Source of the DNA: Alphaproteobacteria bacterium
GTDB taxonomy: Bacteria > Pseudomonadota > Alphaproteobacteria > Micavibrionales > UBA2020
Direction of reading: 5' to 3'
DNA length: 64,000 nucleotides
Assembly (NCBI GenBank): GCA_025934695.1
Contig: JAICWS010000002.1
Location: 909,043-973,042, forward strand
Of the stretch, positions 1-64,000 are shown piece by piece (positions within the stretch are counted from its first letter, which is position 1; every line of letters starts with the position of its first letter). Both the position numbers and the translations under genes were made by a program. The notes below the pieces were generated by a model. The model did no database searches, was not told the origin of the DNA, and saw nothing but the letters and a program-made list of their open reading frames with translations.

Positions 1-20
1 ATCCCGCAAGGAGCAGCACC

Positions 21-584
21 ATGAAAAATCCCCTTAAGACCCTCCATCAAAAGATCAACACAGGTATGTCGGGCGCCCTGACGCGCGGCAGAGACACCCT
101 CAAGACCGCCCCCGAAAAAATCAAGGCACGCATCGCGAAGCTGACATCGCCGGAAGGCAAGGCGAAGATCCTCAGCGGCTCGGGCATTGCGCTCTTGGCG
201 GGTGTTCCCGTCGCGGTCGGTGTCGTCCTGCTTGGCCCTGCGACAGCGACTGTCGCCGCAGGCGCAGCCGCGCTGGGTCTGCTGGGGGTCGGTTTCGGCC
301 TGCTCCAGGAAGGGGATAACGTGCGCTACCAGGCAGCGATGAAGAAGCAGGCGGATGTAAAGACGCAGGCGCCCAAAACGGAAGCCGCGCCCATTGCGCC
401 AACAACTGAAGCCGTTCCGTCCGCCACGGCCCCCGTCGAAGAGAAAAAGGTCGAAGCAGCCGCAACATCCAAGCCCGCAGTCGAATTCACCGCCGCGGCG
501 GAGAAGAAGGCGGAAGAACCGGCGGTCATTGTCGCGCCCGCCGCCGCTCCTGCCGTCAAGGTCGACATCGCACCCAAGCCCTAA
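21..584 (+). CDS. hypothetical membrane-anchored protein with Ala/Pro/Glu/Lys-rich C-terminal half
   Basis: 187-aa ORF. AAGGAG lies 8 nt upstream of the ATG. Central hydrophobic stretch (GIALLAGVPVAVGVVLLGPATATVAAGAAALGLLGVGFGLL) followed by a low-complexity tail. Confidence 0.55.
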   Translation: MKNPLKTLHQKINTGMSGALTRGRDTLKTAPEKIKARIAKLTSPEGKAKILSGSGIALLAGVPVAVGVVLLGPATATVAAGAAALGLLGVGFGLLQEGDNVRYQAAMKKQADVKTQAPKTEAAPIAPTTEAVPSATAPVEEKKVEAAATSKPAVEFTAAAEKKAEEPAVIVAPAAAPAVKVDIAPKP

Positions 585-590
585 ATACCG

Positions 591-635
591 GCAAAAAACG
601 CCACCGCCGCCGGCGAGGCCGGGGCGGGTGGCGTT
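591..635 (-). terminator. stem-loop with T-tract on the minus strand, downstream of the 658..1125 gene
   Basis: cgccaccgcc ... ggcgggtggcg stem. The plus-strand A-run (gcaaaaaacg) reads as TTTTTT after the hairpin on the minus strand. Confidence 0.5.
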
Positions 636-657
636 GCAGTTGGGCCTTTTGAAGCCT

Positions 658-1125
658 TTAGACCTGAAGCACCGTTCGCGTCGCCGAAACGTGCATCATC
701 TTCGCATAGCTATAGCCCAGCACGGCACCGTAGATGAGGTGCAGGACAAAGGTCGCGATGGGCGCTTCGATGCCGAGATTGGCGCCGAAGAAGCCAGCCC
801 CTGCGATTGGACTAACGACGATCATCGACAACAGCCAGACGATGATGCCGAACCACAATCCCTTCCCAAGCTCGGTCTTGCCGGGGACGAGATGGTTCCA
901 GGCTCCGAAGATAATGCCGAAAATAATCGTGCCGACGATGAAATGGAGACCCCAGCCCGTGCTGGGCGTGTCGGCCATGCCCAGGTAGCGGCTGGCCAGG
1001 CCCGAGTTCGTCGCGATCGGATCGAGTTCGGGCATCAGCTTCATCGCACTTTTGATGAGCATCAGCACGGACATGACGACCGTCGCGATAAAGCCCGCTC
1101 CGATGCCTTTAACTGTATTATCCAT
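658..1125 (-). CDS. hypothetical polytopic membrane protein
   Basis: 155-aa ORF with four hydrophobic segments. Strong SD (AAGGAGAACAACA) directly upstream of the ATG. Confidence 0.65.
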   Translation of the reverse strand: MDNTVKGIGAGFIATVVMSVLMLIKSAMKLMPELDPIATNSGLASRYLGMADTPSTGWGLHFIVGTIIFGIIFGAWNHLVPGKTELGKGLWFGIIVWLLSMIVVSPIAGAGFFGANLGIEAPIATFVLHLIYGAVLGYSYAKMMHVSATRTVLQV

Positions 1126-1380
1126 TGTTGTTCTCCTTTGTTATGACCAACGGACGAAATTGCCGATTGTTTCGGTCATAACTGATCGCCAAAACCACTG
1201 TGAACTGGTCATAACGACCGAAGCGAGGTTTGGGGGCGTCGCATTTTTTACTGATGCTTAATCTAATTCCGGCACAATTTAACAGATGCGCCTAAATAGC
1301 TTGGAAAGATTGAAAAACAGGCGGCGCAGGCGCTATCTTAAGAACAGGGGAAATTTTTCGGGCCCGTCAGGGTGGGGTGC

Positions 1381-2835
1381 ATGGGGAAAGTCGTCGTTCC
1401 GGCTATCTTGCTTCAATCTTTATTCGTATGTCGCGCCAGGGCATCGCTTGCCGCCCTCTGCGCCGCGATCATGTTGGCGCTCCCCGGGGCGGCCATGGCC
1501 GCGACTTTGGCCGACAGCGTCGCGCAGGCTCTCGATACGCATCCCGCCATTGTCGCCAAGAAAGCGGTGGTCGAGGCGGCCGGCGAAAACGTGAAGGAGC
1601 AGCGCTCCAATTTCTATCCGCAATTCTCCGCGGGCGCCCGCGCAGGCCGCCTCGCGCAGGAAGACGATATCACCCGTGAGTTCACCTCGGGCTTGGCCAG
1701 TTCCTGGCTAACGGAGGGCACCGCGACGCTGACGCAGCCGCTCTATACGGGCGGGACGAACATGAACCAGCTCGACGCCGCCAAAGAGCGCGAGAAGGCG
1801 GCGCGCTTCGACCTGTCCAGCTCGACCGACGATGTGGCGCTGCGGGCCGCGCGCGCGCATCTGAACCTCATGCGCACACACGACCTGCTCGACATCGCGC
1901 ACAAGTATATGGAAGCGATCCAAGGCCGCAAGGACAGTATCAGCCTCATGGTCTCGGAAGGGGCAGGCGATGAATCCGACCTGCTGCAGTCGAACGAAAT
2001 CCTCATGGCCGCGAAGACGACGCGCCTGGGATATGAAGAAGCCTTCCGCCAGGCGGAGGCAGATTATATCGCAGCGGTGGGCGGTTCGCCCGCGCGCGTG
2101 CTCGAATTCGGGCAGCCGACCTGGGAGCGCATGATTCCGGTGAACGTGGACGAGGCGGTGTCGTTAGCCGTCAACAACAACCCGCAGGTCCAGTCGGCCG
2201 GCGCCATGGTCGAGGCGCTGGGCAAAGACGCCGCCGCCTTCCGCGGCACCATGATTCCCCGCGTCGACGCGGAACTGAGCGGCATCGACCAGCAGAAGGA
2301 AACCGAGCTGGGTGGCGCGCTGCGCAATGTGCAGGGCATGCTGAAGCTGTCGTGGAATTTTTCGACCGGCGGCGGGCAATTCGCCCACCTCGATAAAGAC
2401 CTCTCGGCGCGGCGGGAGGCGATGGCCAAGCTCGACGACGCGCGCCGCAACGTCGAGCACGACGTGCGCCAGAAATTCACCTCGATGAAGATCGTCGACG
2501 AGCAATACGGACTCATGCGCGACCGCGAAAAGGCGGCCGAGCAGATCCTCTCCAACCTGACGGCGCAGTTCGAGGGCGGGCGGCAGTCGAATTTGCAGCT
2601 GATCAACGCCAACGCGCGCCTGTTCGAGGCGCGCGCCGCCCGCGCCGACACCTATTATCGCCGCCTGCTGGCGCGCTTCGAGTTGTTGAGCGCGATGGGC
2701 GACCTGCGCGAGGCCTTCGGGCCCGCGGGCGCGGCCTTTGCGTCGAAGCCGGCGGTATCATCCGCCGCCGCCCGTACGACGGCGATCACTTCCAGTCCCG
2801 AGGCGGATACGCCGCCCGGGCGCCAGGCGCCATAA
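1381..2835 (+). CDS. TolC-family outer membrane efflux protein (type I secretion outer membrane component)
   Basis: About 484 aa. Signal-like N-terminus (LALPGAAMAATLADSV) and a TolC/OEP two-repeat helical pattern. Stop lies 3 nt before the ABC gene. ATG at 1381 is preferred over GTG at 1372. Confidence 0.85.
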   Translation: MGKVVVPAILLQSLFVCRARASLAALCAAIMLALPGAAMAATLADSVAQALDTHPAIVAKKAVVEAAGENVKEQRSNFYPQFSAGARAGRLAQEDDITREFTSGLASSWLTEGTATLTQPLYTGGTNMNQLDAAKEREKAARFDLSSSTDDVALRAARAHLNLMRTHDLLDIAHKYMEAIQGRKDSISLMVSEGAGDESDLLQSNEILMAAKTTRLGYEEAFRQAEADYIAAVGGSPARVLEFGQPTWERMIPVNVDEAVSLAVNNNPQVQSAGAMVEALGKDAAAFRGTMIPRVDAELSGIDQQKETELGGALRNVQGMLKLSWNFSTGGGQFAHLDKDLSARREAMAKLDDARRNVEHDVRQKFTSMKIVDEQYGLMRDREKAAEQILSNLTAQFEGGRQSNLQLINANARLFEARAARADTYYRRLLARFELLSAMGDLREAFGPAGAAFASKPAVSSAAARTTAITSSPEADTPPGRQAP

Positions 2836-2838
2836 GCG

Positions 2839-4974
2839 ATGGCGGAGATCCTCCAGGCCCAGCGGACGGAAGCGCCTGAAAATTCCCTGCTCGAGGCCCT
2901 CGTCTTCATTACCGCCTTTTTCGGCCATGCGCGGTCGGCGGAAGCACTCTCCGCGGGGCTTCCCGTCGGCCGGAAAGGCATGACGCCCCAGATGTTCTGC
3001 CAGGCAGCGGAGCGCGCAGGCTTCCGGGCCAAGGTGCTCAAGCGAAACCTCGACAGCGTGCCGGCCGAGGTCATGCCGGCGATCGCCATGCTGAAATCCC
3101 GTCAGGCGGTTGTCATGCTGAGGGGCGAGAAGGGGCAGGCGCGGATCCTCAATCCGTCGACCCGCGAGGAGCGCGACGTCAGTCTCAAGGAATTTTCGCG
3201 TGAGTTTTCCGGCTACGTCATCTATGTGCGGCCCGACGAGACGGCGGCGGAGGGCGAGCCGCCCCTGTCGTCGCACTGGTTCTGGTCGAACGTCATCGAA
3301 AGCCGTGGCATTTATGTGCGCGTTATGGTGGCCTCGCTGCTGATCAACGTTTTCGCGCTAACCTCGCCCGTTTTCATCATGAATTTCTACAACCGCGTGC
3401 TGCCGAACAATGCCGTCGAGACCGGATGGGTCTTGAGCATCGGCGCCGCCTCCATCTTCCTCTTCGACTTCATCATCCGCACCATGCGCGGCTATTTCAT
3501 CGACGTCGCGGGGCGCCGCGCCGACGTCATCGCGGCGCAGCGGCTATATAACCAGATCCTCGACATGCGCTTAGGCTTTCGCCCGGCGTCGGTGGGCGCT
3601 TTCGCCAACAACCTGCGCGATTTCGATTCCTTGCGCGAATTTTTCAACTCGGCGACGATGACGGCCTTCGTCGATTTCCCGTTCTCGCTCCTATTTATCG
3701 TCACCATGTGGATCATCGGCGGCCCGCTGATCGCCCTCGTGCTGGTGACACTGTACGCGGTGGCGGCCGTGGCGGGCTATGTCATGCAGCTGCCCGTGCA
3801 GCGCAAGGTACACCAGGCCATGAAGACGGGCGAGCAGAAACACGGGCTTCTTGTCGAAACCATCGCCAATATCGAAACCATCCGCGGCGTCGGCGGCGAG
3901 GGACATTTGCGCGCCAGCTATGCCACCTATACCGGCAAATCGGCCGAAGCGGGGCAGGCATCCCGCTTCTATTCGGGCCTTAGCGTGCATTTCTCGATCC
4001 TCGTCCAGCAGCTCGCCTCCGTCATTATCGTGCTGGTCGGCATGTATCTCGTGGCGGACAAGGATATGAGCGTGGGCGCGCTGATCGCCTGCGTGCTGCT
4101 GGGTTCGCGCGCCATCGCGCCGGTCGGGCAGGTGGCCGGGCTCGTCAATAAATACCATCATGCGAAATCCTCTTACCGCAACCTCGACGCCGTGATGCGC
4201 CTGCCGGTCGAGCGCCCGCGCGACAAGAAATTCCTGCATCGCCCGAAGCTCAAGGGCGACATTTCCTTCCGCGATGTCGAATTCGCCTATCCGCGCACCA
4301 ACCGGCCCGTGCTGATGGGCCTGACGCTGAACATTCGCGCGGGCGAACGCGTGGCCGTCGTCGGCCGCATCGGCTCGGGCAAAAGCACGCTTCTGAAACT
4401 GATCGTCGACTTTTACGAGCCGACGCGCGGCACGATTCTGGTCGACGACGCCGACATGCGCCAGATCGACCCGGCGGATCTGCGGCGCAATATCGCTTAT
4501 ATGGGTCAGGATACGGCGCTCATGAGCGGTACTGTGCGCGACAATATCGTCATGGGCCGGCCCGCCGCCACGGACGAAGAGGTGCTGCGCGTCGCCACGC
4601 TGGCCTGCGCCCATGATTTCGTCCGCCGCCACCCGATGGGCTACGACGCGCCCGTCGGCGAGCGCGGCGAAGGCTTGTCGGGCGGGCAGCGGCAGGCCGT
4701 GGCGCTGGCGCGCACGTTGCTGATGGATACGCCCGTGCTGCTGCTGGACGAACCCACCAATTCGATGGACTCCGGCACAGAAGATCGCGTGCTTTCGCAG
4801 CTGGAGGAATTCACGAAGGACAGGACGCTGGTCGTCGTCACGCACAAACCCGCGCTGCTGCGCCTCGTCACGCGCATCGTCGTGATGGACCAGGGCCGCG
4901 TGGTGGCCGACGGCGCGCGCGACCAGGTGCTGCAGGCGCTATCGACGGGCAAGATACTGGTGTCGAAGGATTAG
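2839..4974 (+). CDS. type I secretion system ABC permease/ATPase with N-terminal C39-like domain (HlyB/LapB type)
   Basis: 711 aa. N-terminal peptidase-C39-like fold lacks the catalytic Cys. Six-TM ABC membrane domain. Walker A GRIGSGKST, signature LSGGQRQ, Walker B LLLDEPT. Confidence 0.9.
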   Translation: MAEILQAQRTEAPENSLLEALVFITAFFGHARSAEALSAGLPVGRKGMTPQMFCQAAERAGFRAKVLKRNLDSVPAEVMPAIAMLKSRQAVVMLRGEKGQARILNPSTREERDVSLKEFSREFSGYVIYVRPDETAAEGEPPLSSHWFWSNVIESRGIYVRVMVASLLINVFALTSPVFIMNFYNRVLPNNAVETGWVLSIGAASIFLFDFIIRTMRGYFIDVAGRRADVIAAQRLYNQILDMRLGFRPASVGAFANNLRDFDSLREFFNSATMTAFVDFPFSLLFIVTMWIIGGPLIALVLVTLYAVAAVAGYVMQLPVQRKVHQAMKTGEQKHGLLVETIANIETIRGVGGEGHLRASYATYTGKSAEAGQASRFYSGLSVHFSILVQQLASVIIVLVGMYLVADKDMSVGALIACVLLGSRAIAPVGQVAGLVNKYHHAKSSYRNLDAVMRLPVERPRDKKFLHRPKLKGDISFRDVEFAYPRTNRPVLMGLTLNIRAGERVAVVGRIGSGKSTLLKLIVDFYEPTRGTILVDDADMRQIDPADLRRNIAYMGQDTALMSGTVRDNIVMGRPAATDEEVLRVATLACAHDFVRRHPMGYDAPVGERGEGLSGGQRQAVALARTLLMDTPVLLLDEPTNSMDSGTEDRVLSQLEEFTKDRTLVVVTHKPALLRLVTRIVVMDQGRVVADGARDQVLQALSTGKILVSKD

Positions 4975-4976
4975 GC

Positions 4977-6290
4977 ATGGACAAGGAAGACGTCGAATTC
5001 ATGTCGGAACTGGAAGCGGCGGCGCACCTGAAGCCCTCGCGCGCCTCGACCCTGTTCCTGTGGATTGTCTTCGGCCTTTTCGCCTGGCTGTTCGCCTGGT
5101 CGGCTGTCTCGCAGGTGGACGAGCGCGTCCGCGGCGCGGGACAGGTCATGCCCTCGTCCGACATCCAGGTCGTCCAGAGCCTCGAGGGCGGCGTGCTCGA
5201 CGCCATCCTCGTCAGCGAGGGCGATCATGTAAAGAAGGACCAGGTCCTCCTGCGCATCAACGACGTCCAGTTCGCCTCGCAGGGACGCGGCGTCGAGGCC
5301 GAGCTTGTGGGCCTGCAGGCGAAGGAAACGCGCCTCAAGGCCGAAGCGGCCGGCCAGCCCTATGTCGCCGACGCTCTGATCGCGCAGAAATATCCCGATG
5401 TCGCGGCCAACGAGGGAAAGCTCTACAGGTCGCGCCAGGATGAGCTTAAAACCTCCTTCGGCATCATCGACGACGAGGTGAAGGAAGCCGAGGCCAACCT
5501 GTCCGAGGTGCGCGCCGATATCGGCAAATATGCGAAGAGCAAGGAACTGCTCAGCAAGCAGCTCGATATCACGCACCGCCTCGTACAGCAGCACGCGCAG
5601 CCCGAGATCGACGAGCTTAAGCTCGAGCAGCAGCTGAATGAAGTCTCGGGCAGCCTCTCGTCGGCCTACCAATCCGAACAGTCGCTGGAAGCGCGCCTCG
5701 CCGCCGCGAAGAAGAAAGAAGAAGAAAAGACCGGCGCCTTCCGCTCGCAGGCGCTGGGCGAGCTGAACGACGTCGAATCGAAAATCGCCTCCATCAAGGA
5801 AAACCTGAAATCCATCCAGGACAAGGTGAACCGCACCGAGCTGAAGTCGCCGGTGGACGGTATCGTCCAGCAGCTTCATGTCAAGACGGTGGGCGGCGTC
5901 ATCCAGCCCGCGCAAAAGCTGGTTGAAATCGTGCCTGCCGCCGATGACCTCATGATCCGCGCGCGCATCGCGCCCGCCGACGTCGCTTTCCTCAAGCCGG
6001 GGCAGGACGTGCGTGTCAGCATCACGGCCTACGACCCGCAGATTTACGGCACCCTCCAGGGTCGTCTGGAGCGGATCAGTCCCGACACGGTCGAGGATTC
6101 GAAGGGCGACGCCTGGTTCGAAATCGACGTGCGCACCGACAAAAATTATCTTGGCGACGCGGGACATCCCTTGCGCATTGCGCCCGGCATGGTCAGCGAG
6201 ACCGAAGTCATCGTCGGCAAGCGCACCATACTCACCTACCTGATGAAACCGGTCCTGCGAACGAAGGACCGGGCATTTACGGAGAAATAG
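4977..6290 (+). CDS. HlyD-family type I secretion periplasmic adaptor
   Basis: 437 aa. N-terminal TM (LFLWIVFGLFAWLFAWSAV), long coiled-coil, and a C-terminal beta-domain ending in the typical TILTYLMKPV motif. Starts 2 nt after the ABC stop. Confidence 0.9.
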   Translation: MDKEDVEFMSELEAAAHLKPSRASTLFLWIVFGLFAWLFAWSAVSQVDERVRGAGQVMPSSDIQVVQSLEGGVLDAILVSEGDHVKKDQVLLRINDVQFASQGRGVEAELVGLQAKETRLKAEAAGQPYVADALIAQKYPDVAANEGKLYRSRQDELKTSFGIIDDEVKEAEANLSEVRADIGKYAKSKELLSKQLDITHRLVQQHAQPEIDELKLEQQLNEVSGSLSSAYQSEQSLEARLAAAKKKEEEKTGAFRSQALGELNDVESKIASIKENLKSIQDKVNRTELKSPVDGIVQQLHVKTVGGVIQPAQKLVEIVPAADDLMIRARIAPADVAFLKPGQDVRVSITAYDPQIYGTLQGRLERISPDTVEDSKGDAWFEIDVRTDKNYLGDAGHPLRIAPGMVSETEVIVGKRTILTYLMKPVLRTKDRAFTEK

Positions 6291-6293
6291 CGC

Positions 6294-8594
6294 ATGCTGA
6301 TGGCCGTCCTCAGCAAACGATGGGCGCAGCTGACGATCCTACTGATCCTGCTGGGCGTCGGCATTTCCCTGATCCTTCCCGAAAAGCCACCGTCCTTCAT
6401 CGCCCGGCTGCAGCAGTTCAACTATGACACCTATAACGTGCACATGCCGCGCGACCCGGCAGGCCGCTACCGGGACGTCGCCATCGTCGACATCGACGAA
6501 GAGTCGCTCCGGCGTGTCGGCCAGTGGCCCTGGCCGCGGCCGCTGATGGGCGACCTGGCGCTGGCGCTGCGCGACCTGGGCGCGAAATCCGTCGCCTTCG
6601 ACATGACTTTTTCCGAGCCCGACCGGCTGTCGCCGGAAAGGATGGCCGACACGCTGCCCAACTCGCCTGATATGGCCCCTGTCGCCGAGGTCCTGAAAAA
6701 GATGCCGACGAATGACTCGGTCTTCGCGCAGAAAATCGGCCAGGCCGGAAACGTCATCACTGGCTTCGTCACCGAAACGACGCCGACCAAGTCGATCTTC
6801 GTCAGCCGGGCGCCCTTCTGCGGCCACAGCAAGCCGCCCTTCAACGACAAGCATCCCGCGCCGCCGCTCTTGCGCGCCCGCTACCTTGTGACATCGCTGC
6901 CCGAGATCACGCGCGCCGCGGCCGGCAACGGGATATTCACGGCCGAGCCGGACGAGCAGGACGGCATCATCCGCCACGTGCCGCTGCTGCTGGACTACGG
7001 CGAGAACGGAGGACCGGTCACCGACGTCCTGCCCGCGCTGTCGCTGGAAGCGTTGCGCGTGTCATTGAGGGACGAGTTCCAGATTCTCGAAAAAATGGGC
7101 CGTTGCGCCGGGTACGACATAGACGAGAGCGACATCGGCACCGTTAACGGCATCACGCTGGCCAAAAAACTCGTTCCGACGGACAGCTGGGGAAAAATCA
7201 ACGTCTATTACCACGGCTACTACAGTCACCCCGAGCATTATAACGACATCTACGTTCCCGCCTGGCAGGTTCTCGAGAAGAAGGCGCCGGCCGACAAGAT
7301 CAAGGGCAAGATTGTCTTGGTCGGCACCTCGTCCATCGGGTTGCTCGACCTGCGTTCGTCGCCGCTGACGGCGGTGCTTCCCGGGGTTGAAATCCACGCC
7401 GAGATCATCGAGCAGCTGCTGCACGACCAGTACCTGATCGTCCATCCCGATACGAAGTATTACGAGCTTCTCTTCATCATCGCCGTGTGCCTCGGCGTCA
7501 TCTTCCTGACGCCTGTGATATCGGGCGGCACGATGGCGCTGCTGGTCGCGGTGATACTCGCAGCCGAGATCGGGGGCGGCGTCCTTGCCTACCAGAGCGG
7601 CTATCTCATCGACGTCGCTTACCCGTCCTTCGTCATTATCGTCATTTTCATCATGTCCTCGATCCTGACCAACCTGCGCACCGAGATGGAAAAGCGCATG
7701 ATCCGCCAGGCCTTCGACCGCTACCTGTCGCCCGCGCTGATCGAGGAACTCGTCAAGGATCCGTCGCGGCTCAAGCTCGGCGGCGACGTACGTGAGCTCA
7801 GCGTCATGTTCACCGACATCCGCAACTTCACGACGATCTCGGAGTCGATGGATCCCGCGGAGCTCATCCGTATGATGAATGATTTCCTCACCCCCATGAC
7901 CTCGGCCGTGCTCGACAACAAGGGCTTCGTCGACAAATACATGGGCGATGCGATGATGACCTTTTGGAATGCTCCCGTCGACGACCCTTACCATGCGACC
8001 AACGCCTGCCGCGCGGCGCTCGAGATGGTCGAGGCGCTCAAGCCCGTCAATGCCGAATTGCGCGCGCGCGCTGAGAAAGCCGGCAAGCCTTTCCACGAGC
8101 TGAAGGCCGGCATCGGCATCAACAGCGGCAAGGCCTCGGTCGGCAACATGGGGTCCAAGCAGCGCTTTGCCTATTCGGCGCTCGGCGACACGGTCAACCT
8201 CGCCTCCCGCATGGAAGGCCAGACCAAGGTCTACGGCGTCACGACGATGATCTCGGCCTCGACGCAGGCGCTGGTGAAGGATTTCGCCTGCATCGAGCTC
8301 GACCTGCTGACCGTCAAGGGCCGCGCCGAACCGGAGCGGGTCTATACGCTGCTGGGCGACGAAAAGCTGGCGGCGACGCCCGCCTTCAAGGCCTTCGCCG
8401 AGGCGCATGCGCGCATGCTGGCGGCCTATCGGGCGCAGGACTGGGATGCGGCGGGCAAGCTTATTACCGAATGCGCGTCGTTAAGGCCGGACCTGGCGGC
8501 ACTCTATCACCTCTACGCGGAGCGTATCGGCGCGTATCGCGCGCATCCGCCCGGTCCGGAATGGACCGGCGTCTGGATCGCCAAGGAAAAATAG
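6294..8594 (+). CDS. CHASE2 sensor domain-containing class III adenylate/guanylate cyclase
   Basis: 766 aa. TM plus CHASE2 region (AIVDIDEESLRRVGQWPWPR), a block of TM helices, then the cyclase catalytic core (VMFTDIRNFT, DKYMGDAMM, GDTVNLASRME). Starts 3 nt after the HlyD stop. Confidence 0.85.
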   Translation: MLMAVLSKRWAQLTILLILLGVGISLILPEKPPSFIARLQQFNYDTYNVHMPRDPAGRYRDVAIVDIDEESLRRVGQWPWPRPLMGDLALALRDLGAKSVAFDMTFSEPDRLSPERMADTLPNSPDMAPVAEVLKKMPTNDSVFAQKIGQAGNVITGFVTETTPTKSIFVSRAPFCGHSKPPFNDKHPAPPLLRARYLVTSLPEITRAAAGNGIFTAEPDEQDGIIRHVPLLLDYGENGGPVTDVLPALSLEALRVSLRDEFQILEKMGRCAGYDIDESDIGTVNGITLAKKLVPTDSWGKINVYYHGYYSHPEHYNDIYVPAWQVLEKKAPADKIKGKIVLVGTSSIGLLDLRSSPLTAVLPGVEIHAEIIEQLLHDQYLIVHPDTKYYELLFIIAVCLGVIFLTPVISGGTMALLVAVILAAEIGGGVLAYQSGYLIDVAYPSFVIIVIFIMSSILTNLRTEMEKRMIRQAFDRYLSPALIEELVKDPSRLKLGGDVRELSVMFTDIRNFTTISESMDPAELIRMMNDFLTPMTSAVLDNKGFVDKYMGDAMMTFWNAPVDDPYHATNACRAALEMVEALKPVNAELRARAEKAGKPFHELKAGIGINSGKASVGNMGSKQRFAYSALGDTVNLASRMEGQTKVYGVTTMISASTQALVKDFACIELDLLTVKGRAEPERVYTLLGDEKLAATPAFKAFAEAHARMLAAYRAQDWDAAGKLITECASLRPDLAALYHLYAERIGAYRAHPPGPEWTGVWIAKEK

Positions 8595-8597
8595 AAA

Positions 8598-11162
8598 CTA
8601 GTGGACAGTTGCGGAGGGGATACCATCGGCCAGTGTCCCGGCGCCGCGATCGATGATCAGCGTCACGGTCTGGCCGTTCGATATGAGCGTTCCGGTAAGG
8701 GTCTCCTGCCCACCCGAGAAGGTGGCCGTCATGGTTCCCTCCGATACTCCGGCCGCCGTTTTGGTGTCGAGGTTGACGACAGTGCTGTAGCCAGTATTGA
8801 GGTTGCCGATCTCAAGGGTGTGAGCCGGATTCATATCAAAGATGTTTTGCATGTCCAGCGTAACGGTTGCATTTGGGGTGCCCGTTGGCGACGCGGCGAC
8901 CATGATTTTTTCGATGTTCGTCACGTTGCTGGCGCCTTCGAAATTATAGACCTGGCCGCTGGCGCCCGTGCTTCCCAATCTGAGGGTTTCGTTCGAGCCG
9001 GTGCCGCCGTTGATGACGGAAGTGCCGTCCGTCAGGAAGCCCGGCGTGGTCATTGTAATGGTTTCGCCGCTGCCGCCGTTGCCGTATATCTGCACGGTGC
9101 CCTGGCCGAGCCATAGAACGCTGTCGCCGCCCGCAGTGCCCAGGACGATGACGTCATGCTCGGAGGCCGTCGTACCGATGACTTGCGCGCCCCCGGTGCT
9201 GCCGAGCTGGCCGTTGCGTTCAAAAATCACGTTGTTGCCGCCGGTAAAGCCGAAAACGTCGATCGTTCCCGCGCCCGCCTCGCCGCCGAACAGCAGGTTG
9301 ACCGGGCCGCTGACGTGCGGCTCGAACTGCAAGGATACGGGCGTTGATACGCTGGTCGAGGTGGTACCATCCGTCGCCGTCACCGAGAAGTTGAAGGTGT
9401 TGTTCGGCTGGTAGGCGAGACCGGTCGGGTCGCTGAAGGTCATCATCACCTGGCCGGTCGAGGTAATGTCGAAATGCGCGATGACCTGGCCCGGCGTCGT
9501 GGTGGAAAGGCCAGCAGTTGTCGGCGTCACCGTATCGCCGAGCAGGTCATAGCCGCCGCCGCCGCCCGTATGTGCGACAAGAGTGGAACTGGTGACCATC
9601 GAGAAAGTGGGATTCGTCATGCCCGTCGTATTGATCGTGCCGATCAGCACCGACGTAGTGCTCCAGTTCTGGCTCGAGAACAGGGAGGCCAGCTGCGGGC
9701 CGAACAGCGGCAATCCGTCATCCGCGGTGGACGGCGTGCCGTTCGTGTAAACGCCGGAGAAGGCGAACGATGCTGTCAGCGGCGGCGCGAGCGGCGTGAT
9801 CGTGGTGCCGCCGCCGGTCGTCGTCGTGGCCGTGCTTCCCACCGAAGGGTTCGAGGTCGTGCTGAACGACGTCGAGGAGGTGCTGGTCGTCGAGGTGGCG
9901 GCCAGCGTGGTGCTGGACGTGCCGGTGCTATCCGTCGCCGGCGCGCCGCCGAAGGTGGCGGTGGTGCCGGTAAAAGAGGTTGTGCCCGTCGATGTCGTAC
10001 CGAAAGTCGTCGTGTCGCTGGTAAAGGTCGAAGCCGACGTGGGGCTGACGACAGTGCTGTTGTTCAATGCAACCGTCGGATCCGTGACCGTTGGGTCATA
10101 GGGATCCGTGACGTTGACTGTCGAGGTGCTCGTCACTGTGACCGTGGTGCCCACGGTGTCGCCGGGGGCCGCCTGCGTCATCGTATCCGGCGCCGTTGTC
10201 GTGGGGGCGGGGGCAGTCGGTGTTGTGGTGGTGCCTGTATCCGGGCTGGTCACCACTGGCGCCGGTGCCGTGGTTGTGCTCGTGCCGGTCATCGAATAGA
10301 AGGCCGGGTCGGCAGGCGCGACAGCGCTATAGGTGCTGTTAAAAGTCTGCGTCGTCATGACGCCGGTGTCGGTGGGCGCGGTGCTGTAACCCGTCAGCGT
10401 GGCCGTATCGAGAGCGCTGCTCATCGTCACGGTGCCGCCGTCGTTGGAAACGACAATCGCGCCGTCAACCACTGTCACAGTGCTGGGCTGGCCGGCAACG
10501 TTGATCTCGCCCGCGATGACGGTGCCGCGAATGCCGATGGAACCCACCGGCGTATGGATGTTCACGTCGGCGGGATCGCTTTTGCCGATCAGGCCGCTCG
10601 TGTACACAAAGACGCCATGCAGCATCGAGAAGAAGGACGTGCCGGTATGGCTCTCCGGATTGTAAGTATACTGGTCGATCGATAGCCGCGCATGTTCAGA
10701 CACCGCGAAAGTCGTGTTGTCCACGAAAAGAATATGGACTGCTCCCTTGTCCGATGTTTCGATGACATCGCCCATATGCACGGTCACGCCGACCTCGGCC
10801 TTGATATGCGTGCCGTCGGGATGTGTGATGGTCGCGTCGCCCACGACCTGCGTCACCTTGCCGATCGGGCTTGCGTCATCGGCGGTCGCGTTGGCGGCAT
10901 ACTGCCCCGGGTGCTCCGGCGCCAGGAAAGCGTCGACCATGTCGTGCGGCAGTTTCGCGCCATCGGAACTCACGAGGTCGGGAGGCGGATTGTGGGAGAA
11001 ATAGCCGTCGATTTTAATGGTATGGCCGTCGGGCTCGCGCAGGATCAGATCGTCGCCGCTGCGCGCGAACTGCGCATTTACCGCCGTTTCACCGCGGGGG
11101 AGGGTCACCGGACCGTCGCCGGTGGCCTGCAACCGTACATCGAATGAGAGACCGTCTGCCAT
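8598..11162 (-). CDS. large FecR-domain, Thr-rich, RTX-like secreted protein (putative type I secretion substrate)
   Basis: 854 aa with no Sec signal. N-terminal module FARSGDDLILREPDGHTIKIDGYF. FecR-like domain (GDATITHPDG...GDVIETSDKGAVHILF...TPVGSIGIRGTV). About 250 aa of T/S/P/A low complexity. C-terminal Gly-rich region with degenerate nonapeptides (GGSGETITM, GGTGSNETL). Confidence 0.75.
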   Translation of the reverse strand: MADGLSFDVRLQATGDGPVTLPRGETAVNAQFARSGDDLILREPDGHTIKIDGYFSHNPPPDLVSSDGAKLPHDMVDAFLAPEHPGQYAANATADDASPIGKVTQVVGDATITHPDGTHIKAEVGVTVHMGDVIETSDKGAVHILFVDNTTFAVSEHARLSIDQYTYNPESHTGTSFFSMLHGVFVYTSGLIGKSDPADVNIHTPVGSIGIRGTVIAGEINVAGQPSTVTVVDGAIVVSNDGGTVTMSSALDTATLTGYSTAPTDTGVMTTQTFNSTYSAVAPADPAFYSMTGTSTTTAPAPVVTSPDTGTTTTPTAPAPTTTAPDTMTQAAPGDTVGTTVTVTSTSTVNVTDPYDPTVTDPTVALNNSTVVSPTSASTFTSDTTTFGTTSTGTTSFTGTTATFGGAPATDSTGTSSTTLAATSTTSTSSTSFSTTSNPSVGSTATTTTGGGTTITPLAPPLTASFAFSGVYTNGTPSTADDGLPLFGPQLASLFSSQNWSTTSVLIGTINTTGMTNPTFSMVTSSTLVAHTGGGGGYDLLGDTVTPTTAGLSTTTPGQVIAHFDITSTGQVMMTFSDPTGLAYQPNNTFNFSVTATDGTTSTSVSTPVSLQFEPHVSGPVNLLFGGEAGAGTIDVFGFTGGNNVIFERNGQLGSTGGAQVIGTTASEHDVIVLGTAGGDSVLWLGQGTVQIYGNGGSGETITMTTPGFLTDGTSVINGGTGSNETLRLGSTGASGQVYNFEGASNVTNIEKIMVAASPTGTPNATVTLDMQNIFDMNPAHTLEIGNLNTGYSTVVNLDTKTAAGVSEGTMTATFSGGQETLTGTLISNGQTVTLIIDRGAGTLADGIPSATVH

Positions 11163-11292
11163 AACCTATCCCCCCGATACGCGCCTGTTGTTAATGGATT
11201 AAGGCTGGCGCTGCCTGACACATAACCCTATTCTTTAATTATATCGGGAAAGCTTTAAGCCATCATGAAAAAAAGCTAAAATGGTATGTAAT

Positions 11293-12570
11293 TTAAGTGT
11301 TTGTATTCACTGAATTATTATCGATTTCTAATTTTGGCGGCTGCCAATTTTTAACAAATTTCATGGCATCGTCAAAGGGCAGCGGCTTCGAAAACCAATA
11401 GCCTTGGATGTAGTCGCAACCCAAAGTATAAAGGATTCCCGCCTCCTTCACCGTCTCGATCCCCTCGGCAATGACCTTCATGCCCAGATTGCGAGCAAGG
11501 CCGATGATGGACTTGACCAGCACCAAACTGTTCGGGTGGGTGGTCATCGAACGGATAAAGCTCTGGTCGATCTTCAGCGTGTCGATGGGGAAGTAGTGCA
11601 GATAGCTTAGCGACGAATAGCCCGAGCCGAAATCGTCGATCGAGACGTTAAGGCCGATCTCGCGGCATTTTTCCAGTTCCGCCTTGGCGGCTTCCGGCGC
11701 TTCCATCAGCAAGGTTTCGGTAATTTCAAGGTGGATTTGCTGCGCCGCAACGCCTTTTTTGGCCAGCGTATCGCGCATATGCGTGAAGAGGTTTCCCCCC
11801 ATGAAATCCTTGACCGAAAAGTTGACGCCCACGAAAAGCGGTTCGGGGACGACGAGGGCGGGCGACGCCGCCTTCTGCAATTCTTTTGTTGCGTCGCAGG
11901 CGACATCAAGCGCGAAGCGCGAAAGCTCCAGGATCAGCCCGCTTTCCTCGGCCACGGGAATGAAGATGCCGGGCGAGATCATGCCCTTCTGCGGGTGCTT
12001 CCAACGCATCAGCGCCTCGAAGCCCGCGATCTTCATGTTCTGCACGTCGATGATGGGCTGGTAGAACAGCGTCAATTCGCCGCGCTGCAAGGCCACTTTC
12101 AGCTCGTTATGAATTTTGATGGTTGAGAGCGCGATGTCGTGGAAGGCCTCACTGTTCTCCACTGCTTCTGCCGTGGTCGAAGGCACGAACCGGATGGTTT
12201 CCGTGCGCCCGAGCATGTCGCGATAGCGCGTCGTGAGGACGCGCAAAACCATTTTCAGGACGGGATCGGCGGATTCGACGCGGCGGCCGAAATCCTCGCG
12301 CGTGATCTCGATAACGTCACAATCTTCGACGGCGCGCACGGTCGCGGTGCGCGGCTTGTCGTCGATCATCGCCATCTCGCCGATCAGCGAGCCGGGGCCG
12401 CGGACGCCGATCTGGATCGCCTGTCCGTCGCGCTGGACGAGAATTTCGACGTTGCCGGCCTCGATGACGTAGGCGCATTCGCCGCGCTCGCCCTCGCGGA
12501 TGAGCGTTTCGCCCTTCTTGAATTGCTTTTTCGCCGAGCTTTGCATGCCTTTTGAAACCTTCTTCCCCAT
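11293..12570 (-). CDS. cyclic-nucleotide-binding domain plus EAL domain c-di-GMP phosphodiesterase
   Basis: cNMP-binding fold with phosphate-binding cassette (GEMAMIDDKPRTATVRA). EAL domain has all catalytic motifs (FEALMRW, LEITE, DDFGSGYSS, KIDQSF, AEGIET, QGYWFSKP). ATG at 12570 is chosen because the longer ORF start adds 33 aa that look non-coding. Confidence 0.85.
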   Translation of the reverse strand: MGKKVSKGMQSSAKKQFKKGETLIREGERGECAYVIEAGNVEILVQRDGQAIQIGVRGPGSLIGEMAMIDDKPRTATVRAVEDCDVIEITREDFGRRVESADPVLKMVLRVLTTRYRDMLGRTETIRFVPSTTAEAVENSEAFHDIALSTIKIHNELKVALQRGELTLFYQPIIDVQNMKIAGFEALMRWKHPQKGMISPGIFIPVAEESGLILELSRFALDVACDATKELQKAASPALVVPEPLFVGVNFSVKDFMGGNLFTHMRDTLAKKGVAAQQIHLEITETLLMEAPEAAKAELEKCREIGLNVSIDDFGSGYSSLSYLHYFPIDTLKIDQSFIRSMTTHPNSLVLVKSIIGLARNLGMKVIAEGIETVKEAGILYTLGCDYIQGYWFSKPLPFDDAMKFVKNWQPPKLEIDNNSVNTNT

Positions 12571-12701
12571 ATTATATTTACGCCAGCGGCGGTTAAGAAA
12601 GTGATAATTCCAAGCGGCGCTGTGATTACGGGAACAACTTTCGTCTGGCCATGCCGGGCGGAAGTTCATTACAATTACTGCAGCGTCTTGCAGGGGCGGT
12701 C

Positions 12702-13121
12702 ATGACTTTCGTCAATATCATCATCATTTATCTTGCGTTCCGCGCCAAGCAGGTGATCTGCGACTTCTTTCTGCAGACCTCATGGATGGCGAGCGTCAAG
12801 GGCAGCCCGTTCAACATGGGGGGCGCCAAGGCGCTGGGTCTGCACGCGGCCATCCATGCCTCGTTCACCCTGGTGTTGACGCTGATTTTCGCGCCGGACC
12901 TGTGGTGGCTGGCGCTGGTGGATTTCGTTGTGCACGCGGTCATCGACAAGTTCAAGGGCGCGGTCACCAACAAATTCGGCTGGACCTACAAGGACAATAA
13001 ATACTGGTGGGCCTTCGGCATCGACCAGGAAATGCACAATCTCACGCACTTCGTCTACCTGCTGACCATCCTCGCGCACAAGGGATTGAACTTTGCGGCG
13101 CAGCTGCCGATGGCGCATTGA
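12702..13121 (+). CDS. DUF3307-like small membrane protein
   Basis: 139 aa. Multiple His in TM segments (HAAIHASF, VVHAVIDKFKG, EMHNLTHF), resembling DUF3307. Confidence 0.55.
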   Translation: MTFVNIIIIYLAFRAKQVICDFFLQTSWMASVKGSPFNMGGAKALGLHAAIHASFTLVLTLIFAPDLWWLALVDFVVHAVIDKFKGAVTNKFGWTYKDNKYWWAFGIDQEMHNLTHFVYLLTILAHKGLNFAAQLPMAH

Positions 13122-13129
13122 CGCGGCTT

Positions 13130-13906
13130 TTACACGTGCCCGCGCATCTTTAAATAAAGATCGAAAGCTTCCTTCAGGTACACCGCGCCCGTGATGAACA
13201 GCACCGTCTGTGTCGCGCGGTAGAAATGCTTGTCGGTGAGCCGGTCGAGGACGTATTTCGACAGGTGCGAGCCCGCCAGCGCCAGCGGCACGACGGCCAC
13301 GAACAGCCACAGCGGCAAACCCGCCGTCGCTTTTGAAAAGCTGGACACGACGAAGCCGAAATAGATGAACTTGGTGATATGCGATGTCGCCTGGGTGAAA
13401 GCCTTGGTCGCGACCGTCTCGTGCCGCGTCAGCGCGCGGTTCTGGAAGAAGATGTCGAGCAGCGGTCCCGACACGCCGGCCGTCAGCTGGAAGCCCGTCA
13501 CCAGCAGTCCTGACAGGAAGGCCTGCGCCGGCTTCGTAAAATTGAGCTGGATGCTCTTGGGCAGCAGGAAGGCGAGATAGGGGCTCACGCCCATCAGCAA
13601 AAACACCGCGAGCTTGTTCGGAATCAGCGCGAGATACGTAAAGGCCGCGAACATCAGCGTGAGCCCGGCGAAATAAAAGGGCAGGCTTCTGACGTAGATA
13701 TGCTTGCGGTGGATGAAAGCGCGGCTGCCGTTGGCGGCGAACTGCGACACAGAATGCAGGATCATCGCCTGCTGCACCGATGGCAGAAGCCAGGTCAGGA
13801 TGCCCATTAGCACCATGCCGCCCGCCATGCCCAGAATGCCGGACAGGATCGAGGTCGCGAAGACGCCGCAGGCAATGATGAGGCAGATGGGAAGGCTGAG
13901 GCCCAT
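13130..13906 (-). CDS. TauE/SafE-family sulfite exporter-like membrane protein
   Basis: About 258 aa with 7-8 TM segments. Duplicated GxxGGxxG-type motifs (GILGMAGGMVLMGIL, LTAGVSGPLLDIFF). Start set at the internal ATG 13906. Confidence 0.8.
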   Translation of the reverse strand: MGLSLPICLIIACGVFATSILSGILGMAGGMVLMGILTWLLPSVQQAMILHSVSQFAANGSRAFIHRKHIYVRSLPFYFAGLTLMFAAFTYLALIPNKLAVFLLMGVSPYLAFLLPKSIQLNFTKPAQAFLSGLLVTGFQLTAGVSGPLLDIFFQNRALTRHETVATKAFTQATSHITKFIYFGFVVSSFSKATAGLPLWLFVAVVPLALAGSHLSKYVLDRLTDKHFYRATQTVLFITGAVYLKEAFDLYLKMRGHV

Positions 13907-14439
13907 GGGATTGTTTCTAGCAGATGAGGGGAGAAAAAAAAGTCCGGAGAACCTTTTGGATTCTCCGGACAAACGGCGGTAATAGAGGGTGTGTAAGACA
14001 GTTATAAGAAAAACCGCCCGTTTCCGCAAGAGGAAAATGGACAAAACTTAAAAAAAAGTGAAGCTTTTTAGAATTTTGTTTGAAAACAGCACTGTTTTGC
14101 GCAATAAAGTTTCAAAATCCTGAAAACTGAGAATAGGTCTCATTCAGGCTAAGGAGCGGCGAAAAGGGCCTTTTTGAACCGCTGCAACATTAAAAAAACG
14201 CAATAAAGACGGGCGTTTTTTGCATATGCTGCTCTGCACAAAAAACAGGCATTGGCGAGGAATATATTCCATATCATTGCCGAAGGCAAGAATCGAATCG
14301 CGCGTCCTTGAGTCGGGCCGATTTTCCGAGTCGCGTTCTTTTGTAAATGTTATATTTTCAAAAGAAAAACCCCGGCCCGCGGCCTATCGGTCCGGCCGGG
14401 CTTCGCCAAGGCCTTCCCCGCTTCAGGAGAATCAGGGCC

Positions 14440-15531
14440 ATGATGCCGGCAAAGAAGACCTTCTTTTATGTGCCTGCCCTCGACGGGTTGCGAGCGGTGG
14501 CCGTCCTGCTGGTCATGCTGTCGCATGTCGGTGTGCCGGGCTTTGCCGGCGGCGGCATGGGCGTGGACATGTTTTTCGTCCTCAGCGGCTTTCTGATCAC
14601 CACGCTGCTGCTGGAGGAAATCGAAGCGACCGACCGCATCAATATTCTCCACTTCTACATCCGGCGCCTGCTGCGCCTTTATCCGGCGCTGTTATTGATG
14701 CTGGTGCTGTTTGCCATTTTTTGCGACATCCTGCGCCATTCGCTCCCGCATGCGGAAGGTTTCGACTGGGGCAAGGATGTCGTCTTCGCCGGGCTTTACC
14801 TGACCGATTACGCCGTTGCGCTGGGGTTCGAGAACAAGAACTCCCTCATCGCGCACACCTGGTCGCTGGCGGTGGAAGAGCATTTTTACCTCGTCTGGCC
14901 GTGGGTTTTGCTGGGGCTGCGGCGCCAGTTCCGGGGCCGCAGGCTGGTGAGGACATTGGCGGTGCTGTATATCGCGGCGACGGGCTGGCGCATCCTGTGC
15001 CTCTCGTACCAGCCATGGGACATGGTCTATTTCCGCTTCGATACGCGCCTGGCCGGACTGGTGCTGGGTGCGCTGCTGGCGGCGATGCGCGCCAACAACA
15101 TGAAGCTGCCCTGGGCGCGCGAAGGGCTGGTCCTTTCCAGCCTTGCCTTCGTCTTCGTCATCATGACGATGACTTCGATGCGAGCCGGCACCTATGAAAT
15201 CACGGTGGCCGAGGTTTTCACTTTCTTCCTGATCGCCCGGATCGTGGAGGCCAGGGCTTTCGCGCCGCGCGCGTGGCTGGCGCACAAGGTGCCCGTGTTC
15301 TTTGGCCGCATCTCTTATGCGCTGTACCTGTTCCACTTCCCGGCGGCATCGCTGCTTCTGCGTGCGGATACGCCGCCGCTTATCGCCTTCGCGGCGACGG
15401 GCGCGATCGCCACAGCATTGGCTTGGTTTTCGTGGACAACGGTGGAGAAGGCCGGCCGCGCTAAAGCGCGGGAATACCGGCGCCTCGGCGGGCGGCGACA
15501 CCTGCCGGAGGAAGAGGCTAAAGGGGCTTGA
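14440..15531 (+). CDS. acyltransferase family 3 (OafA/NolL-like) membrane protein
   Basis: N-terminal signature LDGLRAVAVLLVMLSHVG...GVDMFFVLSGFLIT and HTWSLAVEEHFY. AGGAGA SD lies before the ATG at 14440. Confidence 0.85.
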   Translation: MMPAKKTFFYVPALDGLRAVAVLLVMLSHVGVPGFAGGGMGVDMFFVLSGFLITTLLLEEIEATDRINILHFYIRRLLRLYPALLLMLVLFAIFCDILRHSLPHAEGFDWGKDVVFAGLYLTDYAVALGFENKNSLIAHTWSLAVEEHFYLVWPWVLLGLRRQFRGRRLVRTLAVLYIAATGWRILCLSYQPWDMVYFRFDTRLAGLVLGALLAAMRANNMKLPWAREGLVLSSLAFVFVIMTMTSMRAGTYEITVAEVFTFFLIARIVEARAFAPRAWLAHKVPVFFGRISYALYLFHFPAASLLLRADTPPLIAFAATGAIATALAWFSWTTVEKAGRAKAREYRRLGGRRHLPEEEAKGA

Positions 15532-15613
15532 TTTCAGGACCCTTCGGCATATTTCTTCAAAAGCGGAAGAAAAGCTGTTCGCAATCAATTCAGGGACATG
15601 CAAAAAGGGTATC

Positions 15614-15787
15614 ATGAGACGCGCCAGGCCTCACGAACTGCACGCCAAACGCTGGGGCCTCGCCCTGCTGGTCGTCATCCTGATCGGGACCTGCGGCGTC
15701 GCCTACGCCTATTCCGGCGAACAGCTTCCCAAAAACTCCGCCACCCCCATGGTCATCGCGCTGGCCGCCAGCTTCGGCGTCAAGTAA
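15614..15787 (+). CDS. possible small single-TM protein
   Basis: 57-aa ORF (MRRARPHELHAKRWGLALLVVILIGTCGVAYAY...) in the gap after the acyltransferase. Weak SD. Confidence 0.3.
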   Translation: MRRARPHELHAKRWGLALLVVILIGTCGVAYAYSGEQLPKNSATPMVIALAASFGVK

Positions 15788-15816
15788 ATCAGCCGTAGAT
15801 CGTCTTTCTTTCGAAG

Positions 15817-16737
15817 TCAGCGCGCGGGAACTGGCATTGCTGGAGACGCAGCCGCGGGACGCGCGCGCCTCGCGGCGAAGGCATTGACCGCGTCGTTCCA
15901 GTCGAAGTCGCGGTTGCGGGCTTTGATCTCGGCGACGAAGGCGTCGCGGGCCGCCGCGTTTTTCGTTACCACCATTCCGTCCGACGCTTCCGCGGCAAGC
16001 GTTACATTCTGTCCGTCGCGCCAGTAGAGTGAGAGCCGGTCCGCGTTTTCGAAATGCGTCTTCACGATCGCCGGAAACAGGCGGTTGCCTTTTTCCTTCA
16101 CGTCAGCTTCGGGCGTAAAGCGCCGCTCCTGCTGGAAGCGCGCGGCGACGCCCGAGAGCCGGGTCTCCTCGTTCGCATGACACATAATGACGTTGATGCC
16201 GTATCCGTCTTTGCGCGCGTTATCGTACAGGAATTTGATCGCAGGGCTGGTCGCCGTCGTCCCGACCGCGATGTCATAGCCGTCTTGTCCCAGACGGTTC
16301 AAAATCGTGTTCATCATGTAAATGGACGCCTGGCGCCAGTAAACATAGGCGATGGCGCGACCCGTGTCGGTATCGCCGAGCGCGTCGACCAGCTTGTTGT
16401 AGGGGCGGAACAGCTTGAGGATTTCGTCTGAATCGACATGCACCGTGTTTGCCAGCGGTCCGCCGTTCTTCTGGAACTCGCGGATGAGCGTTGTCTTCCC
16501 CGAACCGGGGCCGCCGGTCGTTACGGTCAACTGGCGGCCGCCCTTGGTCGCGTTTTTGGTGAGCTGCTTATAAATACGGTCGGTCTCCTGCGCGATGCGC
16601 CATTTGTCCCGCAGTGAATAATGGACCTGCTTTTCCTCCCCTTGGGGGGCGAGGCCGAAGAACGGCCGCATCTCGGCATCGAGCGAGATCGGCTTCTCGA
16701 GGTCCTTTGCGACGATGGACGGATCGATTAGAGCCAT
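15817..16737 (-). CDS. zeta-toxin-family P-loop kinase-like protein (orphan)
   Basis: 306 aa. Walker A GGPGSGKTT preceded by an extension of about 70 aa. Spacing of downstream Asp/Arg is typical of the zeta/AAA_33 kinase fold. No small antitoxin ORF is adjacent. Confidence 0.65.
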   Translation of the reverse strand: MALIDPSIVAKDLEKPISLDAEMRPFFGLAPQGEEKQVHYSLRDKWRIAQETDRIYKQLTKNATKGGRQLTVTTGGPGSGKTTLIREFQKNGGPLANTVHVDSDEILKLFRPYNKLVDALGDTDTGRAIAYVYWRQASIYMMNTILNRLGQDGYDIAVGTTATSPAIKFLYDNARKDGYGINVIMCHANEETRLSGVAARFQQERRFTPEADVKEKGNRLFPAIVKTHFENADRLSLYWRDGQNVTLAAEASDGMVVTKNAAARDAFVAEIKARNRDFDWNDAVNAFAARRARPAAASPAMPVPAR

Positions 16738-16822
16738 GCTGCTCTTCCAATAAATTGCGCTAAGGCAATTATAGGAAAAATACCTTCAGGAACGCTTAAC
16801 GGGCGCATCCGGCTGAAATCGT

Positions 16823-17581
16823 TTATGTTTCGGAGAGAAGTTCCAGCTGGAGCAGCGTGGCCAGGAATTTGTCGAGCGGGAAGGCGGGCTCCGCGCGCAT
16901 GGCGCTGTCGGCGGCGAAGGCGAGGCGCGGGTCGGCCATCAGGTGCTCGAGGAAGCGGTAGCCGCCTTCTGAAATCGTCCACACCGCAATGCGGCGCTCC
17001 TCGCGGTAAATCGCGGCGAAAGTGTCCGCCGCTTCCAGTTTGAAATCCTTCAGAGCGTCGCCCTGCGCCGAGACCTCGTGCCACAATTTATCGACCGGCC
17101 AGGCGGATTGCAGCAGGAAGACATGCGGCTGCAGGTGCAGCTTCAGGTTGATCGGGTCTTCGACTGCCTCCAGCATCGCGCCGGTCAGCGGCGGCTTTCG
17201 CGGCGACAGGTAGGATTCATGCGCCAGCCATTCCAGCCGCGCGACATCGGGCACGTACGGAAACTGGTTCAACGCCGGCAGGTGCGCCAGGAACTGCGGG
17301 AAGCCTTCGCCATAACCGTTCATGTCGCCGCTCTCCGGCGGAAAAGCCTTGATGAATTCGGCTCCGGCGAAATTGACGAACTTGTCGCCCAGCAACAGCA
17401 CCGTGACCGGAAAGATATCTTTCAGCAGGTCGCGCAAGGTTAAATGCGTGTTGTTTTTGTATACCGCCAGGCGCTCGTCCGGCGTGAAGGGGCCGTCCCC
17501 GGCGATGGGCAGGCCTTTCGCGTCTTCGCCGCGCAGGATCTTCGACATCAGGTCGTGCTGGAGCTTACGCAACGCGGGCAT
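16823..17581 (-). CDS. bufC: DUF2063-family protein, partner subunit of the DUF692/MNIO enzyme (BufC-like)
   Basis: 252 aa from the internal ATG 17581. Overlaps the stop of the DUF692 gene by 17 nt. N-terminal LQHDLMSKILRG... matches the DUF2063 pattern. Confidence 0.8.
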   Translation of the reverse strand: MPALRKLQHDLMSKILRGEDAKGLPIAGDGPFTPDERLAVYKNNTHLTLRDLLKDIFPVTVLLLGDKFVNFAGAEFIKAFPPESGDMNGYGEGFPQFLAHLPALNQFPYVPDVARLEWLAHESYLSPRKPPLTGAMLEAVEDPINLKLHLQPHVFLLQSAWPVDKLWHEVSAQGDALKDFKLEAADTFAAIYREERRIAVWTISEGGYRFLEHLMADPRLAFAADSAMRAEPAFPLDKFLATLLQLELLSET

Positions 17582-18440
17582 TTTTCTTACCCTTCGAAAC
17601 CGTCTCGCGAAGCTTGTCGGCCTTCCTTGCTTCGCCGAGGAGAGTTGACAGCGGCGGCAGATCGCTGTCCCATTCGACCAGCGTCGGCACATCGCCCAGC
17701 TTTTCGAGAGCGGCCTTGTAAAGCTCCCACACCGCGTCGTAAACCGCGTGATTATGCGCGTCGACGAAAATTTCGCGCCCGCCCGCCTCATTCACGTGAT
17801 AACCGGCGAGGTGGATCTCCTGAACCGCCGCTTTGGGAATGCCGGCGAGATATTCGCGCGCATCGAAGCCGAGGTTATGCGCGCTGACATGGATATTGTT
17901 GATATCGAGCAGCAGACCGCAGCCTGTGCGCTTCACGACTTCCGCGATGAACTGCGGCTCAGTCATGTCACGGTCCGCGAAGGCGAGATAGGACGAGGGG
18001 TTCTCGACCAGAATTTGTCTCTTGAGCACCTCCTGCACCCTGTCGATATTCGCGCAGAGTGTTTCATGCGCATCTTTCGTCATCGGCAGCGGCAGGAGGT
18101 CGGGCACGGATTTTCCCTCCGCCGTGCTCCAGGAAATATGCTCGGAAACGAGGACCGGGTCGGCGGCCTTTACCAGCGCTGCGAGCTTGGCCAGATGGTC
18201 TTCCGACACGCCTTCGGCCGAGCCCAGCGACAGGCCCACGCCGTGCAGGCTCAAGGGGTAAATCTCCCTCGCCTTCATCAATTGCTCGAAGGGAATGCCG
18301 CCTAGGCGGAAATAATTCTCAGAATGCGCCTCGACGAAACCGACCCCCGGCTTTTCGGTCAAAATCTGTTCGGCATGGAACGCGCGCAGACCGATACCCG
18401 TCTTGGCCTTTTTCAGGTCGGTTTTGCTTTTGCGCGTCAT
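17565..18440 (-). CDS. bufB: DUF692 / MNIO (multinuclear non-heme iron oxidative) enzyme, BufB/MbnB/TglH family
   Basis: 291 aa. TIM-barrel UPF0276 pattern (GIGLRAFH...VGFVEAHSENYF...LHGVGLSLGS...VSEHISW...VENPSSYL...LLLDINNIHVSAHN...EIHLAGY). Confidence 0.9.
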   Translation of the reverse strand: MTRKSKTDLKKAKTGIGLRAFHAEQILTEKPGVGFVEAHSENYFRLGGIPFEQLMKAREIYPLSLHGVGLSLGSAEGVSEDHLAKLAALVKAADPVLVSEHISWSTAEGKSVPDLLPLPMTKDAHETLCANIDRVQEVLKRQILVENPSSYLAFADRDMTEPQFIAEVVKRTGCGLLLDINNIHVSAHNLGFDAREYLAGIPKAAVQEIHLAGYHVNEAGGREIFVDAHNHAVYDAVWELYKAALEKLGDVPTLVEWDSDLPPLSTLLGEARKADKLRETVSKGKKNARVA

Positions 18441-18461
18441 TTTCGGGCCTTTAAACGGCGT

Positions 18462-19004
18462 TTATGCCGTCTTCTTCGTATCATATAGCCCATTTTTAAG
18501 CAATTTCCGGCGGATCAGCCAGTCGATTGAGAGGGTGCCGGGGCCTACGCAGACGAGGATGGGCATGATAACCATCCAGTAAATGCTTTCCTCGTCGCCG
18601 GGATAGACGAAGGTCTGAATGGTGAAGGCCATCACGAAAATGCCGAAAGCCGCACCGCGGCCCGCGAGACCCAGCATCAGCAGCACGGCCAGCGCGATCT
18701 CGACATAGGTCGTTCCGAAGGCGCCGAGCGCGGTCGGGGGCACGGGAAAGGAGATATCCATGCCCAGCCAATGCTTGACGTGGTTCTTCTCGAATTCCGG
18801 CTTGAATAGCGCATCGAAAGTGTCTTTGGCATGCTCCCAGCCCTCGGCGCTTTTTTCGCGGCCCGAGTTCCAGAATTCCATGCCGACGTATAGCCGCGCG
18901 GCCAGCAGGGCGAGGGGAGCCGCGAAGGTCTCGAGCACCCACAGCTTCCAGGCGGAAAGCTTGAGCAGTTTTTGCACCAGCGGCTTGTCGGTGAGAGCGG
19001 TCAT
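18462..19004 (-). CDS. DoxX-family membrane protein (BufD-like)
   Basis: 180 aa with four TM segments. LLAARLYVGMEFWNSG and C-terminal GPGTLSIDWL are typical of DoxX. AAGGAAGG SD. Confidence 0.8.
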   Translation of the reverse strand: MTALTDKPLVQKLLKLSAWKLWVLETFAAPLALLAARLYVGMEFWNSGREKSAEGWEHAKDTFDALFKPEFEKNHVKHWLGMDISFPVPPTALGAFGTTYVEIALAVLLMLGLAGRGAAFGIFVMAFTIQTFVYPGDEESIYWMVIMPILVCVGPGTLSIDWLIRRKLLKNGLYDTKKTA

Positions 19005-19031
19005 AGCGGCCTTCCTTATCCCTCATAATAG

Positions 19032-19067
19032 AATCCGCCGGGCGGGAACTCCACGCGCCGGCGGATT
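19032..19067 (-). promoter_or_regulatory. intercistronic stem-loop between the precursor-peptide gene and doxX
   Basis: Perfect 10-bp stem aatccgccgg / ccggcggatt with a 16-nt loop. There is no T-tract on the coding (minus) strand, so it is not a canonical terminator. Confidence 0.4.
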
Positions 19068-19092
19068 TATTTTCGCTGCAAACGCGAAGTAG

Positions 19093-19362
19093 TTACTTCT
19101 TCATCGAGTCAGTTTTCGGGGCTTCCGTCGAGCCGCCCATCAGCTTGTCGCAGAGGCCGGTGGGGGTCAGGACGAAATCGCCCTTGCTGTCAGCGGTCGA
19201 TTTGCCGGCGCAGGCATGTGCGTCCGTCTTGCAATCGTTCTTGCCGACTTTGGCGACGCCATAGCATTTTTCAGTCTTGGCATCATCGGCTTTTGCGGCG
19301 GTCGCAACGGCCATCGAGAGGCAAGCGGCGAGAGCGGTCGCGGTAAAGATATGCTTTTTCAT
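19093..19362 (-). CDS. bufA: DUF2282-like signal-peptide protein with four Cys; bufferin-type RiPP precursor (BufA1-like)
   Basis: 89 aa. Sec signal MKKHIFTATALAACLSMAVATAAKA. Core EKCYGVAKVGKNDCKTDAHACAGKS...GLCDKL. Confidence 0.85.
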   Translation of the reverse strand: MKKHIFTATALAACLSMAVATAAKADDAKTEKCYGVAKVGKNDCKTDAHACAGKSTADSKGDFVLTPTGLCDKLMGGSTEAPKTDSMKK

Positions 19363-19458
19363 GATTCCATCATCCTTTATTTTCGGTTTTTTAAACGAAT
19401 GGGCGATTGCCCGCTGATATCTTAGGCGGGTTTGGTTAAAAATTGTTGCAACACAAAC

Positions 19459-20106
19459 TTATTTTTTTGCAATGCGCAACTTTAACAGAATCAATCCGAG
19501 CGGATATCCGATCGCCGCAAGAATTATGACAGGCAGGAAATGCCAGACCAGCAGGTGCGAGGGCGTATCATTCGGGCAAATGAACCGCATGCCGAGGGCC
19601 GAGAAGGACCCGATGGATAAGACCAGCGCATAACCCGCCCAGCCACGCCAGACCGGCGCGCTGTGCAGCAGCATGACCATGCCAAGGGCCAAGGGCGCGC
19701 TCATGCCCAGCGTGAGACCGATAAAGCAGGAGGGCGCGGGTTCGGGCGCCGCCGTTGTCTGCGCCAGCTCGAAGCCAATCATCGCGAGCCAGAGCAGGGA
19801 TGAGATGCCGAGCGCGATCTTCACCGGCGGGCGGATGCGCGTATCGGGGATGCTGAGGCGGCAGGCGGCATAGGCGGAAAGCAGCGCGGCGATCAGGATG
19901 GCGGCGCCCTGGATGAGATAGATGGACTTGCGGAAACTCAGCAGCAGGTCGGGCCGCGGCTCATGCGTCACGCGCAGGATCAGCAGCGCCAGGAACAGCG
20001 CCGAAAGCGACAGGAGCGTTGCGCGCAGGCCCGCGCGCCGCACGGGCCGCACGGGCTGTACGTTCGACGACAGGCGCTCGATCAGGTCATGAGTATCCGT
20101 ACTCAA
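19459..20106 (-). CDS. nrsF: NrsF-family (DUF1109) anti-sigma factor, polytopic membrane protein
   Basis: 215 aa. Cytoplasmic N-terminus (DLIERLSSNVQPVRPV) followed by six TM segments. Overlaps the sigma gene stop by 20 nt. Confidence 0.8.
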   Translation of the reverse strand: MSTDTHDLIERLSSNVQPVRPVRRAGLRATLLSLSALFLALLILRVTHEPRPDLLLSFRKSIYLIQGAAILIAALLSAYAACRLSIPDTRIRPPVKIALGISSLLWLAMIGFELAQTTAAPEPAPSCFIGLTLGMSAPLALGMVMLLHSAPVWRGWAGYALVLSIGSFSALGMRFICPNDTPSHLLVWHFLPVIILAAIGYPLGLILLKLRIAKK

Positions 20107-20668
20107 TGAGCCACTCCTTCATTTTCTTGTAGGCGCGGTGGGCCGTGACCTTCACGGCGGATTCCGTCATGCCCAGCTTCTGCGCTGTTTCGGCCATGGA
20201 ATACCCCTCGACCTTGACCAGCAGCAGCACCTGCCGCTGCTTCTCGGGCAATTTCGTCAGCGCTTGCTGCACGTCCTTGCCGGATAAGGCCTCTTCAGGG
20301 TTATTCGCTTTGTCAGAGAGAAAAGTTTCAAGTTCTTCATCGTTGATTTCATTGGCATTCTGGCGGCCAAGCTTGCGCATATAGTCGATCATCTTGTGCC
20401 GGGCGATGCCATACATCCAGTTCTTGAAAGGCTGTTCGGGGTTATAGGTATGGCGCGCCGAATGGATGCCGAGCAGGATTTCCTGCACGATGTCATCGAT
20501 ATGGCTGGGAGAAAAGAAGCGGGTGCGCAAAAAGGCGCGGATCGCAGGGGTAATATCGGTCAGCAGGCGCTTATAGGCCGCGGCATCGCCTTTTTGGGCA
20601 GCCAGCATCAGGACCGACAAAGGGTCCGGGTGGTTGCTGTTCGCGGGTGGCGGCGGTGTTTCGGTCAT
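20087..20668 (-). CDS. sigF: ECF (group IV) RNA polymerase sigma factor, SigF-like
   Basis: 193 aa from ATG 20668. Region 2 (DIVQEILLGIHSARHTYNPEQPFKNWMYGIARHKMIDYMR) and region 4 (LPEKQRQVLLLVKVEGYSMAETAQKLGMTESAVKVTAHRAYKKM). Confidence 0.85.
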   Translation of the reverse strand: MTETPPPPANSNHPDPLSVLMLAAQKGDAAAYKRLLTDITPAIRAFLRTRFFSPSHIDDIVQEILLGIHSARHTYNPEQPFKNWMYGIARHKMIDYMRKLGRQNANEINDEELETFLSDKANNPEEALSGKDVQQALTKLPEKQRQVLLLVKVEGYSMAETAQKLGMTESAVKVTAHRAYKKMKEWLIEYGYS

Positions 20669-20766
20669 GCCCTCTATCACCAAATAAGGCACAATATCAT
20701 AGCCTTGCCTTTTGAATGATGTACAGCGGATTGTGGGAAAGGAAATGCCCTGCGGCAAGGCCGGCA

Positions 20767-21312
20767 TCAGGCGCGGGCGTCGCTGCGGTTTTCGCGGCCC
20801 GGGCGCAACAGCTTGCGCAGCCTGCGGCGGATGCCCTGCGGTTTTTCGGAAAGGCCCATGCCCGGACGCGCGTCTTCGGCATCGACGATCTGCCCGATAT
20901 CGGCAAAAGAGGGCGCGAAGACCTCGTTTTCAAGAAAATTCCGTTCGCCATGCCCGTCAGCCAGCCACTGCATCGCGGCGGGAAGATCGGCGGGCGAAAA
21001 GGTCTTGATGCCGCCGGAGAAGAGCGGACTGAGTATTCCCGCGGCGCTTCTTAGCCAGGGAAGCGCCGTGACGATCGCTGCGCGCGTCACATGCGCATGA
21101 ATGCGCACGGCCTCTGCGTCGGGCCAGGCGGCTTTGGGCGCAAAGCCCCGAAAATCGCCGTCTGTCACGAAAAGCAGCTTCGCGGCGCTGATATGCGGCG
21201 CGCGTTTCTTCAACACCGGGATGAAGATTTCCCGATACTCCTTGGGGGTGATGGTTCCGGTCGCGGAAACGCCGATGGTGTCAGGCGGAAGGCCTTCGAT
21301 GATGCGCAGCAT
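20767..21312 (-). CDS. STAS/SEC14 (SpoIIAA-like, DUF3478-type) domain protein with basic C-terminal tail
   Basis: About 181 aa from ATG 21312. The pattern GVSATGTITPKEY...LLFVTDGDFRGFAPKAAWPD...VTRAAIVT resembles the SpoIIAA-like family. Confidence 0.6.
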   Translation of the reverse strand: MLRIIEGLPPDTIGVSATGTITPKEYREIFIPVLKKRAPHISAAKLLFVTDGDFRGFAPKAAWPDAEAVRIHAHVTRAAIVTALPWLRSAAGILSPLFSGGIKTFSPADLPAAMQWLADGHGERNFLENEVFAPSFADIGQIVDAEDARPGMGLSEKPQGIRRRLRKLLRPGRENRSDARA

Positions 21313-21560
21313 ATCTTGAAAACAAAAAAGAGTGGCGCGGGGTTCCACTAGCCAAGACAGCGGGAGGAAGTCAAAATGCTGAATACCAAGGTGTTTCGGC
21401 GTCTTCCGAGCCGTTTACATTAAGATTATCTCAACCTTTCGTTAAAACTTTCCTTACCCATCTTTGGTAGTGTTGACTTGTGTGTGGACCTCGGGGGCTC
21501 TGCCCCGAACTAAAGAATACGGACAAACGGCAAGATTTCTTTGTGTGTGTGAAGATTGGG

Positions 21561-21594
21561 GAAAACGAGGGCCGGTGCCTGCAGCACCGGCCCT
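21561..21594 (-). terminator. GC-rich hairpin downstream of the 21602.. gene
   Basis: agggccggtgc / gcaccggccct stem with a 5-nt loop. It is followed by cgttttc on the minus strand. Confidence 0.55.
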
Positions 21595-21601
21595 TAACTT
21601 T

Positions 21602-22111
21602 TTAATTAATGCGGGGATCGTATTTGACCTGCAGCTTGCGGAGCGCTTTCGTGGCTGCGTCGGTAAAAGAAACAAGCTCTCCGTCCGCCACCTTTTGCTG
21701 GAAATCAGGGGCTTCGCGCGCGGCCTGGATAAAGGCCTGGGACACTTTCGGATCGGGGCTGAAACGCAGCGCCAGGTCGACCATCGGCGACACGGGTGTA
21801 TAGGCCCCCGCTTGTCCAGCTTCCCGAGCCTGTTCCTGCAGCAGCACCATGGCCGCCGCCTGCGATGTCTGTTTCGGATTGAAGGCGGCCGCGGCGGCGG
21901 TGAGGGTGTCTGCCGCCTCCTTGCTGATGAAGATCTCGATATTCGTATTGATCTCGGGAAATTCGCCGCGGCGGAGCGCCTCGAGCATCTTGGCCCTTGT
22001 CCTGGCGTCGATATCTTCCTTGGTCATGCCGGAGAGCTCGGTGATTTTCGCCCCGAACGACTTTACCTCGACGACTTTTCCCGCGAATTCATTAAAATCC
22101 ATACCCGGCAC
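21602..22111 (-). CDS. hypothetical protein
   Basis: ORF 21602..22156. The sigma70-like promoter at 22140..22168 places the first two ATGs upstream of the likely transcription start. GTG at 22111 has AGGGAGAG 4 nt upstream. ATG at 22102 is the alternative. Confidence 0.5.
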   Translation of the reverse strand: MPGMDFNEFAGKVVEVKSFGAKITELSGMTKEDIDARTRAKMLEALRRGEFPEINTNIEIFISKEAADTLTAAAAAFNPKQTSQAAAMVLLQEQAREAGQAGAYTPVSPMVDLALRFSPDPKVSQAFIQAAREAPDFQQKVADGELVSFTDAATKALRKLQVKYDPRIN

Positions 22112-22139
22112 CAGACTCTCCCTTTCGAAATGTCCGGAT

Positions 22140-22168
22140 AGCATAGCCAATTCCAAATATTATGTCAA
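22140..22168 (-). promoter_or_regulatory. sigma70-type promoter (TTGACA, 17-nt spacer, TATGCT) embedded in an AT-rich inverted repeat
   Basis: The minus strand reads aataaTTGACAtaatatttggaattggcTATGCT. It shares the 15-nt block AAATATTATGTCAAT (plus strand) with 40243..40257. Confidence 0.5.
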
Positions 22169-22243
22169 TTATTATTTTACATAATATGCGAAATTCAAGC
22201 ATAAGGTGTCTAATCAGGATATTCTTTGGATTGGTCTAAGGGC

Positions 22244-23725
22244 TCAGGCCAGCACCTGCTTCACCGCGGCCTTCCAGCCGTCATAAAGCTGTTCGCGCTC
22301 CGACGAGGGCATCTGCGGCGAGAAGCGTTGTTCGCATTGCCATTTGGCCGAAATATCGTCGAGCGACTTGAACAATCCCGCCTGCAACCCGGCAAGGTAC
22401 GCTGCGCCCAAGGCCGTCGTTTCGGTCACGACCGGGCGCAGAACGGGGGTCGAGGTGATATCGGCGATGAACTGGCACACCCAGCCGTTCTTGACCATAC
22501 CGCCATCGACGCGGATTTCGCTCATCGGATAGCCGGCATCGTCCGCCATCGCCTGCATCAGGTCGGCTGTCTGGTAGCCCTGCGCCTCCAGTCCCGCGCG
22601 CACAAGATGCGCAGAAGTCGCGCCGCGCGTCAGGCCCGTCACGGCCGCCCGCGCATGCGGCTCCCAATAGGGCGCGCCCAAGCCCGTGAAAGCGGGCACC
22701 ATGTAGACGCCGCCGTTGTCGTTGACGGACTGCGCGATCTTCTCGGTGTCCGCCGCCGACTTGATGATGCCGAGGCCGTCGCGCAGCCACTGGATAGCGG
22801 CGCCCGCCACGAAGATCGCGCCTTCGATGGCGTAATGAATTTCACCTTTGAGGCGATAGGCGACGGTCGTCAGCATCTTGTTATGCGACGGCTTGAACTC
22901 GCCGCCGATGTTCATCAGCGCGAAACAGCCGGTGCCATAGGTGCTTTTGACCATGCCGGGATGGAAGCAGGCCTGACCGAACAAGGCGGCCTGCTGGTCG
23001 CCCGCCATGCCAGTCACGGGCACCGGCGCCCCAATGAAATCCGCGGTCGCAGTGCCGAAGTCGCTCGCGTTGTCGCGTACCTCGGGCAGAAGTTTCTTGG
23101 GGATTTGCAGCAGGGCCAGCAGCTCATCGTCCCATTTCTGCTCGATGATGTTGAACAGCATCGTGCGCGAGGCATTGGTGATGTCGGTCGCGTGGCTCTT
23201 GCCGCCCGTCAGCCGCCAGAGCAGGAAGCAATCCACGGTGCCGAAGGCGAGATCGCCATGCTCCGCCTTCATACGCGCGCCTTTGACATTGTCGAGGATC
23301 CAGCGCAGCTTGGTGCCCGAGAAATAGGGGTCGAGCAGCAGGCCCGTTTTCGCCGTGACTGTCGCCTCGTGGCCTTTGTCTTTCAGCTCCTTGCACATGT
23401 CCGCCGTGCGGCGATCCTGCCAGACGATGGCGTTGGTGACAGCCTCGCCCGTCTTGCGGTCCCAGACGATGGTGGTTTCGCGCTGGTTCGTAATGCCGAT
23501 GCAGGCGATGTCGGCGGGCGCGACGCTATGCTGCTGCAACACGCCGCGGCACACGAACTGCGTATCCGCCCAGATATCCTCGGGGTTCTGCTCCACCCAG
23601 CCGTTATTGGGATAATAGAGCTGCAATTCCTTCTGGCACATGCCGACGATGTGCCCGTTCGCGTCAAACAGCATCGCCCGCGTGCTGGTCGTTCCCTGGT
23701 CGATAGCGAGGATGAATTGGGGCAT
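22244..23725 (-). CDS. glpK: glycerol kinase
   Basis: 493 aa with the classic GlpK N-terminus (FILAIDQGTTSTRAMLFD) and FGGY kinase motifs throughout. Confidence 0.95.
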   Translation of the reverse strand: MPQFILAIDQGTTSTRAMLFDANGHIVGMCQKELQLYYPNNGWVEQNPEDIWADTQFVCRGVLQQHSVAPADIACIGITNQRETTIVWDRKTGEAVTNAIVWQDRRTADMCKELKDKGHEATVTAKTGLLLDPYFSGTKLRWILDNVKGARMKAEHGDLAFGTVDCFLLWRLTGGKSHATDITNASRTMLFNIIEQKWDDELLALLQIPKKLLPEVRDNASDFGTATADFIGAPVPVTGMAGDQQAALFGQACFHPGMVKSTYGTGCFALMNIGGEFKPSHNKMLTTVAYRLKGEIHYAIEGAIFVAGAAIQWLRDGLGIIKSAADTEKIAQSVNDNGGVYMVPAFTGLGAPYWEPHARAAVTGLTRGATSAHLVRAGLEAQGYQTADLMQAMADDAGYPMSEIRVDGGMVKNGWVCQFIADITSTPVLRPVVTETTALGAAYLAGLQAGLFKSLDDISAKWQCEQRFSPQMPSSEREQLYDGWKAAVKQVLA

Positions 23726-23737
23726 GGCATATTTCCT

Positions 23738-25504
23738 TTACGGGTTGCCCACGCTGGGAGCGAGGAAATCCTCATACATGGTGGTAACATGAGAATCGTA
23801 ATTTTTTGCAACTTTCGGCAAATCAGTTAAGAAAGTGCTGAATTTGTAGCGCACGACTAAATTTCCATTAATAGCATAAGTCGTTTCGCATGGGATTCTA
23901 GCTGGCCTCAACTCGTATGGAACTGGAGGGCCAACGAAATTTCTGTCCAGGTTGAAAGGTTTGGGATAGAAACTGGGTTTAAATCTTTCGCAAACTGCCA
24001 CAAATGGTTTGCCGTCGGGGGTCGACCATTCCTTTGACATCCATAATATTGGGGTCGTTTCTCCCTTCAATCCCGGAGCGCGTATGCGCGGATCGCTCTG
24101 TATTGCAGGCATCGTCAACATTTGACCATTAGCGGCTTCCGCAATGACCGCTTCAGGGACTGTCTTCTGCTTCTGATAATAATCATAGGCAGAATCATAA
24201 TCGATCCGCTTCAATGATCCACGAGCTGTCCTGCCGATATGAGCTCCAAGTTCATAAATTCGAATCGTCTCTGGATAGCCAGGATTGTTGCGAGGCGCTT
24301 CAGAATGATGTGCGCATTCTAACTTTTGCCATTCCTTGTTTTCGACGCGACATGCGCTTGAATATGGAAGGTTGTTAATTTCCTGATCTAGACGAAGGTT
24401 TATCATTTTGACAGAAATTAGGTCGTTACCGTCATTTGTTTTCTGGCATAGCCGGTCGTAATCTAATTTTTCATCGGTGTCATCAGTATAAACTTCAAAC
24501 ACTCCCAATGGAGAAAGGTTTAAGCGATTCTCGCCTATTCTTGCTTTCAGGGCGTTCGTCAAACAGATTTCTGTAGCTGGAGGCGTTTTGAACAGTGACA
24601 AATTTTCGACTTTTTTAATTAAGTGACTTACGAAGAAAATTGCCAGCATCAGCATAATAATGGCGCTTTGCGGAAGCTTGTTTTTGAGACGTCTTGATAT
24701 TGGATTTCGGGGTTCCCATGCATCTAGACGGACCCACCACGAACAGAGCTTGGCGCGATTCAGGAGCATAGGCAAAGGCACTGCTAGGATGAACACTGCC
24801 CAGATGGACAAAAATGCGAGGAAACTTGTTTCCCAAACGGGGTTTCCCAGATTGAATGTATATCTACTGATTCCCTCATCGGCAATTCTAAGGTCGCCAG
24901 TTGTCGCATGAAGTCCAAACAACCACACGCGGAGAGCGATGACGAGCGCCAACCCGAGCAACGATATTAATGCGAACTGAAATAAGTTAATCAGCCGGTC
25001 ACCGGACAATGCCCCGCGAATCTTTGATAGGGCACCGTTTGAGTTTGTGTCGGTGCCGGGAAGGATGACTAATGGCAAAAGTGCAAAAAGTCCGAAGCAT
25101 ACTTCCGGAGCTTTGAAGAAAAAATCCGATGGGGGTAGCTTATGTTCTCCCAAAGAACCGATCAGTACGATTGCACCCCCGGGACTCACTAACAACGAAA
25201 AAGGTAATAATGGGAAAAGTAGAAGCCAGAAAACCGAGAATCGAAGGTTTTTTAATCGGGCCATTGTGCACCGGGCGCAAAGCCCCATTGCCAACAACAT
25301 CGACAGAGGAACGACAAAAAACACAATAACAAATCCGGCGCCATTGCCCGGAGTTGTTCCTTTCAGCAGTGAAATTGCCGCGGTTGGCCCCAGCCAGATG
25401 CAGAAACCTACGATTAAAAGTGATAAAACGAATGCCAGTCGGCCAATGCCAGCCTTCTGAGGGGAATTACCTCTGGCCATCTTACTCTTTGGCGAAGTCA
25501 TCAA
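23738..25504 (-). CDS. hypothetical polytopic membrane protein with a C-terminal soluble domain of about 280 aa; low-GC insert in the glp operon
   Basis: 588-aa uninterrupted ORF. About 8 hydrophobic segments in the first 300 aa. No motif I recognise and no MIP-family NPA boxes. Gaps of 3 nt to glpD and 12 nt to glpK. Confidence 0.7.
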   Translation of the reverse strand: MMTSPKSKMARGNSPQKAGIGRLAFVLSLLIVGFCIWLGPTAAISLLKGTTPGNGAGFVIVFFVVPLSMLLAMGLCARCTMARLKNLRFSVFWLLLFPLLPFSLLVSPGGAIVLIGSLGEHKLPPSDFFFKAPEVCFGLFALLPLVILPGTDTNSNGALSKIRGALSGDRLINLFQFALISLLGLALVIALRVWLFGLHATTGDLRIADEGISRYTFNLGNPVWETSFLAFLSIWAVFILAVPLPMLLNRAKLCSWWVRLDAWEPRNPISRRLKNKLPQSAIIMLMLAIFFVSHLIKKVENLSLFKTPPATEICLTNALKARIGENRLNLSPLGVFEVYTDDTDEKLDYDRLCQKTNDGNDLISVKMINLRLDQEINNLPYSSACRVENKEWQKLECAHHSEAPRNNPGYPETIRIYELGAHIGRTARGSLKRIDYDSAYDYYQKQKTVPEAVIAEAANGQMLTMPAIQSDPRIRAPGLKGETTPILWMSKEWSTPDGKPFVAVCERFKPSFYPKPFNLDRNFVGPPVPYELRPARIPCETTYAINGNLVVRYKFSTFLTDLPKVAKNYDSHVTTMYEDFLAPSVGNP

Positions 25505-25507
25505 GCG

Positions 25508-27031
25508 TCAAGCCGTCTCCCTCTTCGCCTGCAGCTTCTTGAGCATTTTCTTGATCTTCTTCTGCGTGTCTTCGGTCGTGTGCAGGCCTAATTTTGAGCG
25601 GCGCCAGAGAATGTCTTCGAGGGTCTGCGCCCATTCGCTGGCGACGAGGTAGCGGATTTCGGCTTCGTAGACGTTTTCGCCGAGATAATCGCCGAGGTCG
25701 GCCAGGCGCTTTGCGCCGCGCAGGATCTCGCGCACGCGCGTGCCGTAGGCGCGGGCGAGGCGTAAGGCCAAGGCTTCGGGCAGCCAGTTATATTCGCGCT
25801 TGAGCGTTTTCAGGAAGGTCTGGAAGTTGACGACATGCACGTCCGCGCCGGGCAGATAGGCGTTTTCGGTCCAGGCGGCGGTGCCCTTGCCGAGCTTTTC
25901 GACGACGAGGTCGCCGGCATGTTCGGAGAGTTTTCTGAAGGTCGTGATCTTGCCGCCGTAGACCGAAAGCATCGGCAGCCCGTGGATGTCCTCCATGTCG
26001 AGGATGTAATCGCGCGTGACCTTCGACGGATCGGCGTCGCCGCTGTCGACAAGCGGGCGCACGCCGCTATAGGTCCACTGCACGTCGGCGGGTTTCAGCG
26101 AATGGCGCAGGAAGTGGTTGGCGGCGGCGCAGAGGTATTCGACTTCCTCCATCGTGATGCGCACTTCCTCGATATCGTCGTGATATTCGACGTCGGTCGT
26201 ACCGACGAGCGTGTATTTTTTCTCGTAAGGGATGAGGAAGACGATGCGCTTGTCGTCGTTCTGCAAGATATAGGCGTGATCGCCCTGGTACAGGCGGTTG
26301 ACGATGATATGGCTGCCCTTGACCCAGCGCACCTTGTACTTCGGATTCTCCATGCCGGTGAGCGCCAGCGTTTTGCCGACCCAGGGGCCCGAGGCATTGA
26401 CGACCAGCTTCGCGCGCACATGGTATTTGCCGCCTTCATTGTGGTCTTCGAGGAGAACGTTCCAGAGCTGCGATTTCTCGTCGCGCTGGAGCGATAAGAC
26501 TTCGGTGCGGGTGCGGATATCGGCGCCCTTGTCGGCGGCGTCGCGGGCGGCGAGCACAACGAGGCGCGTGTCCTCGACCCAGCAGTCGGCATAGGAAAAG
26601 CCGCGACGGAAGTCGGGCTTCAACGGCTGGCCGTACATCGTGCCGGTAAGGTATTGCGCGCGCGATTTCTGCAGCAGCTTGCGGCCGCCCAAATGATCGT
26701 AGAGGAACAGCCCGATGCGGATCATCCACCAGGGACGCAGTTTGCGGTGATGCGGCAGGATGAAGGTGAGGGGCCAGATAATATGGGGGGCCGCCTTCAG
26801 CAGCACCTCGCGTTCGGCCAGCGCCTCGCGCACGAGGCGGAATTCATATTGTTCGAGGTAGCGTAAGCCCCCGTGAATCAGCTTGGTCGAAGCAGACGAG
26901 GTCGCGCAGGCAAGATCGTCCTTCTCCGCCAGCATGACGGACAGGCCCCGGCCCGCCAGATCGCGCGCGATGCCCGCGCCGTTCACCCCGCCGCCAATGA
27001 CCAGAACGTCGATTTCCTTGATCTTGCTCAC
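25508..27031 (-). CDS. glpD: FAD-dependent glycerol-3-phosphate dehydrogenase
   Basis: 507 aa. N-terminal dinucleotide fold DVLVIGGGVNGAGIARDLAGRG. GlpD-type conserved blocks (STKLIHGGLRYLE). Confidence 0.95.
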   Translation of the reverse strand: MSKIKEIDVLVIGGGVNGAGIARDLAGRGLSVMLAEKDDLACATSSASTKLIHGGLRYLEQYEFRLVREALAEREVLLKAAPHIIWPLTFILPHHRKLRPWWMIRIGLFLYDHLGGRKLLQKSRAQYLTGTMYGQPLKPDFRRGFSYADCWVEDTRLVVLAARDAADKGADIRTRTEVLSLQRDEKSQLWNVLLEDHNEGGKYHVRAKLVVNASGPWVGKTLALTGMENPKYKVRWVKGSHIIVNRLYQGDHAYILQNDDKRIVFLIPYEKKYTLVGTTDVEYHDDIEEVRITMEEVEYLCAAANHFLRHSLKPADVQWTYSGVRPLVDSGDADPSKVTRDYILDMEDIHGLPMLSVYGGKITTFRKLSEHAGDLVVEKLGKGTAAWTENAYLPGADVHVVNFQTFLKTLKREYNWLPEALALRLARAYGTRVREILRGAKRLADLGDYLGENVYEAEIRYLVASEWAQTLEDILWRRSKLGLHTTEDTQKKIKKMLKKLQAKRETA

Positions 27032-27208
27032 GCTTTCCCTTCGTAACTAGCTGATATAGAAGCGGAATGGCAGGATCAAGGCAACTGATATTTTCGGAAA
27101 TCACGTTTTCGGATGATCTTTTGATCAACAGGTGCCCCGATTAATGTTCCTTTAATGTCTCCCCATTATAATTTGCCATAACGATACAGCCGATGCGAAA
27201 GGTGAATC

Positions 27209-27787
27209 ATGCAGTGGGGAAAACTGACGGGCTCGTTCAACCGGATGGTCTGGCCGAGCAAGGAGGGCCGTTATGAAGCCCTCTCGGAAATGGTGGCGGG
27301 AGAGCGGCCTTTCGACGCGGAAACGCTGAAAAAATATGCGACGAAGGGCGTGTGGGCCGGTGTGCGGACCCCGCAGATCCTGCAGATGGCCATTGAGCAC
27401 AACGTCAACGATGCCGCCCGGACGCTGATCGATCAGAAAAAAGTCGATCTCGATGCCACGCCGATCGTTTACCGAAGCGTGAAGAAGGGCGATAAGGCCG
27501 GCGTCGCGAACGCCGCGAGAGCCGTGGGCGATCCGGATTTCTCGCGCGCTCCGACCTATGGGGAGTTTATGCTCAAAACCGCGGTGGACAGCGGCAATGT
27601 CGCCATGATCCGCAAGCTTCACGCGGAAAAGGTTCCCGCGGACCTGCGCGCGGGCTACGGTTTGTATGTCTTCGAAAGGGCGTCCGTCGATCCGAATGTC
27701 GTCTCGGCGCTGCGGGAGCTTTATCCGGCGGAATCCGCCAAAGCGTTGCCTCTGCCAAAAGCGGCCGCGAAGCCGCTGGTGACATAG
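27209..27787 (+). CDS. hypothetical protein, possibly with degenerate ankyrin-like repeats
   Basis: 192-aa ORF. Helix-turn-helix repeat-like segments (ILQMAIEHNVNDAARTLIDQKKVDLDA, MLKTAVDSGNVAMIRKLHAEKVPADL). Confidence 0.45.
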   Translation: MQWGKLTGSFNRMVWPSKEGRYEALSEMVAGERPFDAETLKKYATKGVWAGVRTPQILQMAIEHNVNDAARTLIDQKKVDLDATPIVYRSVKKGDKAGVANAARAVGDPDFSRAPTYGEFMLKTAVDSGNVAMIRKLHAEKVPADLRAGYGLYVFERASVDPNVVSALRELYPAESAKALPLPKAAAKPLVT

Positions 27788-27814
27788 AAAAATCAGTTTC
27801 TTTCGTAACCGTGA

Positions 27815-28031
27815 GAAAGAATAAAACGCGAAGACCCCGGACGACCGGAGTTGCCTGCTGCATTGGGATCGCGGCGAAAGCGGCTATTATCACGCGCAAA
27901 GTTACGAAGGTACGAAGTCGGGTTTTCTGCCCCATCTCTTCGTGACTTCGTAACTTCGCGCGGTTGAGTTGTCTCGAAGTACATGCGCTTCGCGCGAATT
28001 CAGAAAGATTCCGGGCCTCGAGTCTCCGCGT
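27815..28031. repeat. intergenic repeat family A, copy 1 (about 220 bp, nested inverted repeats)
   Basis: Core aagttacgaagg...cttcgtgacttcgtaacttcgcgcggttga...tctcgaagtacatgcgcttcgcgcgaattcagaaag. Near-identical core at 29557..29672 and 45654..45774. Confidence 0.7.
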
Positions 28032-28050
28032 TAAGTTTTTTTTCGGCTCA

Positions 28051-28090
28051 AAATGAAAAGCCCGCCATCCTTTTTTGGAGGCGGGCTTTT
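28051..28090 (-). terminator. rho-independent terminator of the dehydrogenase gene
   Basis: gcccgcc / ggcgggc stem, followed on the minus strand by ttttcatttt. Confidence 0.65.
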
Positions 28091-28106
28091 TAAAAGGTCA
28101 TCGGGC

Positions 28107-29183
28107 TTAAGCCGCCTTGCAGGCCTTGGTCGCCTTGAAGCGCTGTTCCGCGATGCGGTCGGCGGCGAGCGAGGTCGAAATGCCCTCCTGGTCCGCGCGC
28201 TTGAAGATGCTTTCCGACACGCTGTCGATCTTGGCGACATGGTCGAGCACCATCTGGCGGTCGTAAGGCTTGTTCGAGGTGCGCGCGACGTGCTCGTAAT
28301 AGACGCTGATGAGGCCGCCCGCGTTGATGACGTAGTCGGGGGCGTAGAGGATCTTCATGTCGCGCAGCATGTCGCCATGGCGCGGTTCGGCCAGCTGGTT
28401 GTTGGCGGCGCCGGCGATAACTTTCGCCTTGACGCGCTGGAGCGTGTCATCATTCAGGATGCCGCCGAGGGCGCAAGGGGCAAAGATATCTGCCTCGATG
28501 TCGTAAATGCTGTTGAGCGCCACGGCCATCGCGCCGAATTCGCGGCTGGCCATATCGACCTTGTCCGCCGCCATATCGGTCACGATCAGCTGCGCGCCCG
28601 CCTGGTGCAGGTAGCGGCACAGGTTATAGCCGACATTGCCGAGGCCCTGGACAGCCACTTTGAGGCCTTTCAGGTCGGTGCGCTGCAGGCGGTGGCGCGC
28701 GGCGGCTTTCAGGCCGGTGAACACGCCCAGCGCCGTGGTCGGCGAGGGGTCGCCCGAACCGTGATTGCCGCCGACGATGCCGACGACATGCTTGGTCTGG
28801 CTATTGATGTAATTCATGTCTTCGGTCGTGGTGCCCACGTCTTCGGCGACGATATAACGTCCGCCGAAGGTTTCGACCGCGCGGCCCATGGCGCGCATCA
28901 GGTCGGCCGTCTTGTGCTTCTTGGCGTCGCCGATGATGACGGATTTGCCGCCGCCGAGCGGAAGGCCCGCGACCGCGGCTTTGTAGGTCATTCCCCTGGA
29001 AAGGCGCAGCACGTCTTTGAGCGCCAGGTCGTCGCTTTCGTAATTCCACATGCGGCAGCCGCCGAGCGCGGGGCCGAGGTGCGTGTTGTGCACCGCGATA
29101 ATCGCCTTCAGGCCGGTTGCCTGGTCGTGGAAGAAGGAGATCTGCTCGTGCTGGTCGAACTCTTTGTGGGTGAAGACGGACAT
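28107..29183 (-). CDS. Leu/Phe/Val-type amino acid dehydrogenase (leucine dehydrogenase-like)
   Basis: 358 aa from ATG 29183. GGCRMW...KAAVAGLPLGGGKSVI catalytic Lys motif. NAD fold VAVQGLGNVGYNL. Confidence 0.9.
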   Translation of the reverse strand: MSVFTHKEFDQHEQISFFHDQATGLKAIIAVHNTHLGPALGGCRMWNYESDDLALKDVLRLSRGMTYKAAVAGLPLGGGKSVIIGDAKKHKTADLMRAMGRAVETFGGRYIVAEDVGTTTEDMNYINSQTKHVVGIVGGNHGSGDPSPTTALGVFTGLKAAARHRLQRTDLKGLKVAVQGLGNVGYNLCRYLHQAGAQLIVTDMAADKVDMASREFGAMAVALNSIYDIEADIFAPCALGGILNDDTLQRVKAKVIAGAANNQLAEPRHGDMLRDMKILYAPDYVINAGGLISVYYEHVARTSNKPYDRQMVLDHVAKIDSVSESIFKRADQEGISTSLAADRIAEQRFKATKACKAA

Positions 29184-29483
29184 GGGGGAGATCCTCTGTT
29201 TTTGTTGCGCCGCCGCAATGTTTTGCGGCGTTTTTAACCACCTTCTCAACGCTTCTCACATCCAAATGTTCCTTGTAAAGCAAAAGGCGAGCGCCGGAAA
29301 ATAATTGAGAGATTATTGCGCTGCATGCGGCGAATTTAGAAATTTGTGTCACGCTATGGCATGCTGCATTGCACAAGTTTTCTCAGCGTTTTCTCATTCT
29401 CTGCGTGCATGTTCGCGAGTCGATTGAGAACGGATTGCAGCTTGTTGCGCCGCGTCATTTTTTGTGCGGAGACCCGGGCAGAA

Positions 29484-29706
29484 GCTCATTCGCGCGGAGT
29501 GACGGAGATACGGAGTTCATCGCTTCATCGGGACTGCGGCGAAGCCGCAATAATGACACACGAAGTTACGAAGATACGAAGGCGCTTATGCGTACGCCGC
29601 CTTCGTTACTTCGTAACTTCGCGCGGTTGACCGATTTTGGAAGTAAATGCGCTTCGCGCGAATTCAGTAAGAACTCCGTTCCTCCGTAACTCCGTGCGAA
29701 TGAGCT
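29484..29706. repeat. intergenic repeat family A, copy 2 (full-length, with an outer inverted repeat of about 35 bp)
   Basis: The outer arms gctcattcgcgcggagtgacggagatacggagttc and gaactccgttcctccgtaactccgtgcgaatgagc are near-perfect reverse complements. The inner core matches copies 1 and 3. Confidence 0.75.
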
Positions 29707-29723
29707 TGATTAACGGGGTAACC

Positions 29724-30278
29724 TTATTTCTTTTTCGAAGTGAACGGCCGGTCGTTGGGCGTGAAAACGATCTGGTCTTTCTTGAGACCCTCGGGCACGA
29801 AGTCGGGCCCGCCGGCTTTCACCGGGCGCGGCGCGAATTTGCCGAGCGAGATAAGCCGGTCGTACATGACGATCGCGCCCGCCACGCCGACGTTGACGCA
29901 GAACTTCATCGGAATCTTGATGACGAAGTCGCAGCGTTTCAGCATCGCGGGGCTGACATTGTTCTTCTCCGGCCCCAGCACATAGGCCGCGCGCAACGGG
30001 TGGCGGAAGCTGGGCAGGTCGATGGAGTCTTCGATCAGCTCTACGGCGATCAGCGCGGTGTTCTGCGGCAGCAGCAGGTCCTTGGGGCTGTCGAAGTTAT
30101 AAAACGGAATATGTCCGAAAGCGCCCGACGTATCGCTCTCCCGCATCGCGCGCAGGTCGATGGGCGTGTTCACGGTGAAGAAAAAGCTCGCGCCGAACGC
30201 ATGCGCCGACCGCACCAGGTTTCCCACGTTCATGGGCTTGGATATGCCCTCGACACCGATACCGAAAAAGCCGCGCAT
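29724..30278 (-). CDS. SpoU/TrmH-family RNA 2'-O-methyltransferase
   Basis: 184 aa from ATG 30278. N-terminal GIGVEGISKPMNVGNLVRSAHAFG. C-terminal knot motifs YVLGPEKNNVS and IPMKFCVNVGVAGAIVMYD. Confidence 0.8.
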   Translation of the reverse strand: MRGFFGIGVEGISKPMNVGNLVRSAHAFGASFFFTVNTPIDLRAMRESDTSGAFGHIPFYNFDSPKDLLLPQNTALIAVELIEDSIDLPSFRHPLRAAYVLGPEKNNVSPAMLKRCDFVIKIPMKFCVNVGVAGAIVMYDRLISLGKFAPRPVKAGGPDFVPEGLKKDQIVFTPNDRPFTSKKK

Positions 30279-30290
30279 GTTACCCTTCAC

Positions 30291-30386
30291 GTCACCCCCG
30301 CGAAGGCGGGGGTCTGGCCCGCCGCACCGCGGCATTTATAAATGCGGCTTCGCCGCGGACCGGATGCCCGCCTTCGCGGGCATGAC
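30291..30386. repeat. MITE-like palindromic element (family C)
   Basis: The termini gtcacccccgcgaaggcgggggtctgg and ccggatgcccgccttcgcgggcatgac are inverted copies. Each terminus is itself a short palindrome. Confidence 0.55.
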
Positions 30387-30395
30387 GGCTGAGAG

Positions 30396-32366
<1,971 letters not shown>

Positions 32367-32541
32367 GGTTCTCGTTCCCGAATAAAAATTTGGTACATCA
32401 TATAACCCTCGAGGGAGAGTATCCATAGTAATTTAATACACTGATTTCAAGGGTTTCAGTATTGCGAATGCAAGCGGCGGAAAGCGCCTGGCGCGGGCGG
32501 CGGCGGATTTTTCTGATGGGACCCGATCGTCGATCCGGCGC

Positions 32542-33162
32542 CTAGCCGCGCCCGTAATAATCGGGGTCGAGCAGGTATTTCTTTTTCGTGTAAAGCTCGA
32601 TGCAGGCATCGACCGAGGCAGGGTCGAATTTCGTCCCGCGGTCCTTGACCAGCTGCGCCAGCGCCTCCTCTTCCGAAAAGGCTTTGCGCCACGGCCGGTC
32701 GGAGGTCATGGCGTCCATCGCGTCGGCCACGGCCACGACCTGCGCTTCCAGCATGATTTCGTCCCGGGTGAGGCCGTGCGGATAGCCCGAGCCGTCGAGC
32801 CGCTCGTGGTGCTGCAGGATGATCTGCGCGACGGGCCAGGGGAATTCGATGTCCTTGAAAATCTCTGCGCCGTAGACGGGGTGCTGCTTCACCGCCGCAT
32901 ATTCGGCGTCGGTCAACGGGCCCGCCTTGAGGATGATCTCGGACGGGACGAGGATGGTGCCGAAGTCATGCAGCGTCGCCGCCATGCGGATGCCGTCGAT
33001 CATGTCTTCGTCGAACCCCTGCAGCTGCGCCAGCACGCGCGCGATCTGCGAGGTGCGCACGCGGTGCGGCGCGGCATAGGGATCGTTCATGGTGGCTGAA
33101 TCCACCAGCGTCCCAACGGTCTGGAACAGGCAGCGCAGAATCTCGCGGCTTTCTATGGGCAT
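32542..33162 (-). CDS. stand-alone HD-GYP domain protein (putative c-di-GMP phosphodiesterase)
   Basis: 206 aa from ATG 33162. Motifs HDFGT, HPVYGAEI, HHERLDGSGYPHG. Confidence 0.8.
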   Translation of the reverse strand: MPIESREILRCLFQTVGTLVDSATMNDPYAAPHRVRTSQIARVLAQLQGFDEDMIDGIRMAATLHDFGTILVPSEIILKAGPLTDAEYAAVKQHPVYGAEIFKDIEFPWPVAQIILQHHERLDGSGYPHGLTRDEIMLEAQVVAVADAMDAMTSDRPWRKAFSEEEALAQLVKDRGTKFDPASVDACIELYTKKKYLLDPDYYGRG

Positions 33163-33265
33163 GAAAATCCCCTTCCCGACGTCTATGCTAGGAGCTGTAT
33201 GCAACAGCGTCAATAACGCCGCTATTCCGAAAATAGGGCGGGCGCCGTCAGGGGAAAGGGGCGGA

Positions 33266-33892
33266 TCAGCTGCCGAACTTGAAGTTGGGGTCGTCCGTCC
33301 ACTTCTTGGAGGCGGGCGCCGCGTTGCGGGCGGCTTCTTCCTCGTTCACCTTGCGGCCATAGGCGGCGGCGAACTGCTCGCGCAGGCGCGGCACCCTGGC
33401 GATCAGGTCGGTGAAATGCGGCGAGGCCGCGACGCCGCGCGGGTTCTTGACGACGATTTCGTCCTGCGCATTCAGCGCGCTGGTCTTCTGCGCCGCCAGC
33501 GCGTCGATGAAGGGCCTTTCCTTCTCGAGGTTCTTTTTGATCGCATGCTCGGCGAATTTCGAACTCAGCTTGCGGCCGCCGTAGACGCTGGCGCTCATGC
33601 CGAGCAGGCCCAGGATGGCGGGTGGATAAATCGCGCAGACCGCGATGCCGGCCGGCATCGTCGTCCAGAACATGAGTTTTTGTTTCAGGTTGGCGTCCTT
33701 GACGGCCGCGCCCGAGAGCATCGAGAGCGTGTCCTCCACGTCGTTGGCCACGTCCTGGAGCTTCAGCAGTGTCTCGCCCGGGTCGTCGAGCTTCTTTGCG
33801 GCGTCGATGCGCCCCTGAAAGCCGTCGATGACGTTCTGCCGCGCTTCCGCCGCCGCTGCCTTCTTGGCTTCGCGGCGCTTTTTGAAAAACAT
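33266..33892 (-). CDS. hypothetical protein with a central pair of TM helices
   Basis: 208-aa ORF with a hydrophobic core FWTTMPAGIAVCAIYPPAILGLLGMSASVY. No family recognised. Confidence 0.5.
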   Translation of the reverse strand: MFFKKRREAKKAAAAEARQNVIDGFQGRIDAAKKLDDPGETLLKLQDVANDVEDTLSMLSGAAVKDANLKQKLMFWTTMPAGIAVCAIYPPAILGLLGMSASVYGGRKLSSKFAEHAIKKNLEKERPFIDALAAQKTSALNAQDEIVVKNPRGVAASPHFTDLIARVPRLREQFAAAYGRKVNEEEAARNAAPASKKWTDDPNFKFGS

Positions 33893-34056
33893 GTGCCTGC
33901 TCCAAAGATGAATGATGCAGCTATGCTACGGGTATGTTCCGTTAAGTCAAGAGGGCAGGAAGGGCGAAGCGGTTGTTTCCTCTCCCCGCGCGGGCGCGGG
34001 TTTCCCTCTTGTACAGCAAGGGGAGAAGAGATTATCGGATTTCCGCGACGATGGGT

Positions 34057-36825
<2,769 letters not shown>

Positions 36826-37034
36826 CCTTGATTCCTTGAAGTCCTTTTCCACTTTTATTGCCCAAAAAGATATAAAGCAGATAAATATTAAGTCAATCAA
36901 CGCTTTTGCCCTTCAAAAGGGTCCAAAAAGCCTTGCTAAAGCGGGGCAAACCCCCTTATATGCTTACCAACGCGGAAGAGGCGTCCGGCGCAGCGGGCCT
37001 GTATTCCGTAAATTACCTTAGGAGAAGACTGAAC

Positions 37035-38033
37035 ATGCTCAAGCGTTATTACGCCATTGGCTTCATGGCCCTCGCGGTCACCGCGGGCGCGCTGTTCGCG
37101 AAGCCCGTCATGGCTGCGGACGATACCGTCATCGCGGTCGTCAACGGCGACAAGATCATGAAAAAAGACGTCATGACCGCGATCAAGAAGCTCCCGGTCC
37201 AGGCCGGCAAGGACACCGACAAGCTTTTCCCGCTGGTGGTCGATGAAATCATCAACGAAAAACTCATCGACGACGCCACCAAAACCGCCAAGGTCGAAGA
37301 CAGCCCCGAGTACAAGACCCAGCTCGACGCGCTGAAAGGCCAGCTCGCCAAGCAGATCTACGTCGACAAGTACCTGCATGAAAAGGTGAGCGACAAGGCG
37401 GTCAAGGAAGAATACAACAAGTTCAAGAAGGAAAACGAAGGCAAGGAAGAAATCCACGCCAAGCACCTTCTCGTGAAAACCGAGGACGAAGCCAAGGAAG
37501 CCATCAAGGAACTGAATGACGCGGACGACAAGGCCGCTGAATTCGACAAGCTGGTCAAGCAGCGCTCAGCCGACACGGCTTCGGCCGCCAACGGCGGCGA
37601 CCTCGGCTGGTTCGCGGAAGAAGACATGCTGCCCGAATTCAGCAAGGCCGCCTTCGCGCTCAAGCCCGGCACCTACACGAAAGAGCCGGTCCAGACGCGC
37701 TTTGGCTACCACGTGATCTACGTCCTCGACAAGCGCCCCCGCCAGGTGCCGCCGTTGGACCAGGTCGGCGAGGCCATCCGCAAGAAGCTGAGCCAGGACG
37801 CGGTGAAAGACCTCATCGACGGGCTGCGCGCCAAGGCGCAGATCAAGATGTACGACATGAACGGCAAGCCGCTCGATTACGGCTCGAAAGAAAAGGCGAA
37901 GGACGATAAATCCTCGGCCGACAAGCCCGCCAAGTCGGATGAAGCCGCGGCCGACAAAGCCACGGACGAGAAAGCCGCCGACAAGTCGGACAAAACCGAC
38001 AAGGACGGCGACAGCGACCTGACGAAAGAATAA
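37035..38033 (+). CDS. periplasmic parvulin-type peptidyl-prolyl isomerase (SurA/PpiC-like)
   Basis: Signal peptide MLKRYYAIGFMALAVTAGALFAKPVMA. Parvulin core HAKHLLV...GGDLGWF...FGYHVIYV. Acidic/Lys-rich tail. AGGAGA SD. Confidence 0.85.
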   Translation: MLKRYYAIGFMALAVTAGALFAKPVMAADDTVIAVVNGDKIMKKDVMTAIKKLPVQAGKDTDKLFPLVVDEIINEKLIDDATKTAKVEDSPEYKTQLDALKGQLAKQIYVDKYLHEKVSDKAVKEEYNKFKKENEGKEEIHAKHLLVKTEDEAKEAIKELNDADDKAAEFDKLVKQRSADTASAANGGDLGWFAEEDMLPEFSKAAFALKPGTYTKEPVQTRFGYHVIYVLDKRPRQVPPLDQVGEAIRKKLSQDAVKDLIDGLRAKAQIKMYDMNGKPLDYGSKEKAKDDKSSADKPAKSDEAAADKATDEKAADKSDKTDKDGDSDLTKE

Positions 38034-38056
38034 GCGGCTTCAACACCGCAAAAGCT

Positions 38057-38088
38057 AAAAACCCCGGCAGCGATGCCGGGGTTTTTTA
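38057..38088 (+). terminator. rho-independent terminator
   Basis: accccggc agcgat gccggggt followed by tttttt. Confidence 0.75.
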
Positions 38089-38143
38089 ATGCGGTGGAAA
38101 CAATTTGGAAGATGGGAATATCTTTCGACAAATCTGGCCCATT

Positions 38144-38593
38144 TTATAAGAAAATACGATAGAAAAAATTTGCGACTGCAGGATGCGTATATCGCCAATA
38201 AAGGTACCAATTATTGACCTCGAATGAGTAAACGGTAAAGAAAATGCCGTTCAAAGCAATCATGGCGGTAGTGATTTTCTCGTGCGTTTTATCCGAAAAA
38301 ACTTTAATAAGTGGCCTTGTCATCCACGGACGAAGGCAAGCCGCGAAGAAGGCGTTGAAGAAGAAGCCGAAGACGGCGACGAAGTTTTGGTTCCACCATG
38401 GCGGGCCTTCCGAACCCTTCAAGATGCCAAATATCAAAACAATGACCGCTTGGAGGGTAGCCGAAATAGCAAAAATCCTTCGTTGAACGGACACACGCTT
38501 ATTATCCCATATCGACCAAATAATACCAGCCGGCAGGATCGCGATGCCAGCAACGGAAAGAATCAATTCAGTCCAAAAAGCTACGATATTCAT
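38144..38593 (-). CDS. hypothetical small polytopic membrane protein (AT-rich islet)
   Basis: 149-aa ORF with 4-5 hydrophobic segments. Local GC is far below the flanks. Confidence 0.45.
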   Translation of the reverse strand: MNIVAFWTELILSVAGIAILPAGIIWSIWDNKRVSVQRRIFAISATLQAVIVLIFGILKGSEGPPWWNQNFVAVFGFFFNAFFAACLRPWMTRPLIKVFSDKTHEKITTAMIALNGIFFTVYSFEVNNWYLYWRYTHPAVANFFYRIFL

Positions 38594-38634
38594 GATGCCA
38601 GCGTAGCCTGCTGTATGCAGAAAAACATCCCTGA

Positions 38635-39051
38635 TTGTCGCGGGCCAGGTCGTGGGCTATGATCGCAATGTGTGATAAAATAGATTGTGGAAAAGGGCAG
38701 GGCTTGAAGATCAACTGGCAAAACCAGAAGCTGCGCTTGGCTGTCTATTCTTTGGCAGCCAGCGGTATCCTTCACGCATTGTTAGCTTACTGGTTCTTCT
38801 CAAGCATCGATCATAGCCCTGATATCGGAAACTCTATTTTTCTCCGACCGGGCAGAAAGGCTGCTATGGAGCAGTGTTTTGGATTTCATCACTTCCTTGC
38901 TTTTTGTTCCGATCTCATAACGCCCGATACTCAAAAAAGTCTTATTGGAGCCACCTTATTTTGTAATTTCTTATTGTTTGGCGGTTTACTTTACGTCGTA
39001 ATTTATTTCGTTGTTAAGATACGACGGCGTGCCGACAGAAAAACGCCCTAA
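38635..39051 (+). CDS. hypothetical small membrane protein (AT-rich islet)
   Basis: 138-aa ORF with hydrophobic segments. Divergent from 38144..38593. The start codon is uncertain. Confidence 0.4.
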   Translation: MSRARSWAMIAMCDKIDCGKGQGLKINWQNQKLRLAVYSLAASGILHALLAYWFFSSIDHSPDIGNSIFLRPGRKAAMEQCFGFHHFLAFCSDLITPDTQKSLIGATLFCNFLLFGGLLYVVIYFVVKIRRRADRKTP

Positions 39052-39127
39052 TTTCCTGAAGATTAATTATCACGCATTAACCAAGATGGGCCTTGATTGA
39101 GACGCGTCACCTGATGAGTGGCGGCAA

Positions 39128-40174
39128 TTACCTGAACCTTAGTGGCGCGCCGACGGAGATGCGCTGCCCCAGCACGGTCGCGGCGCGGATGTTTTCTGCC
39201 TCTTTGCGTTCGCGGTATGCCGTCGTGGCCTCGAAGAGCTTTTCGGCCAGGTGGGGATAGCCGTTGTCGCGGGCGAGGATGGCGGCGGTGTGGCCGTCGC
39301 GGTCGGCGGCGTCCGGCGCGGCGCCTTTGTCGAGCAGCAGGTGGACGGTGTCATAAGCGCCCATCAGCGCTGCGATCATCAGCGGCGTGTGACCATCATT
39401 ATTCACGGCCTGCACATCCGCGCCCTTTTTCACCAGCACCGCTGCGGCTTCGCGGCGGAAGTCCGCTGTCGCCGCGAGCATCAGCGGCGTTACGCCCAAA
39501 TCACTGCGCGCGTCGACCGGCACGCCCGCCGCCAGGGTTTTGCGCAGGTCGGCGGTCTCGCCGCCAAGCGTCGCATAGTGAAGGGCGGTGAAACCGTTGA
39601 TGCCCGAGTCACTTGGCGCCCCTGCGGCGATCGCCTTCAGCAATTGCTCCTGCGCGAGGAAATTCGCGATTTCGTCCTGGCGTCTCGAGAGGGCGATGTC
39701 GCGCGCGGTTTGGCCGCCGCTGGTCTTCGCATCCACCGCGACGCCGAGGCGCGCGAGATAGCGCACCGTTTTCAGGAAGCCTTCGGAGGAGGCCAGCATC
39801 ATCGCGTTGCGGCCATCCTCCGCCGTCGCGCGCGGGTCGGCGCCATGTTTGACGAGCAGGGCGATGATGTCGTTATGGCCGTTGGAGGCGGCGCGCATCA
39901 GCGGCGTCATGCCGTCCCCTTCGCGGATATCGACGGTGGCGCCGGCCTCGAGCAGGGCGCGCACGCCACCGATATTTCCCTGGTTTGCGGCATAATGCAG
40001 CGCGGTCCAGCCGACCTCGTCCTGCGCGTCGAGCGGCGCGCCTTGCGCGATGAGGGTTTTCATCCGCCGCACCTTGCCGCGCCTGCCCGACGCGGCGTCG
40101 TGGAAATCCGACACGAGCCAGTCCAACTGCTGTTTCGTCAACGGGCCGATGATCTGCTTTCTTGCGCTGCTCAT
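39128..40174 (-). CDS. ankyrin repeat protein (eight tandem ANK repeats by eye)
   Basis: Repeats of the type GWTALHYAANQGNIGGVRALLEAGATVD. The ATG at 40174 is used because the ORF-track start (40237) lies inside the predicted promoter. Confidence 0.85.
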   Translation of the reverse strand: MSSARKQIIGPLTKQQLDWLVSDFHDAASGRRGKVRRMKTLIAQGAPLDAQDEVGWTALHYAANQGNIGGVRALLEAGATVDIREGDGMTPLMRAASNGHNDIIALLVKHGADPRATAEDGRNAMMLASSEGFLKTVRYLARLGVAVDAKTSGGQTARDIALSRRQDEIANFLAQEQLLKAIAAGAPSDSGINGFTALHYATLGGETADLRKTLAAGVPVDARSDLGVTPLMLAATADFRREAAAVLVKKGADVQAVNNDGHTPLMIAALMGAYDTVHLLLDKGAAPDAADRDGHTAAILARDNGYPHLAEKLFEATTAYRERKEAENIRAATVLGQRISVGAPLRFR

Positions 40175-40227
40175 ACCGCTCTTTGCTTTTCGTTTGCTGC
40201 CAGAATATCCTGTAAAAACAGCCGGTA

Positions 40228-40256
40228 TTTGTAGCACGGAGTAAATATTATGTCAA
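40228..40256 (-). promoter_or_regulatory. sigma70-type promoter (TTGACA, 17-nt spacer, TACAAA) embedded in an AT-rich inverted repeat
   Basis: The minus strand reads tatatTTGACAtaatatttactccgtgcTACAAA. The inverted repeat AAATATTATG / CATAATATTT spans 40243..40274. Confidence 0.5.
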
Positions 40257-40326
40257 TATATTTGCATAATATTTGACGGAAGGGGTGGTCGTTGCTATGG
40301 TGGCGCCTTGTTAAAGGAACGGCTCC

Positions 40327-40614
40327 ATGCACCGCAAGCCCATCAACCTGAAGTTCAACGGCATGTCCCAGCGGCAGGCGAGCGCCATCGCCGATGCGAC
40401 GATCGGCACCGTGGTCGAGGATTTCCGCCGCGCGGCGGCGGAAGCGGTCGCGGCCACGGTCGCCGTCCATGAGCAGGACGCTTCCGACCATTTGCCGTTC
40501 TATATGACCGAGCTCTACGATGAGGATGGCGAGCCCCGTTCGCCGCTCAGCTTCCTCGATGATCTGCCATTTGGCGGCGGGTTCGACTGTTACGGCGGTC
40601 TTTTCCGTATATAG
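40327..40614 (+). CDS. hypothetical acidic protein
   Basis: 95-aa ORF. AAGGAA lies 8 nt upstream of the ATG. No family recognised. Confidence 0.35.
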   Translation: MHRKPINLKFNGMSQRQASAIADATIGTVVEDFRRAAAEAVAATVAVHEQDASDHLPFYMTELYDEDGEPRSPLSFLDDLPFGGGFDCYGGLFRI

Positions 40615-40716
40615 TTTCTCGCGGTTTTCTTTTAGTGTTATCGAAAATCTAGGGGGGGGTAACAACCCCTTAACGCCCGTTGACGTAAGAGGCTTTTGCC
40701 AGTACTGATTCAAGGC

Positions 40717-41352
40717 ATGAGCATCCTCAAAGTGTTTAACAAGAATCTCGCGGGTCCGCGCGAGCTGGTTCTCGATACTGAATCGACCGGCATCCTCGCG
40801 TCCGACGGGCATCGCCTTGTCGAAGTGGCCCTGGTCGAAATGATCAACCGCAAGCCGACGGGCCGCGAGCTGCATGTGCTCATCAACCCCGACCGCGACA
40901 TCCCCGAAGTGGTCGTCAAAATCCACGGCATTTCGAATGACAAGGTGAAAGACGCGCCTAAATTCGCCGAGGTCGCCAAGGAAATCCGCGATTTCATCGG
41001 CAACGACCCGGTCGTCATCACCTGCCGCACCAAGGACAATTACACGCTCGACATCGCGCTCCTGAACATGGAGCTGACGAAAGCCGGCCAGGAAGAAATC
41101 CCGGCCAGCCAGTGGATCAACGTTCGCCGTTGGTCAGAAGCGATGTTCGGCGACAAGAACGCGACGCTCGATAAAATCCTCGACCGCTACGGGATCAGCC
41201 GCAAGGAGCGCGACGAGAACGGCCATGGCGCGCTGCTCGACGCGCGCCTGCTGGCGGAAGCCTATCCGAAGCTGTTGAAGGACTATATGAACTTCAGCGA
41301 GCCCGCGGCCGCGCCCGCCGCCAAGAATACCAACAAACCCCCGAAGCCCTAG
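40717..41352 (+). CDS. dnaQ: DNA polymerase III epsilon subunit (DEDDh 3'-5' exonuclease)
   Basis: Exo motifs LVLDTESTGI, HGISND and HGALLDARLLAEAY. Confidence 0.85.
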   Translation: MSILKVFNKNLAGPRELVLDTESTGILASDGHRLVEVALVEMINRKPTGRELHVLINPDRDIPEVVVKIHGISNDKVKDAPKFAEVAKEIRDFIGNDPVVITCRTKDNYTLDIALLNMELTKAGQEEIPASQWINVRRWSEAMFGDKNATLDKILDRYGISRKERDENGHGALLDARLLAEAYPKLLKDYMNFSEPAAAPAAKNTNKPPKP

Positions 41353-41356
41353 ACCC

Positions 41357-41797
41357 ATGACCAACTGCGCCGAAGCCGACTCCGATCTTCCGGCGCCGGA
41401 GAAGATCGTCTATGTCGTGGCGGTGGCCCTCGTCGATCGCGACGGCCGCGTGCTGCTGGCGCAGCGTCCGCCGGGAAAGAAAATGGCCGGCCTGTGGGAA
41501 TTCCCCGGCGGCAAGATCGAGGCGGGCGAAACGCCCGAACATGCGCTGGTCCGCGAGTTGCACGAGGAACTGGGTATCGATACCAAAACCTCCTGCCTTG
41601 CGCCGCTCACCTTCGCCTCGCACCGTTACGACGATTTCCATTTATTCATGCCCGTTTTCGTCTGCCGCGTCTGGCAGGGCCATGTCACCGCGAAAGAGGG
41701 GCAGAGCTTTGCCTGGGTTTATCCCAAGGACTTCGACAAATACCCGATGCCGCCCGCGGACGTGCCGCTCATCCCCATCCTGCGCGAGCTTTTGTAG
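41357..41797 (+). CDS. mutT: Nudix hydrolase, MutT-type (8-oxo-dGTP diphosphatase-like)
   Basis: Nudix box GLWEFPGGKIEAGETPEHALVRELHEELGI. Confidence 0.85.
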   Translation: MTNCAEADSDLPAPEKIVYVVAVALVDRDGRVLLAQRPPGKKMAGLWEFPGGKIEAGETPEHALVRELHEELGIDTKTSCLAPLTFASHRYDDFHLFMPVFVCRVWQGHVTAKEGQSFAWVYPKDFDKYPMPPADVPLIPILRELL

Positions 41798-41800
41798 ATA

Positions 41801-42076
41801 TCAGGTCAGAATATTGAGCGTGCGTCCCTTGTCGCCGGACGCCAGGGGCGTGTTGACGCCTCTTTGCGACGCATCGCCAGACGATGTGCTGTTTTGTGAA
41901 GTGCCGTTCTGCGACGACAAGCCTTGCGAGATAGTCGGTTTCGGTTTGACTTGACCGCCCGGCCCTATCCGGGACGGATCGACGCCCAGCCTTTCGGCCG
42001 CCTTCACGCGATCCACATCGCTGCAGTTGCGGCAGACCACGCCATCGACCAGGATTGGTGTCGAGTAATCGCCCAA
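41801..42076 (-). CDS. questionable small ORF (Ser/Gln-rich tail)
   Basis: 91 codons with a TTG start and no convincing SD. Confidence 0.2.
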   Translation of the reverse strand: MGDYSTPILVDGVVCRNCSDVDRVKAAERLGVDPSRIGPGGQVKPKPTISQGLSSQNGTSQNSTSSGDASQRGVNTPLASGDKGRTLNILT

Positions 42077-42265
42077 GGTGGTGGCTCGCTGTTTTTGATC
42101 CGGACAGAGATTTTCCGATCATCTCATATCCGCGTTAAATTAGCGTGAATCGAGAAGCGACCGGCATATGGCGCCCCTTGAAAATACTCGATCTTCTTCG
42201 GGCGATTATTTATGTGCTAACCTGTTCACGCGCCCCGGCTTCGGGAGCGGGAGAGGAGATCAGCC

Positions 42266-43021
42266 TTGTACACCAAAGCCATCGACCTCAAGGAATTCTA
42301 CGACACGGTGCAGGGCCGGGTGGTGAAGCGCATCCTGCGCCAGCACCTGCGCGCCTTGTGGCCGAGCGTCGGGGGCTTGCGGCTGCTGGGCGTAGGCTTC
42401 GCGGTGCCGTATCTCAAGCCGTTCCTTGGCGAGGCGGAGCGCACCATCGCATTGATGCCCTCGCACCAAGGCGCGATTTTCTGGCCGACGCCGGAAACCG
42501 GCGATGAAAAGGGGCTGGTCAGTATCTGCAATGAAGCCGAGCTGCCGATCGAAACCAATTCCATCGACCGGATGATGGTCGTGCATGGGCTGCAGGGCTA
42601 TGAAAGCCTCGATGCGATCTTACGCGAGAGCTGGCGCGTGCTCACGGGCCAGGGACGCCTCATCCTCGTCGTGCCGAACCGCACGGGGATCTGGGCGCGG
42701 GTGGATGCGACGCCCTTCGGCCACGGCACGCCCTATTCGGTCGGTCAGATCCGCGCCTTTTTGAAGGATTATCTGTTCGTCCCCGAGCGCGCCGAACGCG
42801 CGCTGTTCTTCCCGCCGTCCGCGTCGCGCCTGCTGCTTTCGACCGCCCCCGCCTGGGAAAAAATCGGCGCGCGCTTCTTCAATGCTTTCGGCGGCGTCAA
42901 TATCGTCGAGGCCTCCAAGCAGCTTTATGCGGGGACCATGGTCGGCGCGGCCACGGCCTCGGCTGCGATTGCGCGGCGGCGCATGATGCCGACCGCCTCG
43001 GGCCGCGACCTGTTGACATAA
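42266..43021 (+). CDS. class I SAM-dependent methyltransferase-like protein
   Basis: 251 aa with a TTG start. Methyltransferase-fold blocks (LLGVGFAVPYL, VHGLQ...LRESWRVLTGQGRLILVVPN). Confidence 0.7.
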   Translation: MYTKAIDLKEFYDTVQGRVVKRILRQHLRALWPSVGGLRLLGVGFAVPYLKPFLGEAERTIALMPSHQGAIFWPTPETGDEKGLVSICNEAELPIETNSIDRMMVVHGLQGYESLDAILRESWRVLTGQGRLILVVPNRTGIWARVDATPFGHGTPYSVGQIRAFLKDYLFVPERAERALFFPPSASRLLLSTAPAWEKIGARFFNAFGGVNIVEASKQLYAGTMVGAATASAAIARRRMMPTASGRDLLT

Positions 43022-43072
43022 TCCCCTTCAGTTCGTTATAAAGCAGGCACGATCAACCGGAGCCGGTGACCG

Positions 43073-43663
43073 ATGCAGAATAAATTCAGTGCCGACGCGG
43101 CCGCGGAAGCGGAAAAGTTTCTCAGGGACGAGCATTACAGTTATCAAAAGCGGCCTGACGGCATGTTGGTGGTGCCGGGCAATATCGACATCGGACGCCG
43201 GGGCCTCGATCGCTTGCCGGACCTCAGCTGCGTCATCGTCGAGGGCAGCTTTTATTGCCACGACAACAACCTGACGTCGCTGAAAGGAGCACCGGCTGAA
43301 GTACGCCGCGGCTTCTGGTGCAACGGCAACCAACTTGAAACGCTCGAATATCTGCCGCGTGGAATCAGCGGGCAGTTCATCTGCCAGAACAACCGGCTGA
43401 CATCGCTCAAGGGCGCACCGCCAGAAGTAACGGGGGACGTTAATTGCACAGGCAATCCGCTGCTCTCGCTTGAAGGCGCGCCGCAAAAATTCAATAAACT
43501 ATTTACCTCGTGGGGCACGTTCGACATTTGGGACGAAGTGCCCGCCCAGCTCAAGACTTCGCCCGAAACCAAGGCCGGAATGGCGCAGGATGCGGTGGTG
43601 CTGGGCAGGAAGCTCGGCATATCGAAGCCGATCGTTTTGCGCAAATCCTCCCCCAATCCGTAA
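43073..43663 (+). CDS. leucine-rich-repeat-like protein (four repeats of about 23 aa)
   Basis: Repeats FYCHDNNLTSLKGAPAEVRRG / FWCNGNQLETLEYLPRGISGQ / FICQNNRLTSLKGAPPEVTGD / VNCTGNPLLSLEGAPQKFNKL. Confidence 0.6.
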   Translation: MQNKFSADAAAEAEKFLRDEHYSYQKRPDGMLVVPGNIDIGRRGLDRLPDLSCVIVEGSFYCHDNNLTSLKGAPAEVRRGFWCNGNQLETLEYLPRGISGQFICQNNRLTSLKGAPPEVTGDVNCTGNPLLSLEGAPQKFNKLFTSWGTFDIWDEVPAQLKTSPETKAGMAQDAVVLGRKLGISKPIVLRKSSPNP

Positions 43664-43774
43664 TCGGGGCTTCCGGGACTGCTGGAGTTCCATAATCCGC
43701 ATCATTGAATTGACGCCATATTGGTGTAAATTCGTGTCCATTCGCGGTTCAACAATTCATTCAAGAGCAGAACA

Positions 43775-44851
43775 ATGGCCCAGCCCAAGCCCAGACCCGG
43801 CATTCTCGACATCAAGCCCTATATCGGCGGCGAGGGCAGGGTGGAAGGCGTCACGCACCTGGTGCGCCTAGCCTCCAATGAAAATGCGCTGGGCTGCAGC
43901 CCCAAAGCGCGTGAAGCCTACCTGAAGGCGGGCGCCGATCTGCACCGCTATCCCGACGGCGCGGCGCAGGACCTGCGTGCGGCGCTGGGCAAGACCTATG
44001 ACATGAACCCCGAGCGCATCGTCTGCGGCTCGGGCTCCGAAGAGCTGATCTCGCTGCTCGTGCGCGCCTATGCGGGCGTCGGCGACGAGGTGCTCTACAG
44101 CCAGTACGGATTTTTGATGTATCCGATCTGCGCCAAGGCGGTGGGCGCGACCGGCGTCGCAGCGGCCGAAAAAGATTACCGCAGCGATGTGGATGCGCTG
44201 CTCGCGGCCGTGACGCCGAAGACGAAGATGCTGCTGCTGGCGAACCCGAACAATCCGACCGGCAGCTGGCTCAACCGCGCCGAAATGACGCGCCTGTGCG
44301 AAAAGCTGCCTTCGTCCGTGCTGCTCGTCATCGACAGCGCCTATGCCGAATTCCTGCAGGAGAAGGATTACGAGGACGGGCGCGCGCTGGTCGACGCCCA
44401 TCCGAACGCCGTCATGCTGCGCACCTTTTCGAAGATTTACGGCCTTGCGGCGTTGCGCCTCGGCTGGGCCTATTGCAGCCCGGAAGTGGCGGGCGTCATC
44501 AACCGCGTGCGCGGCGCCTTCAACGTCAATGCACCTGCGCAGGCGGCGGGCATCGCGGCCCTGGCTGACAAGGATTTCATCCGCAAGACGATTGAAATGA
44601 CGGAAAACGGGCGCCGCTACCTGTCCGAACATATCGCGAAGCTCGGCTGGAAGGCGCTGCCCAGCGTCGGCAATTTCCTGCTCGTCGAATTCGGGCCCAG
44701 GGCCGAGGAAATCCGCCAGAAGTTGAAAGACAAGGGTATTTTCATCCGCCAGATGGGGGCGTATAATCTTCCCCATCACCTGCGCATTACCGTGGGGACG
44801 GCCGACGACAATATGCGCCTGATCGAGGCGCTCAAATCCGTGAGGTCATGA
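43775..44851 (+). CDS. hisC: histidinol-phosphate aminotransferase
   Basis: 358 aa. LASNENALG N-terminal motif and PLP-Lys motif RTFSKIYGLAALRLGW. Confidence 0.92.
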   Translation: MAQPKPRPGILDIKPYIGGEGRVEGVTHLVRLASNENALGCSPKAREAYLKAGADLHRYPDGAAQDLRAALGKTYDMNPERIVCGSGSEELISLLVRAYAGVGDEVLYSQYGFLMYPICAKAVGATGVAAAEKDYRSDVDALLAAVTPKTKMLLLANPNNPTGSWLNRAEMTRLCEKLPSSVLLVIDSAYAEFLQEKDYEDGRALVDAHPNAVMLRTFSKIYGLAALRLGWAYCSPEVAGVINRVRGAFNVNAPAQAAGIAALADKDFIRKTIEMTENGRRYLSEHIAKLGWKALPSVGNFLLVEFGPRAEEIRQKLKDKGIFIRQMGAYNLPHHLRITVGTADDNMRLIEALKSVRS

Positions 44852-44855
44852 CGCC

Positions 44856-45608
44856 ATGAAATCCAGCCAGTTGCTTCTTGCCGCCATTGTCGCCGCCGTG
44901 GTGATTTTGGGCGCCGCGATTGTCTATAAATCCCACCATAAGGCGTCCGCGCCGCAACCCGGCGGGACACATGCGCCGGTGACAGCCGCGGTGCCGGCGC
45001 CCCCGCCGCCGCCGACCGCGCCCGCGACCTCCGTCAAGCAGCCGGGCCAGGTCAAGGACGCGCTCAAGGCCGGTCTGCTTAAGCCCATTTTTTACGTGCA
45101 GGAAAAGATGGCGATGCTGCAGCGCGGTCTTACGGCGGCTCTGAACAGCCGCCGCATCCTGCTCGACGACCTCGACAAACTTGATTTCGCCACGACGGCG
45201 TCGACCAATCCCTATAACGTCTTCAATCCGAACGGCAAGGTGAAGTACGCGCCGATCGACGGCATCTGGCTCGACCAGGAGCTGATCGACAAGCTGACGA
45301 CGAGAAAAGGCACGCCGCTCGTCTATAACATGCACCGCGTGACGGACAAGGACGGCACCTCGGAAATCCTCTACGCCGTGATCCCGAACATCGCGCAGGC
45401 CAATTGCGGCGTGGCGGCGGGGAACAAGGAATTCAATTCCGCCGCGCCAATCGGCGTCGAAAACGATCCGCACACGATCATCGACGACCCCGCCGGCATG
45501 CCGGTGATCGACGTTGGCTGCGTGCACACGCCCAATGGCATTGTCTGGCTCTATAAGCTCAAGCTGCGTTACAAGCACAAGGGCCAGGACCACTGGGGCT
45601 CGCGCTGA
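44856..45608 (+). CDS. hypothetical N-terminally anchored protein with a Pro-rich linker
   Basis: 250 aa. TM LLLAAIVAAVVILGAAIV, then PAPPPPPTAPA, then a globular part of about 190 aa. Starts 4 nt after the hisC stop. Confidence 0.55.
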   Translation: MKSSQLLLAAIVAAVVILGAAIVYKSHHKASAPQPGGTHAPVTAAVPAPPPPPTAPATSVKQPGQVKDALKAGLLKPIFYVQEKMAMLQRGLTAALNSRRILLDDLDKLDFATTASTNPYNVFNPNGKVKYAPIDGIWLDQELIDKLTTRKGTPLVYNMHRVTDKDGTSEILYAVIPNIAQANCGVAAGNKEFNSAAPIGVENDPHTIIDDPAGMPVIDVGCVHTPNGIVWLYKLKLRYKHKGQDHWGSR

Positions 45609-45653
45609 TCGACTCGGAGGTCCGGTTCCTTTCCGGCCGCGCAGCGCATTGAA

Positions 45654-45774
45654 GCCATTCGCGCGAAGTAACGAAGTTACGAAGAAGATGCTCAGTTCGA
45701 GCCGACTTCGTATCTTCGTAACTTCGCATGGTTGACGTATCTCGAAGTAAATGCGCTTCGCGCGAATTCAGAAA
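45654..45774. repeat. intergenic repeat family A, copy 3 (short form)
   Basis: cgaagtaacgaagttacgaag...cttcgtatcttcgtaacttcgcatggttga...tctcgaagtaaatgcgcttcgcgcgaattcagaaaag. Confidence 0.7.
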
Positions 45775-45953
45775 AGCGCCGCCCCGGCCTCCAAACCTCA
45801 ACGTTTAGTCATATCGCAACCGGCAGTTGAATATTCTGGAAATGGAAACGCTCTTTTCCGCTCTCCCCCAACTGTGGGTCTTGACGGAGGCTGCCCCTTA
45901 TGTTGCATTGCAACAAGACGGAATTCGTTTAATCACCATTAAGGAGTTTCACC

Positions 45954-46328
45954 ATGTATTGCCAATCCTTCAAGTCCTGGAGCGACATCACCCTGCGCAA
46001 CCTCGAGCAGTTCCGGAAGATTTCCGCGACCGGCTTCAGCATTGCGGGCAACCTGCTCCAGACGCAGATCGAGCTCGCCGCCGCGCTGGCCGACATCGCT
46101 TCCTATCATGCGGGCAACATCGCCGCCGCGAAAGACGCCGGCGAAATCGCTTCGCGCCACATGGGCCTCGCCGAAGAATCGGGCAAGGTCATCTTCGAAA
46201 CCGCGCAATCGACGGCCGAGATCCTGACCGAAGCCGGCAAGGCTTACGGTAAGCTGTTCGAAACGACGCTGGCCTCCGGCGCCGCTTTCGCCGCGAACTC
46301 GACCAAGACGCAAAAGGCCGCCGCTTAA
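45954..46328 (+). CDS. phasin-family protein (PHA granule-associated)
   Basis: 124 aa, all-helical and Ala-rich with a phasin-like N-terminus (NLEQFRKISATGFSIAGNLLQTQIELA). AAGGAG SD. Confidence 0.7.
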   Translation: MYCQSFKSWSDITLRNLEQFRKISATGFSIAGNLLQTQIELAAALADIASYHAGNIAAAKDAGEIASRHMGLAEESGKVIFETAQSTAEILTEAGKAYGKLFETTLASGAAFAANSTKTQKAAA

Positions 46329-46352
46329 AGCGCTTCGGCTTTAAGAACACAA

Positions 46353-46393
46353 ACATCCCGCCGCGGATTATCCCGGCGGGATGTTTTATTTTT
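46353..46393 (+). terminator. rho-independent terminator of the phasin gene
   Basis: acatcccgccg / cggcgggatgt stem followed by tttattttt. Confidence 0.7.
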
Positions 46394-46602
46394 CCCCACA
46401 ATGAACACGAATAGACACGAACGAAAGAAGCGCCGCAGGCATCTTCTTATCCGAAGAGAATTAAACCCACAGATGGACACAGATAGACACGGATATTTTT
46501 TCTTATCCGTGTTCATCCGTGTTCATCCGTGTCCATCTGTGGGCTCCTCAATGCCTGCGGCGCGAAGAAAGAATTCGCGTTAATTCGTATTCATTCGTGG
46601 GG
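46394..46602. repeat. nested palindromic intergenic element (family B)
   Basis: The outer arms ccccacaatgaacacgaatagacacgaa and ttcgcgttaattcgtattcattcgtgggg are inverted copies. So are the inner arms cccacagatggacacagatagacacggata and tatccgtgttcatccgtgttcatccgtgtccatctgtggg. Confidence 0.65.
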
Positions 46603-46610
46603 AATCTTCT

Positions 46611-47360
46611 TCAGGCCGATTTTTGGAGAGCGGGTCCGCCGGCTTCGACGACGAGGCGGTCGCTCGCGGTTTCGAGGGCGGTTTCCATCTGCGCCATCGC
46701 CTGCAGCGGCGGCAGGCCGGGCGCAATGGGGGGCAGGAATTCGAACACGACGGTGCCGGGCTTTTTGAAGAAGGAATTGCGGCCCCAGTAGACGCCGGAA
46801 TTGAGCGCCATCGGCACGATGGGCACCTGCAGGTCCTTGTAGATCTTCGACAGCCCGGCCTTATAGGGTTTTACCTCGCCCGGCTTGACGCGCGTGCCCT
46901 GCGGGAAGATGGCGATGCTGCGGTGATCGGCGATCGCCTTGCGGCAGCCGTCGATCATCGCGCGCATGGATTCCATGCCTTGGCCGCGGTCGATGGCGAT
47001 CAGGCCCATGCGCTTCGGGTACATGCCCCACAGCGGCAGTTTGGTGAGTTCCTTCTTCAGCACGATGACGGGATAATCGAACTGCTTCATGAAGGGCAGC
47101 TTCAGCGTCTCATAGGCCGACTGGTGCTTGGAGGCGATGATGTAGCCGCCCGATTTCGGCAAGTGCTCGAGCCCGCGGATCTCCAGCTTCAGACCCATGA
47201 TCCAGCGTTCGATGAGGGCGATGTAGCCGCCGTAGATCGCGCTGATGATCGCGGTGCATTTGCGGGGCGGGAAGGCGAAGGCCCAGAGCAGCACGAGGCT
47301 CCAGAACAGCGAGCCGAAAATGTAAAAGATGTTGAAGACGATGGAACGTATCGCGTTCAT
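46611..47360 (-). CDS. plsC: 1-acyl-sn-glycerol-3-phosphate acyltransferase
   Basis: 249 aa. HQSAYE (HX4D-type) box and FPQGTR box. Confidence 0.85.
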   Translation of the reverse strand: MNAIRSIVFNIFYIFGSLFWSLVLLWAFAFPPRKCTAIISAIYGGYIALIERWIMGLKLEIRGLEHLPKSGGYIIASKHQSAYETLKLPFMKQFDYPVIVLKKELTKLPLWGMYPKRMGLIAIDRGQGMESMRAMIDGCRKAIADHRSIAIFPQGTRVKPGEVKPYKAGLSKIYKDLQVPIVPMALNSGVYWGRNSFFKKPGTVVFEFLPPIAPGLPPLQAMAQMETALETASDRLVVEAGGPALQKSA

Positions 47361-48001
47361 GGCTGCTCCATCCAGGCCAGCGGCGACCAGGCGAGCGTCA
47401 CCAGGTATTTCATGTATTCATGCAGGATCAGCCAGCGAAAGCCGGGGTTGCGCCACCAGTCCGCCAGGTTCAGCCCCTCCGGGTTGACCGGCCAGGGGAT
47501 GACCCGCATGTCCGGCATCACCGTGTGGAAGACGAGCAGCGCGCGCTGCATGTGGTAATTCGCGGTCACAAGGTAGGCCGAGGTGAACTTCTCGTCCTCC
47601 ATCCACTTCCGGGTTTCGTGCGCGTTGCCAATGGTGTCGTCGGCCTCGAAGCCCAGGACAACGCAGCAGTCGAGCCCGTCGTGGTCGGCCTTTTTCCAGC
47701 GGCTCAGCAGCTGCTTCACTTCGACGCCATGATAGACGCCCGAGATGAACAGCTTCTGCCCCAAGCCGCGATTGAGCAGGTCGAAGCCTTCGTCGAGCCG
47801 CGCGCTGCCGCCGGTCAGCACCACGATGGCGTCGGCAGGACGCGCGTTGGGGGGCGGGGTGGTGACGATGCCGCGCATGAACCATTCGAGCCCGCCCAGG
47901 TACAGGGCGATGAGCAGCAGCGCCGCCATCAGCGTGATGCGGGCGGGACGTCCGAGGCGGTGCAGCGCGAAGCGGTTCTCGTGTGTCAGGGCTTGTTCCA
48001 T
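47357..48001 (-). CDS. YdcF/ElyC (DUF218) family protein
   Basis: 214 aa. N-terminal TM and DAIVVLTGGSARLDEG...LFISGV motif. 4-nt overlap with plsC. Confidence 0.75.
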   Translation of the reverse strand: MEQALTHENRFALHRLGRPARITLMAALLLIALYLGGLEWFMRGIVTTPPPNARPADAIVVLTGGSARLDEGFDLLNRGLGQKLFISGVYHGVEVKQLLSRWKKADHDGLDCCVVLGFEADDTIGNAHETRKWMEDEKFTSAYLVTANYHMQRALLVFHTVMPDMRVIPWPVNPEGLNLADWWRNPGFRWLILHEYMKYLVTLAWSPLAWMEQP

Positions 48002-48038
48002 GTCGGGTTCAAAGTCGCCGCGGACGAAAGCGCCGTCT

Positions 48039-48962
48039 TTACGGCAGCCGGACCAATTCGCCCATCACCGTCTTCTGCGCCGTCAGGTGGGCGACGAGCG
48101 CGCTGAAGAGGACCGGCGAGATCATGAGCGCGAGCCATTCAAGCGGCACGAGCTTCAGGCGCGGCAGGATGGCCGCATCGACCGTATGCGTCATGTAACT
48201 CACGGTCGCGATGGTGAGCGCGAGGCAGAACAGGCCGAGCAACGCGCCCTTGAGCGTCCCTTTCAGCGTGTGCTGGCGGAACTGGCGGGCGATGTATTCG
48301 TCGCTCGCGCCGATCAGGTGGAGCGTTTCGACTTCTGCCGCATGGATGGCGAGCTTCGCGCGCACGATGCTGGCGATGGCCGCGACCGCCAGGAGCACGA
48401 TGACCCCCGTCAGCAGCAGCACGAAGGCGCGGGCCGTCGCAACCAGCGTTTTGACGTCGTCGAGCGTATCGTCATGCGTGTCGACCGAAGCCGAAGGCGC
48501 GATGCTGCGGATATCCGCCTGCAGCTTTTCGACGTCGGCTTTCTTGTTCAGCTTGAGGTCGATGAGCGCGGGCAGGGGCAGGTCGTCCGACATCTTGTCG
48601 CCGAGCCAGGGGCGGATCAGGTTGCGGATTTCATCTTTGGTCAGCACGCGGGCTTCGGCCACGGCGGGATGTTTTTTCGCGAGCGCCAGGACCTGCTGCA
48701 CGCTGTCGTCGGTGATCTTCTGCGCTTCGGCCTGCGCCCTTGCGCCGTCGACCTGCATCACCGGTTGGATTTCGACGGTCAGGCTGCCCGTGAGGCCAGT
48801 GACCCAGTTCTGCGTCAGCGTGTTGAGGCCGAGGTTCACGGCCAGCGCCAGCGCCACGAAAAATACCATGAGGCCTGTGATCCAGGTCACCATATGTGCG
48901 CCGACGCCTTCCTCGAGCGCGATGTCGTACTGGTATTTGCGGGCGAAAAGTTTGGTTTTCAT
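48039..48962 (-). CDS. ftsX: cell division permease-like protein FtsX
   Basis: 307 aa with four TM segments and a large periplasmic loop. Lies immediately downstream of ftsE, with a 1-nt gap. Confidence 0.8.
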   Translation of the reverse strand: MKTKLFARKYQYDIALEEGVGAHMVTWITGLMVFFVALALAVNLGLNTLTQNWVTGLTGSLTVEIQPVMQVDGARAQAEAQKITDDSVQQVLALAKKHPAVAEARVLTKDEIRNLIRPWLGDKMSDDLPLPALIDLKLNKKADVEKLQADIRSIAPSASVDTHDDTLDDVKTLVATARAFVLLLTGVIVLLAVAAIASIVRAKLAIHAAEVETLHLIGASDEYIARQFRQHTLKGTLKGALLGLFCLALTIATVSYMTHTVDAAILPRLKLVPLEWLALMISPVLFSALVAHLTAQKTVMGELVRLP

Positions 48963-48963
48963 G

Positions 48964-49650
48964 TTATGCGGCCCTTGACTCGTTATGGCGGCTTTCGGAA
49001 ATCGTGCCGCCGACGAGGTGCAGGATCGGGTGCTTGAAGCGCGCGATCATCTCATGGTCGTGCGTCGCGACGAGGACGGTCGTGCCGTGGCGGTTAAGCT
49101 CTTCGAAAAGGTGCATGATCTTGTTGCCGATGCCGTGGTCGATATTGCCCGTGGGCTCGTCGGCCAAGAGCAGTTTCGGGCGGTTGACGATGGCGCGGGC
49201 GACCGCGATGCGCTGCTGTTCGCCGCCCGAGAGCGTGGGCGGGCGCGCATCCAGCTTGTCGCCGAGGCCGACCCATTTCAGCAGTTCGGTCACGTTGCGC
49301 GAAATGTCTTTTTCGGTCGCGCCCGCGGTGCGCAGCGGCAGCGCCACATTGTCATAGGCGGACAGGTGGCCGAGCAGGCGGAAGTCCTGGAACACGACGC
49401 CGACCTGGCGGCGCACGGCCGGCATGTCCTTGCGGGGCAGTGTCGAGAGATCCTTGCCGAACAGGTTGACGACGCCGCGCGTCGGCTTCTGGCCGAGGTA
49501 GAGGAGCTTCATGAGCGAGGTCTTGCCGGCGCCCGATGGACCGGTGAGGAAGTGGAAAGAACCCGGCGCCAGTTCTATGTTGATGTCATGCAGGATTTCC
49601 GGGCCGGTCGAGTAGCGCAGGCCGACATTGGAGAATTTGACCAAAGCCAT
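48964..49650 (-). CDS. ftsE: cell division ATP-binding protein FtsE
   Basis: 228 aa from ATG 49650. Walker A GPSGAGKTS, signature LSGGEQQR, Walker B LLLADEPTGN. Confidence 0.9.
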   Translation of the reverse strand: MALVKFSNVGLRYSTGPEILHDINIELAPGSFHFLTGPSGAGKTSLMKLLYLGQKPTRGVVNLFGKDLSTLPRKDMPAVRRQVGVVFQDFRLLGHLSAYDNVALPLRTAGATEKDISRNVTELLKWVGLGDKLDARPPTLSGGEQQRIAVARAIVNRPKLLLADEPTGNIDHGIGNKIMHLFEELNRHGTTVLVATHDHEMIARFKHPILHLVGGTISESRHNESRAA

Positions 49651-49809
49651 TCTTTCTTTGCTCCATTCGCTTGCGCGAAAATCTCGCCGGTATTTCGATA
49701 ATACGGCAAATTCGCGCAGCAAAATTCTCAAAAATTAATAATTAACATGCTATCCTTATTCAAGATGTGTTGCCACTTTTATTTGACCATAAACGGTATT
49801 TTTTGAAAA

Positions 49810-50664
49810 ATGGCGGCTGAAAACGAAATCCATCTGACGTGCCGGAATTGCAGCACTGTCTATCGCCTCGACCCCGCGAAGCTGGAGGACGGGCGCATGG
49901 TGCGCTGCCATGCCTGCCGCGCGGAATGGTACCAGCTGCCGCCCGTCGACGGCACCGTTCCCGAGCCGCTGGACGCGCCGCCGGAACCGCCCGCGCCCGC
50001 CGCCGCCGAAGCGCCTCAAGGCGAAACACCGGCCGGCCAGCCGGCCCAGCAGCCCGAGTGGATGATCGACGACGAGCCGAAGGACGATCTGGCCTTCCGG
50101 CCCACCAACAAGGGCGAGTTCTTCCTCGAGGACGACATGCGCGTCGTCCCCGACACGGTCATGCCGGATGCGGCTTTCCCCCAAAAGGGCAATATGCCCG
50201 CGCAAATCATCACCCACCAGCCGATGGGCATGGGCGCGGGGGCTTACGGTGTCTTTATCTTCATCCTGCTCTTCTGCCTCACGGCGGCGCCCCTGATGCT
50301 GTTCCGCAAGCAGATCGTGGCGCATCACCCGGTCCTGCTGACGCTTTATTCCGCCGTCGGCATCCGCGTCGATCCGCCGGGGCAGGGGCTCACCTTTGGG
50401 TCGATGCTGGCCGAAAACCGCATCGGCAAGGACTCGCATACACTGGCGGTGAGCGCTAAACTGTCGAACGGTTCCGACCACGAGCTCCCTTATCCTTCCT
50501 TGCGCCTCACTGTCCAGGACGCGGGCGGCAGGCCGATCAAGGACTGGGATTTCACGCCGGAGAAGAAGATGATCAAGCCAGGCGATACGGTGCCCGTCAC
50601 GCTGACCTTCGACAACCCGCCCGATGAGGGCAAAATCGCCCAGCTGACCGTGACCGCGGACTAG
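49810..50664 (+). CDS. MJ0042-type zinc-ribbon protein with a DUF3426-like C-terminal domain
   Basis: CRNCSTVYRL...VRCHACRAEW zinc ribbon, Pro-rich linker, one TM, and a C-terminal beta domain. Confidence 0.75.
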   Translation: MAAENEIHLTCRNCSTVYRLDPAKLEDGRMVRCHACRAEWYQLPPVDGTVPEPLDAPPEPPAPAAAEAPQGETPAGQPAQQPEWMIDDEPKDDLAFRPTNKGEFFLEDDMRVVPDTVMPDAAFPQKGNMPAQIITHQPMGMGAGAYGVFIFILLFCLTAAPLMLFRKQIVAHHPVLLTLYSAVGIRVDPPGQGLTFGSMLAENRIGKDSHTLAVSAKLSNGSDHELPYPSLRLTVQDAGGRPIKDWDFTPEKKMIKPGDTVPVTLTFDNPPDEGKIAQLTVTAD

Positions 50665-50680
50665 GAAAGGAAACGACGCC

Positions 50681-51055
50681 ATGACGACAGACGATACAAG
50701 ATGGATCCTGGTGGCGGACGACGAGCCTTCGGTGCGGCAGTTCGTGGAACGCGCGTTGAATTATGCGGGGTATGCGGTGACGGCGGTGCCTGACGGCAAC
50801 GCGGCGCTCGAGGCGCTGACCAAGCGCAAATACGATTTGCTGCTGACCGATATCGTGATGCCCGATCTCGACGGCATCGCGCTCGCGCTGAAAGTGGCGA
50901 AGGATTATCCCGACACCCGCATCCTCATGATGTCGGGCTATGCCAACCAGCGCCAGCGCGCGCATAACCTCGATTTCCTGGCCCATGAGGTCATCTCGAA
51001 GCCCTTCACGCTCGAGGAAATCACCAAGCGCATCGCCGGCGCCTTCGCGGCTTGA
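50681..51055 (+). CDS. cpdR: single-domain response regulator, CpdR-like
   Basis: 124 aa. VADDEP acidic pocket, phospho-acceptor LLLTDIVMPDLDG, MMSGY, SKPF. Confidence 0.75.
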   Translation: MTTDDTRWILVADDEPSVRQFVERALNYAGYAVTAVPDGNAALEALTKRKYDLLLTDIVMPDLDGIALALKVAKDYPDTRILMMSGYANQRQRAHNLDFLAHEVISKPFTLEEITKRIAGAFAA

Positions 51056-51217
51056 TCCGCGGTCGATGCGCCGAATAGCAGAAAATGGTTTTGGTTCCCT
51101 CATCCGAAAGAAAAATTTCGGATGAGATATTCTTTATATCCTGTTAAAAAATAGGCTCCGACAAAATCAAGGAATCGCCATTTTGCGCCATGTTGTGATA
51201 TTTCAAAGGCTTGTGCG

Positions 51218-51619
51218 GTGACTGTGCCCGCCACAGATATATTGGCGGCGAGTACGCGCGCAACAATTCTGGTCGTGGAAGACAACGTCGAATTGCGCTT
51301 CCTCGTCTCGGACGTACTGCGTTCGGAAGGCTTCCGCGTCGTGGAGGCAGCGACCGTCAAAGAGGCAGTTGCTTTTCTCAAGACTTCCAATGAAGTATCT
51401 CTGGTCTTCTCCGACATCGTGCTGCCGGGGGAAATGGACGGAATTGCCTTTGCCCGCCTGCTGGAGCGCGACTATCCACATATCAAGATCATTCTTACCT
51501 CCGGCGAGGTCTCGCGCGACGCGGTGCCGGCTAACCTCATGCTGATGCGCAAGCCTTATATTCTTGCGCGGGTCGTCACGGAAGTCACTCGCGCGCTGGG
51601 CCTGGAACCCGCGGAATGA
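51218..51619 (+). CDS. single-domain response regulator (canonical receiver)
   Basis: 133 aa with a GTG start. VVEDN, SLVFSDIVLPGEMDG, ILTSG, RKPY. Confidence 0.75.
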   Translation: MTVPATDILAASTRATILVVEDNVELRFLVSDVLRSEGFRVVEAATVKEAVAFLKTSNEVSLVFSDIVLPGEMDGIAFARLLERDYPHIKIILTSGEVSRDAVPANLMLMRKPYILARVVTEVTRALGLEPAE

Positions 51620-51636
51620 TACCCCGTTAGTGGGGT

Positions 51637-52026
51637 ATGGCACAGCAATGCGTCCTCATCGTCGAGCCCGACTTGCCGGTCCGCCACCCCGTGGCGGAAT
51701 ACCTGCGCAAGTGCGGGTACCAGGTCCTGGAAGCGGTGAACACCGACGAAGCCAGGATTCTCCTCACGCGCAAGGACGATATCGATGTCGTTCTCATTGG
51801 CGGCATGCCGCCCGGCGAAACCGATGTGTTCCGGCTCGCGCAATGGATCCGGGCGCAAAACCACCGCGCCAAGGTCATTATCGCCGGCACTGTCGAAAAG
51901 ACCGCCGAGACCGCGGGCAAGCTGTGCAGCGAAAGCAGCCTGCCGCATCCCTACCATCCCCAGCAGCTTCACGAAGAAATCAAGCGTCTCCTCGCCGCGC
52001 ATAAGCGGTCGAATGATGAGGGCTGA
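51637..52026 (+). CDS. receiver-like domain protein lacking the phospho-acceptor Asp (pseudo-receiver)
   Basis: 129 aa. Aligns with its neighbours, but the acceptor position reads DVVLIGGMPPGETD (Gly instead of Asp). The conserved Lys position reads LPHPY. Confidence 0.6.
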   Translation: MAQQCVLIVEPDLPVRHPVAEYLRKCGYQVLEAVNTDEARILLTRKDDIDVVLIGGMPPGETDVFRLAQWIRAQNHRAKVIIAGTVEKTAETAGKLCSESSLPHPYHPQQLHEEIKRLLAAHKRSNDEG

Positions 52027-52073
52027 CATTCTGAGTGTCTATCCAAAAAAGTGTTTTGCTAAAAAATGAGATC

Positions 52074-52189
52074 GTCATCCCTGCGCAGGCGGGGATCCAG
52101 TACCGTTGTTATAAAACAGCCTGCGGTGCAGATTGTCCAGCAAGCCGTTTTTATTACCACGGTACTGGATGCGCCTTCGCCGGCATGAC
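52074..52189. repeat. MITE-like element with terminal inverted repeats of about 30 bp (family C)
   Basis: gtcatccctgcgcaggcggggatccagtaccg ... cggtactggatgcgccttcgccggcatgac. Confidence 0.65.
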
Positions 52190-52241
52190 AATTTCTGTGT
52201 TTGATCGTCGGAAAAACTTTCCGAATGAAGTCTGCGAGCGC

Positions 52242-52396
52242 GGGACAATCCCTCTCCCTCCCATGCTGCGCATGGGCCCCTCCCTCTCCCGCCAATGCGG
52301 CGGGAAGAGGGGCAGCGCGACTTCCATCGCCCGCGCTTGTCGCGGGAGAGGGAAGGGGCCCCCGCCGGAGGCGTGGGAAGGGAGAGGGATTGTCCC
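52242..52396. repeat. long inverted-repeat element (family D)
   Basis: Outer arms gggacaatccctctccctcc ... ggaagggagagggattgtccc, with internal palindromes (cctctcccgccaatgcggcgggaagagg). Confidence 0.65.
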
Positions 52397-52417
52397 TTAC
52401 GCGGCCTTTGGAAAAAA

Positions 52418-55400
52418 TCAGTCAAAGGTCTGCAGCAGCCGGTCGATGTAGTCGCGCTCGACCTTGGGGCGCTGGTATTCGTTGGAGCGGCTGCGCAGTT
52501 CCTCGATGATCTGCTGCACGCGGCGGCGTTCTTTTTCGTCGGGGAGCTTGATCACGCCGCCTTCCTTGCCGTTGTCGCCTTCGCGCCCGAGCGGATCGAA
52601 GCCGTCGCCGTAGCCGCCGTCCCCCGAGCCGTCGCCGGGGTTAAAGCCCATCGACAGCATCATCTGCATGCTCTGCGCCATCTGTTGCAGCGCCTGGTCT
52701 TCGGCCTTCTGCAGGTTCTGGAGCGCCTCCCGCTGCTGCGCGGCGGAGCCTTGGGTGTCGCCGCCCTTCAGCGCTTCCTGCGCCGCCTTCATCTGCTGGT
52801 CGGCCTTGGCGAACTGGTCGGGAATCTGCGACATGCCGCCGCCGAGCGAGCGCATGAGATCGCCCAGGTTGTTGCGGATGGCGCCCTGTTCGGCCGCGCC
52901 TTCCTTGGGCGTTTTCACGTCAGGGAATTTTTCCTTGCCGCCGCCGCCGGCTGCCGCCTGCTGCTGGTCGCCGCCAGCGCCACCCTGCGGTATTTTTTCA
53001 CCGCCGCTCCCGCCGGCCTGCTGTTTCCGACCGGTATCGCCACCGCCCGCCTGTTGCATCTGCTGGCCCTGGTGCCCTTGCTGACCCGGCTGCTGACCCT
53101 GGCCTTGCCCCATCTGCTGCTGGCCCGGCAGGCCGAGCGGCGAAGGTAACCCCGGCATCGGCGAGCTCATACCGGCTGACCCTTGTTGACCCTGCTGGCC
53201 CTGTTGGCTTTGCTGACCGCCAGCCTGTTGCTGCTGCTGACCCTGTTGACCGTCGGCTTGCTGCTGTTGCTGACCTTGCTGACCACCGGCTTGTTGCTGC
53301 TGTTGATTTTGCTGACCACCAGCCTGCTGTTGTTGTTGACCTTGCTGACCGCCGGGCTGTTGCTGCTGTTGTCCTTGTTGACCGCCGGTTTGTTGCTGTT
53401 GTTGACCTTGCTGACCACCAGCCTGTTGTTGCTGCTGACCTTGCTGGCCACCGGGTTGTTGCTGTTGCTGACCCTGCTGATCCTGGGGTTGTTCGTCCTC
53501 GTCGCCTTGCTGGCCATTGGTCTGCTGCTGGTCATCTTGCTGGCCGTTCGAGCCGGATTGCTGGTTATCCTCCTGGCCCTGGCTGCCGCCCGGGGTCTGA
53601 TCCTGCTGCGACTGCTGGTCGCCCGATTGCTGTTGCTGGTCCTGCTGCTGCTGCTGGTTTTTCTGCCCCGGCTTGGGCGGCATCTTGTTGGTGTGGTCGA
53701 GCAGCGACTGCTGGCGCTGGATAAGCTTTTCAAGGTTGTTGAGCGCCTCGAGCGCCTTGCGCTGCGCCTCGCGCATCTGGTCGAGCTTCTTGGGGTCGAA
53801 GTTCTCGACGCTGTGGCGCAGGAACTGCGCCATCTTTTCCATCCGCTCGCGCTCGGAGCCTTGCGTCAGCTCCTTCATCTGTTCCATGAGCTTGCCCATG
53901 TCGACGCGCTTCATAAGCTTGTCGGCCAGCTCCTGCGACAGCTGCGGGGTCTGCTTGCCTTCCTGCATGCGCTGCTGCATTTCCTGCGCCAGCGTCTTCA
54001 CGTATTCGCGCATTTTCTGCTGCACCTGGTCCATGAGGTCCTGGATCTGGTCCTTGGTCAGGCTCTTGTCCTTGAGGCCTTCCTCGAGGCGCTGCAGCGC
54101 ATCGCTGAGCTCGCGCGAGGCGAGCGTGAGGCCGCCGTCCTCGACGCGCACCGCGAGGTCCCACAGCAGCCTCACGTCGGACTCGACCGATTCCGGCCCG
54201 CCGTCATAGACGAGGCGCTTGGATGCCATGTCGAGGCCGAGGAAGACGAGCGGATCGTATTTGTAGTTCGCGGGCACGTTCGCGATATTCGCCAGCGCTT
54301 CGGCCACCAGCCTGTCGGTGATCAGGTTTTCGTACCAGATCAGGCGCTTGCGCTCGGCGATGATGCGCTGCGCGGTCGGATTTTCGAACGTGCGCTCGGG
54401 CAGCAGGACTTTTTGGGGCTTCGTCGTGGTTTCCTGTCCCGCGGCGTCGACGGCGGTGAGCGTCAGCATGACTTCCGAGCCGGCCCAGGGATGCGCGGCG
54501 AGATCGGCGACATGGACCTGCTCGTCCTTCTTGAGGTCGTCGGGCACGGGGATGTCGAATTCGATCGGATTATTGGCGGCCAGCGTCTTGCGCAGGGCAT
54601 CGGTCGGCAGGATGAGGCCATAGATTTTCTTGACGCCGTAGTCGTCCGCGACCTTGTACTTGATCTTCATCGACGCGCGGTCGCCTTTTTCGGTGCCGAG
54701 CAGCGTGATCTCGGGCGGCGTGTCGGGAGTGACGGAGACCTGCCATTTGCCCAGCGTGCGGAACCAGCCTTTTTTGATCTTCAGCTCGCCATCTTTCGTC
54801 AGCGGCATTTCCATCGTGAAGCTGCGCGCTGCCGCGGCGTTGAAGGGGGGCGTCTCGGCGCCCGCATAGGTTACATGCGGCGGATCGTCATAACCGGAGA
54901 GGCGCACTTTCAGCACGCTGTTCTCGGGCACGGTGACGGGCCCGTGAATCGCCTGCGCGCCCAGCTGGGTGGTGGCAAGAAATACCGGGTTCACATGCGT
55001 GTAATCAGGCGGCGTGATCCAGGCGTCGAGCGCGACCGGCGCCGGATGGTAGAGTTGCGTGACATCGACGAAAAAGGCCTGGCGGATGCGGTAACCGGCT
55101 TCGCCTTGCGCCGTGATCAGGCTGAGCGCCAGCAGCGTGATGGCGGCGAAGCGCACCGCATAAGGGTCGCGTCCCGCGGCAATGGGGCGCGGGCGATGGG
55201 TCTTGAGACGGTCGCGCAGACGCGTCAGGCGGTCCTGGTAGCTGGCCCAGAGCTTGTGCCCGGATTCATGCGTACCTTCGACCGGCTTGTCGAGCATCGC
55301 CTCCAGCGGACGGTGGCGCAGGGCACTTGCGATCTCGATGGTGCGGCGCACGTCGCGGCCGCGCGGCAAGCGGAACGGCGCCCCCAAACGGGTCGAAGCG

Positions 55401-55609
55401 AGCGAGAAAGCGGCGACGAACACCACCAGCAGCGCCAGATGCGCCTGCGGGCCGAAGGCCGTCAGGAGGTTCAGGCAGGCGCAGGCGAGAAACAGCGCCA
55501 GCACCGACAGGGCCGGCCAAAAGGCATGCCAGAACCGCTCCAGGAACAGGGCGGAGGCGCTCGTAAAATACACCCAGGCGTATTTTACCCCGAGCTTCAT
55601 GCGACCCAT
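52418..55609 (-). CDS. TIGR02302/DUF4175-type alphaproteobacterial membrane protein with a Gln-rich low-complexity region
   Basis: 1063 aa. N-terminal TM helices, a conserved middle region and a Q/G-rich tract of about 200 aa. Overlaps the lysA stop by 13 nt, a synteny I associate with this family. Confidence 0.8.
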   Translation of the reverse strand: MGRMKLGVKYAWVYFTSASALFLERFWHAFWPALSVLALFLACACLNLLTAFGPQAHLALLVVFVAAFSLASTRLGAPFRLPRGRDVRRTIEIASALRHRPLEAMLDKPVEGTHESGHKLWASYQDRLTRLRDRLKTHRPRPIAAGRDPYAVRFAAITLLALSLITAQGEAGYRIRQAFFVDVTQLYHPAPVALDAWITPPDYTHVNPVFLATTQLGAQAIHGPVTVPENSVLKVRLSGYDDPPHVTYAGAETPPFNAAAARSFTMEMPLTKDGELKIKKGWFRTLGKWQVSVTPDTPPEITLLGTEKGDRASMKIKYKVADDYGVKKIYGLILPTDALRKTLAANNPIEFDIPVPDDLKKDEQVHVADLAAHPWAGSEVMLTLTAVDAAGQETTTKPQKVLLPERTFENPTAQRIIAERKRLIWYENLITDRLVAEALANIANVPANYKYDPLVFLGLDMASKRLVYDGGPESVESDVRLLWDLAVRVEDGGLTLASRELSDALQRLEEGLKDKSLTKDQIQDLMDQVQQKMREYVKTLAQEMQQRMQEGKQTPQLSQELADKLMKRVDMGKLMEQMKELTQGSERERMEKMAQFLRHSVENFDPKKLDQMREAQRKALEALNNLEKLIQRQQSLLDHTNKMPPKPGQKNQQQQQDQQQQSGDQQSQQDQTPGGSQGQEDNQQSGSNGQQDDQQQTNGQQGDEDEQPQDQQGQQQQQPGGQQGQQQQQAGGQQGQQQQQTGGQQGQQQQQPGGQQGQQQQQAGGQQNQQQQQAGGQQGQQQQQADGQQGQQQQQAGGQQSQQGQQGQQGSAGMSSPMPGLPSPLGLPGQQQMGQGQGQQPGQQGHQGQQMQQAGGGDTGRKQQAGGSGGEKIPQGGAGGDQQQAAAGGGGKEKFPDVKTPKEGAAEQGAIRNNLGDLMRSLGGGMSQIPDQFAKADQQMKAAQEALKGGDTQGSAAQQREALQNLQKAEDQALQQMAQSMQMMLSMGFNPGDGSGDGGYGDGFDPLGREGDNGKEGGVIKLPDEKERRRVQQIIEELRSRSNEYQRPKVERDYIDRLLQTFD
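53200..53480 (-). repeat. in-frame 33-bp tandem repeat, eight units, encoding GGQQGQQQQQ(A/P/T)
   Basis: The marker gaccRcc/ggccacc recurs at 53215, 53248, 53281, 53314, 53347, 53380, 53413 and 53446, an exact 33-nt period. Confidence 0.9.
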
Positions 55610-56859
55610 CCGGGGATTTTATCGCGCGCGACGATGTCTTCGACCGTCTGGCAGTCGCGCACCAGCGCGAATTTCTTGCCCTTCACCAGCACTTCGGCCG
55701 CGAGCGGACGCGTGTTGTAGTTGGAGGACATGACCGCGCCATAGGCGCCGCTGGTCATGATGGCGACGAGGTCGCCCGCCTTCAACTCCGGCAGTTTTTC
55801 GTCGATGAGGAAGGTATCGCCCGTCTCGCATACGGGGCCGACCACGTCATAAAGCGTCTTCGCCTTGGCTTTTTTGAACGGCGTGATCGCGTGATAGGCG
55901 CCGTAGAGCGAGGGACGCATCAAGTCGTTCATCGCCGCATCGAGGATGAGGAACTTCTTGTCGCGGCCCTTCTTTACCTGCACGACGCGGCTCAGCAGCA
56001 CGCCCGCATCGCCCACGATCGAGCGTCCCGGCTCGATGATGACATGCACGCTCAAGGGGCCGATCACGTCGCGCACCATCGCGGCGTACAGTGACAGGTC
56101 CGGCGGCGTTTCATCCTTGTAGGTGATGCCGATGCCGCCGCCCAAATCGACGCGGGTAATGTTGTGGCCCTGCTTGCGCAGCGTCTTCACCAGCTCGGCC
56201 ACGCGCATATAGGCTTTTCTGAACGGTGCGAGAGAGGTGAGTTGCGAGCCGATATGCACGGCCACGCCCGCCGCCTCGACGCCCGGCAGCTTTTTCGCGC
56301 GCGCATAGAGCGCGGGCGCCTGGCGGATGTCGACGCCGAACTTGTTTTCCTTCTTGCCGGTCGTGATTTTGGCGTGGGTGCGTGCATCCACATTGGGATT
56401 GACGCGGAAAGCGACGGTGACTTTTTTGCGCAGGCGCACGGCCAGGCGCGAGATCATTTCCAGCTCGGGCTCGGATTCCACGTTGATCTGGAACAGCCCG
56501 CGCCGGATTGCTTCTTCCAGTTCCGCTTCGCTTTTGCCGACACCAGAGAAAACGATTTTGGAGACCGGAATTCCCCCTTTGAGCGCGCGGTAGAGTTCGC
56601 CGCCCGAGACGATATCGGCGCCGGCGCCCTGCTTTTGCAACAGGCGCAGGACAGCGAGGTTGCTGTTGGCCTTGCAGGCATAGCAGATCGTGAATCCGCT
56701 GTCGGGCATGACAAGCCCCAGTGCCTTGCGGTAAGCGTTGAAATTCTTCTCGATGCGGTCGGCGCTATAACAATAAACCGGCGTGCCGAACTGGTCCGCG
56801 ATCTTGTCGAGCGCGACCTCTTCCATGCACAGCGAATTGTTGCGGTATTGAGTGGCCAT
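55597..56859 (-). CDS. lysA: diaminopimelate decarboxylase
   Basis: 420 aa. PLP-Lys region ICYACKANSN. Blocks GGGIGI, EPGRSIV and CETGD. Confidence 0.95.
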   Translation of the reverse strand: MATQYRNNSLCMEEVALDKIADQFGTPVYCYSADRIEKNFNAYRKALGLVMPDSGFTICYACKANSNLAVLRLLQKQGAGADIVSGGELYRALKGGIPVSKIVFSGVGKSEAELEEAIRRGLFQINVESEPELEMISRLAVRLRKKVTVAFRVNPNVDARTHAKITTGKKENKFGVDIRQAPALYARAKKLPGVEAAGVAVHIGSQLTSLAPFRKAYMRVAELVKTLRKQGHNITRVDLGGGIGITYKDETPPDLSLYAAMVRDVIGPLSVHVIIEPGRSIVGDAGVLLSRVVQVKKGRDKKFLILDAAMNDLMRPSLYGAYHAITPFKKAKAKTLYDVVGPVCETGDTFLIDEKLPELKAGDLVAIMTSGAYGAVMSSNYNTRPLAAEVLVKGKKFALVRDCQTVEDIVARDKIPGWVA

Positions 56860-56868
56860 GTTTTTTGT

Positions 56869-57018
56869 CTACTTCGGAGAGGGATCGGTTTTCGGGTCAG
56901 GATAGACGGCGGGGAAAGAATCCTTCTTCACGCCGGGCGGCGGATCGACCTTCGCCGGTTTCACGCCGCAGCCCGTCAGGAGGACGGCCACGCACAGGGA
57001 AAGCACTATTATTTTCAT
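56869..57018 (-). CDS. small lipoprotein (LptM/YifL-like position upstream of lysA); absent from the ORF track
   Basis: 49 aa: MKIIVLSLCVAVLLTGCGVKPAKVDPPPGVKKDSFPAVYPDPKTDPSPK. Lipobox LLTGC. Stop lies 9 nt before the lysA start. Confidence 0.6.
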   Translation of the reverse strand: MKIIVLSLCVAVLLTGCGVKPAKVDPPPGVKKDSFPAVYPDPKTDPSPK

Positions 57019-57077
57019 TCATCACCCTCTATATAAAGTAACATAGAGTTCAAATACTTATTGTGGAGTTAAGACCT

Positions 57078-57629
57078 ATGGCGGTAAAGCATCAAATGAA
57101 GCTCTGGGTCGTTGCGCTGGCCGCCTTGCTGTCTTATGGCATCGTTCTTTCCATTCTATCACAACAGCAGGCGCCGCAGCAAAATATTGCGGAAAATCAA
57201 GCACCTGACGCGCTTCCCGCCGCCAGCTTTTATGACGCCGCCGGCAAAGCGGTGACCTTAGCCGACTTCAAAGGCCATCCGGTGCTCGTCAACCTCTGGG
57301 CTACCTGGTGCCCGCCCTGCGTGGCCGAGCTGCCCTCGCTCGACAAACTGCAGGCCAAACTCAAGAACAAGGGGCTTATCGTCGTGGCCATCTCGATGGA
57401 CCATGGTGATGATATGACCCCCATCGCGAAATTTCTCCATAAGCAGCGCATCGAACATCTCTCGCCCTATTGGGACAAGGACCGCGCCGTCTCGGAAGCT
57501 TGGCACGCCGAAGACCTGCCCGTCAGCTATTTCATCGGCAAGGATGGCAAGGTTGTGAAGAAATATGAAGGCACCTTCACCTGGGACAAGGGCGAGATGT
57601 ACAGGGCGGTCGAAGCTTTTGTGAAATAA
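57078..57629 (+). CDS. TlpA-family periplasmic thiol:disulfide oxidoreductase
   Basis: N-terminal anchor, thioredoxin motif WATWCPPCVAELP, and a TlpA/ResA-like fold. Confidence 0.8.
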   Translation: MAVKHQMKLWVVALAALLSYGIVLSILSQQQAPQQNIAENQAPDALPAASFYDAAGKAVTLADFKGHPVLVNLWATWCPPCVAELPSLDKLQAKLKNKGLIVVAISMDHGDDMTPIAKFLHKQRIEHLSPYWDKDRAVSEAWHAEDLPVSYFIGKDGKVVKKYEGTFTWDKGEMYRAVEAFVK

Positions 57630-57674
57630 CCCACCTGCGTCATCCCACGAAAGCGGGAATGACCTCTACAGAAC

Positions 57675-57722
57675 AAAAAAACGCCCGCACGGCCGGCAAG
57701 CGGCAACGTGCGGGCGCTTTTG
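57675..57722. terminator. bidirectional rho-independent terminator between convergent genes
   Basis: A-run, stem cgcccgcacg / cgtgcgggcg, T-run. Flanked by short family C palindromes at 57639..57663 and 57724..57750. Confidence 0.7.
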
Positions 57723-57764
57723 CGAATTCCCGCGTTATAGCGGGAACGACAAACCAGTAAACAA

Positions 57765-58304
57765 TTAAGGTATCAGGCCTTCGTCGGTCAGGCGCGCCTT
57801 GTCGCGGCCGCTCAGCACGCCGACATCCGTCTCGTCGACGTCGGTGATGCCCATTTCCTGCTCGAGGTCCTGTTTGCGCCGCTCCATTTTGCGGCCGAGC
57901 GCGTCGAGGTCGATCTTGGCGCTCTTCGCCTCGGGGAACATCTTGCCTTCTTCTTCCTTGATGTGGTGCTTGACCTGTTCGGACAGCACAATGAACTTGG
58001 CGTCGTACATGTCTTCGCCCGGCATCATGTCGAGAAGCTGCTCGATAAGATCCTTGGCACCGGCATGCTCGACCTTTGCCTCGTCCATCAGTTCATCATC
58101 GCCCGTCGCTTTGCGCACGGCGGGGTAGAACAACTCTTCCTCGAGCTTGGTGTGGACGAGCAGCGCGTTGCAGGCTTTCTTCACCAGTGCTGCCTTTTCG
58201 GCGTGCGGCGCATCGTCTTCGACAAGCTGCTTGAACTGCTTGAAGATCTTTTTGACCTCGTCATGATCATCGGTCAGAAGGTCGATGGCGTCTTTTTTGC
58301 CCAT
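57765..58304 (-). CDS. hemerythrin-domain protein
   Basis: 179 aa from ATG 58304. DLLTDDHDEVKKIF, HTKLEEELFYP, EHAGAKDLI, HHIKEEEGKMFP. Confidence 0.75.
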   Translation of the reverse strand: MGKKDAIDLLTDDHDEVKKIFKQFKQLVEDDAPHAEKAALVKKACNALLVHTKLEEELFYPAVRKATGDDELMDEAKVEHAGAKDLIEQLLDMMPGEDMYDAKFIVLSEQVKHHIKEEEGKMFPEAKSAKIDLDALGRKMERRKQDLEQEMGITDVDETDVGVLSGRDKARLTDEGLIP

Positions 58305-58421
58305 CAGTTTTTCCTTCAGCGTCGTTTTTTTTGAATTCTTTCTCATTGTCGCCCTCGCGTCCTTGGCCTTGGGGTTGCATCGGTTATTCCAACGCCCCCC
58401 GGCAACGGTCGTTCCCGCGAA

Positions 58422-58736
58422 TTAGCCCAATGATTTCAGCCATTTCGACAGTTTGTCGTATAGCGCTTCGGCATCGCCATGGACGAGTACCGTTTTTTGA
58501 CGGTTCGTCTCACCCGACAGGAGTGAGAAGCACGATTTGGGCAGGCCCCATTCCGCGGCCAGCAAGGCGAAGAGTTCTTTATTCGCCTTGCCCCCTTCCG
58601 GGGGCGAACGGACAGAGATTTTGAGAACGCGCTTGCCGTCGCCCGCATCGGCAAGGCCCGTGATCCCCTCCTGCCGTGCGCCGGGCGTCAAGCGCAGGTT
58701 CACCGTTACGCCGTCCTTGTGGCGGCGCAAGACCAT
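58422..58736 (-). CDS. DUF167 (YggU) family protein
   Basis: 104 aa from ATG 58736. Motifs LRLTPGARQEGI...LKISVRSPPEGGKANKEL. Confidence 0.75.
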   Translation of the reverse strand: MVLRRHKDGVTVNLRLTPGARQEGITGLADAGDGKRVLKISVRSPPEGGKANKELFALLAAEWGLPKSCFSLLSGETNRQKTVLVHGDAEALYDKLSKWLKSLG

Positions 58737-58737
58737 G

Positions 58738-59013
58738 TTATTTTTCCCGCTTGATGTCGACGCGCAGGCTGCCGTTCTGCAGCGGGTCGACGAGGTAGAG
58801 GTAATCCCCTTTAGGCGCCTCGACGTAAAGCGCGAGACCATTCTGCCACTGCGACATCATCTTGATGCTACTGCCAGCGGGCAGGGAGATTTCCTTCATT
58901 GTCTCGTGCTTGGGCTTCAGCGAAGCGTTCGTCGCAATGCCGTAAACGACCAGCCCCAGCCCCGCGAACAGGAGAATGGTCATGACAGTGACAAGGGCGA
59001 TCATTCCGCGCAT
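58738..59013 (-). CDS. small N-terminally anchored hypothetical protein
   Basis: 91 aa with TM IALVTVMTILLFAGLGLVVYGI. Its stop lies 1 nt from the start of the DUF167 gene. Confidence 0.45.
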   Translation of the reverse strand: MRGMIALVTVMTILLFAGLGLVVYGIATNASLKPKHETMKEISLPAGSSIKMMSQWQNGLALYVEAPKGDYLYLVDPLQNGSLRVDIKREK

Positions 59014-59048
59014 GGTGTTATTCCTTGATTTTGCCTATATTATCTATC

Positions 59049-60029
59049 ATGGAACGCCTGACGGTAAAAGCGGCAAACGAGGACGAGGGCCAGCGCCTGG
59101 ACAAGGTGCTGACACGCCATGCGCCGCAGTTTTCGCGGGCGCGGCTGCAAAGCCTGATTGAGGCCGGCCATGTGACGGCGGCCGGCAAGGCGCTGACCGG
59201 CAGTTCGCACAAGGTCAAGGCGGGGGACGAATTCATCGTGACCGTGCCGCCCGCCATCGAAGCCGAGCCGCGGGCGCAGGACATTCCCCTCGACATCGTC
59301 TACGAAGACAAGGATCTGCTCGTCATCAACAAATCGCCCGACATGGTGGTGCACCCGGCAGCGGGGAACTGGGACGGCACGCTCGTCAACGCGCTGCTCG
59401 CCCATTGCGGCAACGAGCTTTCCGGCATCGGCGGCGTGAAGCGACCGGGCATCGTGCACCGGCTGGACAAGGAAACATCGGGGCTCATGGTCGTGGCGAA
59501 GAATGACGCCGCGCACAAGGGATTATCCGAGCAGCTCGCAAAACGGACTCTTAAACGTGTTTACGAGGCCATCGTCTGGGGCAATGTCTCGCCCGTAAAA
59601 GGACGCGTCGAAACCAATATCGGCCGCAGCCGCGCCAATCGCCAGAAAATGGCGGTGCAGGAAGAGGGCGGGAAGGAAGCGGTCACGGATTATGAGGTGC
59701 TGGAGGGGTTCGGCCTCGTGGCCTCGCTCGTCGAATGCAGGCTCCAGACCGGGCGCACCCACCAGATCCGCGTCCATATGGCCCATATCCAGCACTGGCT
59801 GGTGGGCGACCCGGTCTATGGCCGCAGCGCGATTACCCGATTCCTGAAACTGCACAAGGTCAGCGAGAAACTGGCCCAGTCCCTGAAAGACTTCCCGCGC
59901 CAGGCCCTGCATGCGGCGCGCCTTGAATTTGTGCACCCGATAAGCCAGAATAAAATAAAGCTGACAGCCGAAGCTCCGGGAGATATGAAAAACCTGTTGA
60001 AGCTTCTGAAGAAAGAGTACCGAGGGTAA
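59049..60029 (+). CDS. rluD: RluA-family 23S rRNA pseudouridine synthase (RluD-like)
   Basis: S4 domain followed by the catalytic motif HRLDKETSGLMVVAK and HQIRVH. Confidence 0.9.
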   Translation: MERLTVKAANEDEGQRLDKVLTRHAPQFSRARLQSLIEAGHVTAAGKALTGSSHKVKAGDEFIVTVPPAIEAEPRAQDIPLDIVYEDKDLLVINKSPDMVVHPAAGNWDGTLVNALLAHCGNELSGIGGVKRPGIVHRLDKETSGLMVVAKNDAAHKGLSEQLAKRTLKRVYEAIVWGNVSPVKGRVETNIGRSRANRQKMAVQEEGGKEAVTDYEVLEGFGLVASLVECRLQTGRTHQIRVHMAHIQHWLVGDPVYGRSAITRFLKLHKVSEKLAQSLKDFPRQALHAARLEFVHPISQNKIKLTAEAPGDMKNLLKLLKKEYRG

Positions 60030-60037
60030 TTATTGAC

Positions 60038-60682
60038 ATGACGATTGATCCGAACGCGCCCATCACGGCGGCCGCCGATGCCGGCCACATGAACAAGGGC
60101 GAGGAAGTCGACCTGACGCACCTCGACCAGAGCCTGCGCCGCGTGTTCGTTGGCCTGGGCTGGGACGCGCCGGAATCGAAGGACGGTCATCCAGTCGACG
60201 TCGACGCCTGCGCCTTCATCCTCAACCGCGACAACCGCGTGCGCCGCGACACCGATTTCGTCTTCTACAACAACCTCGAGACGGAATCCGGCGCCATCAA
60301 GCACAAGGGCGACAATACCTCCGGGCTCGACCCGTCCAAGGCGACTGAAGCGACCGACGCCGAAGTCATCGAGCTTGAGCTGGAAGGATTCGCCTTCGAT
60401 GTGGAAAAGATCGCCTTTTCCGTCACCATTCATAACGCTGAGGAGCGCGGCCAGACCTTTGGCCTCGTCAAGAACGCCTACATGCGCATCGTTAATATCG
60501 AGACCGGCCGCGAACTGGCGCGTTTCGACCTTACCGAAGACGCGGGCGCCGACAATGCGATCGTTTTCGGCGAGCTGATCCGCGACGGCATTAACTGGAA
60601 GTTCAAGGCCATCGGCCAGAGCAGCAAGGGCGGCCTTTACAAGATCGCCCGCGAATACGGCGTCAACGTCGCCCCGAACTGA
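60038..60682 (+). CDS. TerD-domain protein (tellurium-resistance/stress family), single copy
   Basis: 214 aa. GLGWD...VDVDACAFIL...DFVFYNN...HKGDNTSG...FSVTIHNA...NWKFKAIG. Confidence 0.85.
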   Translation: MTIDPNAPITAAADAGHMNKGEEVDLTHLDQSLRRVFVGLGWDAPESKDGHPVDVDACAFILNRDNRVRRDTDFVFYNNLETESGAIKHKGDNTSGLDPSKATEATDAEVIELELEGFAFDVEKIAFSVTIHNAEERGQTFGLVKNAYMRIVNIETGRELARFDLTEDAGADNAIVFGELIRDGINWKFKAIGQSSKGGLYKIAREYGVNVAPN

Positions 60683-60835
60683 CTCATTATTTTTCGGAAT
60701 CCGCCGCTCGCGCCCTGTCAGGCCCTCGGCGCACACCGCCTTTAACAAATAATCAACATTCTTTCATTACTGTCGAAACGATCTTGCGTCGTTACGCGTT
60801 TGGATAAACCAGAATAAATTTTCAGGAGATCCTTT

Positions 60836-61006
60836 ATGGCCACAGCACTCAGGAAAGAGCAGACCGACATCGTTTCAACGGCAAGCCGCCGGGAGCACGC
60901 GATCGCCGCCCGCCGCGACATTCGCCTGGCCTGCTCGCAGAAATTCACCGAGGAAGAGATCGCTCATTTCGAATGCCTCGGCCTTTCCAGCTGGGAAATC
61001 CGGTAA
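60836..61006 (+). CDS. possible small ORF (56 aa); absent from the ORF track
   Basis: AGGAG lies 7 nt upstream of the ATG. MATALRKEQTDIVSTASRREHAIAAARRDIRLACSQKFTEEEIAHFECLGLSSWEIR. No family recognised. Confidence 0.25.
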   Translation: MATALRKEQTDIVSTASRREHAIAARRDIRLACSQKFTEEEIAHFECLGLSSWEIR

Positions 61007-61010
61007 ATAC

Positions 61011-63140
61011 CTAAATTTTTGAGGGCGCGATCTTGGCGGGCGTCTGGGTCAGGTCGATGGTCCAGCCGTTGAACAGGAATTCCGCATGCCAGACATCGCC
61101 GAACTCGACAGGTATATTCTTTTTGCTGAAGACGGTCAGCCGGTGCGTGCCATGGCCTTCGCTTAAGGCGCTGGTCCACGTATGTTTCAGCGCGACGCCG
61201 GGCTCGATGGCGCCATAGCGCGGGCTGTAGAGGAACGCGGGGTTGCTCTCGGAACCGGCGATGATTTCGGCCTGGTCGGTTTCCTTGGCGCGCAACAGCC
61301 TCACCCAGGCGGTGTCGCGGCCGCCCGCCGACAGGCGGTAATTCATCTGCCCCATGTCCTCGATGCGCGTGCCGGGCGGGAAATGCCAGTACTGGTCGAG
61401 CGCGTGGCGGCCCTGGCCCTGCAGCTGGTCGACGACCACGATGGTGTCGCCGGCCTTGAACCAGATCACCACGCGGCGGTGCGTCACGCCGATGTCATGA
61501 TAGCTGTCGTGCTGCGCGTCGATCAGCGCATAATCCTCCTCCTCATGCACCTGCGTGAAACCGGGCTTGACGGTGCGCGACCAGTCGAAATTGCGCAACG
61601 GCTGCGCCTGCCCCTGCTTGTCCACGGTGATCGTATTATGCGCGGCGGTGCTCCGCAGCGCGTTGCGAATGCCCCGGGCGTCGCTGAAGCGGTAGGTCCC
61701 GCTATCGACGAGCACGGGCTTGCCGTCCAGGAACAGCAGCAGGCTTAAAAGGTCCGCGTGGTTATGGGCCGACTGCGGAAACGGGTCGGGATTGTTCTTG
61801 AGCATCAGCCAGTCGGTGTTTTTGCGCAGGATGTGCAGGCCGCCGTTGCGCAGCTCGTTCACGAAGGGGAATTTCGCGGGATATTCCGCGATCATGCGGA
61901 ATTCCTCGGCTCCCGCCTCGCCCAGCAGCAGGTGGGCGTATAGCGGATAAGGTCTGCCGGCCGATGATTTGAAGTCCGGCCGGTCGTAAAGGATCGCCAT
62001 GACCGCCATCACGCCCTCGATGCGCTGCGCGACGGAAAGCGGCAGGGGGATCACGCGCCCGCTGTCATTGTCGTTGATGTTGGGCAATCCGCCATCGGGC
62101 TGTTGCGCGGGACGCAGGACCGCCGTCATCTTCTCGAGGATGGCATAGCATTTGGAGGGCAGGGGCCTTTTCTGCCGCCGCATCTCGGTGAACAGCAGCG
62201 CCAGGAATTCGACGATCTGCAGCTGGTATCCGAACGAGGCCTCGAAGTGCACGCCGTCGGGCAGCACCTGCGCGTCGAGCGCGGGCCACAGGATGTCGAG
62301 CGCCCGATTGAGCCAGCGCGGCGCATCCTGCCATTCGGGATATTGCAGCGCGATCCAGGCCAGCGCCGCAGCCTCGCCCAGCACGTTGTTGCTGCCCGAC
62401 ACCTTGCCATCGTGGGAAAGATATTCGGAGATGTGTCGCGCCTGCGAATAGACGTTGCGGTGCAGCCGCTCCTGCGTCGCTTCGTCCCAGTCCGGGGATC
62501 CGCGCAGGAGGCGGTCGGCGAAAATCCACGATACGCAGCGCAGTCCGATGTCGACGCCGGAGATATAATTGACTCCGGTTTCGGGCGTGTTCTGGTCGCA
62601 CCAGGAATGCAGGAACTTCTTCACCGCCTGCGCATAGCGCGCGTCGCCGGTGAATTTCCAGGCCAGCGCCAGGGGCACGAAGAACTGGTGCCGGTTCATT
62701 TCCCAGCAGGGCTTGATGTCGCCCAGGTGCGAGATGTTCTTGAACTGGATTTCCGACCAGTGCGCGCGCGGCCACAGGCCGCCCGGGCCCAGCGAATGAT
62801 GCCATTCCACCTGTTCGCCGAACTCGAATTCCGCGCCGAGAAACGAAAACTTCTTCATCACCGCGCGGTTCGCGGCCTCGATGATGTCGGGGGTGACGAG
62901 CGCCGCTGGAATCTCTTTCCACGGCGCGGGCCGGCTGTTGTGCTCGGCCAGGAAATCGTGAATCGTCTCGAACCGGTGCGGCGCGAAAACGGCGAGGAAT
63001 TCGGCGCTGGTAAGTTCATGGGCGGGCAGGCGGCGGCGGAAAGCGCCCAAGACGGCAGCGAAAATGGAAACGATGCGCGCGGTCAGGTCCGCCCGCTCGC
63101 CCAGCTGCATTTCTTCGTACAGGCGTTGAAAGGTCCTCAT
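61011..63140 (-). CDS. heparinase II/III-like family protein
   Basis: 709 aa. Alpha/alpha toroid N-terminal half and beta-sandwich C-terminal half, with HNHADLLS and AHNTITVD blocks typical of this family. Confidence 0.75.
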   Translation of the reverse strand: MRTFQRLYEEMQLGERADLTARIVSIFAAVLGAFRRRLPAHELTSAEFLAVFAPHRFETIHDFLAEHNSRPAPWKEIPAALVTPDIIEAANRAVMKKFSFLGAEFEFGEQVEWHHSLGPGGLWPRAHWSEIQFKNISHLGDIKPCWEMNRHQFFVPLALAWKFTGDARYAQAVKKFLHSWCDQNTPETGVNYISGVDIGLRCVSWIFADRLLRGSPDWDEATQERLHRNVYSQARHISEYLSHDGKVSGSNNVLGEAAALAWIALQYPEWQDAPRWLNRALDILWPALDAQVLPDGVHFEASFGYQLQIVEFLALLFTEMRRQKRPLPSKCYAILEKMTAVLRPAQQPDGGLPNINDNDSGRVIPLPLSVAQRIEGVMAVMAILYDRPDFKSSAGRPYPLYAHLLLGEAGAEEFRMIAEYPAKFPFVNELRNGGLHILRKNTDWLMLKNNPDPFPQSAHNHADLLSLLLFLDGKPVLVDSGTYRFSDARGIRNALRSTAAHNTITVDKQGQAQPLRNFDWSRTVKPGFTQVHEEEDYALIDAQHDSYHDIGVTHRRVVIWFKAGDTIVVVDQLQGQGRHALDQYWHFPPGTRIEDMGQMNYRLSAGGRDTAWVRLLRAKETDQAEIIAGSESNPAFLYSPRYGAIEPGVALKHTWTSALSEGHGTHRLTVFSKKNIPVEFGDVWHAEFLFNGWTIDLTQTPAKIAPSKI

Positions 63141-63158
63141 GGGTCGCGATTATGCGCC

Positions 63159-63194
63159 AAAAAAAACAGCGGGGGAAGCTCTTCCCCCGCTGTT
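63159..63194 (-). terminator. rho-independent terminator of the SPFH-like gene
   Basis: cagcggggga / tcccccgctg stem. The plus-strand A8 run becomes a T-tract on the minus strand. Confidence 0.7.
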
Positions 63195-63214
63195 TCCGAA
63201 AATGTCGTTTCCGG

Positions 63215-64000
63215 TTATTTGCCTGGAGACGGAACTGCGCCGACGCCCGTTCCCGGGATCGGGCCCGGAACGTTCGGGCGGCCGAGCTGGTCATTCACAT
63301 GCAGAAGCTGCAGGTAGTAGAGTTCGACGGCTTCCTGCCCCGTGAGACCGGCGGCCTTGAACCGGTTGATAGCTTCGAGCGAGACTTCGGTCTGCTTGTC
63401 CGTGATGGCTTTGGCCATGTCGGCGACCTGGCCCTGAGTTTCCAGCAGGGTCTTTTTGCGCTCTTCCTTCACGATCTGCTCGAGCATGTCGTTGGCGTCT
63501 TTCGAGAGGCCGACGCCGCTCGGGATCACGTCGAGAATGCGGATGTAGGTATAGCCGTGATCGTCGAGATAGCCCTGCAGCTTGGTCTTGATGTCATTGC
63601 CGATCTTGGGCTGGTTCTTGTTGACGTCCAGGACGGGGATCTGCTGATACACGTCGATGGCGGCCGGGATGACGTAGTTGTTAATGAAAGGCTTGATGTC
63701 CTCGATGCTGTTGACCTTCAGTTCGGTATAGGCCTTGTCGAAGTTCTTGTCGTTGTTGTCGATGCGGAAGTGGACTTCGAAATTGCCGTAGATGCGGCTG
63801 TTTTCCTTGGTGCGGATCGTGACGGCGTCAGTGTCGCCGGCGTGGACGCTGGTTTTTTCCAGCGTCGTGGGCAGCGTCAGGTAATGCACCCCGGGGCGCC
63901 ACCAGTCCATCTTGACACCGGGCTGGACATGGGCGTCGGTCAGCTGGCCCTGGCTGATGCGCATTGCCGCTTCCTGCTGGGTGACGCGGGGGGCGACCAT
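63215..64000 (-). CDS. SPFH/Band-7-like protein, C-terminal part (N-terminus lies beyond the window edge)
   Basis: The open frame runs to the window end. The alternating beta/alpha core followed by a long helix (EQIVKEERKKTLLETQGQVADMAKAITDKQTE) resembles prohibitin-type folds. Confidence 0.5.
   Translation of the reverse strand: MVAPRVTQQEAAMRISQGQLTDAHVQPGVKMDWWRPGVHYLTLPTTLEKTSVHAGDTDAVTIRTKENSRIYGNFEVHFRIDNNDKNFDKAYTELKVNSIEDIKPFINNYVIPAAIDVYQQIPVLDVNKNQPKIGNDIKTKLQGYLDDHGYTYIRILDVIPSGVGLSKDANDMLEQIVKEERKKTLLETQGQVADMAKAITDKQTEVSLEAINRFKAAGLTGQEAVELYYLQLLHVNDQLGRPNVPGPIPGTGVGAVPSPGK

Follow-up and report, generated by a model that had tools for sequence, protein, structure and literature searches.

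This locus raises the question of what a short open reading frame with four spaced cysteines encodes, and whether its export signal and C-terminal tail set the product apart from peptides already described. The frame, referred to here as bufA, lies in a 64,000-nucleotide stretch of alphaproteobacterial DNA, hereafter called the window. It is encoded on the minus strand and read from 19362 to 19093 with the stop codon included, and in the open reading frame list it has an ATG start and a product of 89 residues. A Shine-Dalgarno-like AAAGGA precedes the ATG by about 10 nt, and translation of the plus strand over the same positions gives an unrelated sequence. An earlier note made from the sequence had proposed a precursor of a ribosomally synthesized and modified peptide (RiPP) at this position; the peptide it gave is identical to the listed product, and its coordinates stand once the strand, which it had left out, is specified as minus.

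The peptide and its family

The coding frame and the regions of its product discussed below are the following.

19093..19362, minus strand: bufA, very probable bufferin-1 (DUF2282) precursor of 89 aa, from the translated frame, a PF10048 match and four invariant Cys
19288..19362, minus strand: predicted Sec signal peptide, residues 1-25, by heuristic hydropathy and the -3/-1 rule
19129..19272, minus strand: DUF2282 domain, residues 31-78, by Pfam limits and an AF2 model, with a predicted CysI (C33)-CysIV (C71) disulfide and predicted 5-thiooxazole sites at CysII (C44) and CysIII (C51)
19096..19128, minus strand: variable C-terminal tail, residues 79-89 (TEAPKTDSMKK), outside the Pfam match and variable in relatives

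The match of the peptide to Pfam DUF2282 (PF10048) is far above chance, at 64.7 bits and E = 7.3e-18 relative to a gathering cutoff of 22.4, and it spans nearly the whole profile (residues 31-78 on positions 2-52 of 53). Within a set of 5.8 billion proteins we recovered 38 homologs, all 38 of which carry PF10048, the nearest being from alphaproteobacterial, Micavibrio-like MAGs; at E <= 1e-3, 2045 cluster-50 representatives match the family. The cysteines previously described in EKC, NDC, HAC and GLC contexts are all present, as C33, C44, C51 and C71, and they occupy invariant columns in alignments of both 38 and 122 relatives, which together with the Pfam score bears out the proposed four-cysteine DUF2282 assignment. 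A fifth cysteine, C14, had gone unmentioned and lies within the predicted signal peptide. Spacing between the four core residues is 11/7/20, the commonest pattern in the family being 11/7/21, with 11/8/21 also found, and identity to the Caulobacter-like subgroup of the alignment is only 33-46%. The roles of these cysteines, as disulfide partners or 5-thiooxazole precursors, are predicted from homology to Buf1, the bufferin system characterised in Caulobacter vibrioides (buf1ABCD, with BufA1 = CCNA_03363; Leprevost et al. 2024, PMC11626156). Searching NCBIfam with the peptide returned no model above cutoff; its sole match was BufA2, at 30.7 bits where the cutoff is 60, and assignment to bufferin 2 (Buf_6/12Cys, Cu_RiPP_BufA2) was rejected on that score and on the presence of four core cysteines only.

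Structure prediction by AF2 was poor when based on 38 sequences (mean pLDDT 60), and we therefore used the model from 122 sequences (mean 77.9), in which residues 31-80 reach block means of 84-95. Strand 30-34 of this model holds CysI, a second strand spans residues 63-67 and a short helix at 71-73 holds CysIV, so that the predicted topology matches that published for Buf1, namely a sheet of two strands, the first containing CysI, and one short helix. Searches of solved structures gave no sequence match with the peptide profile and no match by fold at E <= 0.001.

The C-terminal tail had been singled out as an extra, Lys-rich segment lying beyond the conserved core from GLCDKL onward, an emphasis that is not supported. 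The glycine G77 of the MGGS motif is nearly invariant and the Pfam match extends to residue 78, so that MGGS belongs to the conserved domain and only about 11 residues fall outside it. In total, 18 residues follow CysIV, compared with 16 in Caulobacter Buf1 (68-aa core, Cys52; PMC11626156) and a median of 14 among 92 diverse representatives, where the interquartile range is 12-19, at least 18 residues are found in 27%, and Lys is the commonest tail residue at 16%. Both sequence and length of the tail differ among aligned relatives, and it is probably disordered, as suggested by a block-mean pLDDT of 66 for residues 81-89 vs 93-95 in the preceding blocks. Judged by these sequence comparisons, the 11-residue K/E/P-type tail is a variable appendage whose length and Lys content are normal for the bufferin family.

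The gene cluster and its expression

bufA is the third of six genes that lie on one strand with short spacers or overlaps, listed here in the order in which they are read, bufA itself falling between nrsF and doxX.

20087..20668, minus strand: ECF sigma factor (SigF-like), matching Pfam Sigma70_r2, Sigma70_r4_2 and Sigma70_ECF, and NCBIfam sigma70-ECF at 101 bits vs 42.9
19459..20106, minus strand: nrsF, DUF1109 membrane anti-sigma factor, Pfam NrsF at 82.3 bits vs a cutoff of 26.8
18462..19004, minus strand: doxX (bufD-like), membrane protein, Pfam DoxX at 35.4 bits vs a cutoff of 23.6
17565..18440, minus strand: bufB, MNIO (DUF692) bufferin maturase, NCBIfam MNIO_BufB at 361.1 bits vs a cutoff of 310
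16823..17581, minus strand: bufC, DUF2063 partner protein, Pfam DUF2063 at 61.7 bits vs a cutoff of 27.2

This order is identical in the seven nearest genomic loci, bufA-bufB-bufC(-doxX) is present in most of 80 related loci, and bufC comes after bufB in nearly every related locus with a bufB gene. The bufB product also matches Pfam MbnB_TglH_ChrH at E = 3e-100, and by sequence search its closest solved structure is 3BWW (E = 2.9e-35); the same type of search of the PDB with BufC gave no match. Matches of the bufC product to NCBIfam HvfC (weak) and of the doxX product to the HvfX family both fall below cutoff. Two gene starts differ from the listed frames: for the sigma factor, the ATG at 20668 behind GAGGG is likelier than the listed frame end at 20767, and bufC likely starts at M71 of its listed frame, with a 17-nt overlap with the 3' end of bufB and the DUF2063 match beginning at residue 77. 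No second bufA copy or second buf cluster, and no other small Cys-rich frame homologous to a precursor, was found within the 64-kb window. Flanking genes for a STAS-like protein, a zeta-toxin-like kinase, a glycerol kinase and an acyltransferase were considered as cluster members and left out of the system because they are not conserved beside it in relatives.

We conclude that bufA is, with high probability, the precursor of a BufA1-type bufferin and the structural gene of a bufferin-1 cluster that is complete with six genes. The original reading of the frame as a RiPP precursor is thereby sustained by the DUF2282 match, the Sec-type signal features and the modification enzymes encoded alongside, and the gene is an ordinary, uncharacterised member of an already described family.

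Three noncoding elements may bear on expression of the cluster.

20696..20725, minus strand: sigma-70-like promoter candidate, TGTACA-18-TATGAT, upstream of the sigma gene, from a consensus scan only
19425..19449, minus strand: candidate ECF (SigF-type) promoter, GCAACA-N15-CGCC, a weak match in the 96-nt nrsF-bufA spacer at a position homologous to the motif of relatives
19027..19071, minus strand: GC-rich hairpin, terminator- or attenuator-like, between the bufA stop and the doxX start, from folding and conservation

The first of these is not significant taken alone, the consensus scan finding one such site vs 1.8 expected in shuffles. For the second, the published Caulobacter SigF motif is GTAACC-N16-CGAA, and the homologous upstream position carries exactly this sequence in three relatives (L002, L004 and L005) and GTAACG-N16-CGAA in a fourth (L007). 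Scanned over the whole window with up to two mismatches, the motif gives 46 matches vs 44.4 expected, none of them in the spacer upstream of bufA, and since the scan is thus at chance level the bufA promoter assignment is made purely on positional homology with these relatives.

The hairpin after bufA folds at -33.3 kcal/mol (z = -3.4), a stability equalled by none of 200 shuffles, and all 8 related loci keep it, 5 of its 12 pairs showing compensatory changes. T-runs follow it in the relatives and the window's own T-run is weak; this weakness and a long loop explain why a simple terminator scan did not call it. An Rfam scan of 16500-21500 at E <= 1 returned no RNA family. We also considered a hairpin in the 5'-UTR, which folds just downstream of the -10 element in each relative, yet the alignment gave no consensus structure and the candidate was dropped. 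The terminator-like hairpin after bufA and the placement of doxX between bufA and bufB, the latter shared by the seven nearest loci, are clade-specific traits, both of them minor.

Proposed mechanism and rival readings

Each step of the mechanism that we propose for this locus is inferred by homology from the Buf1 system. Metal stress would inactivate the membrane anti-sigma factor NrsF, possibly via its periplasm-facing Cys127 and Cys177, which are 50 residues apart and so share the spacing of C131 and C181, functionally important in Caulobacter NrsF. The ECF sigma factor thus freed would transcribe bufA-doxX-bufB-bufC from the ECF-type promoter in the spacer upstream of bufA, and the hairpin after bufA probably ends part of the transcripts, from which we propose that precursor mRNA would exceed enzyme mRNA. 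In the cytoplasm, the iron-dependent oxidase BufB and its partner BufC would convert C44 and C51 to 5-thiooxazoles, with a loss of 4 Da each, DoxX being taken as an accessory factor. These assignments follow Caulobacter Buf1, where CysII and CysIII become 5-thiooxazoles (-4.03 Da each) and CysI and CysIV form a disulfide (PMC11626156), and where modification of BufA1 requires BufB and BufC and nothing more, DoxX being dispensable for it.

The Sec signal peptide would then carry the peptide over the inner membrane, and signal peptidase I would cut after AKA25 or, less likely, after AVA20. A C33-C71 disulfide would staple the small beta-sheet fold, and the mature product of 64 residues would have a monoisotopic mass of about 6613.06 Da (6623.14 minus 10.08, for the AKA|DD cut). 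In the periplasm, this product is expected to chelate Cu(I) or Cu(II) at 1:1 via thiooxazole N and S atoms and so to act as a copper buffer, by analogy with Caulobacter Buf1, which binds one copper in 2N2S coordination with KD values of about 6e-15 M (Cu2+) and about 7e-20 M (Cu+) (PMC11626156).

A more far-reaching proposal, to which we give a rather low probability, is that the cluster has been rewired in the Micavibrio-like clade, where the hairpin after bufA, with doxX placed before bufB and bufC, might serve as an attenuator that fixes a high precursor:enzyme ratio and ties DoxX closer to the precursor. In the same proposal, the K/E/P/M tail typical of the clade, often ending in MKK or EKK, could have a function of its own, for instance by supplying an additional Met ligand for Cu(I) or by delaying engagement with Sec until the modifications are complete.

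The copper assignment is where the main rival reading diverges, keeping the chemistry and the family but placing the trigger or role elsewhere, in defence against chromate, cadmium, gold, reactive chlorine or another metal or oxidant. Its support is drawn from related systems: Caulobacter SigF/NrsF was first described as responsive to chromium and cadmium, gold and cadmium as well as copper induce the homologous gig operons, and MerC-Buf1 fusions suggest mercury handling by some bufferins. In Azospira, SigF/NrsF is reported to control hypochlorite scavenging via a Met-rich periplasmic peptide (PMC4436054). Against this, Buf1 was selective for copper when metals were offered as a mixture, its affinity for copper is femtomolar or tighter, the growth phenotype of buf mutants in the model organism is copper-specific, and no gene in the window points to another metal, so that we regard a non-copper role as improbable.

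The remaining rivals concern the fate of the peptide, and here the N-terminus is informative. It combines a basic MKKH n-region, a hydrophobic 9-mer with a KD peak of 2.3 and an AKA|DD site, with AVA|TA after residue 20 as an alternative AXA-type site, and the same heuristic finds n-region, hydrophobic core and AXA site together in 83 of 88 diverse relatives. We therefore predict a Sec signal peptide, of 25 residues, and the 64-residue product previously proposed from an AKA-DD cut agrees with the 89-residue frame. The residues L11-A12-A13-C14 could also pass for a lipobox recognised by Lgt and signal peptidase II, in which case the peptide would be anchored to the membrane via C14 instead of being a soluble 64-mer; this LAAC fits [LVI][ASTVI][GAS]C behind a basic n-region. 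A cysteine at position 14 would, however, leave a signal peptide of 13 residues, which is shorter than usual among lipoproteins. The position is occupied by Val in 14/14 closest homologs, so that the motif is not conserved, and beyond C14 the sequence stays hydrophobic and then reaches a good AXA site, as expected if C14 simply belongs to a type I signal peptide's h-region. The literature puts predicted lipoproteins at about 16% of Buf2 bufferins, and a lipobox-like motif precedes CysI in 3 of the 88 diverse DUF2282 relatives; overall we hold anchoring through C14 to be very improbable. That the product is instead an unmodified small secreted or membrane protein, with its four cysteines in two disulfides and the MNIO acting elsewhere, draws on the sizeable fractions of DUF2282 genes reported without an adjacent MNIO gene and on orphan bufA copies in four related loci (L022, L023, L026 and L036), and is likewise very improbable given that the predicted signal peptide is the only hydrophobic segment, that bufA precedes bufB and bufC in a gene order kept among relatives, that the MNIO scores as a BufB equivalog, that the window holds no alternative precursor homolog of this small Cys-rich kind, and that BufB and BufC suffice to modify BufA1 in vitro.

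Returning to the bufferin-1 reading, export of a RiPP through Sec had been remarked on as unusual; it is indeed rare, and it is not novel, being an already published hallmark of bufferins, with the signal peptide of Caulobacter BufA1 shown experimentally to be functional and cut at the predicted site (PMC11626156). The locus can be labelled confidently as a bufferin-1 (BufA1/BufB/BufC/DoxX, SigF-NrsF) copper-stress cluster, in replacement of the legacy Pfam title "predicted integral membrane protein" and of "uncharacterized membrane protein" labels. With this locus, a family of more than 2000 cluster-50 representatives gains one more uncharacterised member, from an alphaproteobacterial lineage that has been little studied, and the finding matters little beyond annotation. 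The hairpin after bufA and the relocated doxX might bear on precursor-to-enzyme stoichiometry or on the role of DoxX, and both would be incremental.

Comparison with known systems

Among MNIO-modified copper chelators, methanobactin (MbnA with MbnB/MbnC) resembles the system proposed here in being a RiPP on whose Cys residues a DUF692/MNIO enzyme acts together with a partner protein, and the window's BufB has distant sequence matches among MbnB structures (E = 1e-10 to 3e-5). Methanobactin differs in its short leader-plus-core precursor without a Sec signal, in its oxazolone-thioamide groups, in having MbnC instead of a DUF2063 protein, and in being a secreted chalkophore for copper uptake, whereas bufferins buffer copper in the periplasm. 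Assignment of the cluster to this type was rejected, the MbnB model scoring 60 bits vs a cutoff of 325 and bufA combining an N-terminus that resembles a signal peptide with a folded domain of 50 residues. The EGKCG-repeat captophorins (oxazolin/HvfA, fontiphorin and gonophorin) likewise use an MNIO and a DUF2063 protein (PME1), often with DoxX, form 5-thiooxazoles and bind copper; their EGKCG-type repeats are predicted to be unstructured or helical, unlike a folded four-Cys DUF2282 domain. An oxazolin/HvfA-type cluster was also rejected, as bufA has no EGKCG repeat and the MNIO reaches 222.2 bits on the HvfB model, for which the cutoff is 360.

Bufferin 2 (BufA2) is likewise a Sec-exported thiooxazole copper chelator modified by an MNIO and a DUF2063 protein, with a similar predicted fold. 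Where bufA has four core Cys and a DUF2282 match, precursors of bufferin 2 show six or twelve conserved Cys and lack the DUF2282 signature; the Caulobacter buf2 operon lacks doxX, and clusters of that family lack the sigma and NrsF genes that are typical of Buf1 clusters.

The closest counterpart is Caulobacter Buf1 itself, which has a DUF2282 precursor with four Cys and a Sec signal peptide, and a BufB/BufC/DoxX cluster adjoining sigF-nrsF (PMC11626156). All of these have their equivalents here, with the Sec signal predicted, an MNIO BufB and a DUF2063 BufC, and the two peptides are also alike in predicted fold and in the number of residues after CysIV. The differences lie in gene order (bufA-bufB-bufC-doxX in Caulobacter, bufA-doxX-bufB-bufC here), in Cys spacing (11/8/21 there, 11/7/20 here), in the context of CysIII (TSC there, HAC here), and in the strong hairpin that here splits bufA from the downstream genes and the extra signal-peptide cysteine, C14.

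Gene cluster and synteny

The product of bufA is an ATG-started peptide of 89 aa, read from the minus strand and identical to the one that the earlier note had placed at 19093-19362 (the plus-strand translation of this interval is unrelated), and its start codon is preceded, at a distance of about 10 nt, by a Shine-Dalgarno-like AAAGGA. The surrounding genes form a bufferin-1 cluster of the kind described by Leprevost et al. (PNAS 2024, PMC11626156).

Genes of the cluster (window coordinates)
20087-20668, minus strand: ECF sigma factor; ORF listed to 20767, ATG at 20668 behind GAGGG the likelier start
19459-20106, minus strand: nrsF, NrsF/DUF1109 anti-sigma factor
19093-19362, minus strand: bufA, DUF2282 precursor
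18462-19004, minus strand: doxX, DoxX protein
17565-18440, minus strand: bufB, MNIO/DUF692 enzyme (NCBIfam MNIO_BufB equivalog, 361.1 bits, cutoff 310)
16823-17581, minus strand: bufC, DUF2063 protein

The listed sigma-factor ORF (226 aa) is probably over-extended at its 5' end, and a start at ATG 20668 gives 193 aa; the 100 nt before this codon contain a sigma-70-like TGTACA-18-TATGAT element as well as a terminator-like hairpin belonging to the STAS-like gene further upstream. The window NrsF carries Cys127 and Cys177, whose 50-residue spacing equals that of the functionally important C131 and C181 of Caulobacter NrsF.

Across 80 related genomic loci retrieved for synteny comparison, the order sigma-nrsF-bufA-doxX-bufB-bufC is identical in the seven nearest (L001-L005, L007 and L010), all of them alphaproteobacterial or Micavibrio-like MAGs, and the canonical bufA-bufB-bufC-doxX order is found in more distant gamma- and alphaproteobacterial loci. 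On comparison with L011-L080, the placement of doxX between bufA and bufB is confined to the window and these seven relatives. The window has one copy of bufA, and no second buf gene set was found within it; among relatives there are orphan bufA genes not adjoining any MNIO gene, tandem bufA triplets, or two complete buf clusters inside a 12-kb stretch (L023, from the genome of L005; L036, from the MAG of L010; L006, L008, L034 and L061). The neighbourhood flanking the cluster (STAS-like, zeta-toxin-like kinase, glycerol kinase and acyltransferase genes) is not kept in relatives. The zeta-toxin/AAA_33 kinase-like ORF (306 aa, 15817-16737, minus strand) follows bufC in the same orientation after 85 nt; in none of the related loci does it stand beside the cluster. 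Two minus-strand ORFs, 21602-22156 (184 aa) and 23738-25504 (588 aa), went unmatched in Pfam at E <= 1e-3; the longer one adjoins glycerol kinase and glycerol-3-phosphate dehydrogenase genes and resembles a membrane protein that crosses the bilayer several times and ends in a large soluble portion.

Candidate transcriptional signals around bufA

Two elements flank the precursor gene.

Candidate regulatory elements (window coordinates)
19425-19449, minus strand: GCAACA-N15-CGCC, candidate SigF-type promoter at the position homologous to the relatives' motif; weak match
about 19027-19071, minus strand: GC-rich hairpin in the 88 nt that separate the bufA stop from the doxX start

An exact copy of the published SigF motif, GTAACC-N16-CGAA, precedes bufA by about 90 nt in L002, L004 and L005; L007 has GTAACG-N16-CGAA, and L001 and L003 have G(A/C)AAC variants in which the spacer measures 15 nt. 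Because the window match is weak and a whole-window scan that allowed the canonical motif two mismatches stayed at chance (46 matches versus 44.4 expected), we infer SigF-type control of window bufA only from position and gene neighbourhood. In the 5'-UTR (19363-19424, minus strand in the window), each relative folds a short GC hairpin immediately 3' of the putative -10 element. No consensus structure emerged from the alignment, and the hairpin may either stabilise the 5' end or be of no significance.

The bufA-doxX hairpin folds at -33.3 kcal/mol (z = -3.4, with 0 of 200 shuffles equally stable) and is kept in 8/8 related loci, downstream of bufA in the window, L001-L005, L007 and L010, with an invariant CCGCCGG/CCGGCGG stem and compensatory changes in 5 of 12 pairs. 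Relatives have clean T-runs after it; that of the window is poor (ATTCTATTAT), and a simple terminator scan did not call the hairpin. The space between hairpin and doxX is insufficient for a promoter, and the most economical reading is an attenuating terminator, where partial read-through would yield more precursor than enzyme transcripts. No mention of this hairpin was found in the available portions of the bufferin literature.

Every step of the mechanism is assigned to the window cluster by homology, beginning with metal stress that would free the ECF sigma factor from NrsF, upon which sigma would transcribe bufA and, via read-through, doxX-bufB-bufC. The trigger or the target metal may be different from copper: SigF/NrsF systems also respond to Cr and Cd, or to hypochlorite in Azospira, and some bufferins are fused to MerC.

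The BufA precursor

The DUF2282 pattern proposed in the earlier note from EKC, NDC, HAC and GLC contexts is borne out, with core Cys at positions 33, 44, 51 and 71 that align with the relatives' invariant Cys and a Pfam DUF2282 (PF10048) match over residues 31-78 (64.7 bits, gathering cutoff 22.4). The same domain is present in 38/38 BufA homologs from a search of 5.8 billion proteins, and a profile search of 1.84 billion cluster-50 representatives recovered 2045 relatives at E <= 1e-3, 1076 of them at E <= 1e-10. Alignment with 38 and with 122 relatives shows no variation at the four core Cys, G35, N42 and G69, and almost none in the GKNDC motif around CysII.

At the N-terminus, heuristic analysis finds a basic n-region (MKKH), a hydrophobic core (9-residue Kyte-Doolittle peak of 2.3) and two AXA-type sites, AVA-TA after residue 20 and AKA-DD after residue 25, of which the latter would leave the 64-residue product originally claimed. 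A signal peptide is very likely, and the same three features recur in 83 of 88 diverse relatives. Such Sec-type features had been called unusual for a RiPP precursor; they are present, but constitute a known family hallmark, since Caulobacter BufA1 was published with a Sec signal peptide (PMC11626156). A fifth Cys overlooked at that stage, C14, lies inside the signal peptide within a lipobox-like L-A-A-C (residues 11-14; window 19321-19332, minus strand). This sequence could be a lipobox, but its Cys is unusually near the N-terminus and is replaced by Val in 14/14 closest homologs; among the 88 diverse family members, a lipobox-like motif occurs in 3, and 10 contain an additional Cys ahead of CysI.

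At the other end, the tail after GLCDKL (MGGSTEAPKTDSMKK) had been placed outside the conserved core, which holds approximately for the variable TEAPKTDSMKK but not for G77, which is nearly invariant, the Pfam match itself reaching residue 78. Nor is the tail an extra feature: its 18 residues after CysIV compare with 16 in Caulobacter Buf1 (68-aa core, CysIV = Cys52; PMC11626156), a median of 13 (range 10-48) in 85 bufA ORFs of the related loci, and a median of 14 (interquartile range 12-19, 27% with at least 18) in 92 diverse single-domain representatives. Lys is the commonest tail residue family-wide (16%), followed by Pro and Ala, and similar K/E/P/A tails of 14-27 residues are found in the closest relatives. 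The tail is an ordinary, variable appendage without distinguishing value, and modelling suggests that it is probably disordered. Among the tails of this clade (window, L001, L002, L004, L005 and L007), (E/S)MKK and EKK are frequent endings, and Met, a residue able to ligate Cu(I), occurs in them (KMMNEKK, EEMKK, MEEMKK). In P0016 and P0017, two DUF2282 proteins of 119 aa, the tail is 47 residues long, is rich in Ala, Pro and Lys, and closes with SWWQKLWS(N/K)I, which might be an amphipathic or membrane-associating C-terminus.

The AF2 model of BufA (122 sequences, mean pLDDT 77.9; block means of 84-95 over residues 31-80, against 66 over residues 81-89) features a strand at 30-34 with CysI, a strand at 63-67 and a short helix at 71-73 with CysIV, the same topology as that published, with NMR support, for Caulobacter Buf1 (PMC11626156). 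No solved structure matched BufA by sequence or by fold; the nearest solved relative of the window BufB is 3BWW, followed by MbnB structures.

Proposed maturation and comparison with known bufferins

In the cytoplasm, C44 and C51 would be oxidised to 5-thiooxazoles by BufB and BufC, whereupon BufA would be exported through Sec and cut by signal peptidase I, most likely after A25, a C33-C71 disulfide would form, and the 64-residue periplasmic peptide would chelate copper. A monoisotopic mass of about 6613.06 Da (6623.14 minus 10.08) is predicted for this product. That BufA is instead an unmodified disulfide protein is unlikely because the adjacent MNIO is a BufB equivalog and synteny is conserved.

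The modified, copper-chelating product proposed here follows the published description of Caulobacter vibrioides BufA1, a four-Cys DUF2282 precursor of the 80-120-residue class with a Sec signal peptide, encoded beside BufB1 (MNIO), BufC1 (DUF2063 plus an RRE-like domain) and BufD1 (DoxX) and adjoining sigF-nrsF (PMC11626156). Its signal peptide drives export and is cut at the predicted site, and heterocycles can form without it in an overexpression system (PMC11626156). Mature Buf1 has lost the signal peptide and weighs 10 Da less than the unmodified core, CysII and CysIII having become 5-thiooxazoles (4.03 Da lost each) and CysI and CysIV a disulfide; BufB1 and BufC1 are necessary and sufficient for modification, and DoxX is dispensable (PMC11626156). 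Copper is bound 1:1 in a 2N2S arrangement, with KD values of about 6e-15 M for Cu2+ and 7e-20 M for Cu+ (PMC11626156). A follow-up survey gives precursor, MNIO, DUF2063 and DoxX genes as the cluster core and associates sigma/NrsF genes with Buf1 rather than Buf2 clusters, and a 2025 preprint unites bufferins, oxazolin, fontiphorin and gonophorin as thiooxazole 'captophorins'. The interpretation in the earlier note was essentially right, but the family was already known: the window peptide is an uncharacterised yet typical bufferin-1 family member, and its cluster departs from typical bufferin-1 in minor, clade-level variations of operon layout.
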